DNA of 64,000 bases from Epiperipatus broadwayi (Eukaryota > Animalia > Onychophora): positions 13,640,001 through 13,704,000 of the forward strand of contig JAQFVV010000002.1 of the NCBI GenBank assembly GCA_028023455.1, written 5' to 3'. The translations under genes were made by a program, and so were the position numbers. A model generated the notes under the pieces. That model saw only the letters and a program-made list of their open reading frames with translations. It did not search any database and was not told the DNA's origin. Below are positions 1 through 64,000 of the stretch, one piece after another; within the stretch, counting starts at the first letter, position 1; each line of letters begins with the position of its first letter.

Positions 1-700
1 GAATGAATATAAAATTTACACAAGAAGTATACCAGTTATTAAACATAGTGAAAAGAATAAAAAAATGTATTCCTTCATCGCGCAATTTATCAAAATCATT
101 AACTATTGTTATATGTCATACTAAAGGTATATTGGCAATGGTAAATGAAGAAAAAGTGACAGCATCATGTCTGATGCATCTATTGTACAAAAGCTAAAAA
201 TTATAGAGGCAAACTGACATAACTCAGTATAAATGAGAAAAATAAATAATAAACGAAATCAAATGAGATTGAGACCTCAAATAAACCTTAGTAACAGATT
301 TGATTCCTCCATCAGTAAACAAGCTTCTGTACATACCTTTATATTGATCTCTTTTATGAAAATAATGTGCTATAAAAACATGATCTGGCTGCTTCTTAAT
401 AAAAAAAGTTTTTGTATCAGAAATGAAAGATAACAATAAGAAACAACATTAGAATTCAGGTAATATAAATACTAAAAAAATATATTAATAAATACAGGAT
501 CAATTCCCCACATAATTAAAAAAGGCAATGCAATTAGTCATAAGAAAGTATTCGTGCAAAAGAAATATATATTGACAGATTATGCAATACAAGATTTTAA
601 ATCAGCTTATAATATGGTGAATTGGACTTATCTATTAGAAGTATCAAATCAATTAGCTTCAGAAACATAATTATTGTTACAAGCAATAAAAAACACTGTC
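1..700 (+). mobile_element. Highly decayed LINE (CR1/L2-like) endonuclease/tether remnant
   Basis: Frame-broken peptides such as ...MVNEEKVTASCLMHLLYK (resembles PTRVT...LIDHIYTN) and TDYAIQDFKSAYNMVNWTYLL resemble the APE C-terminus and tether of CR1/L2 ORF2; many stops. Confidence 0.3.
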
Positions 701-1234
701 GAAAAATAGTAAAAAATTATTTAAAATGTTATAAAACTCTGTCTTTGTTGTTTACTTCAATTCAATTACTAAAAAAATAAAACAAGCACATCTTTAGGAA
801 CATATATATTAATTACTGCTTTTGTAGCTGACTATTTATAATATTTCAAAGTACAAAAAATATTTAAGCTAAAAAAGAATATCTATGCTATCATGTATAC
901 TCTTAACTCCAAATTAGAGAATTCCTCTATTTAGCCTGCTAAATTAGCAATCAAGCAACATATAGAAGATACTCATCCAATTATCAAGACACAAAAAAAA
1001 ACTTTCTTAATTATATCCTAAGTACAGCAAAAACAAGGATTAACTAACATCTGAACAAAATAATAATAGAAAAACAATGGCTTTTACGACAATTAAGCTT
1101 TATCATATTACCCATATCAAGATTTTCAATGCAAAAGCAATGAAAACAATAGTTTATTATACACCCTGATTATAATCTACTTAAGGTTTATCAATCATTG
1201 ATTGCAAAAAAAAAAAAATGCATCTGAGAAAATT

Positions 1235-1380
1235 TGTATTATATGTTGGACTATTTCCATTATCTAATCAAATTATTAAATGTTTTTAGAAAAATTCAGT
1301 TAGGTGATGGAAATAGTCCATAATTACATATAAAATTCTTATTAAAGAAATTCTTAGTATATATTATTTCTCTCAATAAG
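1235..1380. mobile_element. Head-to-head remnant of PLE terminal repeat (pLTR)
   Basis: ggactatttccattatcta (~1248-1266) is the reverse complement (17/19) of taggtgatggaaatagtcc (~1301-1319); the same motif is in the PLE 3' ends at 4699, 33281 and 51515. Confidence 0.45.
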
Positions 1381-1578
1381 AGAAATTTTCTACATAATAG
1401 CACTCTACATTACTATAATACAAATTAAACATGTTAAACCACTGATATCAGAAATCCATTTAAGAAACAGGATAATAAAATTCAGATTTTCATTTTTCAG
1501 TGAACTAATCATAACTTTTTGATGTACAGGATGAATTTATGTGTGCATTCTCTAAATACAAAGTTTAAAGAAAATAAA

Positions 1579-1672
1579 GCATTGGCGACCTAGCAGTTAG
1601 CATAGCTATAGCTGCCCTCCAAGCAGCTGGCCCAGGTTTGCTTCCCAGTCAACGCTTTGACATATAAAAAAT
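1579..1672 (+). mobile_element. tRNA-Gly-derived short SINE copy (TCC loop)
   Basis: GCATTGG...GCTGCCCTCCAAGCAGCTGGCCCAGGTTTGCTTCCCAGTCAACGC aligns to eukaryotic tRNA-Gly(TCC); followed by the family tail TTTGAC and an A-rich tract. Confidence 0.75.
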
Positions 1673-3334
1673 AATAATACATTGGAAAAGAAAATTCTGG
1701 GAATGTTCCATGAACTATCTATATTCTGTTCCAAGCCCTTCTCATGTATAAAGAATATAGCATATAAAAACACATTTTGCTGACAAGCCTTGATTATAAT
1801 ACAATAAGTTTTGTTTATTGCACTATAAATGTATTATTGTACTATAAATAGTACAGTGTTTTTTAACATGCATATTGTAAGCTTTATCCATAAAGCTAAA
1901 TATCCAGCTACGTAAATGTTCAGTATTTAAAAAAAAAAAAATTCAATAAGTTAATTTCTATAGTAAACCAATTTGTTAGAGCTGTTAATACATCCTACGA
2001 GTCATTTTATAAGAACTTTTAATAAGAGTTTTAATTGCCTTAAAAATTATTTTAATATCTTGTTCTAATTCTTTAAGTTCATATGTATTTGTAGATAACT
2101 TTAAATTGCTTAGTTTAGGGATACCTTTATCCTAAATATTAATGAGTTAATATTGGAAAAATATTAAGAGTTAAAACTACTTTAATATGGATACTAATGT
2201 GTAAAAATCAATGGTAGAGTTAAACTTTAAAGCTAAATTTGAATCTTCAATGCTCATTGTTAATGATTAAATTATTTGCTCATAAAAATGCAATTTAAGT
2301 TGTTTACTAATAAAAAATATATTTTTAATGCCAATAATAATAAAATTAATCCAGTCCAGTATATTTAACCCTAGTTAATTGAATAAGATGAAGAATTAAT
2401 TTATTAGTAAAAGCTATTAGTTTCAAATAAAGAAAGCAGTCATGAATGTGTAAATGTGCTTAATTATAAATTCTATTTTAACTTCCTTATTGTAATATTA
2501 AAAGTCATTATTAAATATTTATTTTAAAAAGTCTTATTACAAAAATATATTCTATGAGCTTCACATTTATTAAATATTGTATATGATTGTTTAAAAAAAA
2601 ATGTAAATCAATGTTCTATTTAAAATAAGGTAGTTCATTATATAATATTTTGTTTTATTTTCATTGTAATAATTTTTAATTTTATAGATAATTGTCTTAA
2701 AATGTAACATTTTAATTAAAGTCTAGACAATTATGTAAATGAGTTTACTTTTAGCTATGACTCCCAGGATACCAGTTTATCTTTAAATTTTAATCAATTA
2801 AGATCAAGGAAGGGGTTGATCTAAGTGTCAACTTCATCCAACAAAATCAGCCACATGATTAGCAATATAAATAGAGAAAGAGTTGCACACATGAGCTTAC
2901 TTTAATATTTTCTATTTGACTTGGGTAATTTTACTGGGGAAATTTACTTGTTTAATAATTAATTTTTATTGCATGTAATTGTTTATAAAAAAATTTATTT
3001 GCTTAAAGTTAAACATGGTTTATTAACTAATTTTCTCCAGGCTCAGAAATTCTAAGCTGAAATTAATAAAGCAAGTTTAAAGTCTACATAGCAAAGAAAC
3101 ATAATGGAAATTTTAAATAAATATTTAACAATAATTGTTAAGTTATTTCTATACAAATTGTATACTTTGAGGGAATTTTCCATAATTCATCATTATTAAG
3201 TAAGAACTTTTATTTGTATATTGGACTATTGCCATCATCTACTATGAGTATTAAATGTATGTAGAAAAATTTAACTCTATTTAAGTATTCCAAATACAGT
3301 CAACTGTTAGTAATAGCACATAGATTAGTATATG

Positions 3335-3374
3335 CACAATGTTTCAAGAGGTATTATTCTTTTTTCTTCAGGTG
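3335..3374 (-). ncRNA. Minimal PLE-type hammerhead ribozyme, decayed
   Basis: Minus strand CAC-CTGAAGA-AAAAAGAATAATACCTCTT-GAAACATT-GTG: helix I CAC/GTG, core CUGAAGA and GAAA; GAAACATT reads as CpG-decayed GAAACGTT; homolog at 33151-33187. Confidence 0.5.
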
Positions 3375-3402
3375 TTGCTGGCCTGACCAGTGATAGTACC
3401 AC

Positions 3403-3489
3403 CATGGGAATCTAACCTAGACCTTTAGATTCTTTGAGTATTGAATTTTAAGGTAATGCTCTAACTAACTGAGCCAACCTGCCAAAGGT
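3403..3489 (-). promoter_or_regulatory. tRNA(Phe)-like Pol III A/B-box cassette inside the PLE pLTR
   Basis: TGGCTCAGTTAGTTAGAGC (A box) ... GAATCTAAAGGTCTAGGTTAGATTCCC (B box); homologs at 4538-4612, 33039-33123, 51220-51290 and 51288-51375. Confidence 0.65.
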
Positions 3490-5138
3490 AACAATCAGAA
3501 ATTTCATATATTTATCTATGAGGTACTTTCTGATTTCTCACTTTTTTCTAAGAACAAAGTTGATTACTGGTTTCCATACATTATATATAGTCACACTAGG
3601 TTGACTAATGGGATTGTTTGCTATTGTTATGTGAGCAGTTTCTTTAAAATTTATTCTTTGTACATTTTCTTCTCTAGCCAATATTTTTGGATATTGCCAA
3701 TTGAACATGCTCATTGGAACATACATGGTCTGCTACCTTAGTCACATCTGTTTTCTCTCTTCTAATCATCAATTTGTGTTCTTGCAAGCACTTTTTAATG
3801 GGACAACTGGTCTTACCAATATAGGTTTTTTCACATTAACATGGTATTTCATAAATGCAGTTTTTTTCTTTTCAGCATTTCAAGTTTAGGCTTTGTGGAT
3901 GTTAGAATTCCTCATAGTGTAGTATGGATCTGGAAAGCTGTTCTGATGTTATACTGATTGCAGATTTCCCCCAATTTGACTATTTTTGGTATGTATGGGT
4001 ACACTATAGTATCAATAATTGTTTTTTTCTTTTGATGGTTTTTTTTGTTATCTAAGGTTTTCTTAATAACAGTGTAACATCAGAACAGCTTTCCAGAGCC
4101 ATATGACATTACAGGAAAATATAACATCTACGAAGCCTAAACATGAAAAGCTGAAAAGAAAAACTGCATCCATGAAATAACCTGTGAATGTGGAAAAATC
4201 TATATTGGTGAGACCAGTTTCCCATTAAAAAGTGCTTGCAAGAACATACTTATGATTAGAAGAGAGAAAACTGATGTATCTAAGATAGAAGATCATGTAT
4301 GTAACAATGAATATATGTTCAATTGGGAAAATACAAAAATATTGGATAGAGAAGAAAAGGTACAAAGAAGAAAATTTAAAGAAGCTGTTCACATGACAAT
4401 GACAAACAATTCCATAAGACAACCTAGGGTGATAATACATAATGTATGGAAACCATTAATCAACTTTGCTCTTAGGAAAAAGTGGAGAAATCAGGAGGGA
4501 CCTCATATATATCTATATGAAATTGCTACTGACTGTTGCCTTTGGTAGGATAGCTCAGGTGGTTAGAGCATTACCTTAAAATTTAATACTCAAAGAATCT
4601 AAAGGTCCAGGTCAGGCCAGCAACACCTGAAGAAGAGAGAATCTATTTGGAATATTTAAATAAAGTTAAATTTTTCTAAAGACATTCAATACTCATATTA
4701 GATGATGGAAATAGTCCAACATATAAATACAACTAAAACCCCATCATCACAAAGCTTCAGGAAAAGAAGTATTATTAATTTTTATTTTCTCATTAATAGT
4801 AGATATTATTGGTTTAATGTTTTATATACTGGAATATTAAAGCTGTTAAAATTTTTATATTATTTTTGGTATTTTAAAGCAGTTCTTAATTGTGTAAAAA
4901 TGATTGTGCTCAAAATATTATGATATGCTGAGAATGAGAAGATTGTTAAAAGACTCTAAAGTGTTTAAATATTCTTCAGCAATATATATTTTAAAAAATG
5001 TTTTTGTTTTAAAATTGTTCATATCTCTAAATAATGGTTTTCTTTGAAGTTGTTCATCTTTAAGTGAATAGACTTTTAAATTTTAAATAGCAGAAACTAT
5101 TTATTGGTAATGGAATTTTAATAAATTTGGTAATCAAG

Positions 5139-5535
5139 TATTTACCTTGCAATGACGTATTTCGCCTGAAGGCTCACATCCGATATTTGCGTCGTCGGAA
5201 GAACACATCAACATTGTCATGGCAACGAAGACACTGACATGACTAATTCTAGAAATTTTATTTTTTGTTACATATTTACCTTGCAATGATGTATTTCGCC
5301 TGAATGCTCACATCCGATATTTGCGTCGTCGGAAGAACACATCAACGTTGTCATGGCAACGAAGACACTGACATGACTAATTTTAGAAATTTTATTTTTT
5401 GTTACATATTTACCTTGCAATGACATATTTCGCCTGAATGCTCACATCCGATATTTGCGTCGTCGGAAGAACACATCAACGTTGTCATGGCAACGAAGAC
5501 ACTGACATGACTAATTCTAGAAATTTTATTTTTTG
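5139..5535. repeat. 134-bp tandem repeat, ~3 copies
   Basis: tttaccttgc starts at 5141, 5275 and 5409; copies nearly identical; more GC- and CpG-rich than flanks. Confidence 0.95.
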
Positions 5536-7134
5536 AAATAACTTCTTTATTTGCATATCATTATTATAGCAGCAGAATGGAAATTACTAGTTCACAAAAC
5601 TTTGTCTTATATCTATTTCAGACTAGATTCAGGTAAGATATTTTCTAAGTCAATGGAATTAAGACTGTTGACTTAAGCTATTGTTCCAAAAATGTATTAC
5701 ATGACTATGCACTTTTAAAAATAAAATTCTAAAATATTAATAGAATATTTGTACAAAATTGTCACTATTACTTTAAATTATTGTTTGTACAAAATAACTG
5801 GAACAAGTTATATCTATATGAATGAAACTTAAAGGCTCCTAAATTATTAATTTTTATTTAAATTTATCATGCATTTATTCTATTTCTTATAAATCTGCTC
5901 TACTATATCTCATCATTATCATTATTAGTAATTTCAAATGCTCCTTGTGTTTTAACGTCAACATGCATTTAAAAAGTAGGTAATAAAAAGTATAGATGCA
6001 TCATTATTATCTGTGCTTTATTTTAAAATATTCTTCATGAAATTTGAATGGCTGTTGGTGTATTTTGTGCTTATGTTCATTACTTATTGGTAATATTCAA
6101 ATGCTGTACAAATATTTTAAAATTGCTGTGTTTTAACAAGTAGGAGAAATTTTTAGCATTTGCAGAATGGTAATTACAGAGACTATCCTGTAGAATGGTG
6201 ATTTTTGGTAAACTGGATATAATTATTATGCTATTGTAATTTATATGTTTTTTATGATTTTTTTCAAATATAATTTTATAAATTATTTGTAAGTGAATTA
6301 TCTAGAAGTTCACAGAAAATTGATCTTTTCATAACACTGTATTTTAAAGTGTTATTCATCCCTTAACATGAGTTATTTATTTATTTGAATGTATATGATA
6401 ATGCTGAATAAATTGAAGATTAGTGTATATTCTTATTGCTTACTTTATGCCATGCTTTTATTAAGCCAGATTTGGAAAATAATTTTTACATTATCAGTTT
6501 ACACATTAGTTAATTACTATAGTATTGTTTAAGACATGGTAGTATTAGATACTCTTTTGTTTTTTATTGTACATTCTTATCTTGCCTTTGTTTTTGTATT
6601 TTTCCAAGAGATTGTAGCTTTATCTTTCTCTTGTGGAAATTTCTTTTGCTAGCATATGTTTGTAAAGAGATTGTAGATGTGTCTTTCATAATATTGTAAT
6701 ATATTTCATGAATCATACCTTTTGTGTCTCTTATTGAGCATGAAATGCTTTATTTAAGGCAATTATTAGTGTTCCTACTGTATTTTGATGATTCATTCTC
6801 ATTGTTTTTATGTTTATAAACTTAAGTCCTAACATATATTATTGCCCTTTTGGGTTCATCCCATGGTTCATTTTGCATTGCCTTATTTATCTTTAAATTG
6901 TGAATAAATTATACCATGTACTTTTTATATAAAGTCATGAGTGGTATACCATGTGACTATATATTTTTTGACAAGTAATATAGTAGTTAATTCTGAGGAA
7001 TGTCATCTTTCTCTTCTGTGTACTGTTTAATATTCTGAGTGTAAATAGTTGAATATTCTTGATATGTTGCTTTGCTTTGCCAGTATTATAAAGTGTAAAA
7101 CTGATAAACATTTATTTTATAAATTAAAATTATA

Positions 7135-7234
7135 ATTTTTTTTTCCCTCAGGTGTCATAGCATTGGCCGGGACGCGAACCCGCAACCCAAGCAAGTGCTT
7201 GTAAGGCAGTCGCTGACCTCTCGACCACCAATGC
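7135..7234 (-). mobile_element. tRNA-Gly-derived SINE copy (TAC loop)
   Basis: Body 7160-7234: GCATTGG/CCAATGC acceptor, GTCG/CGAC D-stem, loop CTTACAA, T-loop TTCGCGT; tail TATGACACCTGAGGGA8. Confidence 0.75.
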
Positions 7235-8159
7235 AATATACATTTCCTTCAGTTTTTATTTCATTGTTGGATTGATAAGTCCTGTTTAAGGTTTAAATAT
7301 ACCCATTTTAGGGACAATAGAACTATATGATTGTATTGTAAGAATGGAAAACTTCTTGTTATAATGTTAATATTGAGAAAGGTTTTCATTAATAAGACAA
7401 TAATAATAATTTTCATTATTATTTAATTTGGTACTTTGGTATTAGACTTGCAACATGGAGCATATATTAGACATACTGCACCTTTTTTATTCATATAAAC
7501 CTGCTGATAACTTTGTAATCTTGTGATCTGACCAAAATAATATGTCCATGGATCTTATACATGATATTTTTAGCAAAGTTTTCCAAAAAAAGTAACATGT
7601 GCATGGATCTTATACATGATATTTTGGCAAGATTTACAAAGTTACTGGGAAGTTGATATGAATGTGAAAAGGCATAGTAGGTCTAATACTAAAAGTAAAA
7701 AAATAATAAACATATTTATCATTTTCAACAACAAATGTATGATTTTGAACAAGAAATTCAAATATGTACGACTTTCACCCTAACAACTTTTAAGAACGAC
7801 ATTTGAAATAAAATAAAAAAGTGATTTGCAATCTTAATAAAATGACGCAATTATGAAAAAAAATGTACTTTAAATACACACTAAACAAACAGTAAATGAT
7901 TTTGGTTTTCAAATAATATTTATAAAATCATTAACTATACGCATATGATACTTACTGTGTAATATATAACAGGAATTGTCACCTTGAAACAAAAGATTTC
8001 AAATGTATTATTACCCAGAAAATGGTGATCTCTACTAAAAAATTTCCCTCTGAAAATGTAGCATGTGATTTCAACTGAAATGTTAATGAACATATTTTTT
8101 TTATAAACAAATTAAACCCAAAAAAAAACCCAATAAAAACACATATTAAGACTTATTAG

Positions 8160-8445
8160 CTCATGTTTTCCTCATTCTGTAGAACTTAATTTGCAAGCCC
8201 AACAAGTACATGAATCGGATCGCGATTAGGATAGAAATTCTTGAACCTTCCAACCACATTCCCTTATGAATGCCAGTTTTACTGTTGCAATCTCAGACAT
8301 TAAAATGCCATTGCTTGTCCAAGGTGTGCATGTAAAAGGTCATATTATGTCCATTTGGATATAGTTTTACTGATGGCAGGATGCCTTGTTGTTGAAAATA
8401 GAGCACGGCATCCATTTTGATAGTTGGTAATTTCCAAATATTCAT
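8160..8445 (-). pseudogene. Merlin/IS1595-like (ISXO2-type) transposase N-terminal remnant
   Basis: MNIWKLPTIKMDAVLYFQQQGILPSVKLYPNGHNM...WHFNV*DCNSKTGIHKGMWLEGSRISILIAIRFMY matches the arthropod Merlin-type pattern (GILP..CPNGH.M..W.C..C..RKG.W.EGSR); internal stop. Confidence 0.6.
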
Positions 8446-11399
8446 AATTTTTTAGCAATAGAAATAAATAAAATATAAATTAAAATTATAATGTAATGTA
8501 ATGTCTGTTTTCAGAAAAAAATCTGGACATTAACTGAAAATGTTGAAGTATTTCAAAAAAAAAAAAGATCACGTTGATAAAGAAAAATACATTTCCACAA
8601 GTATATTCATAGGATTTATTTTCTTTCAATTTGACATCATTACGACATTACACATTTATTATCAGTGTGAAAAAACCTCCTATTTCCCTTATGTTTCAGG
8701 ACTAACACCAAAGTACCTTTAATCTGTCAATTTAATTTATTTTATCCGTTAACTTTAAAAAAATCATATTTTTTCTCTGTATTGAATTGTATAGTAGAAT
8801 GTTATCTGTTTAATGTCTTTATTGTTAAAATAAATGTTTTCATTGTTAATTTTGTTTTCATAATCTTTCTATCATTATCTATATGTATTGTGCAGAAATC
8901 TTAATATTATAAAATCTATTATGGAGTTATCTTTTATATCGAACATTAAGAGTACATGAACATATGAAATTCCACAATCACTTTGTTAAAATTGGTTTGA
9001 AGATGTTAAGAAAGCATCTAAGAAATGAATTATTCATTTTCTTAATTATCATGTGATCACTTTATAAGGGTAAATAATAAAATTATTTATCTCAAATCCA
9101 CAAAGAAAAATTTAGAAGTTATTAGTAGGTATCCTGAGTGACCATAAAATCCCTTATCCACTCATTATTCTTGAATGCTATCCTGGTAAATTCTTTTATT
9201 CCAAATTAAGAGTTTTTCATGTATTTATTTTAAGTAAAATATTTTCTTTAAAATTTATTATTATTGTAAGTTGGTTGGAAATTATTTTAAGAATAAAAGT
9301 ATGTCCTCCCATATTATTACTAGAGTTTCATTCATTGCCTAATAATCTTTAAATGAAAAGAGTAAATTTTTATATTATAAAATTTTAATTACAGAGCCCT
9401 AAGATTTTAATTTACAGAAATGACTATTAAAGAAATTATTTTGCAAAAGAAAATTAATCTTAAGAGGTAATATGATTTAAATATAAGAAACATAATTATT
9501 TATCAAAAGAGATAAATGTGGATCTGATTATGGCATTGAGATGCTGGTGATAGTTATTAGAAATGATATAGTTGAAAAAGATGTTTAAAAAAGTTTTAAT
9601 ATAACTAATCATTCCATGATATATGCTTCCAATATTTCTCCTTGTAATGTGTAAGAATGAGTTGAGACTTATCCTCCTCTTAAAATTTGCTAAATGTTAT
9701 ATATTATATTTACAGTGTTTATTAATTGGTATTATTATCATTGCAGCTTCTTTTTATTGTAGCATATAGCATTTAATAGTCACTCTGAGTTGAGTCATAA
9801 TAGTTTTTTTATAATGATTATTTCAATTCCTTTCTATTTTAGGTTATAATATATATATATATTGTGATGGTACAGATTTCAGGGGATTGAAGCTGATGAC
9901 CCTCATCATCATCACTCCATGTACTACAAAATGTAAATACAAAATTAAATATAATAAGGAATAGAGATCAACACACTATTAACTAAGTAACTATAAGTTC
10001 ACCAGCATTACACAAGAGTAATACTCATTCATCATCATGAATGATCAACAATAAAAGAAATCAACAATCAATCTTGTGATTTGATTTGAAATAGATCTAC
10101 TATAGACCAGGCTAATTATTTAACCCCTGCCAGCTTGAGGCAGATTATTTAACATTAATTTGGATGTACAAACTTAAGTGCTAATCCATAACAACTAAAA
10201 ATAATGCTGTGATACTAAAACATGCTAATCATCATCATTGTTCTTGCCACTTGGGGTCATTAATGTCCTGACCAACTACAAACTTAATTTCTAATAAATA
10301 CTAAACTAAATAAAATGTAGTACATGGACTTTAAAGGATATCCCTTTTGCATCAATCCAGAATTATCATAAACTGGATGTCCATAAACACTAAATATAAA
10401 ACCCCTTTTATATAACTGATTATTATGCATGAATCTAGTTCAGGAACAAAGCTCTATAACTGTTACTGTAAATAAAAGATATAATACAACATATAATAAT
10501 TTATAATATTTTAGGATTAAATAAATTTACTGGAATTATTTTAACAATGAAATATCAATTTATTAATAACAATTAAAATGAAATTAAGATCTGCTAACTA
10601 TGCTATAAATATAAATTTGGCATTATAATTTTGATTAATATACAATTGGGTTTACATAAAACACTTATATATAAACAAAGACATGTAATACAAAAATTTA
10701 TGAACATATAATAAATGATTAATTTTAACATACATTTGTCTATCTGACACACATTCATATAAGCACACAGACATGCCATAACATATGGGTATTGTCATAT
10801 AATAATAAAAAATAAGTTATCATATTTTAATGATACATAAAGACTGATTTAACATATGTGTGTGTGCATGGAAATGTTTGCACATACTAACATTTATTTG
10901 CCAAAATAATAAAATTATTAAAAATATATTTTTCACAATTAATCTCATGTTGAAAATATACATAAAATTAACACGTGTGGATATATAAAAAATAATATGA
11001 ATCGGGTATTAATTCATTCATTACCAAATGGTAAACAAAAAAAGTTTTTCTTTTCTTGTTTTTTAAAGAAATAATATCACATCTTTGACAGGTTACTCTT
11101 GACTAAATTTCTTAAAAAAATACTCCAGCAAATTTTTTTTTTCTAATCTAAAAATTTTTTTGAAGATTATTTTCAATTTCAAAATAAAATTTGTTTTTTT
11201 TTTTTAGACTTTTAATTCAAGCAAAAGTTGTTTACTTGTTTTGCTTTTAAATTATAGATTTTAAATGTCATTTTCAAGGAATCATTTAAAATAACTCACC
11301 AGTGGCACTTTATATAATCAACACATCATGTTTATCTGTGGTTTTCTGCATATAAATAAAAGCATATGTATAACTAATTTTCAACAAGCTGATGGCCTC

Positions 11400-11800
11400 T
11401 CTGGGTAAACTGGTTTCTTTTAAACAATAGACTGGGATTGTCATTTTCAGGAAAGATATAATTCTTATTATTACTGGCCTGTAGTGAGATCCCTTCAGTC
11501 TCTATGCTGACTAATACATATATATATATATATATATAAGGCTATGAATACATAGAAGCTGGGCAGCTTCCATATGAATACAAACTCTATTGTAGTGAAC
11601 TAGTAGCAGCAGCTAAATCCACTGCCTTGCCTTTAGTTCTATTTTCATTGTGGTTATTCTGTTACCATCTGTAAAACTGTAAAAACTCTTCTAATCTTTT
11701 TTTCCAATCCTTTTATAGTCAGGCTGGGGGGGGGGGAGTTAATGATTCTTTTCCAACATAATTCTTTGAAAAACAACTCTGTGAAACTTCATCAAGATAT
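11400..11800 (-). mobile_element. Possible LINE RNase H remnant
   Basis: FTDGNR...KGKAVDLAAAT...MEAAQLL across frames resembles RNase H motifs FTDGS and AELxAI; very decayed. Confidence 0.25.
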
Positions 11801-12736
11801 GTTATACAAGCATTAATTACAAAAAATTTTCTAATCAAAATAGTGGAATTTTATAATTACCAGTATATCTATTGTAACCCAAAAACATGCTTGTTTTAAT
11901 TTCAAAATCAAAATTAATAAAATATTAATTAGACCTTTTTAAATGTTTAATTTATAATATTTTTTTAATTCAAAATTATTTAATCCTTAACCATTATTCC
12001 AATATAATATATAAAATATCTACAAAAATTTTTTGACTGTATTTATTTCTATTTTTCCTTTCAACTTTATATATATATATATATACACTCTACTATGTGA
12101 TTGTATGTTATAAGACATATAATGTTCTCAATATTTATATATTATATTCAATGTTTTCATAGTTATATGATGTAAATAAAGTAGTTTTGGAGTTAAACTG
12201 CATCTTATTTTTGAACACTTCTCAAAATTTTGATGAAATAGCATCCCCCATTGTCAAGGTTAACTTTTTAAAAAAAAACTGTTAGATATCAAATAGCATC
12301 AAGATTGAGAATGAGGTAAAGAATGAGGATGAGTATGAAGTAGTTAAGCATTCAAAATATAATTTAAACAAATTTTAAAAAAAATTATAATGTTATTAAT
12401 AACAAATTGAAAAAGCAAATTTATATATATACAGCACTGAGTATGTGTGTTTAATTTTTCACAATTCTGTTTCATCATAATTAATACCTGTTCCAGAATT
12501 TTTTGCCTCAATATTTTTTTAAAATTCTAATGAAAACATAGAAGTTTTATTATCAGCAGATGCATCTTTAATACTTTTAAGAATGTAATGGTTTTGAAAT
12601 CTATACAACCATCCCCTATTTGCAGTGAATAGTTTGTAATTATATGATCCAGATTCACAGCTAAATTCTTCATAGAAACAAGTCTTTCTGATGCAATACA
12701 AGATCATCAAGTGGAATGTTCTTATGATTCTTATCA

Positions 12737-12844
12737 TTTTTTTTCATATGTCAAAGCATCGGCCGAGAAGTGAACCTGCGACAACTGTCTGCAAGCAACT
12801 GCTTGCTTGCAAGGCAGCTGCGCTGACTTCTTGGTTACCAATGC
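12737..12844 (-). mobile_element. tRNA-Gly-derived SINE copy (TGC loop) with 17-bp TSD
   Basis: Body 12756-12844, tail TTTGACATATGA8; flanking direct repeats tatgattcttatcattt (12723-12739) and tatgactcttatcattt (12850-12866), 16/17 identical. Confidence 0.75.
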
Positions 12845-13329
12845 CTGACTATGACTCTTATCATTTAACCTAAGATTTAAGGCTTTTCCATTTTAATCTA
12901 AAAATTCTCTCTCATTTTAATTATAACTTTAGCTTTTTCAAGGCCACAGGAATTTGTTTTTTATAATTTCTCTCATTGACTCGTTCTTTTGAAGCAATTT
13001 CACTAAGACTTTGATTTTTTTTTTCATTAAATATTTTCTTTTTGTATTTAATAAAAGTGTCTTATAACTTTTTTAGGATTTATTGTTCATTGTACTACAA
13101 TACATTTTAAAATAAGCTAATACAAACTGTATATAAAGCTATTTGAAGAAAAAAAACACAAAGAAAAAATGTTATAACTGAAACACAGGCTTATTCTATA
13201 CCTGTGTCTATATATGTAATATATAGGGTATATGAGCACAGACTTTCAGATGACCCATCACTCTCCACTCTATCTAATAACACTGATACACTCAAGCACA
13301 TATATGCTGATAAGATAAATAATCACCAA

Positions 13330-13363
13330 TATATGTATTTCATGCTAAACCAGCAATCATCAG
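13330..13363 (-). ncRNA. Type I hammerhead ribozyme core (family B), catalytic nucleotides intact
   Basis: ACCAA-CTGATGA-T-TGCT(GGTTT)AGCA-T-GAAA-TACATAT-A-TTGGT: helix I ACCAA/TTGGT, helix II 4 bp, helix III ATA/TAT, predicted AUA cleavage. Confidence 0.75.
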
Positions 13364-13540
13364 TTGGTCTCAGGGTGGCCTTCGCGCATTCCATCATCAG
13401 ATTTTTAATTGGATGGACGGTTGAAGAGTTGGAGTATGTAGTAGATTGGAGCCTGTCCATTAAAGTATGAAGATTGTCTATCTTAAAATATATCTGAGCA
13501 CTTATAGTATATATGTGTGGGAGATGATAATCTGGACCAA

Positions 13541-13574
13541 CTGATGATTGCTGGTTTAGCATCAAATACGTATA
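13541..13574 (+). ncRNA. Type I hammerhead ribozyme core (family B), G12-to-C inactivated
   Basis: CTGATGA-T-TGCT(GGTTT)AGCA-T-CAAA-TACGTAT-A; palindromic helix III ATACGTAT; bulged helix I extension GATAATC/GATTATT (13526-13586). Confidence 0.7.
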
Positions 13575-15980
13575 TTGGTGATTATTTATCTTTTCAGCAT
13601 ATATGTGCTTGAGTGTATCAGTGTTATTAGATAGAGTGGAGAGTGATGGGTCATCTGAAAGTCTCTGCTCATATACCCTATGTATTAAAGAAAAAATGTA
13701 AACTTTTTTATAATTAATGATTCTATTTAAATCATGAAGAAAATGTTTTTAAAAAATTCAAGATTTGAAAATATATTATTTTGAAAGAAAAATATGGTTT
13801 ATGTTGTATGAAGATTTAATAAATGATAATAAAGGCTTTCTTTTTACATGTTCAGAGGCAATTCCTTCACAATAGAAGCTTAAAGTATATACGATGACGT
13901 CCATCACACATGAAATTTCTCCACACAAGTAAGTCTCTTTTTGCACTTGGCTGGGATAGATTAATTGTCCAATTTCTTTTCTTCTGATTGTTTCCTATTT
14001 CTGATTTTTCTGATAGGATAATAAATTAATTTCTTATGTTACATCCTTAACTGTGTAATTTTACTTTTAATTAGTTCTATTGACTTATTTTTAGATTCTT
14101 GTGTGGTTACTAATGGACGAATCTGGAACTCCACAATCATTTAATTATTTTAGGTCTACATATATGTAGTGAAGGAATTTCATTACTTATCTCTAGACAT
14201 TTAATTAATTACTATTTCAGCTACTTAGAAATTCTTTCTGATCTCATTTTATTATTTATTATTTTTTAAGGTTTACTAATCTTTGAAATACTAGATTTTA
14301 ATTTAATGAGTATATCTATTTATATATATACAGCATTTTTTTTTTTTTTTGGTTAACTTATAGTTGAAATCATATAATTTGATTCTAGTATAGTTTATGG
14401 CTTCACGGTAGTAAGAATATTAAAGAAATTTCAAAATAATGTACTACCTGATATAATATCAAATTTAATAAAAGATTAAATCTAAATAGAAAATCTATTT
14501 GCTTTGTGAAAATAATGAAGAAAGATTTTTATGCTTATCAGATGAATGTCAAACTTTCTGACATTTAAAACAATAGGCCTTCCACACACCACTGACGAAT
14601 TTAAAAGGACAAATAGAAAAAACAAATTTCAGTATGTGCTAAATACTTTGTTGTGTGTTTAGGTTTGATGTCATTTCGACAGCTATTAGTGCCATCTGAT
14701 TGGCTGTCAGTTAAGTATTGTAACGAGCGCTAGAGATTTGTAGTATCTCGATTTATTTCAAGTATGTGCTAAATAAAATCAATGTTTCATATGATGTGAC
14801 TGTTTTTGATAACAGGAAATACAATCGCCTTAGGAATCCGAATAATAATTTGAACAAATACTTTTATAAACTGCATAAAGATATCTCCCAAACAGATGAT
14901 GTAAACAATGTAGACAAATGTGCATTAAAAACATATTTAGGTCAAAGGTACAATAATAAAAAACATGGCAATATGTATAATTGTAAATAATCAAATTTTA
15001 AAAAATATTTTGTAAATAAAAAATTTGTTCAAATATAAAAGAAAAATTCGTTGTTTTCTTCCATTTCATTGCCTGTGCATCTGTAGGGTTAATAGATGGG
15101 GGTGGACTCTGGAGTTTAGAAGTTTCTTCCACCTCAGATTTTTATGAATTCCTGAACAATAAACCATTCAATTATTTTATTGTTGGTGGAGGGCAAACTA
15201 CTTTCAATCAGACACAATTTTTTTGAAGATTAAATAAATATCTTTGCACATTATTCTTTTAAAGGTAAAATGTTTAATTTTTTTTGGTAGAAAAGATGTC
15301 ATAAACCATCTTCATAATTATAAGTAATTGGGAATGTTTAATATATATAATGGTTTCCTATAACGGCAAAGAAAAAAGTGCATTTGTTAATTCTGATTCA
15401 AGATCAGCATCAATAACTTAGATTCTTCATGTTATTATTCTTGCTGAGAATCGGATTCTATATTTGTTGTGATTGCTGTTGTTTTTTGTTCTTATTTTTA
15501 GACTCAGAAGTTAATATAGTATGACTTTATTTTTACTATTGTTTTTACTTAAAATGAGCAATTTTAAAAATATGCAGTATCCTGAGGTATCTTCTCACAA
15601 CCCATTGACTTTTTCCAGAAAGATTTAGACTTGGATGAGCAGACTGCCAGCTGAATATACAGCTGATTATTGAATTTCTGTTTTAAAATTTACATAACTT
15701 ATGAAGCTCCACATTTATTTTATTGTTCAGTCAGGCAGAGAATGACACATTTTTTTTTAATAATATTTATAATAATACAATCATTTCCAGAGAACCAGTT
15801 AAAAATTTTTTTTAGTAAACCTAAGAACAGATTCACAGAGCATTTTTTAAAAGAATACCATGATAAGCATTTACTTAATAAAACAAATGGTTATCAGAGT
15901 CCCAATTCTAAGAGGAATATTTTTTTGAGATGGGAAAGTTTTAATGCAACTATCATGTTTAACCTTAGAATATTCTAATC

Positions 15981-17580
15981 CAGCGTTTCCCAACCTGTGG
16001 TACACGTACCACTGGTGGTACGCGAGTTGCTGGTTGGTAGTACACGAAAAATAATCAATAATGGCAGACATAAAAAAAAAAAATCATAAAAATATAGAAA
16101 CGTTTTTTCCTATAATTCATAAAAATTATTTTAATTAATATTATACAGTAAAGTTGTTTATATGTACAGTCGATAACGATCTTTAATGTTAATGATAAAA
16201 TTGAAAGTATGATTAAGAAATTAGATTTTTGGAAACAGTAATATATATAAGTATCGAAAACAATCAACTGGAAGTATGCGAAACTCTACATATTTTTTTG
16301 TTTGAAAATAAGGTTAGTCTGTCTCAAGATATACGAGAAAATATAATAGCACATTTAACAGGATTAAAATTGTCTTTCATGGAATATTTTCCAAAACCCG
16401 AAAACACAAATTATCATTGGAGTTCAAACCCCTTCTATGCAGAAAATTTAGAAAAAGCTACATCATTATCAATAAAGGATGAAAAAAAATTAATATAATT
16501 ATCATGTGACAGAACTTTACAAGTAGAATTCAAACGACACAATCTAATTAATTTTTGGTTAAACATTAAAGAATATGAACAACTTTCTGAGAAAGCTCTT
16601 AAATTATTATTACCGTTTACTAGTACAGAATTAATAGGAAGAGCTTTTTCTTCATATATTTTTTTAAAAAATAAGTATCGAAACAGATTGAATGCAGCTG
16701 TAGACTTAAGGGTATACCTCGCATCTTTTGAATCAAATTTCAAAAAATTATGTTGTTCGAAACAAGCACAAAGATCTCATTAAATTTATTTTATAAACAT
16801 ATTTGATTATGATAAGAAAATATATTAATTGGTTTTTTATAATTTTGTGTTTTTATTAAAACCATTTATTAGTTAGTAAATGAAATCATGACAAAATAGT
16901 AGATAAAGAATGAGTCGGATCAAGGCAAATCAATCCAAATATTTAATTTGAAAGAATGTATCAGAAAAGGATCATACCCAGAAATTAGATTCTCATTAAT
17001 TCTTGATCATCTATTGTGGATTACTAGATGTAAGCTAGTATTTAATCATCAAAATTTTAATCCCATTAACTTCATGCTGAACAATATAAAGAAAACAAGA
17101 ACAAAAAATAGCCTGATAACCCCTGAGGTTATTTTTACCATGACTTGGGACATGCTGGATTTATCCTCTCCATGATGCTCCGAAAAAGAGAAAACAGACT
17201 CAAATTTGGGAAAACCAAATGAAGGAATAAGAAAACACTTTGAACAAGATATGTACCAAATAACCTTTAATGTAATAATGTAATCTTTAATAAATTATTT
17301 TGGAAAAAATATGAAACTTTGAATAAACACATACATATAAATATGTTACAGTGCATTTATAATTTCAGTGAGTTTATAATCTGGCATGACATTTAGGTGT
17401 GTTACAATGTAATTTGTCTCATTATGAGATGTGAATACATACATGGTCACCCTATAATATTTATAACGCAAATAAAATAACACACTCGCAATAACAAATT
17501 TCACAAAATACAATCATTTTTATGAAGTGGTACAATTTAGCATGATGTACTACCAAATGGTACATGAGCCAAAAAAGGTT
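15981..17580 (+). mobile_element. hAT (Buster/Charlie-type) DNA transposon deletion derivative
   Basis: Left TIR CAGCGTTTCCCAACCT after a NNNTANNN site (ttctaatc); right end ggtacatgagccaaaaaaggtt has a truncated TIR; contains the transposase C-terminus. Confidence 0.8.
16229..16783 (+). pseudogene. hAT transposase C-terminal dimerisation domain (ZBED5/SCAND3-like)
   Basis: ...NPFYAENLE...LI*LSCDRTLQVEFKRHNLINFWLNIKEYEQLSEKALKLLLPFTSTELIGRAFSSYIFLKNKYRNRLNAAVDLRVYL...SH*. Confidence 0.85.
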
Positions 17581-17599
17581 ACATTATCCCTTCAGCAAT

Positions 17600-18130
17600 C
17601 TGCATTAATTAACTGCAATGTTCTCCTTTTTTATTCACATGCTAAATACAATAAAATCTCGAAGATGTTATTGCTTTGAATATGGATACATCTTACTTTC
17701 TGGTGATTTTCCCATCTAGAAAAGTGTTCATGAATGTCAATATATGTAATATGCAAAATCTTAGTAAAACAAAACATTTCAGTTCAGAATAGCCGTATCA
17801 TTATTTCCATTACACCTACCATTATTTCCAAATATACCATGTTTTTATATCATTATTAATATTAGAACTATTTCTCTCACATAAAACAGCAATCTTTAAA
17901 GCAAAGTGACTTAGAAAGATTTGCAAGATAATCCATTTTAGGTTAGTCTTTGTTGGGTGAGATTAATTGTGAGCAAGTGATTCCTAATACTCAAGATTTC
18001 TTAGAATTACAATCATTTTCCAAGTAAATTCTTGCCTTAAATCTCTTTATTGATTGTACAGCCTTATGTAAGAACTACTAATCTATTACATCAGTCATTG
18101 TAGTTATTTTATGAATATTGAGAGATTTGC
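17600..18130 (-). mobile_element. Possible Gypsy integrase remnant
   Basis: CKSLNIHKITT resembles the integrase core C..LGI.KI.TT; remainder too decayed to read. Confidence 0.25.
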
Positions 18131-18289
18131 ATACCTCTATACAAAAAAAAGATTATAATTATTATTGATTTTTTGTGTAATTAAAGAATGGAATTGTGGT
18201 TTACACATATACACGACCACATTTTAAAAACAAAATCCATGAAAAATGAGATATGGCATTAAAAGTTCATGTTTGATTGACTCCCTTGC

Positions 18290-18640
18290 TAACCTAAGCA
18301 ATGAAGATAGGTGAGGCTCCAGTAAAATATCTTACCAGTGTAGAAAAGTACTTTAAAATAAATTTGATAGAACAAGTAGCAGATTTATCAAATGCAATTG
18401 ATACAACCAACAAAATAAACCTATGGAAAAGGCTGGGGAGAACATAGGTATAAACTGGAATGGAAGTGTTCAAAGACAAACCCAATGGCATAGGAAGGCT
18501 CAGCATAGGAGTCGAGGTTCTGAAACATATGTGAAGTATACCAAAAGCAACGGTGACGATAATGGACATAAATACGTACATGGGTAAGGGATTCAGACCT
18601 TCGACACCTAAATCAACGTCAAGAAAAACTTAAAATATTG
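18290..18640 (+). mobile_element. LINE RT C-terminal (thumb) remnant
   Basis: VKYLTSVEKYFKINLIEQVADLSNAIDTTNKINLWKRLGRT*...MEVFK resembles VKYLG..FD..L.W..H...LWKRL.GTTWG. Confidence 0.45.
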
Positions 18641-18997
18641 AGGTGGCGGTTGTGGTCATGGGTATGATTGATGTCGTTTTAGTTAGTTAACTTTGGAAGT
18701 TCTGTTTTTGGTCTTTTCTTCAGGGTTGTGAATGTAGAGAAAAGGATTGAAAGTTTGCTGACAGTACTTACATTGAATGTACTAAAATGTACCATTTAAT
18801 TCCACTAAAAATTACATGCAGAAACACCCAGACTAATTTAAAACATAGCAGAGGAACAATGAACTCTGGGACATTCAATTCAGTGTGCATAAAGTCCTAA
18901 TAAGTCTAAGTATGAAAAATAGCAAGGATGCAGTTACTGAAATTTTCCGTGAACAAGTTGTGTTGGCTTATATGTAAATGCCTGTAAGTCTCATTAA

Positions 18998-19575
18998 AAG
19001 ATACGAGCGGGGACATATATAGCGAACATAGATAAATAACAGTATTATTATTATTAATTTTTGGGCATATATACTGTGTGTTTGTGGGTTAGCTACTGTT
19101 GGGCAAATAAATGGTGTTCTGCTCATGTTTGAATCGGAACTCGGAGGGGGGGTGTCTGAAATAGGGCTTCTCTTTGTTGGACTGAGATAGAGGGTTTTTT
19201 TTTGACTAGCACAGGTGGCTGTCAACCATTACATTCAATAGATTTTTTTTTAGTATTATTGTATATAGCTAAATATAACTTAGTATAATCTATGAGTTTG
19301 ATTTTCGTTATTAATGACACAACTGTATATATATAGTTAAGTATAAACTAATATTTTTTTTTACATATATAATAAACTAGTATATTCTTTAGTATTAGAT
19401 ATAACTTAGTATATCCCTTAAGATTTTTATTTTCGTTATTAATAACACTCGTATATAGTCGACTATATAAACTAATATTTCGTTTTAAATTTGTAATGAA
19501 CTATTATATTTATCAATAATATTAAATATAGGTAAAAGTAATTTAATATAGACTTTAAATGGTTAACCCATTTAG
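18998..19575. mobile_element. 578-bp unclassified insertion with 12-bp TSD
   Basis: aagtctcattaa at 18986-18997 and 19576-19587; internal ~125-bp degenerate duplication. Confidence 0.6.
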
Positions 19576-19585
19576 AAGTCTCATT

Positions 19586-19796
19586 AAGGGAGGGGGGTAT
19601 TGTGACAGTCAGTCTTAAATGACTGCCACAAAGATGGCTGCAAGCATAGTTGCAGCCCAAACAAATGCACATATTATAATAAAAGGAGTGGTCTGTGCAG
19701 GTATATTTTCTCTGTTGCTTACACACACACTATATTGTAAATAAATAGGATGAATGGTGATAATACGCTTATAAATAAACAAATGCGAACACCACA
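19586..19796 (+). mobile_element. Polypurine tract plus short 3' LTR
   Basis: aagggagggggg followed by TGTGACAG...ACCACA (19601-19796) with TG..CA inverted termini and AATAAA. Confidence 0.55.
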
Positions 19797-21307
19797 TATA
19801 AATATGTATTTTGCTGTTAATAAATGCTATATATATATTTTTATTTATGATGTGAATAAATATGGTAGGGCATTAAAGAAATTATTGTGGGAAACTGAAA
19901 TGTATTTGCAAGTAACCCAACAGTAAACATGTTTTATTTTGATTTTATTTTAGATTCTCAAATGTTGTATTTTTTTTTCTGTTGCTTGTTGAATATTCTT
20001 TTTGGAAAACTTAAAAACAATTTTTATGTGACAACAAGTATACAGTTTAAGTTTTATAATTTTTTTTTTAGAACTTAATGTTCATGACCGCAGGCAAGCC
20101 AATGACCTCTTTCTTTTATTGTATAATGTTTTTGGAAAAAAATGTAGAAATTGTATCAGTGATCATTCGGCTTGACACCTACTCAAAATTATTTAATTAA
20201 ATAAATGTGATTTTATTTTATTGTTTAAAGAAATCAAGGGATTGGAATTTAAATGGTCTGTGAAATTCTGAAATTAATTAAAAGATAAAGTTATCGTAAG
20301 ACAAATTTTTTCCAAGCAGATAGCTAAAATTAAATCCATTGTTTGGACTTAAATAATTAAAAACAGGGATTAATAATTTAATTAAAAACAGAAATGTAAA
20401 AGCAATAACTTGTGGAGGGGAAGAGATAATACACCATGTAATGGGGGGGATATATAAAGGCTGGTCAGGTGAAATTGGGTTAGTTAGCTGGGTTATATTC
20501 GTTGATACTCACTCGGGCACTCTTACCCGTTCTCTGGTAGTTGGCAGTATAGTTTTCAGAGTGGACAGTCGGAAAAGCAGAATTATGAGTGTAGAAAACT
20601 ATTTTTTCGGAATGCTGAACAAATGAAAGAGTTATTAATAGCTGAACGTATTTTAAAAGTTGCAGACCAAGAAGTATGAGACTTATGGATTAAGAAAGAA
20701 AATACAATTGAAATTATTATTATCAGATACATTTCCTAATAAGTATTAACCGAAGGGAGAAAGAATACTGCCCAATTAAACAAAAGAAAGTGAAATTTAA
20801 GCTAATGTTTTATATCACTAAGGGAATGGAATCAAGATTTATTTGTGATACAGCAATGGACATGGAGTAGAAGACCAAGTTCGGTACATTTGCACTGCTC
20901 GAAGACCTACATAGCCATCCAGTGATGTGATTTTCTATTTCATAAAGTGTAGCTGCTATGGACAATTTGCCAACCTCTGTTGAAGCCCTGTTAAGTAATC
21001 ACCTGCACAGCAGATATATATCACCCTCAAAATCCTAGCCCGGAGAAGAACGAAACCTTCGGGAAGTATTATTTATGTTTTTATATCTATTTTTTATGTC
21101 TTATTACGAGTAATTCGTTATTTTATTAATATTGCTATTATTAAACGAACCAATGAATTGCGTAATTCAGTTATAAATCTCTCTTTTGTAATTTTAACAT
21201 TAAAGGTACACGTAATTCATTGGAGTACCGGAAATATTTCAAAATAGTTAAACAGAAATAATCGGGGTCATTTGGTCATTGGATGTATGTGTTTCGCCAT
21301 GTAATCA

Positions 21308-21599
21308 TAGTAAATTTATTCCATCCGCTACATGCAGGATAGTTTTCATAAGGAATAAAAGTGTGTAGGAAAGTGTTCCAAATAATTATTATTGTCCGCT
21401 ACGCGCAGGACTTCTATTATGGAACTTTTAAGATTCAAATTGTAGTTTAGCACGAGTTTGTTCCCCTAGTAAATTTATTCCATCTGCTACATGCAGGATT
21501 GTTTCCATAAGGAATAAAAGTGTGTTAGAAAGTGTTCCAAATAATTATTATTGTCCGCCATGTGCAGGACTCCTATTATGGAACGTTTAAGATTCAAAT
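21308..21599. repeat. 159-bp-period duplication with four ccgctacatgcagga-like subrepeats
   Basis: tagtaaatttattccatc at 21308 and 21467. Confidence 0.85.
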
Positions 21600-22344
21600 A
21601 TCATTAACTCGTGGCTAAATCATTATTTTAACTTAAACAAAGTTATAGATCACCACAAGTAGAAGGGTGAATGTCATTTTTTATTTATTATGAAACACAT
21701 GCATACCATGGCCAATACACATTGTTTTCGTTTAAGTAATTTATTCCAAGTTTTAAGTTTAAAGTGTAAGCAGGGGAGAATTTCAGACCATTCCTTTCCC
21801 ATTTATGAGACTATTTAAAATTTATTTATACGCTTGAATTTTAATTAATATCGTTTATGTGTGTGTTTATTCTCTTCTTTATTCTGTAAATATTTATATA
21901 ATCATAGAGGGCTTAATAAATTTAACATATAATTTTAAAGTATGGCCTTGTGCTGTGTATTTGATAAAGACATTATTGTTTGACCTTTTCTGTTAACAAA
22001 GCAACAAACCACCATCCTGAGATCATGAGTTGATTGAGCTAGTCAGGGATTAAACTTACCGGGATCGGAAATCATTCATTAGGCATTCACTTTTCTATTG
22101 ATTTTATATATAAAAAAAGAAAATATAAGAGAATATAACTCTTTATTAATTACATGATCATATCCCTTGGGGAGGGGAGCAATCTCTTTCTTAAGGTGGC
22201 GTGCAAAGGTTGCAGTAAACGAACCTTTCAAAGGTATGATTATAGTAATGTATATTTTGGATGCCTTTGAATATTTCTTAATTGCTGCTCATGTTAGAAA
22301 ACGCATGCATATAGAAAAGTAGGCAGTGACCGTTACAGTAAAAA

Positions 22345-22362
22345 TGGCACCCAACATGGGGC
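22345..22362 (+). promoter_or_regulatory. LTR-retrotransposon primer-binding site, tRNA-Lys(CTT)
   Basis: TGGCACCCAACATGGGGC vs canonical TGGCGCCCAACGTGGGGC (two CpG-to-CpA changes), shortly after ...cgttaca. Confidence 0.7.
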
Positions 22363-23128
22363 CATATATATATCTGCTGTGCAGGTGATTACTTAACAGG
22401 GCTCCAATGGAGGTTATTAAATAGTCCATAGCAGCTATGTTGGAGTTTTGTATATAAATGTATGTATATGTTCAGTATTGAGATAAAAAATAAAGTTTTC
22501 GAAAAGAAAAAAGAAGGATTTTTTATTTGTTGATATTATTGTAGAACATATATATTTTAAAAGAAAAAGTGGACGTACCTTTGCTGTGTTATTATATATG
22601 ATAAAAAGAAAAATGAAAAAAAACATAAGAAAGACACAAAAAAGATTACTCTTTTAATATTGGAAACAGTAAATATTTCTAGATGCCTCAATGTTGTATT
22701 CTACAAGATAGCACAAATATTCTTGCTCAAAGATAGATTATTCATAGTTCTCATATCTGATCATTCTTTTATCTGCCAATTATAGATCATGTTGCCTTTA
22801 ATTACAATGCTTATCAGAAATCAGAATAGGCTAGAATCTTATTACATATAAAGCAAATAAGTTTTATAAGCCTTGTATACAATTCAGAAGTAAGTCATTA
22901 GATATTGTAATGGAAATTAAGGAAGTCAAGCATGTAACTGATATTATTTGAGTTGGATATGATACTGGCTGATTTATAACCCCAGTTGAGCTGCTATATT
23001 TAACAGAATACATGGTTTATATATATATATAATAAAAGAAAAACAATTATTTCTAATAATTAAAGCAGCTTTATAGAGAAGTAATTGTACGTTGTTTTTT
23101 TTTATTAGTATTTTTTTATATTTCCTTG

Positions 23129-23388
<260 letters not shown>

Positions 23389-23394
23389 TAGAAG

Positions 23395-23690
23395 GGATCT
23401 GAACTAAGACTTTCAAGCTCCCTACCACTATCCATTCCATCTTATATAACTGATACACATGACCACACACAAGTGAAGAAGATAAATGTTTCCAATATAT
23501 GTATTTCATGCTGAACCAGTCCATCCCACACGCATATATAATCAGTGCTCAGTTTATTTATTAAGATAGCAAATCTTTAATGGACAGTCTTCAATCTTCT
23601 CGACCCTCCAACTCTTCAGTTATCCATATCATTGAAAATCTGATAAAGAAATACTCAATGCCCTTGTTGATGCCAATATTGTTGACATAC
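23395..23690 (-). mobile_element. Diverged single copy of HHR family B (5' half of core deleted)
   Basis: Colinear with 13370-13681; retains CTGGTTCAGCA-T-GAAA-TACATAT-A-TTGG (23492-23519) but lacks CTGATGA. Confidence 0.7.
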
Positions 23691-23902
23691 TCATGTTGAA
23701 TTACCCATGCAAACCAAAATATAGGATTTGAACATGATTTCTTAACCTTAAAATTAATACAAGTTTTTAAAACATTTTAATGGTTAAATTAGGAATAATT
23801 TAATATTATTCAATTGAAAAATGCATTATTTATCATCTACATTACCAATTATTTAACAATGTAAGAACTTTAGCATGAGAAACACTTATTTAAGCTTAAA
23901 AC

Positions 23903-24602
23903 TATTGAAATTAAGTTGAGAGACTGTAAACCTCTCGTGCTCATTACTATCTAATCTAACAGCCAATCAGATCATAAATACAAGACAGAGAATTTAACAA
24001 GAATAGGGCAGTCCACCCTATTCTTTACTTGTCTTTCTATATATCCAAGCCAGTCTAAAGTACTTAGATCTGAAAGCATGAATATTAAATATCTTCACAC
24101 TTAACTCACTGAGTTTAAATTACAAACAAAAGTAAAAAATAGGGTGGACCGCCCTATTCTTGTTAAATTCTCTGTCTTATATTTATGATCTGATTGGCTG
24201 TTAGATAGTAATGAGCATGAGAGGTTTGCAGTCTCTCAACTTAATTTCAATACTGTTTGTGCTTTATAAAAATAAATATTATTTACATACATTACTGCAT
24301 GTTATAACATCTAAAAACTACTGCATAGTAAATCGTAGGATTTCACGCTGTATGTTTGTAATTTAAACTCAGTGAATTAAGTGTGAAGATATTTAATATT
24401 CACACTTTCAGATCTAAGTACTTTAGACTGGCTTGGATATATAGAAAGACAAGTAAAGAATAGGGTGGACTGTCCTATTCTTGTTAAATTCTCTGTCTTG
24501 TATTTATGATCTGATTGGTTAGATAGTAATGAGTGCGAGAGGTTTGCAGTCTCTCAACTTAATTTCAATACTGTTTGCGCTTTATAAAAATAAATATTAC
24601 TT
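23903..24602. mobile_element. 321-bp unit: inverted 0.7 copy plus 1.5 tandem copies, 12-bp TSD
   Basis: 23903-24128 is the reverse complement of part of 24130-24602; agggtggac at 24141 and 24462 (period 321); cttaaaactatt at 23895-23906 and 24600-24611. Confidence 0.9.
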
Positions 24603-24999
24603 AAAACTATTATAATTTAAGCTGTATGAAAATTATTTTACAGCTGTATAATGGATAAAATACTGATATAGTAACTTTTATATGTAAAAATTATGGCATT
24701 ACAAAGCACTAATAAAAATCTATTAATGACAGAATTAAACAATATAAATTTTTTTTTAGATATCTTGGCACATAATTTGATTTGGCATTTAGCTTTTGCC
24801 AAAGCTAAAGATCACAATTTCCTGGAACTTATAGAGGGGGGGGGTTTAAACACCACCAATTTTAATTAGTACATTACAATAAACTTTAAAAACAATACAT
24901 TAGAAAAACTTCATCATCATTACCAGATGACCAAGTACCATAAATTTTAATTTATATTTATGCTAATAATCCATTTAATACAAAATACATTCATTTATC

Positions 25000-26700
25000 C
25001 ATCTTTTCCAGTGGGACAAATTTTAGATTTTGTACATAGAAACATTGCACTATTGTTTTGAGTTAATTTATTAATTATATAGAATTGCTCTATAAGTGAC
25101 ACCTTCATCTTGCTCTTAATTATCCTACCTACCAATAACATTGCAATAATAACTAAATCCAACAAAACAAACTTCTTAAATATAGATTTCAACCCACACT
25201 TTATTTTTGCATCTTCTGACAGTTTCTTTTTAATAGGACATTGACTAAATACAACAAATTTCTGAAAATTTTCACTTTCAGGTGAAATCTTGCACTGAGG
25301 CATAGTTACTTTAGGTGCTAGAACATCATCTAAAGAAAACTGTTTTTTAATATTAATTTCCACCTCTATTGGCCTATGATTCTTTCTAACAATATCAAAA
25401 TTGATTCTCTCACATCTCTTAATTCTTTAAAGTTTTCATTAACATTATGATATTTAAAATTTAGACTCATATTATCGAACAAAACCTCAAGACATTTTTT
25501 TGCTCTTGCTTAAATTTGTTCAGTTGCTGAGTAAGATCATTTTTCTAATCTACTTCATGATCAGAAAAAACACCAATTTTATTATGTATTTCTATTCAAT
25601 CCTATTGTACCTGCTTGTGTATTTGTCTAAATAAACTGTAAAATTTTTAATTTCTTTTATTTCTGATTAGATTCCTGCATTACATCAACCATTTTCTGTT
25701 TACTTCTTTCATATTTAAAGTAATTTGCAAATGTATATTTTGCCCAACTTTCAATAATTTTACCCGTGTATTTTTCTGGCACTTTTCACTATCTTTATTC
25801 AACTCAATATATTTTTTATCTGTTCAACTAAAATGATACTCTAACTCAAACCTAAAATTTTCAACTACTTGGTTAGATTGAACTTCAATAGTTCTCATTT
25901 TACTGCTCATATCTATATGTTCAACTAACTTTTCACTAGTTTCCTCTATTTTGGATCACAAATTACTAAATTTAATGTCAAATTCACTCTGATATTGTAA
26001 TAAACAATTTTTAATGCCATTTAGCATTTCATCTGAGTCTAGCTTAACTAACTTACAATTTAATTCCATGGCTTCAAATCTCCGATTTATAATAACCTTA
26101 GTTTCCTCTTTATTTTTTGTTAACTTATATTCTAATTCCCCTCTAATGCTAATTTGAAGCTGTTCCTGTGATTCTGTTAATAATCTATTACTTAAACCAA
26201 TTTATTTAATTTACAATTTCTATCCTCAAATTTACTCTCCAAAGATTCTTTAATCTATTTTTGTGACTCATATCTATATGTTCAACTAACTTTTCACTAG
26301 TTTCCTCTATTTTGGATCACAAATTACTAAACTTAATGTCAAATTCATTCTGATATTGTAATAAACAATTTTTAATGCCATTTAGCATTTCATCCGAGTC
26401 TAGCTTAACTAACTTACAATTTAATTCCATGGCTTCAAATCTCCAATTTATAATAACCTTAGTTTCCTCTTTATTTTTTGTTAACTTATATTCTAATTCC
26501 CCTCTAATGCTAATTTGAAGCTGTTCCTGTGATTCTGTTAATAATCTATTATTTAAACCAATTTATTTAATTTACAATTTCTATCCTCAAATTTACTCTC
26601 CAAAGATTCTTTAATCTATTTTTGTGACAATTCAAAAAATTCTAAAGGTGAGATTCTTTCATCTTATTAATCTCTTTATTCTGAATTTCAAATTTATTAA
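25000..26700 (-). mobile_element. Possible decayed LTR-retrotransposon gag-like region
   Basis: Coiled-coil-like K/E-rich translations, KVPEKYTGK and NKFKQEQKMS resemble retrotransposon gag motifs; many stops. Confidence 0.3.
25906..26628. repeat. 361-bp tandem duplication
   Basis: ctcatatctatatg at 25906 and 26267; near-identical copies. Confidence 0.95.
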
Positions 26701-27789
26701 GATATTTTTTCATCTCTTTCATATCACTATAAGATTTTTCTTGAGATTCTTTTATCTCTCTATTTTGGATTTCAAGTTTATTATAATCCCTTAAATTTAT
26801 TTTCCATAGATTTAAACAATCAAATTATATCTTCATTAGAATTAGAAGCTGGTATACCTTGGGTCTCGCAAATTAATATTTTGATAAGTAGGAGATATTG
26901 TAATCTGTGTTTCTCCACATACAAGTCTCCATAGTAATGCTTGGGGAGAGAAAAGAACTTGCAGGATTTAAATATTTTTGCAGGTGTTATAAAATAATTA
27001 AAATACAAAAAGTCATTTAAGTTCATTTAAATATAATGTCTTTTTGCAAGTGTAGTTTATATTCCTTTTTTATCAAGTGAAAAACTTAAATTTCACCTAA
27101 TATTTATTAAACAGTTTATAGCAAGTTGATTTTTTATTACCCCTGCTTTGAGAAATGATTTCTTTCAAAGGAAGAAAACAGTCATAATAATTAAATTGTT
27201 TTATTTGTGTTGTCATAAGTTTACAATACAATGTCTTTCATTTAAATAAGCACAAATATATTTCTATTGAAGTATAAACATTTATTAATTTAAAAATGTC
27301 TTTTGTAGACTTAAAATAAATTCTTTTAAATGTCTGATAAAATATATTCATCATATCAAAGTATAGTTTTTTCCTAAATTAAGTCTTTTACTTGAGGTAA
27401 ATAAATTCTAGATATTTAATATGAATGAATGTTTTTAAATAAAATATCAAAAAATTATTAATACTTTCTATGACATTATTGTCAATATCTGTGACAACTT
27501 TAATTATAATACAGGCATTAAAATTCTCTTTGCAATTGACAATTGCTCTTGCATCATTATAATGGCAATAATAGTAATGACTGTTCAAGTTCTCCAATGT
27601 GGAAAATTTAAAAGATAACATTCTAAACATTGTAATAATTAATGATATTACCGCTAAAGCTGACTGAGAAATAAAGGTTTCAATTTCCTGGGTGTTTCAG
27701 TTCGAATAATTGTGTCCAGATAGTTTTTTAAATTACCCTAATATACTTAAGCTAGAAAATAAAAAAATAAAATTACACTTTTAAAATTT

Positions 27790-29288
27790 AGCAGAGGAAA
27801 AACTCTCCATACTGTAGCAACACTCAGTGCAAGTCAGAGTAATCAATGAATGCATGAATGTTTATGCACAAAATCCTTATCTAGTACCTATTCGTTGGTA
27901 TCACCAGACTAGTTTCTAGCTTGTGGCTTCCATCAGTGAAGAGCTTTGGATATGAGAGTACTGCACCTAGGTCTTAGGATCTAATACAACCCTCCTTCAG
28001 GCACCTTTTACTTTTTAGCTAACCATAAAGCTTTGAGGACAAAATAAAAATACAATAATGTTCTCAAGCTACTATTAGCTTGTTTGTTATATATATCTTA
28101 ACTCAATTCAGTATCCATACTTTTTGATGTCTTTGGTTCTTTAATAACCAGTCACCATAATACTATTGACAAGGATTGGTATTAAACCACCAAACATCAC
28201 ATGATCATCATTTTTTATGCTTACAAGCTGTTTTTAGAAGCAAAACTCTCCAGTGCAAACCAAGTAATCAATAGATGCAGGGGGTCTCTGTAAAAATATC
28301 TATCTAATGCCTATTCATCCAATATCCCTAACCTAGTTGCTAGCTTGTAGCTTTCATCAGTGAGGAGCTTTGGATTTGAGAGCACTACATTTAGATGTTA
28401 ATCACTGATGAAAGCCACAAGCTAGAACGTAGTCAGGAGATATTGGATGAGTAGGCACTAGACATGGATTTTATGCAAAAACCCTCCTGCATACATTGAT
28501 TACTCTGGCTTACACTGAGTGATATTACTGTATGGAGAGTTTTATCTCTGTGAAAACAGCTTGTGTAAGCATAAAGAAAGGTAATAATGTGATGTCTGAT
28601 GGTTTAATACCAATCCTTCCCAATAAGATTATGGTGACTGTGGTTATTGAAGAACAAAGATACAAAAAAGTGTGGATGCTGAACTGAGTTCAGATCTATA
28701 CAACTATACAAGCTACTGATCATAGCTTGAAAACATTACTGTGTTTTTATTATAGACTCAAAGCTTTATAGTTAGCTAAAAGAGTAAAAGGTGGCTGCTG
28801 GGGGATTGCATTAGATCTTAAGATCTTGATGCAGTGCTCTCAGATCCAAGACTCCTCTCACTGCCTAAAGCCGCAATCTAGAAACTAGTCTGGGGATATT
28901 GGATAAGTAGACACTAGATATAGATTTTATGAACTAATCTTCCTCCATCCATTGAATTGCTACGGCTTGCGCTGAGTGACACCACTGTATGAAGAGTTTT
29001 AACTCTGTGAAAACAGCTTGTGCAAGCATAAAGAATGATGATCATGTGATATTTGATGGATAAATACCAATTCTTACAAACAGATTATAATGACTGTGGT
29101 TATTAAAGAACCAAAGATATCAAAAATGTATAGATGCTGAACTGAGATTAGATCTATACAACTATACAAGCTACTAAGCATAGCTTGAAAACATTATTGT
29201 GGGTTTTTATTTTGGATTCAAAGCTTTATCATTAGCTAAAAGAGTAAAAACGTAACTGCTGGAGAGTTGCATTAGATCCTAAGATCAT
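27790..29288. mobile_element. Older HHR family A array, head-to-head (minus arm ~27790-28397, plus arm 28402-29288)
   Basis: Homologous to the 466-bp unit; HHR cores at 27907-27936(-), 28331-28360(-), 28405-28434(+) and 28861-28890(+), each with at least one core mutation; plus-arm period 456. Confidence 0.9.
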
Positions 29289-29289
29289 A

Positions 29290-30700
29290 TTTGACTGAGT
29301 TTGAATGCTGAGGATTTATAATGAATCAAGAGGAAATGTGTAACATATAAACAATAATGGGTAGTTGGATTGTTATACAGGTTCAATTATAGTTGTGTTT
29401 CCAAGATTAGTTCATGGAATATAAATTATAGTATCATCATTATATTCCTGGTAGATCTTTTTACTTATAGAATTTCAATATATGATTAGGTGTATGGTTT
29501 ATTAAACATCATCTGATCCCACATCTTTGCCATTACAAAGCAGCACCTCAATATAACAGATTGATAAATTACCTGGTTTTATTTATATTTCTCTAATCAC
29601 TGAAGAAATGATTATATAATCTAATACCTTTTCATAATCTACAAATCCAAAAACATAATGACAACTTATATTCATTGTTGCCTTCTATTACTTCTCTCAA
29701 TATTTGGATATGATCCACTGTACTAAAACCACTTTCAAATCCATCTTGTTCTTTTGATTGGTTAAAATCCAAAGTTTGCTTTAGATGAGTTGAAATTATC
29801 TTGATTTTTGTAAAGAACTGATAGAAGATTGATAGGTTTGTAATTTTTAACACCTTTATTACCTTTTTAAAATATTATTATTTATACTGCATTCTTCCAA
29901 TCATCTAGTACTCTTTATCATTTAGCCATTTGGTATATAACTTTGACAATATTTTTTCTATTTCTTCATCTGTTTCTTTTAAGATATTGATTATAATTCC
30001 ATATTTAAGTGAAGCTTATCCATTCTTCATAGATTTAATTGCATTTCTCACTTAAAATCCTGAGGAATTTAGAAGATATAGTGATGAAGGCCACAAGCCA
30101 GAAACTAGTCTAGGGATATTGGATGAGTAGGAACTAGATAGGGATGTTATGCACAAGCCTTCTGGTACACATTGATTACTCTAGATTGCACTGAGTGGCA
30201 CTACTGTTTGGAGAGAGTTTTTCCTGTTTTAAGATATAGTAGTTATAGGAAATACTTTTCCTTGTTCTTTATTGCTAAATAAGTCTTGATAAACTCTTCT
30301 ACACATTTCATTATATTATCTCTCCTTTTATTAATAGTTTCATCTCTTTTTCTTCTAAAGCTTTACTTACACAATTACCCTTTCTATATTCTTATCACTC
30401 TTTTTTGGACTATTTTATAAAATTTATAGATATTCAATCCTTCTTAATACATCATTTTTATATATTTTTGTATTTTTTCTTTTCTTCATAAATTGCATTG
30501 TCTTGGTAAAAAAAATTTACTGGTCAATTGCTGCTTTCTTGTTTTTAAAAGTGTTTCACTTATGATCCTATTGATTTTGTTGAAATCTGAATCATGTTCA
30601 AAATCTATTAATATTTGAATATGGTTTGCAGCTTGTAATTTAAATTCATTGGAATGTTTCTAAAGATTAGGAATATCAACTGTGAACATGTGTATTTATA
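29290..30700 (-). mobile_element. RTE-clade LINE RT remnant
   Basis: NAIKSMKNG...DDWKNAV...KGNK.VKNYKPINLLSVLYK...DFNQSKEQDGFESGFSTVDHIQILREVIE...FVDYEK. Confidence 0.85.
30083..30230 (+). mobile_element. 148-bp HHR family A fragment inserted in the RTE, 10-bp TSD
   Basis: aagatatagt at 30073-30082 and 30231-30240; contains (G)TGATGA-AGGCCACAAGCCA-GAAACTAGTC. Confidence 0.85.
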
Positions 30701-30739
30701 TGTTGAACTACTTCTATAATTTAATACCTACTAGCTTTA

Positions 30740-33350
30740 TCTGTTAAAAAATTTTGTTCTAAACACGTAACAGATTTTGAAATTCGTTTTCAAAAAAGGA
30801 CTAAACTTTGCCATCACAGCATCTAATATCCCTTTATTAGATATAATGGCAATTATTAAGGAAGTCATTCTGCCTTTAGAAGAAGCAGCAGAAATATACT
30901 GGAGAATAAAAAGAACAACCGAGAGCCAACAAAAATTGAAGTTAAACATTTCCTATGATAAGAGGAAAGTAATTAAATCTATCAAAATAGATAAATCTAT
31001 AATTATTCTCCCTGCTGACAAAGGCAATGCAACAGTTGTAATGAATACAACTGATTATGAGAACAAAATACAAAAACTCCTCACAACAGGTCAATACAGA
31101 AAAGTGGTAAAAAAATCAGATATCAAGTATAGAAACAAAGTTATAAGGATTATTCAGAAAGCATTGCAGATATTCAGAAAAAAGTAAATTAACATCATAT
31201 TTCAGCAAAATTCTTCATCTTCATGGCCTACCTAAAATCCATAAGGATCATATTCCATTAAGATCTATTATTAATTCTAGAAATTCATCTTGCCAAAACA
31301 TATCAAGATTTCTTCTCACAGTTCTTAGTCTTTGGCATACAATACCCAGTCCTTTGTGAGAAATTTGAAGACTTATAGAATTAATCAATAGAATGAAAAT
31401 TTAAAGAACTGACATATTGATGACCTTCGATGTGGAAAGTTTATACACAAATGTACCATGTTAAAGAAATAGACTATTGTAAGGAAAAGATTAAATGGTG
31501 ATAGTAGCTTACAAACCAAAACAACTCTTCCTATTGATAGCATAAGGGAACTATTAACATTCTGAATAATAATAACATACTTTTCAGCACAACACAGAAT
31601 TCTTCCAACAAAATTGAGAGATGATTATAGGTTCACCAGTCATCTCTAATTAACAATATTTATATAGAAGAACTTGAAACCATAGCCATAAAGACTACTC
31701 CATATCCATCTAAAGTTTGGCTTCACTATGTTAATAATATATTAGTTGTATGATCATATGGTAATACTGATGACCTTTGATGTGGAAAGTTTATTCACAA
31801 ATGTACCATGTAAAGACATAGACTATCGTAAGGAAAAGATTAAATGGTGATAGTAGCTTACAAATCAAAACAACTCTTCCTATTGATAGCATAAGGGAAC
31901 TATTAACATTCTGCATAATAATAACATACTTTTCAGCACAACACAGAATTCTTCCAACAAAATTGAGAGATTATTATAGGTTCACCAGTCATCTCTAATT
32001 AACAATATTTATATAGAAGAACTTGAAACCACAGCCATAAAGACTACTTCACATCCATCTAAAGTTTGGCTTCACTATGTTAATAATATATTAGTTGTAT
32101 GATCATATGGTAAAGCATTATTACAAATTTTCTGGAAACACATCCACAATATACCCTCTTCAATTAAATTCACAATAGAATCAGAACAAGAACAAAAACT
32201 GGCATTTTTAGATGTTCTTTGCAGTTTACTGAAAACCACACATACAGGAAAATACTTAGTATTTGTATCCAATTATACCAGAAACACAAAACATGGATTT
32301 ATATTATCATTATGGAAGAAAAAGAAGTTTGTTAAGAAATCAGTGATTTGGAAAAGATCTATACAGAACAAACTCTCGTGATGAATAGTTATCCATCAGT
32401 TGTCATTAAGAAACTTTAAACAGACAACCAGAAGAACTAGAATAAGAAAAAAAAACAATTATTGGTACTGTATTGTCTCCATACATATTAGGAATAGCAG
32501 ACAAATTTTAAAAAATCTGCAATCAATAAATGTCATAACAGCTTTTCAGTGCCATGACACACTACAAAGAATTCTAACATCTGTAAAGCCTAAACTTGAA
32601 ATTCTGAGAAGCAAAAACTGCATCTATGAAATACCATGTAAATGTGAATGTATATTGGTGAGAATAGTTGCCTTATCAAAAAAAACAATTGCAAAAACTC
32701 AAACTAATGATTAGAATAGAGAAAACAGATGTATCTATAGTAGTATAACATATACCAATGGACATATCTTCAATTAGAAAAATACAACATATTGAATAGA
32801 GAGTACCAATGGATATATCTTCAATTAGAAAAATACAAAATATTGGATAGAGAGGAAAAAGTACAAAGAAGAAAATTCAAAGAAACTGCTTACATAACAA
32901 TGGTAAATATCCCCATAAGTCAATCTAATGTGACTATATATAATTTCTGAAAACTATTAATTAACTTTGCTCTTAGGTAAAAGTGGAAAAATCAGGAGAA
33001 ACCTCATAGATAAGTATATGAAATTTCTACTGAATGTTGCCTTTTGCAGAATGGCTTAGTTGGTTAGTGTATTAACTTAAAATTCAATGTTCAAATGTTT
33101 AAATGTTATGTTTGATTCCCATGTTAATACTGTCAGAGATCACATCACAATATCTGAAGATGGGAGAATACCACTTGAAACTTTGTATATATACTAATCT
33201 GTATGTTATTACTAACAGTTGAATGTAATTGTAAAATTTAAATGATGTTAATTTTTTCTAAATACATTCAATACTTCATATTAGATGATGGAAATAGTCG
33301 AATATATAAAGACAAGTAAAATACTATCATCACAAACCTTCAGGAAAAAT
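30740..33350 (+). mobile_element. Near-complete but disrupted Penelope-like element (RT, GIY-YIG, pLTR)
   Basis: KGLNFAI, ILPADKGNATVVMN, HGLPKIHK, LMTFDVESLYTNVP, decayed YVDD (YVNN), IYEIPCKCE..YIGE; 350-bp internal duplication (31418/31768); pLTR ~32990-33350. Confidence 0.9.
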
Positions 33351-33489
33351 TATGAGTACTGTTTTTCTTAATAACTTTCCTCTTTAGTTTTGGATTAACA
33401 CATATTATATATTGCACTAAGCGATGATCACTTCCTGTGTTAAATTTATTAAAACATTATAATCTTAACACATATTTTCTTTTTTAGTC

Positions 33490-34030
33490 AAAATATAATT
33501 CAATTCGCTATACCTTTATTTGGTTGCTTCCATATCTGTTTAGCATTTTTTCAAAAAAAGAAATCATAAGTTTCTCTTTTTCTGCAAGCTCCACAAGTCT
33601 ATGTCCTCTCTTATTTTTATCACCATAAGCAAATTTACCTACAGCATCTTCATCTTTCAATTGTTTACCAATTCTAGCATTCAAGTTTTCTGTGACAGTT
33701 TTAAAATGTTGTTTGATCTGATAAAAAGTTTTTTGTACAACCACATAAAATCCCTCTACTTATTCATCACAATGACAATATGTTGGGGCATAAACTTAAA
33801 TTATCCGTGTTTGGTATCTACATACATTAAGTTGAATATCTTGCTATTCTTTGATATGATTAAAAGCTTTTTGTACATTCATATAAAAATCCTCTACTTC
33901 TTCATCACAATGAGAACATCTTGGTGCATAAATCTGAATTACCTGCACTTAGTATCTATCTACCATTAAGTTGAATAACAAATCTTGTCACTCAATCTCC
34001 ACAATGTTGTTCCTCCACTTTTTATTAATA
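33490..34030 (-). mobile_element. RTE LINE apurinic endonuclease remnant
   Basis: NLNARIGKQLKDEDAVGKFAYGDKNKRGHRLVELAEKEKL (ORF 33508-33744); internal ~140-bp duplication. Confidence 0.8.
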
Positions 34031-37000
34031 ATAAATCCTATTCCGCTTATTATTTTTTTTTTATTGTTATTCATTACATTTATAAATATAATATTATACA
34101 CTGCATGGTTTTATATTATTGCTTAAGAAAAGAAATAGCAAATTTTGTTTCTTGCAATGGTTTAATCTGTTGATATTGTTATGTTTATACATACTGCTTA
34201 AATGAGTAAAAGATTAAATGTAAACTACAGGTAATGAATATATATTAAATACTGACAGGAAATAAGTTATGACATTTTATTTCTGCTTTAAGCAAAAAAA
34301 AAAAAACAAAAAAACATGATAAAATACAATTAATGATAATTAAATGTATCCCTGATTTAATTATAACATTTTTCTATTTTGACTTGCTGTCAATATTTTT
34401 GGAATAAAATTCTAATTTCATTTTACTTTCAGATAAAAATTATTAAACAAATTCTCGACTAATAATCTACAATAATGCTATCCAAACTCTTTTCACCTTC
34501 ATATTCTTTAGTAGGCCATTTCTGTAAATTGTACTTAAATAGTAACAGTTATTCCAAATTAATGTTAAAATTGTAAATAACTAGTCAATAATGGGATTTA
34601 AATCCAATGGAATAATAAGATGAATTAGACAATACCTTTGTAAGGTACAATGAAAAATCAAGAAATTACATCACAAATTATATGTATAAAAAAACTATAT
34701 TACATTGAAGTAAATGTCTTTTCTTATCACTTGAATTTTAATATACATCTAAATATCCTGATTCATATCTCTAGACATACATAAATCCCAAGTTGGAAAT
34801 CACTGATATACAATGCAGATGATTATAATTTAATATATATTACAAATATATAATGAATGTTTTTCAATCAATAATTGATAAACCAGTTATTATGAAGAAA
34901 AGAAGAATATTAAACTTTTGGAAAAGAGTTTTAGAAAAATTTGTAAACCAGCCTTTAACAAATAAATAATGTATATTATTTATTGTGTGTGCATATAAAA
35001 TTTGTAAATCAATTGTAACTAATTTTTGCTTCCAATTTATTTTTTAAAAATACATTAATTCTTAACAACCAGCATCCAGCGGATATTATATTATTTATAC
35101 TCAATTACTTTAGCTGCTTTTTTTTCTTATATTTTATCAATTTACCATCAAATAATATTTCTACCACAGAATTCATTAAATGTTGGAAAAAAAAACAACC
35201 TCTCACACACATACAAACAAGCTTCATATTTTATTAGAGAAGTTAGTAAATAATCCAAAATAATGACAAATGGTAAGAATCTGATGTGTATGTTGGTAAA
35301 AACAACAACTTTTATTCTGAATATATATTAATAGCATGTTAGTTTTTCAACAAGTGACTTGCTTTCACACTTTATTTTACTTTGTTAACTTTATACAATG
35401 ATCTCTTCAGCATATTTCACCACTTACGAACTCCTGGGCTCGCAAGCACTTACTACTCACACTAATCACTGAATTGTTCTCTTACTATGTTCTTAACATC
35501 CTTCTGACATTTTAGATAGTCTAGTTTGTTTTGAGATATAATTTGCAAAAAAACAGTTCCATTATTATCTCCATGCAAATTAGCATATCCAGCTCATTTT
35601 AGTAGCTGCATAATTTAATCTACTATGCATTTTAATTATTTCTAAGAAGGTCTTTTATTGTCTTTTATTTTAACTAGTTTTCTTACACACATATGTAATT
35701 TTATTTACACTATTACACATTTTTAGCTAATGTTTAATAATATCTCCCCCTTCACTCTAGAAATAGGGTAGAATTTAATTGCAAATATAATCTTGAAATT
35801 TTCCAGGTCTTCTTTTGTAATCTAGCCCATCTTGGTGATGGTACAATCCTTTCTCTTCAATAGGTAGTTTACTATTTAATGTAGTAGATGGTTCCTTTAA
35901 ATCTAGACTAGAAATTTTAGATAATTGTAGACTAAAAGTTTTTTCCTCAACAAGGCATATCCATTTTAATATTCTTACTATTCCTTAGAGGATCTTCTAC
36001 ATGAGTGGCAGCTGAACTTATAATTATATCCATTATCTCTGGCATAATAAAATGTTCTATAAATGGTTAATGTGCTGTCTTACTTCTTTACCATTTTCCA
36101 TTTTAATATGCATATTTGCATAGACAGTAGCTTAATTATAATCCCAGGTATTCATTTTTTCCTCGATATGTCTCTAATCCAGACCATCTGTTCTATATTG
36201 AACTTGTCATTTTCAGACTTTATTTTCTTCCTTTTAGTTTTGTCTGAAATAAACACAGAAATATGTATTCTGTTATGGTGCTTAATTAATAATTCTGGAG
36301 GGTTTTTTGGTAATTGAACTTAGTGTAAAATGCTGATAAAACATTGTTGTTGTTAGCACTTCATGAATATTAACATACTCCATTCTATTCAGTGTGCATT
36401 TTAGATGTTAAATGGTCTTTTATACTAATCCATTTGAATTAGAATGGGATGAAGGTGATAGCATGTCATATCCCCTTTCTCAATGAGAAAATCTTTTAAT
36501 TGCACTGAATAAAATCCTGCACCAATGTTCTTAACTATAAGCTCAAAATACCTGGGTGTTGCAAAAACTTGTTTAATACTTTTATTACATTATCTGCATT
36601 TGTATTTTTTTTTTTTTTTTTTGCATTCTGTATTTCATCCATTTGTAATATGATTTACAAAGAATATGTATTGATGAAAAGGCCTTGCGTGATCTAAACG
36701 GATCCTTTCCCATAGCCATTTTGCTTCAAGCCAAAACTTGAACTCTTTCATAGATAATCTCAATTGTTTCTTGACAGGTTTGGCATTTCTTTACCATTAT
36801 TTCAATGTCATTATTCATGTCAGCTACCAGACATACAAACAGGCTTGTACCTTCATGCATACTCTCACAAAATATCCTTTGTGTAGCTATTATAGCACTT
36901 GTTTCCTTCTCTAAGAACTGAAACTTGGACCATCATAAAAATGCATTCTTAACACACAAACTTTCTTAAACATTCCATATTTGTGACATTACATAGTTTG

Positions 37001-37259
37001 GATGTGCTTTTGGCCCTCTTTATTTAATCCAATCATTAACTAAATGGTATACCACATCATTTGTAATCCATTCTATTACAACTTTGTTATTTAGGGTTTT
37101 TAGGCTCCACTCAAACAGCAAATGGAGATTGGACTTTAAATTTCCATTAGGATCTTTTTATATGTTCAATATTCATTCCCAGAGGTCGGAATCAGTTACA
37201 TCCCAGTATAGGGTTAAGATGTTCAAGTTATAAACATGAAATGAAAAAAGGTAAAATCA

Positions 37260-37383
37260 TATTAAATACATTATTCGCTAAGCATGCCTTGAACTAGTCC
37301 ACCAGATTCATAGCACTAAACTATTCTGCAGTTTGTAAAACAAGTTTAGTCGAAAGCATGCTCAATGAATAATATACTTAATA
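37260..37383. repeat. MITE-like foldback, ~25-bp imperfect TIRs
   Basis: 37263-37287 vs reverse complement of 37356-37380: 20/25 identical, all mismatches transitions; nested ACTAAACT/AGTTTAGT stem. Confidence 0.55.
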
Positions 37384-37582
37384 CGATTATATCTTCTCTT
37401 AAACCACTAAACATCACATGATCACTATCTCATACTAGCACAATAATTGTTATTAAACAATCCAAAACAAAGCAAAACTCTCCATATAGTAGTGCCATCT
37501 TGTGCTAACAAGAGCAATCAATGGATGCCAGAAGGCTTGTGCATAAAATCCCTATCTAGTGCCTACTCATCCAATATCCCCA

Positions 37583-37612
37583 GACTAGTTTCTGGCTTGC
37601 GGCCTTCATCAG
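37583..37612 (-). ncRNA. Type I hammerhead ribozyme core (family A)
   Basis: CTGATGA-A-GGC(CGCAA)GCC-A-GAAA-CTAG-TC. Confidence 0.9.
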
Positions 37613-38048
37613 TGAGGAGCCCTGGATCTGAGAGCACTGCACCTAGATCTTAGGATCTAATGCAACCCTCCAGCACCCACCTTTTAACTCTATTTAACTA
37701 CAAAACTATGAGAATGAAATTGAAAACACTATTAATATTTTCAATCCAAGCTCAATAGCTTATATAGTCATATGGGTCTGAACTCAATTCAGCACCCATA
37801 CATTTTGGTGTCTTTGGCTCTTTAACAACCATAGCCACCACTATCCTATTAGGCAGGATTGGTGTTAAACCACTAAACATCACATGATCACTATCTCATA
37901 CTAGCACAATAATTGTTATTAAACAATCCAAAACAAAGCAAAACTCTCCATATAGTAGTGCCATCTTGTGCTAACAAGAGCAATCAATGGATGCCAGAAG
38001 GCTTGTGCATAAAATCCCTATCTAGTGCCTACTCATCCAATATCCCCA

Positions 38049-38078
38049 GACTAGTTTCTGGCTTGCGGCCTTCATCAG
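38049..38078 (-). ncRNA. Type I hammerhead ribozyme core (family A)
   Basis: Identical to 37583-37612. Confidence 0.9.
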
Positions 38079-38514
38079 TGAGGAGCCCTGGATCTGAGAG
38101 CACTGCACCTAGATCTTAGGATCTAATGCAACCCTCCAGCACCCACCTTTTAACTCTATTTAACTACAAAACTATGAGAATGAAATTGAAAACACTATTA
38201 ATATTTTCAATCCAAGCTCAATAGCTTATATAGTCATATGGGTCTGAACTCAATTCAGCACCCATACATTTTGGTGTCTTTGGCTCTTTAACAACCATAG
38301 CCACCACTATCCTATTAGGCAGGATTGGTGTTAAACCACTAAACATCACATGATCACTATCTCATACTAGCACAATAATTGTTATTAAACAATCCAAAAC
38401 AAAGCAAAACTCTCCATATAGTAGTGCCATCTTGTGCTAACAAGAGCAATCAATGGATGCCAGAAGGCTTGTGCATAAAATCCCTATCTAGTGCCTACTC
38501 ATCCAATATCCCCA

Positions 38515-38544
38515 GACTAGTTTCTGGCTTGTGGCCTTCATCAG
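38515..38544 (-). ncRNA. Type I hammerhead ribozyme core (family A)
   Basis: Same core, loop II CACAA. Confidence 0.9.
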
Positions 38545-38980
38545 TGAGGAGCCCTGGATCTGAGAGCACTGCACCTAGATCTTAGGATCTAATGCAACCC
38601 TCCAGCACCCACCTTTTAACTCTATTTAACTACAAAACTATGAGAATGAAATTGAAAACACTATTAATATTTTCAATCCAAGCTCAATAGCTTATATAGT
38701 CATATGGGTCTGAACTCAATTCAGCACCCATACATTTTGGTGTCTTTGGCTCTTTAACAACCATAGCCACCACTATCCTATTAGGCAGGATTGGTGTTAA
38801 ACCACTAAACATCACATGATCACTATCTCATACTAGCACAATAATTGTTATTAAACAATCCAAAACAAAGCAAAACTCTCCATATAGTAGTGCCATCTTG
38901 TGCTAACAAGAGCAATCAATGGATGCCAGAAGGCTTGTGCATAAAATCCCTATCTAGTGCCTACTCATCCAATATCCCCA

Positions 38981-39010
38981 GACTAGTTTCTGGCTTGCGG
39001 CCTTCATCAG
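38981..39010 (-). ncRNA. Type I hammerhead ribozyme core (family A)
   Basis: Identical to 37583-37612. Confidence 0.9.
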
Positions 39011-39283
39011 TGAGGAGCCCTGGATCTGAGAGCACTGCACCTAGATCTTAGGATCTAATGCAATCCTGCCTAATAGGATAGTGGTGGCTATGGTTGTTAA
39101 AGAGCCAAAGACACCAAAATGTATGGGTGCTGAATTGAGTTCAGACCCATATGACTATATAAGCTATTGAGCTTGGATTGAAAATATTAATAGTGTTTTC
39201 AATTTCATTCTCATAGTTTTGTAGTTAAATAGAGTTAAAAGGTGGGTGCTGGAGGGTTGCATTAGATCCTAAGATCTAGGTGC

Positions 39284-39364
39284 AGTGCTCTCAGATCCAG
39301 GGCTCCTCACTGATGAAGGCCGCAAGCCAGAAACTAGTCTGGGGATATTGGATGAGTAGGCACT
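39284..39364 (+). ncRNA. Type I hammerhead ribozyme (family A) with extended helix I; predicted cleavage after GUC at 39339
   Basis: Helix I: TCCTCA/TGGGGA, ATCCAG/TTGGAT, CTC/GAG, AGTGCT/GGCACT; core 39310-39339; helix III palindrome ACTAGT. Confidence 0.9.
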
Positions 39365-41171
39365 AGATAGGGATTTTATGCACAAGCCTTCTGGCATCCA
39401 TTGATTGCTCTTGTTAGCACAAGATGGCACTACTATATGGAGAGTTTTGCTTTGTTTTGGATTGTTTAATATATCTTCTCTTGTTCTATGTTTGTAATGG
39501 AATATAAATATTAGTTGTTTGTACAAATCTTAGACAAATGACTTGTCATTCCACAATTATGATACTTATATTTCCTGAATGTATATTCTTTTTATGTGTC
39601 CTTTCTTTCTCCAGCAATAACAGATATCAATCTCCTGTTTAGTATTTTTCTCCTTTCTCTATGCTTTAGTTTTGTTTATATATGTGGTTGGCTTAACTTC
39701 GTTTACCCCATTTTAAAATTCTAATGCATATTCTAGAAAAATTTCATATACTATTCATCATTCAATGGCAGCAGTATAATTTATTATAGATTCACTTAAC
39801 AATATTTGTCTACGTTTCTCTGCTCACATTGCATAATGATGGTCTAATAGCATCTCTTCTAAATAGCCTCCAAATTTGCATTCTTTCAATAATTCTCAGA
39901 GCACTATATCATACCCCTGTATATTTTCATTTGGTAATTGCATTTTGTTTTGGAAGTGAAGTCACGCTATAAATTTTGAAGGTGTTGGTTTGAAATATGA
40001 ATTTAACTTTTGCAGCAACTCCTTGTATGGAATATCTTAAGGCATTTTCAGTTCACAGAGATGATTTGTTAGTTGCAATACATCCTTCCCTGACTTCCAT
40101 ATTAGAGTAGCAACTTTCAACATATTAAAGATGTTATCTATTATCACGAATCTTTCAACTTGATTAACATATATGTATTTGCCATAGCCCAGAATTGTTA
40201 GGTTAAGTGGCATTATTGTACAATTCTGCATTGCCATTTCATATAAACATGTAGACAATTAATACTTTACACAGGTTTTTAAGACTGCAGCAAATGATGT
40301 GTACAGGTCTTGAATTGTCAAACTGCACCAACTGATGTGTACAGGTCTCAAATTGTGCCAAATGATATGCACAGAGGCCAGATTTCACCTAAGCCACTCA
40401 TTAAATTATTTTGGAAATAATACACACACAAAAAAATTTAACTTAATAAGTTTATTACTTTGAATATATAATATTAGTAGCATGCCGATCTTTCAACTAG
40501 CAACTTACTGATTGACTTCCATAAATTCAAGCAGACTTAATTATAGACACATAGTTCTTTATAGTATTGAAATATAACATCGCATTTCTTATACAATACT
40601 TTATTTTACATTGTTAATTTTACACCACAATGATCTCCTCAACATATTTCACTGCTCATAAACTGTTGGTTTCGCAAGCACTTTATGGCTCACATTATAC
40701 TCAGTATTGAACTGCTCCGGCTATGTGCTTAACGTTCTGCTGACATTTTTGACAGTCTGTTTTGTTTTGAGATATAATTTGCATAAAAGTTTCATTATTA
40801 TCTCCTTGCAAATTAACAAATTCAGGTCATTATGGAATTTGTATAACTTAACTTATTATGCATTTTATTTATTTCTAGTGATTTTTGTTGTGTTTTATTC
40901 TGACTACTTTTCATGCATAAACATGTAACTTAATTTTTAGTCAATACCCGGCAGTATCAATACACATCATATAAAAAATTTAAAAATCACAAGATATAAA
41001 ATAACAGTAATAGTCAATGTGCATATGGCAGTACTTCTACATGAACTTTTTCTAATTTTTTTTAAAGTTATGTATATCAAAATATTTTGTGTTTCTGTGA
41101 ACTGTTATGGAAATAAAATTTCCAAAAATTAATAACACTTTTTAAAGTTTAAATAGCTTTTTACTGTAGTA

Positions 41172-42068
41172 CAAAGGTGGAAAACCTCCTTCCTTTGGAC
41201 CAACGCTGGCCCTCAAAAGCTATCAATAAGGTCCCAAATATTTTCTAAAACATATATAAAATGCTCCTGTATAAAATTTCTATTTAAATACGGTGTAGCT
41301 CAAATATTGAATTAAATAAAATAAATGTTTATATTCTAAATACATCGAATCTTTCTTTATAAACGTTCTAGTTCATTATATCAGAGCCATATTCTAATAA
41401 ATTATCTGTATTGTGTGGTCTATTTTACTACAGATTTAATATACAATGCTCAGGGCATTTTGTTTGTTTTTTATAGTGATTTTTACAGACTAATTATATA
41501 TTCGCAAAAATAAAATTAGAATTTTTTATTATTATTTTGCATTTACTTTTTTATGACGACGGCTACACCAAGTAAAAAAAACAAATTGCATATTTGAATA
41601 GAAGTGGATCAAAACCTTTTTATTTTTTATAGAAAATAATAAATTGACAAGCCTGATATATCTGTACACTATTTATCAAAACATTTTCATTATAATAAAA
41701 TTGATGGAAAAGAAATATTAAAACAGAAAACTTGAAAAGAAGTTTCCTCAAGTGGTCGACAAGTCTCATAAAAAGTCCAAACTAAGTCAGAAAATTCTAC
41801 GAAGGCAAATTACATTTGAAAAAAAGCAGAAACTGTGAAACCATTTTCTGAGGGGGGGGGGATAAATGACGGCACCTAGCTATTATAGAATTAATCGGTC
41901 CAGAAAATAAAAAGAAATTCGAAAATATAATTATGTGATTATGAATAGTTACAAGACAAATTGAAAATTGTCATTAAATGTGCAACATTCAAAATACGAA
42001 ATAATGATGATGTTTTAAAAAAAGGCATGTTGAAATTGGCCCGCCAGTTAAAAAGATTACTCATCCTT
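41172..42068 (+). mobile_element. hAT deletion derivative (GTF2IRD2-like transposase fragment)
   Basis: Left TIR-like caaaggtggaaaacct after NNNTANNN; KKAETVKPFSEG...LIGPENKKKFENI; right end ggcccgcc...aaaagattactcatcctt. Confidence 0.55.
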
Positions 42069-42504
42069 AATAATTAGGGGTGAAAAAATTATATGTTTGA
42101 TTAAGTATATAGCAGGTTAATATTTAAGTCGATAATTTTGTATAACTTGCGAATGTTATTACTTATGGCCATGGGCAGAAAAAAAATCCTCACTATCGCT
42201 CTAGTACATAAAAAAAATTCAACGTTAGGTGGCGTACAATGAATATTTCTTAAAACCTTCTTGCTTAAATATTTTCAAAATGAAAATTAATTAAATTACT
42301 TATATAGAATAATATTTACATGTAGTCTTTAAAATATCTCGGCTTTTATATAAAAATTTCAACCTGTACACTGATTTTTATTTTTCAATATATCTTTAAA
42401 TTTTCATAAAATAATTCAAATAATAAATAAAATTAAAACTTGCCTACTGGCTCCAGCAGAGTGACTGAATTTAACGATTAAATAGAAGGCGTTTGATAGA
42501 GCGA

Positions 42505-42577
42505 GCCTCTTTAGCTCAGTGGTTAGAGCACTGGTCTTGTAAACCAGGGGTCGAGAGTTCGAATCTCTCAAGGGGCT
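42505..42577 (+). tRNA. trnT-TGT: tRNA-Thr(TGT), intact
   Basis: Acceptor GCCTCTT/AAGGGGC, D-stem GCTC/GAGC, anticodon stem CTGGT/ACCAG with loop CTTGTAA, T-stem GAGAG/CTCTC with TTCGAAT. Confidence 0.97.
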
Positions 42578-42582
42578 GGGAA

Positions 42583-42593
42583 TTTTTTTTTTT
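42583..42593 (+). terminator. Pol III oligo-T terminator
   Basis: T11 run starting 6 nt after the tRNA 3' end. Confidence 0.85.
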
Positions 42594-43379
42594 ATATGTT
42601 TAATTTTTTTTTATTTTCTAAACAATATATTTAAATAGTTTTTACAATTTTTTAATATTATTAGAATGTAATCTGCTAACCTGTGTTATTTACTTAAGTG
42701 TTATTACTAACAGTTGTTTGTAAGCAATAATTTTTTCTACCCATTCATCATACAGGAAAATTCTATATATATATGTAAAGAAATAAATTCTCGTAAATTA
42801 GAAAATTGTATAGAGAGACTTTTAATTCTATTTTATTTGTTTTGAAACTTTATTACAATAATTTTATTAATCCAGTAATAATTTTTATTAATAATTGCTA
42901 TTCTGGGTTGGATAGCATCTCCAGATTGTTTTCAAGGGAATGGCTTTCAGATATGAAGGTTAGCTGCGAATAAGCAAATTATTGTAAATAAGTAGCTGAC
43001 AATGAGACAACATTCACTATCAGGAAATGGTGAAGGAGACAATGGCATGTTTACTTCTATAAAATGCCAAAATTTCTATGTAGTGGATGTATAATGGTGA
43101 GTGTTGACCGCCATTAAACAAGTCAACACCCTGCTGGGTGCTGAGTCAGCAATAGCATTTTTCCAAGTCAGCGGAAGATCACTAGATTCAGCTAGTGCAT
43201 TAAATCTGTTATGGAGGTTATTTCTGGAGAAAAAAGCAATGAGAAACCATTTTGCCTTATAATTTCCTTGCTTTATTATGAGTAATTAATTATACAGGAA
43301 TCATTACATTTGGCATTGAGACCTTAGCTAAAAATGACTTTGGAGGTTGTAAACCGAAATCCTCATAAACTTCATTCAT

Positions 43380-45530
43380 TGAAAGAAGATGCATTGCTAA
43401 TTGGCACATGTAATGTTAGATCATTGAGAAAAGCTGGGAAATTTGAAAAGAGAGTTGTGTATAAATAATATCAATGTTATAGGATTACGTGAAATGAGGT
43501 GGGAGGATGTGGGAAAGTAAGTAGTGAAGATGTTATTTGGGTGTGACAGATCAATTAATGGAGTTGGCATTGCTATTGGAAAGAGAATTTGGAATAGTGT
43601 TGCAAAGGTTGATTGTGTTGATGATGATGAGAATAAATACAAATTCTAGGGATTTGGTAGCCATACAAGTTTATATGCCAATTACTAGTTATGATAATAG
43701 TGAAACTGATGAAAAATATGAAGAGATAGAGGAAATTATCCAACATTGAAGGAGGAAATGCATGTATATTGCTATTGGGTCATTGGAATGCTGTTGAGGG
43801 AAATGATGAGAAAAATTGTTGGAAATTATAGTATTGGAAAAGAAATAAAAGAAGTAGCTGGCTTGTATAATTTTGGTTTATGATTGCAAACACTTGTTTT
43901 AAAAATCATATAAGAAGTTTATATACATGGAATGCTCCAAGTGACAGGGAATATTATCAAATTGATTATATATTGATTCAGGATAAATTCAAAGAATGCT
44001 ATGCTTTGATTGGTGCTGACATAATCTCAGATCATAATTTAGTTATGGCTAAATTAAAGTTGAGTTTAAAAAATATTAAAAGATATGTAAGACGAGACTT
44101 TAGATAAATTGAAAAACATGGAAAAAGAAAACTTTGGCTTAATATATGAAAATGCAATAAAAAGGATTGTTAAAAACGAGGAATATATTAATAGTTCTCA
44201 TAAGTATTGATGTAGAATTAAAGAATGATTCTTAAAAACAGCTAAAAATGAAATAGGTATTTATTCAGTTAAGAAAAGCTAAACAAGCTTGGATAACTGA
44301 AGGTATGTTGGAAAAGATGGAAAAATATAAATGCTGAGTAAAACAAAATGCATATAGAAAAATTAATAATGAGCTAAGAAGAAAAGCAGATTTAGCAAAA
44401 TAAAAAATGGTTGGAGTGAGAATGTGGAGAGATGGAAATGCTTCAACAGATGAAAAGATATTATCTGGTATTTGATAGAATAAGAAATGTTACTTGAGAG
44501 AAAAAGACATTGATAGCAAATGAGATTGCCGATAAGAATGAAAAGAGATTAGCTGATAGCAATGATTTATTAAAAAGATGTTAAAAATATCTTCAATGTC
44601 TATCTTGGAAAATGAAGATATTGAAATGGATGATAAAGATATGGACATATTGCTAGATGAAGTAGTAAAGTCAATTGCACAAATGATGAATGGTAAAGCT
44701 GTTGGATTTGATGTAATACCTATAGAGTTGTTGAAAAAAAGAAAGAAAATTTACTATGAAGAAAATAGTTGGATTTTGCAATTTGATAAATAAAAGTGGA
44801 GTTTGGCCTGAAGATTTTTTTTTTTAAGAATTATAATGATTCCAATTGCTAAAAAGAAGAAGGCTGCTAAATGTGAAGATTATAGAACAATAAGTTTGTT
44901 GTCTCATGCTTCTAAAGTTTTATTGAGGATTTTAACTCTAAGAATTTATGGGAAGTTAGATTATTATATTGGTGAAGGACAGTTTGGTTTTCAGAAAGGG
45001 AAAAGCACAAGAGATGCTATCAATATTGTTAGGACAATTGTGGAAAGATATATTGAAAAAGAAATTGACATATGTTTTGTGGATTTGGAAAAAGCATTTG
45101 ATAGAGTAATCTGGAATAAACTTATGATCATCTTAAAAATTAAAGAAGTGTTTGTAAAAAGAAAAGATTGATTTGAAATATGTATATTGGGCAAAGAATA
45201 AGAATTAGATGGGGGAATAATGAGATTGATGAAGTGAATATAAATATGAGGAAGTAGGTAATGATGCAGTATGTCAAAATAAGAGAAGGTAGGTAAGGAT
45301 GCAGAATGTCACTTTTTTAATATTTATTTAGAAGACATGCTAAATAATTATTTTAGACTGTGAAGGAGCTTAATGTTGAAGGTAGAATAATAAAATGTAT
45401 AAGATTTTCAGGTGCCATGACTCTTATAGCTGAGGATGAAAAGTGTCTTCAGAATTTCTTGAATAAATTGAAGAAATGATGTGGGTAATATTAAAGGAAG
45501 ATTACTGTTGTAAGTGTTTATGGGCCAAGT
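43380..45530 (+). mobile_element. RTE-clade LINE, endonuclease + RT, multiply disrupted
   Basis: IGTCNVRSL, YQIDYILI, SDHNLV, KCEDYRTISLLSHASKVLLRIL, GQFGFQKGKSTRDAI, CFVDLEKAFD; 5' UTR may extend to ~42905. Confidence 0.9.
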
Positions 45531-45578
45531 GATAATGCTAAGAATTTGTTTTTATATTATCGATGACTCATTATTTTG

Positions 45579-46010
45579 AAACATCACATGATCACCATTT
45601 CTTATGCATAAACAAGCAATTAAAAAATAGCAACTCTCTTCATATAATAATGCTACATAGTGAAAGCCATTATAGCCAATGGATGCTAGAAGGTTTCTGC
45701 ATCAAAATCCCCTATCTAGTGCCTACTTATCCAATATCCTCACAATAATTTCTAGTTTATGGCTTTCATTGGTGAGGAGCCTTGAATATGAGAATATTGC
45801 ATCTAGCAGTCATTTTTTTACCTTTTTAGTTTCCTTCTAGCATCCATTAATTATTATGGCTTATATTGATGGCTCTACTATATGGAGAGAATTGCTAGTC
45901 TATAGAAACATATGGTTGATTTCATAATATGACTTTTATACTTTTCACATGATCATCCATTGATTACTCTAGCTTGCTGTGTGTGGCAATACGTAGGGTA
46001 AGTTTTGCCT
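45579..46010. mobile_element. Decayed HHR family A remnants (minus copy 45579-45808, plus fragments ~45868-46010)
   Basis: aaacatcacatgatca...cctatctagtgcctact..ccaatatcc...gtgaggagcc; core 45743-45772 destroyed. Confidence 0.75.
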
Positions 46011-46899
46011 ATTTTTATACTTTTCCTTATTAAATCTATATTTTTTTATTTATTTAATGAAAGTATTTTACAACTCTTTTTGAATTTGCTGGTGATTGTA
46101 TTAGAATACATTTTATTAAAGATAAAGTAATATATACTATTTATAAAACTTTTAACCAAAAATTAATTGTAAAAAAAAATATACATGTAACTTATAACTA
46201 CACTATTGATACTATTTAAATCATGAAAAAAATATAATTAAAAAATTCGTGTTTGAAAAAGTTATATTTTGCGCGGGGAAAAATGGCTGCTGCTGAGCTG
46301 AGATTTGTAAAATTTAATAAATTTTAATATTTTTTGTGTTTATTAAATATATATATGTTTAATGTATAATTGAAGTTGTGTAGTTTGAAACATAGTCTTT
46401 CATAACTTCATTGTGTAAAATTTAAAATTTAAATCACGTGTACAAATATCCCACACATCAAACTCAAATATCAGGTGCAAATATATTATATTTGTCTTTG
46501 AATAACTTTTATTAATAATATAAAATAAAAATTAATTTTAAATTAAAATAATTTATAAATGTATAGTCTCTAGCTCAAAAGATGTTCAGCAATTAAAGAA
46601 ATAAGCCAAAAATTACACTTGATCATTATTGCTTTTTTGCATATGAATGAAAGAAACCTGAATCTTGAATTGTCCAATTCTACACAATGACTATCTATAT
46701 TGTGTTTGACTCTTGTGCCTAACAATTCGGCAAAAGTTACAGACTTGACAGCATCAGATGCTTGTCAAATATATTTGTTATTCCCAATTTCTTATTTAGA
46801 AAAGTAATATTGAAACCTGGACTAACAAATTAAATATTTACTAACAAGTAAATCAATACAGAATGCAAATAAATTTTAGTAAACACTAATTAAAAATAT

Positions 46900-47002
46900 G
46901 CATTGGTGGTTGAGAGGTCAGCGACAGCTGCTTTACAAGCAGTTGTCCCGGAATAGCGGGTTCGCTTCCCGGCTGATGCTATGACCCATGAGAAAAAAAA
47001 AA
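46900..47002 (+). mobile_element. tRNA-Gly-derived SINE copy (TAC loop)
   Basis: Body 46900-46979, anticodon stem GCTGC/GCAGT with loop TTTACAA, T-loop TTCGCTT; tail TATGACCCATGAGA10; aaaaatat on both sides. Confidence 0.75.
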
Positions 47003-47149
47003 TATTGATATATATTCCTCTAGCCAATGCAGAATCAGTAATTCCATTATTTGCATTCACTATAAACTAGTATTATTTCTGTAAACAGTTCATAATCTAT
47101 TCAAAAATATATGAATATAGACAAATTTAACAATAGCTCTACAATATAG

Positions 47150-50100
47150 ATAAAAGCTATTCCTACTCCAATAATATCCTCAAAATTGCATGTAGATACA
47201 CATATAATGTTAGCTGACTAACTCATATTACAATTAAAGTTCTTTTTTAATTGCATATATATATATATATTTTATATAAATTGTGAGACTCCCCATCAAT
47301 AAATATTTTTAAAATGTGGATGAAAAAACACTCTTATTTTAATTTTACTTTATTAGTAATAAGCTATTCTCTAAATATGGGTGCTACCAATCTTTTTAAA
47401 ATATTCATTTATAGACAGTGTTCACAATTTATAGCCATGTGCAAAAGATAGTTTACTTTCATCTAAATTACATATATATCTAAAAATACTATGTTATTTA
47501 ATATTTATTCTAAGTTATACTACCTTTATCATTGGTCTGTGTACAATCTAGAGGTCTTTGACACTTATACAAATAATAATAAAGTTCTAGAAAACCTGTT
47601 TAGTTACTTGGTTAATTTTCTAACCTATGGAAGCCAAGTCCCCTAGAAACAATATTTCTCAATGATCTTTTCTTCTGATTCATTTTAGTTTTTCAGAAAG
47701 TCCAAATGACAAAGAAGAAGATAGCAATTACTTCAGTCTGATAGTTTATATTTCAGTTCTTCTTCATTCTGGAGTATTCATCCTTCCTGGGAAAATATCC
47801 TAAAATGATTAACTGGATTTAATCAGTTTGATTTATCTTCTGCAAAGTGAAATCTGAATTCTTGATTTGTGTTGTTAGCTGTAACACTTTCTTTGGATAC
47901 AAGGTCTTTCTCCTTTTTTGAATACATTTAATTAGATTATTCTCCAGCTTATTTAGCTCTGCTTTTAATTGCATTTTATTTAGCTAATCTTTAATTACAC
48001 TTAATTGATTCTAGCTATTTTTATTTAACTTTACTTATACTTTAGTATCAATAGTTATCTCTTCCCTTACTTCACTTGAGGCATTTATATATAATCTTGT
48101 AGTTTCTTTAGCTTTTGGTGTCTCTGCATAACAGTTTCTATTTCTGTCAGTTTAATCGATCATTCTTCATGATATTTTTCAATTTTATTCATTTCCACCT
48201 GTGCCGTTTGCTTTTCTCTTAGAAAAATTCACTTGACTGGATCTGTTTTACTTTTTTTTTTCTTGTGGATTTTGTTTTCTCTTTAAAAGTCCATTATATT
48301 TTGAGGTATTTCTTCTCTCTGTCTGTATCAAACATGGTTTACTTATTTATAGTATTCAATTTTATTGTTTACTTACAGTGTTAGTATTTGAAATTGGATA
48401 ATATTTTCATGATCATCCATCTAACCAGTTTATTAAATCTCAAATCCAAACATTTTTGTTTATTAAATATTGTTTTTTTTCTCATCATCATATCATTGTA
48501 TTACGTTTCTTTAAGAATTGGCATTGTTGATTTAATTCACTTTTTCTTTTGCCCATCATCAATTCTTCCAGAGATTTTCTTGTAGTGAATGTTGATGTAG
48601 TATTGGAATATATAAGGCTTCCTGCAATTTCATGTTATTTATCATTTTAAATGTCTTCTTTTTTTTTTTTTTTTGAACAGTGTTTTCCACTAATCTATTT
48701 GATTGTGGATAGTATCGTGGTGTGTGAACATACTTAATGCCTTCATTTCATAATATTTTTCTATTTTATGTGCCATAAATCCAATGCCATTATCTGAAAC
48801 AATCACTTCCAAAAATCCATTACATGAAAATATTTATTTCAATTTCTCTATTATTTCCTCAATACTTGTATCTTTACTATATGATACTCTGCCCATTTCA
48901 AATATATGGAGCCTGCACCAATATGAACTCTTTGTCAAGGTTTCATTGCTTTTGATTTCACTAAAAATTTCTTTGTCAGTGTATTCACTTTTGATTGACA
49001 GGTTGTATTCTTTTTAAAAGATTTTTCAATGTCTGTTGTATTGTTCAATCATGAGACTTATCCACACATTAGAGCTCTACAACACATGATTTTATGATGT
49101 CCTGCATGATACTGTTTTAAAACTCTCAGTCTACCTTTGAATGTATGAAATCATTACATCCCACTAATAAATAATTATTTGCAAACTAATAAGTTTTCAT
49201 GAATTGTCTAGGAGGCAGGAACAACATATTTCTGTTTATTAGTTAGTTATTAGTAACTGGTACCCTTATCTGACCTTGTTCATTGTGCTGCTTTATTACA
49301 ATTAATTTCCTCTAAATCTAATATATTTATATGATTTATCTCTATGTCATTATTATTTGGTTTCCTGTTATCTTGATTTATTATCAAAGTATCAGCATGC
49401 AAAAAAATTTCCCTTTTTTAATATCATATTCTAGTGTTATATAATAATACATTCTTCCAACCCACCATATGCAAACTTGATTATTAATTTTATATTTGGT
49501 TTTTTATTAAACAGATTTGAATATTTTTTTTGATTTCCTATTTTAGTAGTATTTTTTTCATACTACTAGTGCATATTCCTATTTCTTGAACCCAATATTT
49601 GCCAACTACAGAAACAATTTTTTGTTTGGGATTTTCTGTTTTAGTAATTACAATACAAATGCATATTTCTATTGTCTGAACCCCATAACAACCAACTGTA
49701 GGACTAATTTTCTTTTTTATTATATAAAATGGTAAGCAAAATGTTTTCTCAGTATTTAATTGGTGCTGGTACTTGACAAATTAATTTTAATAGTTGTCCA
49801 CTAATTTTTTCCACATATTACTGATTTTCCTAAACCACTATCTTATTTCCACATAAATGTTTTATCACAAATATGCAATTCCATCACAGATTGCTGGATT
49901 CCAATAATTTCCATGATATTACCCTGAAATTTGTTTTTTTTTTTTACTTCTCTCAACTATTATCATTTTCCTTACATAGATAAACCAATGTTCTTTAATC
50001 TCACATTTAAAACAATTTTTATTGTTCCAAATGCAGCATATAGATACACACACACACATATATATATATATATAAGGTTACAGTCTAATTCATACTACAA

Positions 50101-50600
50101 TTAAAAGTCCTTTTTTAATTGCAAATATGGCTTAGTATTTTAAGTTATACTACCTTTACCATCAGGTTTTGTACAGTCTGATGACTCTTGAAGCTTACAC
50201 AAATATAGTAAAGATTAAGGCAATTTGATAAGTCCCCTAGTCAGCTTTCTGATCTACATAGGCTGAGTCCCTGGGAAATGACAACTCTACACAAACTTTT
50301 CTGTTATTTTATACTGCTGTTCAGAAAGTCCTAATTATACAAAAAAAAAAGATCAATTCTTTTTTCTAAAGCATTATATTCTTCAGGGCAAATATTTTAA
50401 CATGATTAACAGTATTTAATTAGTTTGATCTATCTGCTATAAAGTAAAATGTGCATACTTTATTCTATTGTTAACTACTATATTTTATCTGGATAAAAAT
50501 TTTTTTATTTTTCCATCACATTTAATTACATGATTCTCTAAGTTATTTAGTCTAGCTTTTATTTGCATTTTATTTATAATTTTATGTATTTGTAAATGCA
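47150..50600 (-). mobile_element. Second old, internally deleted Gypsy element
   Basis: Diverged direct repeats ~47200-48058 and ~50080-50590 (candidate LTRs); PPT aagggaagaga ~48060; integrase ~48550-49350 (HAGHHKI, EVIVSDNGIGF, GIKYVHTPRYYPQSNRLVE); DSG protease-like motif ~49830. Confidence 0.55.
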
Positions 50601-50759
50601 AACTATATAAGTCATGTGATACATGACTTGATTTTATATATATATGTAATATACAAATCTATATATATATCAAAATACAGTACAATTTACATAAATTATA
50701 TTATTATTAGAAGTACTTTCGACTATATATTTTGTAGTCTTTATCAACTATATGACATT

Positions 50760-52700
50760 GAATAATCAAAACGAGACAACCTTTAATAATACCCATAGTT
50801 CAATTCAGATTTCCCACAATTCTGTTATCTTAACATTTGATGACTGGTGATTCATCTAATTTATTTTTTTCCATGTTGCCATGTGACAAAAGTGTCATCT
50901 ATGTATCTGAGCCAAATGAGAGGTTTTAAAGATGATGATTCTAAAGCACGAGTTTCTATAATTTCCATGAATAAATCAGCTATATATATATATATATGCC
51001 TAAATGATGTTTGTCTTGTGATTGTAGCACTTTATTTGTAATTATATATTGGATTATTTCTATCATCTAGAATTGTTAAATGTCTTTATAAAAATTCCAA
51101 CTTGATTGAAACTTTTCAAATGGATTTAACTGATAGGCTATTATATAATGTCAGACTTTGAATGATATTATTCTTGCCCCTTCTTCAGGCATTGCTGGCT
51201 TGACCAGTAATAGTAATAGCATGAGAATCAAACATAGAACCTTTAAATTTAAGAAAATTAAATTTAAGATTATGCTCTAACTAATTAGCCTTTGACAGAA
51301 TAGCATAGCTGGTTAGAACATCACTTAAATTCAATATTCATGAATCTACAGGTCTCAGGTTTGATCCCTATGCAGACCAGCAATAACAGAAGAAGAAAAG
51401 ATAATTTCAACATTCAAAATTCTTTATATACTAACCTATGTGATATTATTAACAGTAATGTATTAGAAAAGTTTAAATAAAGTTTGAATTTTTCTAAAAA
51501 CATTTAACAATTAATTCTAGATGATAGAAATAGTCCATCATCTAAATATTCTAATTTTTGGAAATGCTTTAGTCTTATTATCATCAGTCTATCATTTACT
51601 GGAGCGATATTTATAAAACTTTCATTCTTAGACCTAAAACTATGTGTTTATTATTATGTCTTCTACATAAAGAATACAAAATATCAAAATATTATTTTTT
51701 CCCCTACATTTGATCCATCTTATCTCACATCTACAATATACAATATTTTTTTTTTTCATTTCTGACTAACCCATTTTCCACTTTTCTAGCTTATTTACCA
51801 TTTTAACATTCTAGGTACTTGTTTTTACAATATTTTCTAATTTCAATGCAGTCAGATAACTGGTCATAACTGGATTGGTGTGACCAATCTCCTATGCCTT
51901 TACTTTTTCAATCATTTCAAGTGTTTTTTTAAGTTCATCAGCATAAATTTCCAATATATATATATATATTTAAATCTGTATATAACTTACAAGCTTAACA
52001 TTTGTAAAATTTAAGACTTCTACTCAACTAATAAAAAATGACATTATTAAATAAAACTTTATATGGAAACTATCTGAGTTGGGTGATAATGAGAATGTAA
52101 ATGTAAATATATGTCCATCCGTCTGGGTATTCTTTCTGTAAATCGAAAAAGATAAACTATTTGGTGTTCTGGTGACTAGAACATCAAGAAAAGGGAGTTT
52201 TCCATCAGACTCTGTCTCATTGTAAATTTAATCAGGATGGATATTATTTAAATGTAAGAAAAAAAATCATCTAATTTATTTTTTTCCATGTTGCCATATG
52301 ACAAAAGTGTCATCTATGTATCTGATCCAAATGAGAGGTTTTAAAGATGATGATTCTAAAGCACGAGTTTCTATATTTTCCATGAATAAATCAGCGATTA
52401 CTCCTGAGATAGGTGAGCCCATAGGAGTACCAAAAACTTGTCTGTAATGCTGTCCATTGTATACAAAATATGTGTTCAAGAGACAATGTTTAATCAAAGC
52501 AATAATATGATCTGGTAAATTTCAAATGTTTTTTTTAAGTTCATCAGCACAAATTTCCAATGCCATCTTTAAATATATATACCCACACATACACATCTTA
52601 AATCTGTATATGACTTACAGGCTTAACATTTGTAAAATTTAAGATTTCTACTCAACTAATAAAAAAGGACCTTATTATATAGAACTTTATATGTAAAAGT
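50760..52700. mobile_element. Mosaic of PLE fragments: RT pieces and a head-to-head pLTR (51150-51545)
   Basis: ORF 52276-52497(-) GTPMGSPISGVIADLFME...WIRYIDDTFVIW, then PFLDVLV..SIYRKNT; duplicate of the YIDD segment at ~50860-50980; pLTR minus and plus arms meet at ~51290. Confidence 0.85.
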
Positions 52701-55199
52701 TTAGCATATATTTATTTATATATGTGCACACACAAAGTCTAAGAAAAATATATAAATTTAATATTTAAAAGAAGGTTAGGTAAAAAAAAAAAAAGCTTGT
52801 TATATGTTATAAAAATATATACATGTATATTATGCAAAACAAAAATAACAACATATTAATTTAAGGATTCTTCTCCACAAAAACATCAAATAGCTATCAG
52901 TTTGAATTATATAGCTATATATGGCCAAAGTAAGATAATAGTAACTACTTAGGATTGTATAAGCATAAGTAATAATCAATAGTACTAAGTTCCTATACTA
53001 ATTTCTGGTTATTTGTCTCTTTCAGGGATGAGCATTGGATTGCAAACCACCTCCTAATTACCTTTTTAAAATGATATCCAAGGTAATGACTAAAAGTCTC
53101 AAGAACCCGAGGATTCTGAACTCAAGCCAACTTTCATGTATAGCTAGCTAGATATAAATGCTAAGTCAATAACTATTTTAGCGATTTCTCCATGTGACTT
53201 TTTTTTATGATAAACAATATATATATACATTGTGGTTTTATAGAAGATATTCGTTTTTATATAACTATGATCCATTTCTATCCAGGATTTATGGAAGCAT
53301 CTCAGATTTTTCTTATTTCGTTATCTTACACTTTAATTTTAAATTTGAGGTGCTAGAATTATTTAAGAGATTGGTAAGTGGTAATATTCTATTCTTTATT
53401 TAAAGCAGTCGCTTCCATAGTGAAGGCAGATTGTGTTAAGTAGGCAATAATTTAATATAGATATTTACTTACCAATAATGATTTTTAAAAATTATTAGTG
53501 GTGTTCAGACCTATTTGCATATAAAATAAAGATTTGATTTGATTTTATATGTCGGAAATTTCAACACTTAATAGTGCTTTTAGTGCGGATCATTTTTTCG
53601 TAGTGCGTTTAATAGATAAGAGAGATTCAACTTTGGACTGATTAAAAGATAAAAACAAATTTATATATTACTAATGTAAGGAAGACGATTTTGTTTTAAG
53701 TTTATAATGGTAAATATATGCATATAAATAATTATTAACTTTGTTTTTAAAATAAATAATTAAATTTCAAGAGGAATATCTTTTTTTTCATCACAGATTT
53801 AGAGTATGATACAAGATAATCAATCAAAATTTTATTAATAATAAATTGAATATATTTAGATGTTAATACTTACTGAATTTTTTATTTACTAAGTATAAAG
53901 TATCGTTCGGTTGTTTGTTATAATATTCAAGATTAAAGGATTAATTGCAGTTTACTATTCTTCAAGAGCTAATTTGTGAATTAAAAATAAAAAATAAAAT
54001 CTGAAATAAATTACTCGCGTGATTTTGTAAAAAAAAAAAAAAAGTTCCTCCACGCGCTTAAAAAAAAAAAAAGCGTTTTACCTTTTTGTAAATCTCATGC
54101 TAACTTTTGTAATTGTTTTTTTTTTTTAAAAAAAAAAATAAACAAATGTACTAACAAAACAAAACACACAATATGTTTCGAAATTTGAATCTTTTTTTAA
54201 AACAAGTTTTAAATAAACAACAAATGCTAATTTCATCCCGATACAATCTCTCTCTTCTGCGTGGAAAATTTTCTTACAGAATATTTAATATTGTGCACAA
54301 ATATTATAAATCTCCGAAACTGTTATTGTTAATGTCTTTAGAATTATTATTTTTTGTCTTTTTTACATTTATTTGTAATAAAAACGCTGATATTCATTTC
54401 ATTATTTTATATGAGAACATTTTCCCAAAATACTGACATTTATTAGCATTTTCATGTTTCTTAGTAGACTGTGATAAGATTTATCTCTTCTATTGATGGC
54501 TATTTTATCTTTAACTTTTCTGAGATATAATATTTAAATAAATGAAGTAAACTCACAAAATCGAAATAATAATTTCAATCTTATTATTTTTTCGCCATAA
54601 AACAATTTTGCAGTTCAAAAACATCAATACTTTCCTTTTCTCTTTTGACGTTGAATTTGAACTTTTCACAGATATAGTTTGCACTGGTTGTGGGTTAGAT
54701 TTTATTCATAAACTATTGTATTTATAGGTATAATATTCACTATTGAAGATATCTGATATTTTAACAATTGCTGAAAACATGCTATAGTATAAACAATTAA
54801 GGAATTATTGCGAAAATTGTAAATTATATTTTGCATAAATATTGATTTTAATTGTAAGTATGTGTGCATATCAATATATATAAAGAATATTATAAATTGG
54901 TGAGTAAAACAGCTGAAGATTTAGATTAAAAAAAAAAAAGCTAATAATTTCAAATTTTTAAAAAAATAATTGAATAATCATAAACACACACAAACACACA
55001 TCTATGTAGATTGATATATAAAATAAAGACATAACTTTTTTATTTAAGGTTGTTAGGTGATCTGAAAATATAAGGCACAATTATAGAACCAAAAGTAAGT
55101 TATTCAGCTTTCTATTATTGTTTTAGTTATTTATTTAGCTTATGGATTTACAAGTACTGTATAATTATTAACAAGATATCATTAAGAAACTTATTGAGA

Positions 55200-58100
55200 T
55201 TGCCACCAGGGGATAAATTCACTAGGGGTTTTATTAAGACATTCAATTCTGCCACCATATCTATAAATCTAACTGTCAATGATGATATGATTCATGCTTT
55301 GTATTTTCACACATTTACAAAGGTCAATGACTGATAAATTCCATGCATGAAGCAAATAAGCACAATGACTGTGGGATTGTCCTGGATCTGTTGTTGAGAC
55401 TCTAGGTGTCTAGGAAAATCAAATCCAGCTGTCTTTATTATTGGATCAGAAAAAGTAAAATTATTGGAATCTCATAACAATTCTATTTTTTAAGCCATAA
55501 TTCTTTGATTGTAGATTTTTGGTTGAAGTATCCAACAATTTGAGTTGAGTGTTAGGTGGTAAAATTATATCTTGAGTTATTGTCAACTCTAACCTTGCTT
55601 TATAGTTTGTTTTTAGATTTTCTGTGAGGCAATTTCTTTTCTGATATATGGTAGAAGAATATAGAAATATATGAAAGAACAGGAAGCCATTGTAAAGGAG
55701 TAGACTTAAGTGTATTGACATTTCACATGATAATATTTAAGTGAATATCCAGTAGTGTGAAAAAAATTTTCCAAAGAAAAATATAATATTCACTAATAAA
55801 ATATGTTAATGCTAAGGAAGTTTTCTGCAAGATATTTGCATTACTGTCCCAAGTAGTGACAGCCAGATGCACAATGAAATTATTCCTAAATATTAATTTT
55901 GATCTAATTTTAGATAAATGAAAAAAATAAGTTAGGCTATGATCAAAGATCATTCCTAAATAGTATGGGTAAGATCATACTTCAGATCACTATTGCAAAA
56001 AATTGTTTTCAGATTATGAGATGATTCCCTGTTTTTAAATGAAAATTTGAACATACTATCTTCTTTGGACCAAGAATAAGACCCCAGTTTTTTGAAAAAC
56101 ATTTCTGATTTTGCATATCATATTGAAAGCCTTTTCTGATTTAGGAAAGGATCTTTTTAAAAAAGTCAAAGCAATATCATCAGCATAGATTTGTATCTGG
56201 AAAATCATTTATGATATTAAACAAATTAGGTGAAAGAAATGAACCATTCTGTACAATTTTGTATTTACTACAATTATTGTTTAGTATCCCTTGAATTTTT
56301 TTATTGGAGAGCATTTTGTCAAATAAATTGATGGGCTTTCTCACATTTAAGAATTTTAGAAATTTTTAGACAATCATTTTTTAAACAGATATAACCAGAG
56401 GTTAGATCAATAACTAGCACCAGTTTTTAATTTATTTTGAAGCCTTTTTCAATGTTATTAAAGATAAAATTTATTCAGAACAGCTTTTTTCTGGCTTAAA
56501 ACCAGGCTACTCTATAGGAATTTGACTCTCAATATATGATTCTTTCATAAAGCTTCTAAGAAACACATAACAATGATATTGAGTGATAATTTTTTGGATT
56601 AATGCTGATTTTATTTGGTTTTAAGACTGCCATAGTTCTGATTGCATGCCACATTTTAGGAATAAAATTTCTATATAAATAAGGTTATTGAATAATTCTG
56701 TCAATCATGCTTTAGTTTTAGATTCTTTTAGAAACTCTAGAAATATGTTATCTATTCCTCGTACTTGCAAGGGAAAGTTTGAATTCATCAATGTTTATTG
56801 ATTTTATCAGATTGCTATTATGGGATTATTGTGAGAGAGATGTTTGCAATTGTTCTCTAATGATGTTTTCCATCATTCTATTAATTTTGAGCTTACAAGT
56901 CTGTTATATAAAATTGGCAATTTCATTATCAGTGACCGTAGTGACTCTTTTACAGATATTTACTCGACCATTAAGCTTCTGTAAAGCAGGTGAGACCTTA
57001 TGATTAGATCTTTAAAGGTTTTGTTTCTTCATGGTCTCTCCTCACTTCTCTTTTTTTACCTCATCCAAAGATTCTATAAAGTTTGTCAGCAATTTTTGGA
57101 TTTTTGATAGACAAAAGTTGTCTATAATAGTACTGCTAATTTCATTTCAAATTGTAATAAATTGTTCATGATCTTCATAAGGGATAGATTATCAAGAAAT
57201 TTTTTAAACCTATCATAGCAAGAAGAAATTGGAAAGATTCTATTAAAATTTCATTCAAGATAATCGATATATCAACTCCAGTTAGCTTTGTTTAAATTCT
57301 ATCTTGGGAAAGGATACTTTTCCAATATAGAACTGCAGATACCAAAAGCAATTAGACTTGGTTTATGTTAACTATGGGTAAAATGATCTAATATCTGAAA
57401 TACAGAAGGTAATGGAAAACTATTTTTAAACATAAATCAGAAGTTATCTCTTTTCCCATATACCTGAATGGAATTTTCCCCCTTGTTTAGCATTTTAAAG
57501 TAAATGCATATAGTTTAATTCCATCCATTCTACAAGTTGGAAATCTGAACAATACTCATTTGTATAATCTCAAAGTCTACTTAAAAATTGAAATCTATAA
57601 ATACAGGTGTGTGAAGATATTGAAGCAGAGGATATAACAATTATATTGGAAAATTTATAAACATAACATTCATAAAAATATCTATCTGAATGTTGAATTG
57701 CAATAACATATGAACCATTTTCAACAGAAATTGTTTGCCTTACAAGATAATTTGAAACAAAAGGATGCTTTTATCATTAATCAATATAAATCCATGATTT
57801 TTTTAAAAATATGCATTATTGGAAGCATAATGAGTAATTACATTAATATTATCATGAACGGTTAATTTGTAGAGGATCTCCATTTTTGAATTTGATATAT
57901 CCTCAATGTTAAGTTGAAGTAACTTTTGTGTTTTCTAGGTGAAGAGAAGGTCGCTCTGTAGAGAATGTCTGAACATGAAGTGTTCCATGTTGTCTATACC
58001 ATGTAGACATATTTCATTTTGAGAGACAAAGGCTCTCACCTCTGTAGTCCTGGAACAGTTAACCCCATAATGTTACTGGAGTATACTTTCATAACATGCT

Positions 58101-58200
58101 ATCTTAATTAGGAGATTAAGATGAAGTCTGGTCACTATGTGGAGACATTACTTTCACAAATGCATGTTGCATGCAGGATAGTCTGTGGTAAGGCTGTCAT
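55200..58200 (-). mobile_element. Ingi/Vingi-like LINE, decayed
   Basis: IYADDIAL (56176-56187), TTWDSNANILQKTSLAL..SEY, AGFDFPR, AYLLHAWNL..LCKC..IQSMNHII..YGG. Confidence 0.75.
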
Positions 58201-59399
58201 TAATCCATTCTACTTGATGTGATGATATCAAATTACAATTGTAAAAGCAAATCTCTGTTTTCATTGTAAAATTTATTTCAAATATCATGTTTCCATTGTG
58301 AGAATATGACAGAAAATAAACTACAATTAGGCAAGTTGTTGAAGTTTTTTAGAAAGAAAATTTTGGTGCAGAAGTTAAACATGCAACATCACTAGGTGTC
58401 AAAGTATCTAATATATAAGTATAAACATATTTGTATTTAATTGCTTTACATTATATAATCATGCCAAAATTAATGTTTAATTCTTTTTAAAGTTCTTTGC
58501 TTCTTCATGCCCATCAATTCATTTTTAAATGGAAAAATTATTACTAATGATTATGATGATAGTATAAGATTAGTAACATTTCTATACTTTTTCTAAGTCT
58601 GTACTATAGATTCAGTTGTATATAATAAGAGATTAATAGAGAAAAAGCATTTGTATAAATAAAAATAGTGTTACTAATATAGGAACACTAAGATGTGAAT
58701 GTATTTGTATACGTCATGTTGATACACTAAATAGGTGAAAATCAATTCTAAGTGACAAGTAAAGAAAGATATGATTAAAAGAATATAAGACATAATAATT
58801 ATTTTATAATGATAATTAGTCCCCTAATCCAGAAATGAAATCATATAATATCACTTTGGGATAAATAGAAAGTGATTCATAAATCCCCAAAGCAGTTGAA
58901 CTTTCACTTTAAGGAATAGAAGAGGAGATATACCCCCCTCATCCCTCTTTGTAAAGTTTGATGAAGAACTTTAATCAGATGGGATTCTTGGAATAATCAA
59001 GATCCAAGGAAAATTCTGCTTTTGCAGGTACCAAATCAGACAAAAAGACTCTTATGCTGACCATTTCAACTTTTTTATTACTTTGATAAACTATTATAAT
59101 TTTATAATTGTAACTTAGAGAAAGGTTTATAAGTTTAGTGATATTTTTATAATAATGTATTAAAGTTAATACTATAATATGTTGTAAATATTGGTGTTTG
59201 TTTTCATCTCAACTAAGTTTAATCTTGATTGTATGTTATTTTAAAAACGTTTTTTTTATCATATACTTTATACAATGTTATGTGTCAAAAATTATATATT
59301 ATCATTAACATATTACTTTGAATAAAGCCTTAATATAATTTGTTTCTTGATCATTATATTAATAGTAATTGTATGTTAGTGATCTTATCTTTCATTTAG

Positions 59400-60420
59400 G
59401 CTATAAAAGAATCACAAACATTAGATACTTCTTGTGGCCATATTTTAATTTTTAACTTTTTTGGTATGTATTTAAAGTATCTAAAAAATTGCTTATTCCA
59501 ATATTCATAGAAGGGAAGAGAATAAGACTTTTTATTTGGAAATATTGCTTTGTATCTTACTAGCCATATTAATCTTCAAAATGATATTGCAGTTCATTGT
59601 TTTTTGTCACCAATCATGAAGCTTGGTGTTAATATCTTACTTAGTGATTTTTTTTGGAAAGTATTAGATTTGATCTAATGTTACTGAAAGTCAATTGTCT
59701 CTGATGTGAAAGAAAGTTTCTTCTTCTTGTCCATATAACTTATACATTGTATCAAAAGACCATCTATAAAATATGTTGAGAAAAGTATGCTTAAGAAACA
59801 ACCATAAATGAATTTAATGCCAATATATGCCACTGGTTCATATAACAACATATTTTCTAGAATGTTATAGATAGATGGATTTCCAAATGAGATAATTCAA
59901 CTTTGGGATGCACCATCATTGATAGATCATTGTCTATTATTTGATTTATTTGAGATCTATTCATTTGATCTATGGTATCAAGATAGTCTAGACTCCATCT
60001 CACCAAGTATGATGTTTTCCCTAATTTTACCAACTTACAGGGCTGACAATTGGAAAAGTTAATGTCAAATAGAGTGGCAATACACAATCTGGTGAATGAT
60101 CTAACTTTTATAAATTTATTAAACAATTTAATATCAACCAGTTCAAGATTTTTATTGCTTTTCTTAATGTGTTGTATAATAATAATTTAGATTATATATT
60201 ATTGTTCTAACAAGCTTATTAAATCAATTCATCTGAATGCCTGTTTTTCTCATTTTTCCTCTTTCACTTAATCATTTTTTTATTTGATGTATGTTCAGTC
60301 CATAAACCACAATTCATTGTTTGTAGGTGAGCTTCTTACACTCTAGGAATTATAAATTGCCCTATAAAAAGATTAACTATTTTAAAGAAATAGCACTGTG
60401 ATATAGGTATATTAGATGCA
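59400..60420 (-). mobile_element. Decayed PLE RT remnant
   Basis: SSPTNNELW, GNPSIYNILENMLL and YFIDGLLI resemble PLE motifs GSPTY, MGSPLS.ILAN..ME and RYIDD. Confidence 0.45.
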
Positions 60421-60739
60421 AGACTATTTGTATGTGTGAAAAAAAAAAGTGTAATAGACTGCCTAAATAGTACAACCTATGAGAAAAAAAAAATTACTGG
60501 ATTTTCCACATTATACATTGGAAAAAATTAGTAATCATAATAGTAGTAGGAATTCATTTGAATAGGTCAAAAAATAATGATTGTATTAAACAAAAACATG
60601 ATGCAAATAATATGTCAGAATTGTCTATTTATTTATTGTGTAAAAGGAATTTAACCACTTGACATTGGGATTGTCTAAGTGTTGACTAGTTTTTAATGAT
60701 ATATATAAAATTAAAATTACCCAAATCCAAAACTCAACC

Positions 60740-63188
60740 AGACTAGCTAAGAAAATAAAATCTAAACTACAACCAACGATTTCACTGCTACAAGCAGACT
60801 TCTCACGTGTAAAGAACTACAAAACAATAACATATTTATATTAAACATTACCCACAATTCCATTTACTTACCATCCACTCTTAATATTAAAAGAACTTTT
60901 AAATAAGTTAATTGTTTCAGAATTATAAATATTTAATAATAAAAATTCTTTAATTCTTTTTATTTCATTTCTCTCAAAGAAGATAATCTTAGCTTCATCA
61001 AAATTAATAATATGACCTGTATCTTTTTCATGGACATACAAAGCAGAACTAAGATATTTATTTCTAACTCTACTTTTATGTATCTTTATTCTTTCATTTA
61101 AGCTCAAACTACTCTGACCTATATATATAACTTCTTACAAAAACAAGGGATACATATCCACTACTCCAGGAATAGTCTTCCCATTCAAAATTTCCTTTGT
61201 ATTATTTAGGTAAGTAATATTTACTGAGGCTATAACCTCGATAATATGCGTGTAAAAATGCGATAGTAGGGACCTCTACAGGTGTTTTAACCACAAGCTT
61301 ACACTATGGAAAGTAATACCCCTTTTCCAAGCAATTTTCTTATTTCCAAACAAATTACTATTTCTATGACCATTTTTTTAAAAACACAATTTAAATGGCA
61401 AAGAAATAAAATCATATTTTTCTTTATCATTTACATCATTATATATATATTTCATAGGTCAAATGCGTTGACCAGAAAGCAATCTGGGTCATCTGCTTGG
61501 AATCTATGCTAACCACTAGGCCGCTTGACTACATCATTATAAATATTACTATTAAATAAAATACTTTTAACAAATTTATCAGAGTATACAACACTCAAAT
61601 AATCTTTATAAAATTGACCTTTCTGAAACAAAGTTACCCCATTAGAATTATTTAATTTATTATTTCTATAACCATAATTTCTTAAAGCAGCTAGATACAG
61701 ATTGATTGCTATCAGGTTTAATTAGAGACATTAACTCTTTATCTTTAACATAATGACTACATACTAAACAATTAGACTTCACATTTCTAATCACCAATAG
61801 ATCTAAAAAAAATATAATTTAACAAAATCTACCCCACCTACTTCTATCACATATTTTATAGAAGAATCAAAACAATTAAACTCACCAACTTCTTCAATTT
61901 ATCATTCTCAACTACAAACAAACAATCATCCACATATGTAACAAATAACTTTAAATATAAACAATTCTTTTTAATAATAGTTTCCTCTTCCAAATAATTA
62001 ATATAAATTGAACAAATAATATAACCTATTATCCACCCTTCCTTAATCTTATAAAAATTACCATTATAAGTAAAATATATAGATTCCTCTAATAATAAAA
62101 GCAAATCTTTAATAACTTTAATTTTTTTTTTTTACAAAGATCCATGTTTAACCAATACAGACATAAGAACATCAATATTCCTTAATCTATTATCAGACTG
62201 ATACATGTTCTAAATATCTAAACTACAAATACCCAATTACTTTTCATTTTAAAATTATTAATTTTATCAAAAGCCACAAAAGAAGAAGAAACTGTTTGGC
62301 ATTATGAAACAAAATGAGTTCAGGGACAAAATGGATAAAAAATTAAATAATGGTAAATATATGTTTTTAGAAAAAGATCCAGGTAATGTGATTAAAAGGA
62401 AGTTAATAGATATTATGAAAAAAATGGTAAATTTAAAATTCTTTAACAGAGTATATTATTTAAAATGTTATCCAAATGATTTCATATCAGCTAAGATGTT
62501 TGTGAATATTAAGACTCATAAAGATGGTTTTCCTTTAAGATTTATTTTTGATTTTACAGGTAGTGTTGTAGAGGGTATTTTCTAGGTTCTTGAATAATTA
62601 TTTAAACCAATTTATTGATTTTGGTCATTGCACAGTTTCTTCTTCTTTTGTGGCTTTTGATAAAATTAATAATTTTAAAATGGCAAGTAATTTGGGTATT
62701 TGGTAGTTTAGATATTGAGAATATGTAACAGTCTGATAATAGATTAAGCAGTATTGATGTTCTTATGTCTGTGTTGGTTAAGCAAGGATCTTTGTCAAAA
62801 AATAAAATTAAAGTTATTAAAGATTTGCTTTTATTATTAGAAAATTTCTATATATTTTACTTATAATAGTAATTTTTATAAGATTAAGGAAGAGTGAATA
62901 ATAGATTATATTATTTCTTCTTTAGTTTGTTCAGTTTATATTAATTATTTGGAAGAGGAAATTAATTATTAAAAATAATTGTTTATATTTAAAGTTATTT
63001 GTTAATCTTGTGGATGATTATTTGTTTGTGGTTGAGAATGATAAATTGAAGGAGTTATGAGTTCAATTGTTTTGAACCTTGTGTAAAATATGTGGTAGGT
63101 TTTGTTAAATTAAAATTTTTAGATCTATTGACGATTAGAAATGTAAAGACTAATTGCTTAGTATGTAGTCATTGAGTTAAAAGTATAG
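60740..63188. mobile_element. Second PLE family, head-to-head (minus arm ~60740-62295, plus arm 62296-63188)
   Basis: YLEKDP..KTHKDGFPLR.I (62304-62585 +), TYVDD (61856-62104 -), YIGQS..LNERIKIH..SALYVH..GH.INFDEAKII (60868-61130 -); arms reverse-complementary. Confidence 0.85.
61450..61524 (-). mobile_element. tRNA-Gly-derived SINE copy inserted in the PLE
   Basis: CCTAGTGGTTAGCATAG..TTCCAAGCAGATGACCCAG..GGTCAACGCA followed by the TTTGAC tail. Confidence 0.65.
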
Positions 63189-63196
63189 AGTTAAGG

Positions 63197-64000
63197 CAGG
63201 GGTGGGCAATTATTTTGGCTTGGGGGGCACTTTGTGAAAATGGGGGTTAATGGAAGGTGGACCTTTTAAAATGATTGCATTCATTAGTTAACTTTGCATT
63301 TCAGAAAAGGTATAATAAATTGTACCATAAAAATCAATAAATATAAATTAAATTAAATAGTAGCAATTTTATTCAATTTATTTACTGTGCTAATTTCATA
63401 TCATCTATATCTGCAAGTACATTTAATTTTAGAATCAGTTTAATGAGACAAATGTATCTTATCACACTTTTCTACAATTTTTTTGAAATCAGGAATGAGA
63501 TTGCTTGTTGAGATTCTCATCACAGCCTGCAAGTTAATGTCTGTCAAAGAGGATTTATATTTACTCTTGTTGATCTTCAAGCAAGAAAAACTTTGTTCCC
63601 ACATATATGTAGACCCAAATATAGAGAACATTTTAACAGAAAATTTCTTTATACATGGACATTTTTCACCAGACAAAGATTTGTAAAAGTCAACTAATGT
63701 CACAGTATTTAAACATTTCTTTCACAGTGTAATCTGACTGCATGTCAATAAGTTCAAGCTGCAGCTCCTCAGGTGCTATCTCAATATCGGCAGTGATGGA
63801 ATAAAAGAGCAAATTGAATTTAGGCTCAATTTTCTTAAAGCCCTGAAATCTTCTTGTGACTTTGTCCTCCAAACTCTGCAGATGATCCCTAATTTTAGCA
63901 GATACACTTTTACGTAGTTTCTGTTTTTTTAATAAAGGAAAATGATAAAGATTGCCTTCACCTGATTGCCTTGCAAATAGATCTAGTTTTGCTTTGAATG
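63197..64000 (-). mobile_element. hAT transposon 3' end (GTF2IRD2-like transposase C-terminus), runs off the window
   Basis: TIR CAGGGGTGGGCAA after NNNTANNN (agttaagg); LQLELIDMQ; SIFGSTYMWEQSFSCLKINKSKYKSSLTD.NL..VMRI. Confidence 0.9.

Follow-up and report, generated by a model that had tools for sequence, protein, structure and literature searches.

A very young insertion of repeated 466-bp hammerhead units in Epiperipatus broadwayi, with a layout resembling that of Penelope-like insertions

Anatomy of the insertion

The window, a stretch of 64,000 nucleotides from the onychophoran Epiperipatus broadwayi (assembly GCA_028023455.1, contig JAQFVV010000002.1, positions 13,640,001 to 13,704,000 of the forward strand), contains a real and very young non-coding insertion of 2.1 kb, composed of repeated 466-bp hammerhead-ribozyme units. 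As assembled, the tandem array has 3.57 units (37401-39067) and is followed by an inverted arm of 411 nt (39061-39471), equal to 0.88 unit and 100% complementary to each tandem unit. An exact 13-nt direct repeat, TATATCTTCTCTT, brackets the whole structure as a target-site duplication (TSD) at 37388-37400 and 39470-39482. The first-pass annotation had described this composition, 3.57 tandem units and an inverted 0.88 unit, as one insertion bounded by one TSD. TRF (37399-39067, period 466, 3.6 copies, 99% matches, score 3324) and a repeat search agree with it, the latter returning four in-register direct copies and no terminal direct repeats beyond the units themselves.

Positions within the unit are given here with the prefix q. 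Arm A (37401..39064, - strand) begins at q1 and holds three full units (37401-37866, 37867-38332 and 38333-38798) plus q1-266. Its ribozyme-sense strand is the - strand, so that the 3' end adjoins the left TSD copy (37388..37400), the last TT of which doubles as q465-466 and forms a 2-nt microhomology between primer and template. Arm B (39065..39469, + strand) runs from q461 down to q53, or to q51 when the TA common to the TSD is included. Its ribozyme-sense strand is the + strand, and the 3' end adjoins the right TSD copy (39470..39482). The arms meet at 39061..39067, where q266-269 of arm A is joined to q461 of arm B across a 7-nt overlap with one mismatch, GCAA being exactly common to both. 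The inner junction is thus a microhomology join rather than a palindrome.

Position 38532 (q200) is the sole real difference across 2,071 bp, both among the units, where it had been noticed at first pass, and against the consensus of 20 family loci, which the window unit matches at 465 of 466 positions. It is a CpG transition (C>T on the + strand); T is the majority base of the family at q200, and the C of the window, in a CG dinucleotide, is the rarer state. A second candidate mutation, 39065, was rejected, as it sits in the imperfect overlap of the two arms. The unit has a GC content of 0.395 (39.5%); LTR, PBS and PPT are absent, and neither end of the insertion carries a poly(A) or A-rich tail. 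The longest open reading frame is 85 aa and every frame begins with TTG or GTG, in keeping with the lack of coding capacity reported earlier.

The flanks of the insertion are part of an older dispersed repeat, and paralogues of this repeat have both flanks 340-390 nt apart with the element absent. Searching with both flanks for an allelic empty site returned paralogues at 67-78% identity only, and no near-identical haplotig.

The hammerhead-like motif

By inspection by hand, hammerhead-like motifs lie on the - strand in unit 1 (37552..37640, predicted cleavage between 37583 and 37582), in unit 2 (38018-38106) and in the partial fourth unit (38950-39038); that of unit 3 (38484-38572, - strand) carries the 38532 transition in its loop 2. 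The motif of arm B is on the + strand (39282..39370, predicted cleavage between 39339 and 39340). It consists, in order, of the helix I 5' strand, CUGAUGA (39310-39316), A-GGC-CGCAA-GCC-A, GAAAC-UA-GUC and UGGGGAU, the last being the helix I 3' strand, which follows the predicted cleavage. By inspection the core is of type I, with CUGAUGA, GAA, A..U and C17 in place, helices in the order I/II/III and helix I open. Position 10.1/11.1 has an A.A mismatch in place of G-C. Helix III, a short palindrome (ACUAGU), resembles that of the dimer-acting amphibian retrozyme motifs and is insufficient to close alone.

The hammerhead models of Rfam 15 give no match at gathering score over the 64 kb and none at E<=10 over 37300-39550, so the count of five cores rests on hand inspection. 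The five intact cores of the first-pass annotation therefore survive as five hammerhead-like cores found by eye, none of which Rfam 15 recognises. A full-text literature search with the core strings returned unrelated primer matches only.

Among the copies compared, which are dead DNA, 88% of helix cells are paired, as against 30-38% with the partners slid, and a single clean compensatory change is seen in helix II (G-C in 3 copies, A-U in 8, unpaired in none). The overall helix covariation score of these dead copies is the same as that of shuffles, which counts against the reading as a hammerhead retrozyme, as do the blank Rfam result, the A.A mismatch and the short helix III. In folding predictions the circular ribozyme-sense monomer reaches -159.9 kcal/mol, compared with -119.5 +/- 5.7 for shuffles (z = -7.1), and the antisense strand gives z = -3.5; the ribozyme-sense RNA is predicted to be strongly structured. 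Judged from its sequence, the motif may be an active ribozyme.

The family and its two termini

The genome-wide search identified 2,221 first-look candidates of this retrozyme family (family A) in the 5.6-Gb genome. The family census comprises 22 loci in sequence, together with coordinates from that search, and the resolved young insertions are 21 (the window, L030-L047, L049 and L050). Locus L048 shows a duplication of flank plus element that took place after insertion. TSDs of the family are 11-16 bp long with a mode of 13, the exception being L030 (at least 9 bp, cut by the contig start), and no TTTT/AA-like consensus is present in them. The first-pass annotation had described a young non-coding hammerhead insertion and had suggested tabulating copy number and TSD lengths across the genome; the more than 2,200 first-look candidates, and the 20 further loci with TSDs of 11-16 bp, support its placement in a young, dispersed family.

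All 21 resolved young insertions have their arms in the order + then - in unit orientation, the left arm carrying the ribozyme in antisense and the right arm in sense, with ribozyme-sense 3' ends facing outward. The same order holds for older copies, both in the window and at the loci compared. The outer ends are confined to q1-72 (42/42 resolved ends), and in each insertion zone A (q1-11) contains one end and zone B (q45-72) the other. Such an outcome in 21 of 21 would have a probability of ~5e-7 were the ends chosen independently. For seven further loci the coordinates alone suggest one end per zone. With its ends at q1 and q51-53, the window insertion has the two termini that are canonical for the family as a whole, and the arm ends cannot be called arbitrary, as they had been at first pass. 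Both start sites carry GUUUAA, placed in small hairpin loops by the predicted fold of the circular monomer, and primers at site A end in TT.

The two start sites lie inside the self-cleaved monomer, and all arms cross the cleavage site (q183|q182) without indels, so that the template would be an uncleaved multimer or a religated circle. Cleaved monomers were rejected as template, because the inner junctions show no clustering at q182 and the unit joins at the cleavage site are indel-free. Self-priming by pure snap-back was likewise rejected as the source of the second arm, since both outer ends have site-specific starts of one kind and the window junction (q269/q461) is non-palindromic, although near-symmetric inner junctions are over-represented, 12 of 19 lying within 60 nt.

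It had been proposed at first pass that the reverse transcriptase, primed at random, went several times round a circular 466-nt RNA, and that chance second-end priming gave the inversion. This account, which we regard as doubtful, agrees with the identity of the five window pieces save for one CpG transition, with the near-perfect match to the consensus, with the internal starts and the indel-free crossing of the cleavage site by every arm, and with a within-insertion variation that is mostly singleton (355 singletons versus 16 variants common to a subset of units). The starts are, however, non-random, with two zones used once each, and the inversion is obligatory rather than occasional. In addition, L031, L040, L046 and L035 have some variants in part of their units only, partly mirrored between the arms, and such mosaics are not expected from one circle and would be impossible without later gene conversion. 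The window fits a homogeneous linear multimer of a young master array just as well. Given the mosaic units of other insertions, a rolling-circle mode of copying on a circular RNA is no more than a possibility. With fixed start zones, random priming on a circle gives way to site-specific initiation, and retrotransposition as such is not refuted. Second-end priming keeps its place in so far as the geometry fits two target 3'-OH primers, but as an obligatory layout and not as a special event.

Penelope-like elements and the route of insertion

Animal retrozymes have been proposed to depend on Penelope-like elements (PLEs), on which they are suspected to ride mainly from co-occurrence and pLTR similarity (PMC7229834; preprint 10.64898/2026.07.22.740005). 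The integration of PLEs, and the origin of their tandem and inverted copies and one-sided tail, are unsettled in the literature (PMC8557442; PMC3846280; preprint 10.64898/2026.07.22.740005). In published PLE insertions, partial tandem copies stand next to an inverted copy truncated at its 5' end, and one end carries a 30-40-bp tail (Craig et al., 2021, PMC8557442); also described are head-to-head arms, a 31-bp tail on one inverted pLTR, TSDs of 8-10 bp, and palindromes or microhomology at the inner junction (Arkhipova et al., 2013, PMC3846280). The present layout of tandem units, head-to-head inverted arm, TSD and ~50-nt one-sided extension agrees with this footprint, and the window insertion is for this reason counted as a clean, fresh example of a known element type; no new class of element is established. 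The hammerhead of the element, like that of PLEs, is sense-oriented and situated 100-180 nt from the 3' end. The first-pass annotation did not consider the PLE footprint.

PLEs are abundant in the same genome, with 10,242 GIY-YIG candidates, and several loci have stop-free open frames of 871-901 aa, which indicate potentially active autonomous PLEs. Neighbouring opposite-strand pairs of the GIY-YIG endonuclease domain are all arranged (-,+), 20 of 20, with none (+,-), which is the polarity of the retrozyme arms. One locus, L054, is a PLE foldback of 2.1 kb with a TSD of ~16 bp and a 42-nt one-sided tail. The window element differs from PLEs in having no RT/EN gene. A BLAST comparison of the unit with eight PLE loci, from a genome with >10,000 PLE candidates of several families, found no significant similarity, only chance-level short AT-rich matches; a recurring 11-mer (q51-61) was in the wrong orientation. 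This speaks against a PLE reading, and so does the 13-bp TSD, which exceeds the 8-10 bp of rotifer PLEs (PMC3846280) and is the mode of the family. The tail, moreover, is ~50 nt long and obligatory (21/21) in family A, whereas that of PLEs is 30-40 nt and optional. The non-autonomous MRC1 and Chlamys elements of Chlamydomonas (PMC8557442) have a 3' end similar to that of their autonomous partner, mostly lack canonical hammerheads, and belong to the green lineage and not to animals.

With animal non-LTR retrozymes (Cervera and de la Pena, 2020, PMC7229834; Li, Clavereau and Pollet, 2026, preprint 10.64898/2026.07.22.740005) the element shares tandem low-GC non-coding repeats with a type I hammerhead in each, TSDs >4 bp and a proposed PLE partner. 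Its unit of 466 nt is above their published range of 170-400 nt (150-450 bp), and its hammerhead differs in the A.A at 10.1/11.1 and in being missed by Rfam. Inverted arms, fixed termini and multimers born in one TSD are not described in these two sources, and the preprint favours later local amplification, unlike the multimer within one TSD seen here. Plant LTR retrozymes are likewise non-autonomous retroelements, and the RNA cut out by their hammerheads becomes circular; these hammerheads are of type III and lie in LTRs, and the elements have a PBS, a PPT, 4-bp TSDs and a Gypsy partner (PMC4918200). None of these features is found in the present element.

In L1 twin priming, both target 3'-OH ends prime on one RNA and TSDs are 7-20 bp, and only a minority of L1 insertions are inverted. 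Mobilisation by an L1-like LINE with an APE endonuclease, through classical twin priming, would fit the outward sense 3' ends, the microhomology join, the ~13-bp TSD and the TT at site A primer ends. We consider it very improbable, as both ends lack the poly(A) or A-rich tail, inversion is found in every resolved insertion and not in a minority, and the TSDs have no TTTT/AA-like consensus. Tandem multimers and a one-sided tail, here of ~50 nt, are characteristic of PLEs, and L1 has neither tandem multimers nor a fixed second start.

Misassembly of a high-copy repeat, giving a false unit number and/or inversion, is very improbable. PLE-type tandem and inverted structures are known to trouble assemblies (PMC8557442), the summed k-mer depth of the repeat is very high, and no contig from the four sequencing runs compared, whose contigs are short, spans the stretch. 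Sequencing runs that contain the element number 24, all in the form of short contigs and none recorded as RNA. Against this, contigs of the source run cover both flanks to the element boundaries, the same architecture with matching TSDs recurs at 20 other loci on different contigs, and the arms are not simply symmetric. Growth of the array at the DNA level after insertion of a monomer (satellite birth by unequal crossing-over, replication slippage or foldback amplification) has hardly any credit left, although local retrozyme amplification by unequal crossover has been proposed (preprint 10.64898/2026.07.22.740005) and L048 has its flank-plus-element duplication. A single TSD encloses the whole structure, inverted arm and terminal partial units included, and the units do not differ from each other. 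Two arms bounded by a TSD are found again at 20 independent loci, with differing unit numbers, and unequal crossover cannot create an inverted arm and paired A/B termini.

The reading that we favour, and hold to be probable, is that 37401-39469 arose by one very recent retrotransposition of a non-autonomous hammerhead repeat, an animal non-LTR retrozyme, most likely by means of a PLE reverse transcriptase with its GIY-YIG endonuclease. The enzyme, the order of the steps and the circular or linear form of the template are what we infer from the footprint. An endonuclease would make a break staggered by ~13 nt, leaving 3' overhangs, and both target 3'-OH ends would then prime cDNA on the ribozyme-sense RNA. 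The first end would start at site A, with primer ...TT on the AA of GGUUUAAC (q1), and the second at site B, UUUAAUAA (q51-54), ~50 nt upstream. The two cDNAs, 0.9 and 3.6 unit lengths long, would cross the uncleaved or religated hammerhead site, which implies a multimeric transcript or a circle as template. Their 3' ends would finally be united through a microhomology of few nucleotides (GCAA) and filled in, leaving tandem units, a head-to-head inverted arm, a one-sided tail of ~50 nt and a 13-bp TSD.

More tentatively, an RT-EN complex, perhaps dimeric, might hold two GUUUAA loops ~52 nt apart on one structured RNA, one loop for each 3' end of the 13-nt staggered break. Each insertion would then result from TPRT that necessarily proceeds from both ends and leaves one tail, and the arrays would be born as multimers. 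If true, this would explain the tail and the inverted pLTRs of PLEs and would provide a 466-nt non-coding substrate for reconstituting the reaction.

Family A represents a base-pair-resolved footprint, with 13-bp TSDs, two fixed initiation sites used one per end, and inner joins by microhomology. Its arrays would be born multimeric within one TSD and not grown later by unequal crossover, and the tie between a retrozyme and PLE-type integration would be one of mechanism, not of phylogeny. The family thereby offers a small non-coding substrate for experiments.

Structure and site of the insertion

The insertion at 37401–39469 is a young, clean member of a hammerhead retrozyme family and carries a Penelope-type footprint. 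It is bracketed by a 13-nt exact direct repeat (TATATCTTCTCTT; 37388–37400 and 39470–39482) found by repeat search. Within it, TRF reports a tandem array at 37399–39067 (period 466 bp, 3.6 copies, 99% matches, score 3324), and the repeat search of the window gives four direct copies of the unit, all in register, and an inverted arm of 411 nt (39061–39471) that is 100% complementary to every tandem unit. On the unit map, numbered q1–q466 with q1 at 37401, arm A makes three rounds of q1 to q466 and continues up to q266–269, and arm B is the reverse complement, descending from q461 to q51–53. The arms overlap at 39061–39067 (7 nt, one mismatch), with GCAA in common.

The sole real substitution within 2,071 bp is C>T at a CpG, at 38532 (q200). 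This position falls in hammerhead loop 2 (37600, 38066, 38532, 38998 and 39322), where the window units have CG and most family copies CA; at another locus, L033, C and T alternate from unit to unit. Position q200 is a hypermutable CpG, and CG there is probably a marker of the source lineage. ORFs of the insertion reach at most 85 aa, with TTG or GTG starts, and the GC content is 39.5% vs about 28% in the surroundings. Tandem units plus an inverted arm within one TSD, a single difference between units and no coding capacity, as described in the first-pass annotation, are all borne out.

The flanks (36616–37220 and 39515–40270) are parts of an older repeat, dispersed in over 40 paralogues of 67–78% identity. 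At least eight paralogues have both flanks in the same order on one contig, 340–390 nt apart and without the element, which is consistent with insertion into the older repeat; a search of the assembly with both flanks found no near-identical empty allele. In four sequencing runs placed on the window as short contigs, the dispersed family of this unit (family A) is extremely abundant, and it is present in runs from other organisms too. Source-run contigs extend to both insertion boundaries. One 164-nt contig at the right boundary (X1 record 7; 39446–39609) aligns at 39470–39609 only from its 25th letter; the 24 letters left of 39470 were not placed on the element and may represent an empty-site allele or a placement artefact.

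Hammerhead motif and predicted RNA fold

In arm B the motif, recognized by inspection, lies at 39282–39370 with the plus strand as ribozyme-sense strand. It comprises, 5' to 3', the helix I 5' strand, CUGAUGA, A-GGC-CGCAA-GCC-A, GAA-AC-UA-GU-C, the predicted cut, and UGGGGAU... as helix I 3' strand. Helix I runs for 6 bp up to an internal loop, beyond which it goes on as a long interrupted helix. Helix III is just A-U and C-G around UA and is therefore unable to close alone; the ACUAGU palindrome is like that of dimer-acting hammerheads of amphibians and Penelope-like elements (PLEs) (PMC7229834). The five intact cores noted at first hold as far as inspection finds the complete set of core nucleotides in place, but position 10.1/11.1 is A.A in place of G-C, and Rfam 15 gives zero hammerhead matches, either at gathering score in the 64-kb window or at E<=10 in 37300–39550. 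Among 11 diverged copies, the predicted pairing is kept at 88% vs 30–38% with slid partners; the only compensatory pair is in helix II (G-C in 3 copies, A-U in 8, 0 broken), and the covariation score is at shuffle level. Because Rfam gives no match and covariation is no better than shuffles, the motif is graded by inspection: the unit carries a hammerhead motif with putative cleavage.

The circular ribozyme-sense monomer has a predicted fold of -159.9 kcal/mol vs -119.5 +/- 5.7 in dinucleotide-shuffled controls (z = -7.1), and the antisense strand gives z = -3.5 in the same test. In these models the entire RNA looks selected on the ribozyme-sense strand.

Family A and its two termini

The unit has 2,221 first-look candidates in the 5.6-Gb assembly, and was mapped on other loci drawn from these; of 21 such loci, 20 have TSDs and together with the window make 21 resolved insertions. 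TSDs are mostly 11–16 bp, with a mode of 13 (for example, TATATATAATATT, GTATAATCTATTA, AACACTTACCATA and AAAACAACAAGTT at other loci); that of L030 is at least 9 bp, cut by the contig start. L048 is truncated on its right side at q107 and has no TSD. A 51-nt flank piece plus the element's first ~105 nt are tandemly duplicated there (L048:2960–3182), a rearrangement postdating the insertion.

All young insertions have the left arm in unit orientation and the right arm in reverse (opposite order, 0), hence ribozyme-sense 3' ends point outward at both sides. The initial retrozyme interpretation stands for a young, TSD-bounded hammerhead-repeat insertion but not for arbitrary end positions, as 42/42 resolved outer ends fall in two zones within q1–72. 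Each of the 21 insertions pairs one zone A end (q1–11, mostly q1) with one zone B end (q45–72, mostly q50–54); A/A or B/B insertions number 0 (probability ~5e-7 under independent choice of ends), and seven further loci fit the rule by candidate coordinates only. On the RNA, GUUUAA is found in both zones, in small predicted hairpin loops (GUG-GUUUAA-CAC and AUUGUU-UAAU-AACAAU), and zone A target primers usually finish in TT, a match to the loop AA. Inner junctions are variable, with microhomology of 0–7 nt, sometimes longer overlap and sometimes filler, and are near-symmetric (<=60 nt) in 12/19.

Older copies, in the window (27799–29286, 45579–45896) and in the loci, have the identical arm order. 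The array at 27799–29286 (+ then - arms, 75–80% identical, unit ~457 bp) has arms that meet at 28400/28402, right on the CUGAUGA box. It retains q1–30 (TTAAACCACCAAACATCACATGATCA) and has other sequence in place of q31–73, so the zone B module seems specific to the young subfamily. Short old foldbacks (30082–30215 and 45579–45896; L039:4882–5107, L040:6405–6706 and L050:264–555; + then -) have arms from ~q72 to ~q200 and a MITE-like look. The window also has ARAGORN tRNA-like genes at 7159–7234 (-), 42504–42578 (+) and 46900–46980 (+) (Val-TAC x2, Thr-TGT). Only the Thr-TGT prediction passes the tRNA cutoff of Rfam (73.6 bits), and the Val-TAC predictions may be tRNA-derived repeats.

Proposed template and integration route, and Penelope-like elements

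The start sites sit 131–182 nt inside the monomer expected from self-cleavage (predicted cut q183|q182) and every arm crosses the cut site without indels; the template would therefore be either a multimeric RNA left uncleaved or a circle closed by religation. Reverse transcription would be target-primed from both ends of a staggered 13-nt break with 3' overhangs, giving the 3'-outward polarity at both TSDs, and the two cDNA ends would join via microhomology, followed by fill-in. Family-A arrays of 1–6 units each lie inside a single TSD, and were therefore born multimeric.

A reverse transcriptase going round a circle, as first proposed, agrees with the identical window units, which match the family consensus at 465/466 positions, but this homogeneity fits a homogeneous master-array transcript equally. 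Elsewhere, mosaics speak against one circle being the template in general: L031 has three variants mosaic over six units, L040 has q438T and q179T common to particular units of both arms and partly mirrored, one unit of L046 differs from three others at several sites, and q95T of L035 is confined to one arm, in its three outer units. Such patterns call for multimers that were heterogeneous, for template switching or for gene conversion at a later time, possibly between arms. Circle and linear multimer stand at about even odds.

Tandem partial copies, a neighbouring 5'-truncated copy inverted head to head and a short one-end extension form, in combination, the published hallmark of PLEs (Craig et al., PMC8557442). 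In PLEs, one of the inverted pLTRs is described as bearing a tail of 31 bp, with TSDs of 8–10 bp and a junction marked by palindromes or microhomology (Arkhipova et al., 2013, PMC3846280). Tandems, inverted copy and one-sided extension are found also in family A. PLEs abound in this genome, which has 10,242 GIY-YIG candidates (Pfam), several in open frames of 871–901 aa. Among 150 scored matches, neighbouring opposite-strand pairs are (-,+) in 20/20 and (+,-) in 0, the polarity of family A; strings (-,+,+,+) and (-,-,+) occur too. One PLE foldback (L054:934–3021; head-to-head, 2.1 kb, 98% identical) comprises the PLE 3' half including the GIY-YIG domain. Its TSD is ~16 bp with one indel (TTGAGCAATTAA.TAAC), only the left arm has a tail (42 nt), and a hammerhead-like box of minimal form (...CGAAACGUU...) lies ~105 nt from the short end. 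Comparison of the unit with eight PLE loci of the same genome found no sequence similarity.

Animal retrozymes have been proposed to be PLE-dependent on other grounds (PMC7229834; preprint 10.64898/2026.07.22.740005); these accounts do not describe inverted arms or fixed termini, whereas family A has both. The 2026 preprint ascribes arrays to later local amplification, in contrast to the family-A arrays born within one TSD. In Chlamydomonas, non-autonomous PLE derivatives with 'multicopy head-to-tail insertions' were already reported (PMC8557442). Beyond the published accounts cited here, family A has two obligatory GUUUAA start sites, one per end, a TSD mode of 13 bp and an A.A variant hammerhead without Rfam match. 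These details make no new class of element; they are useful handles on PLE integration.
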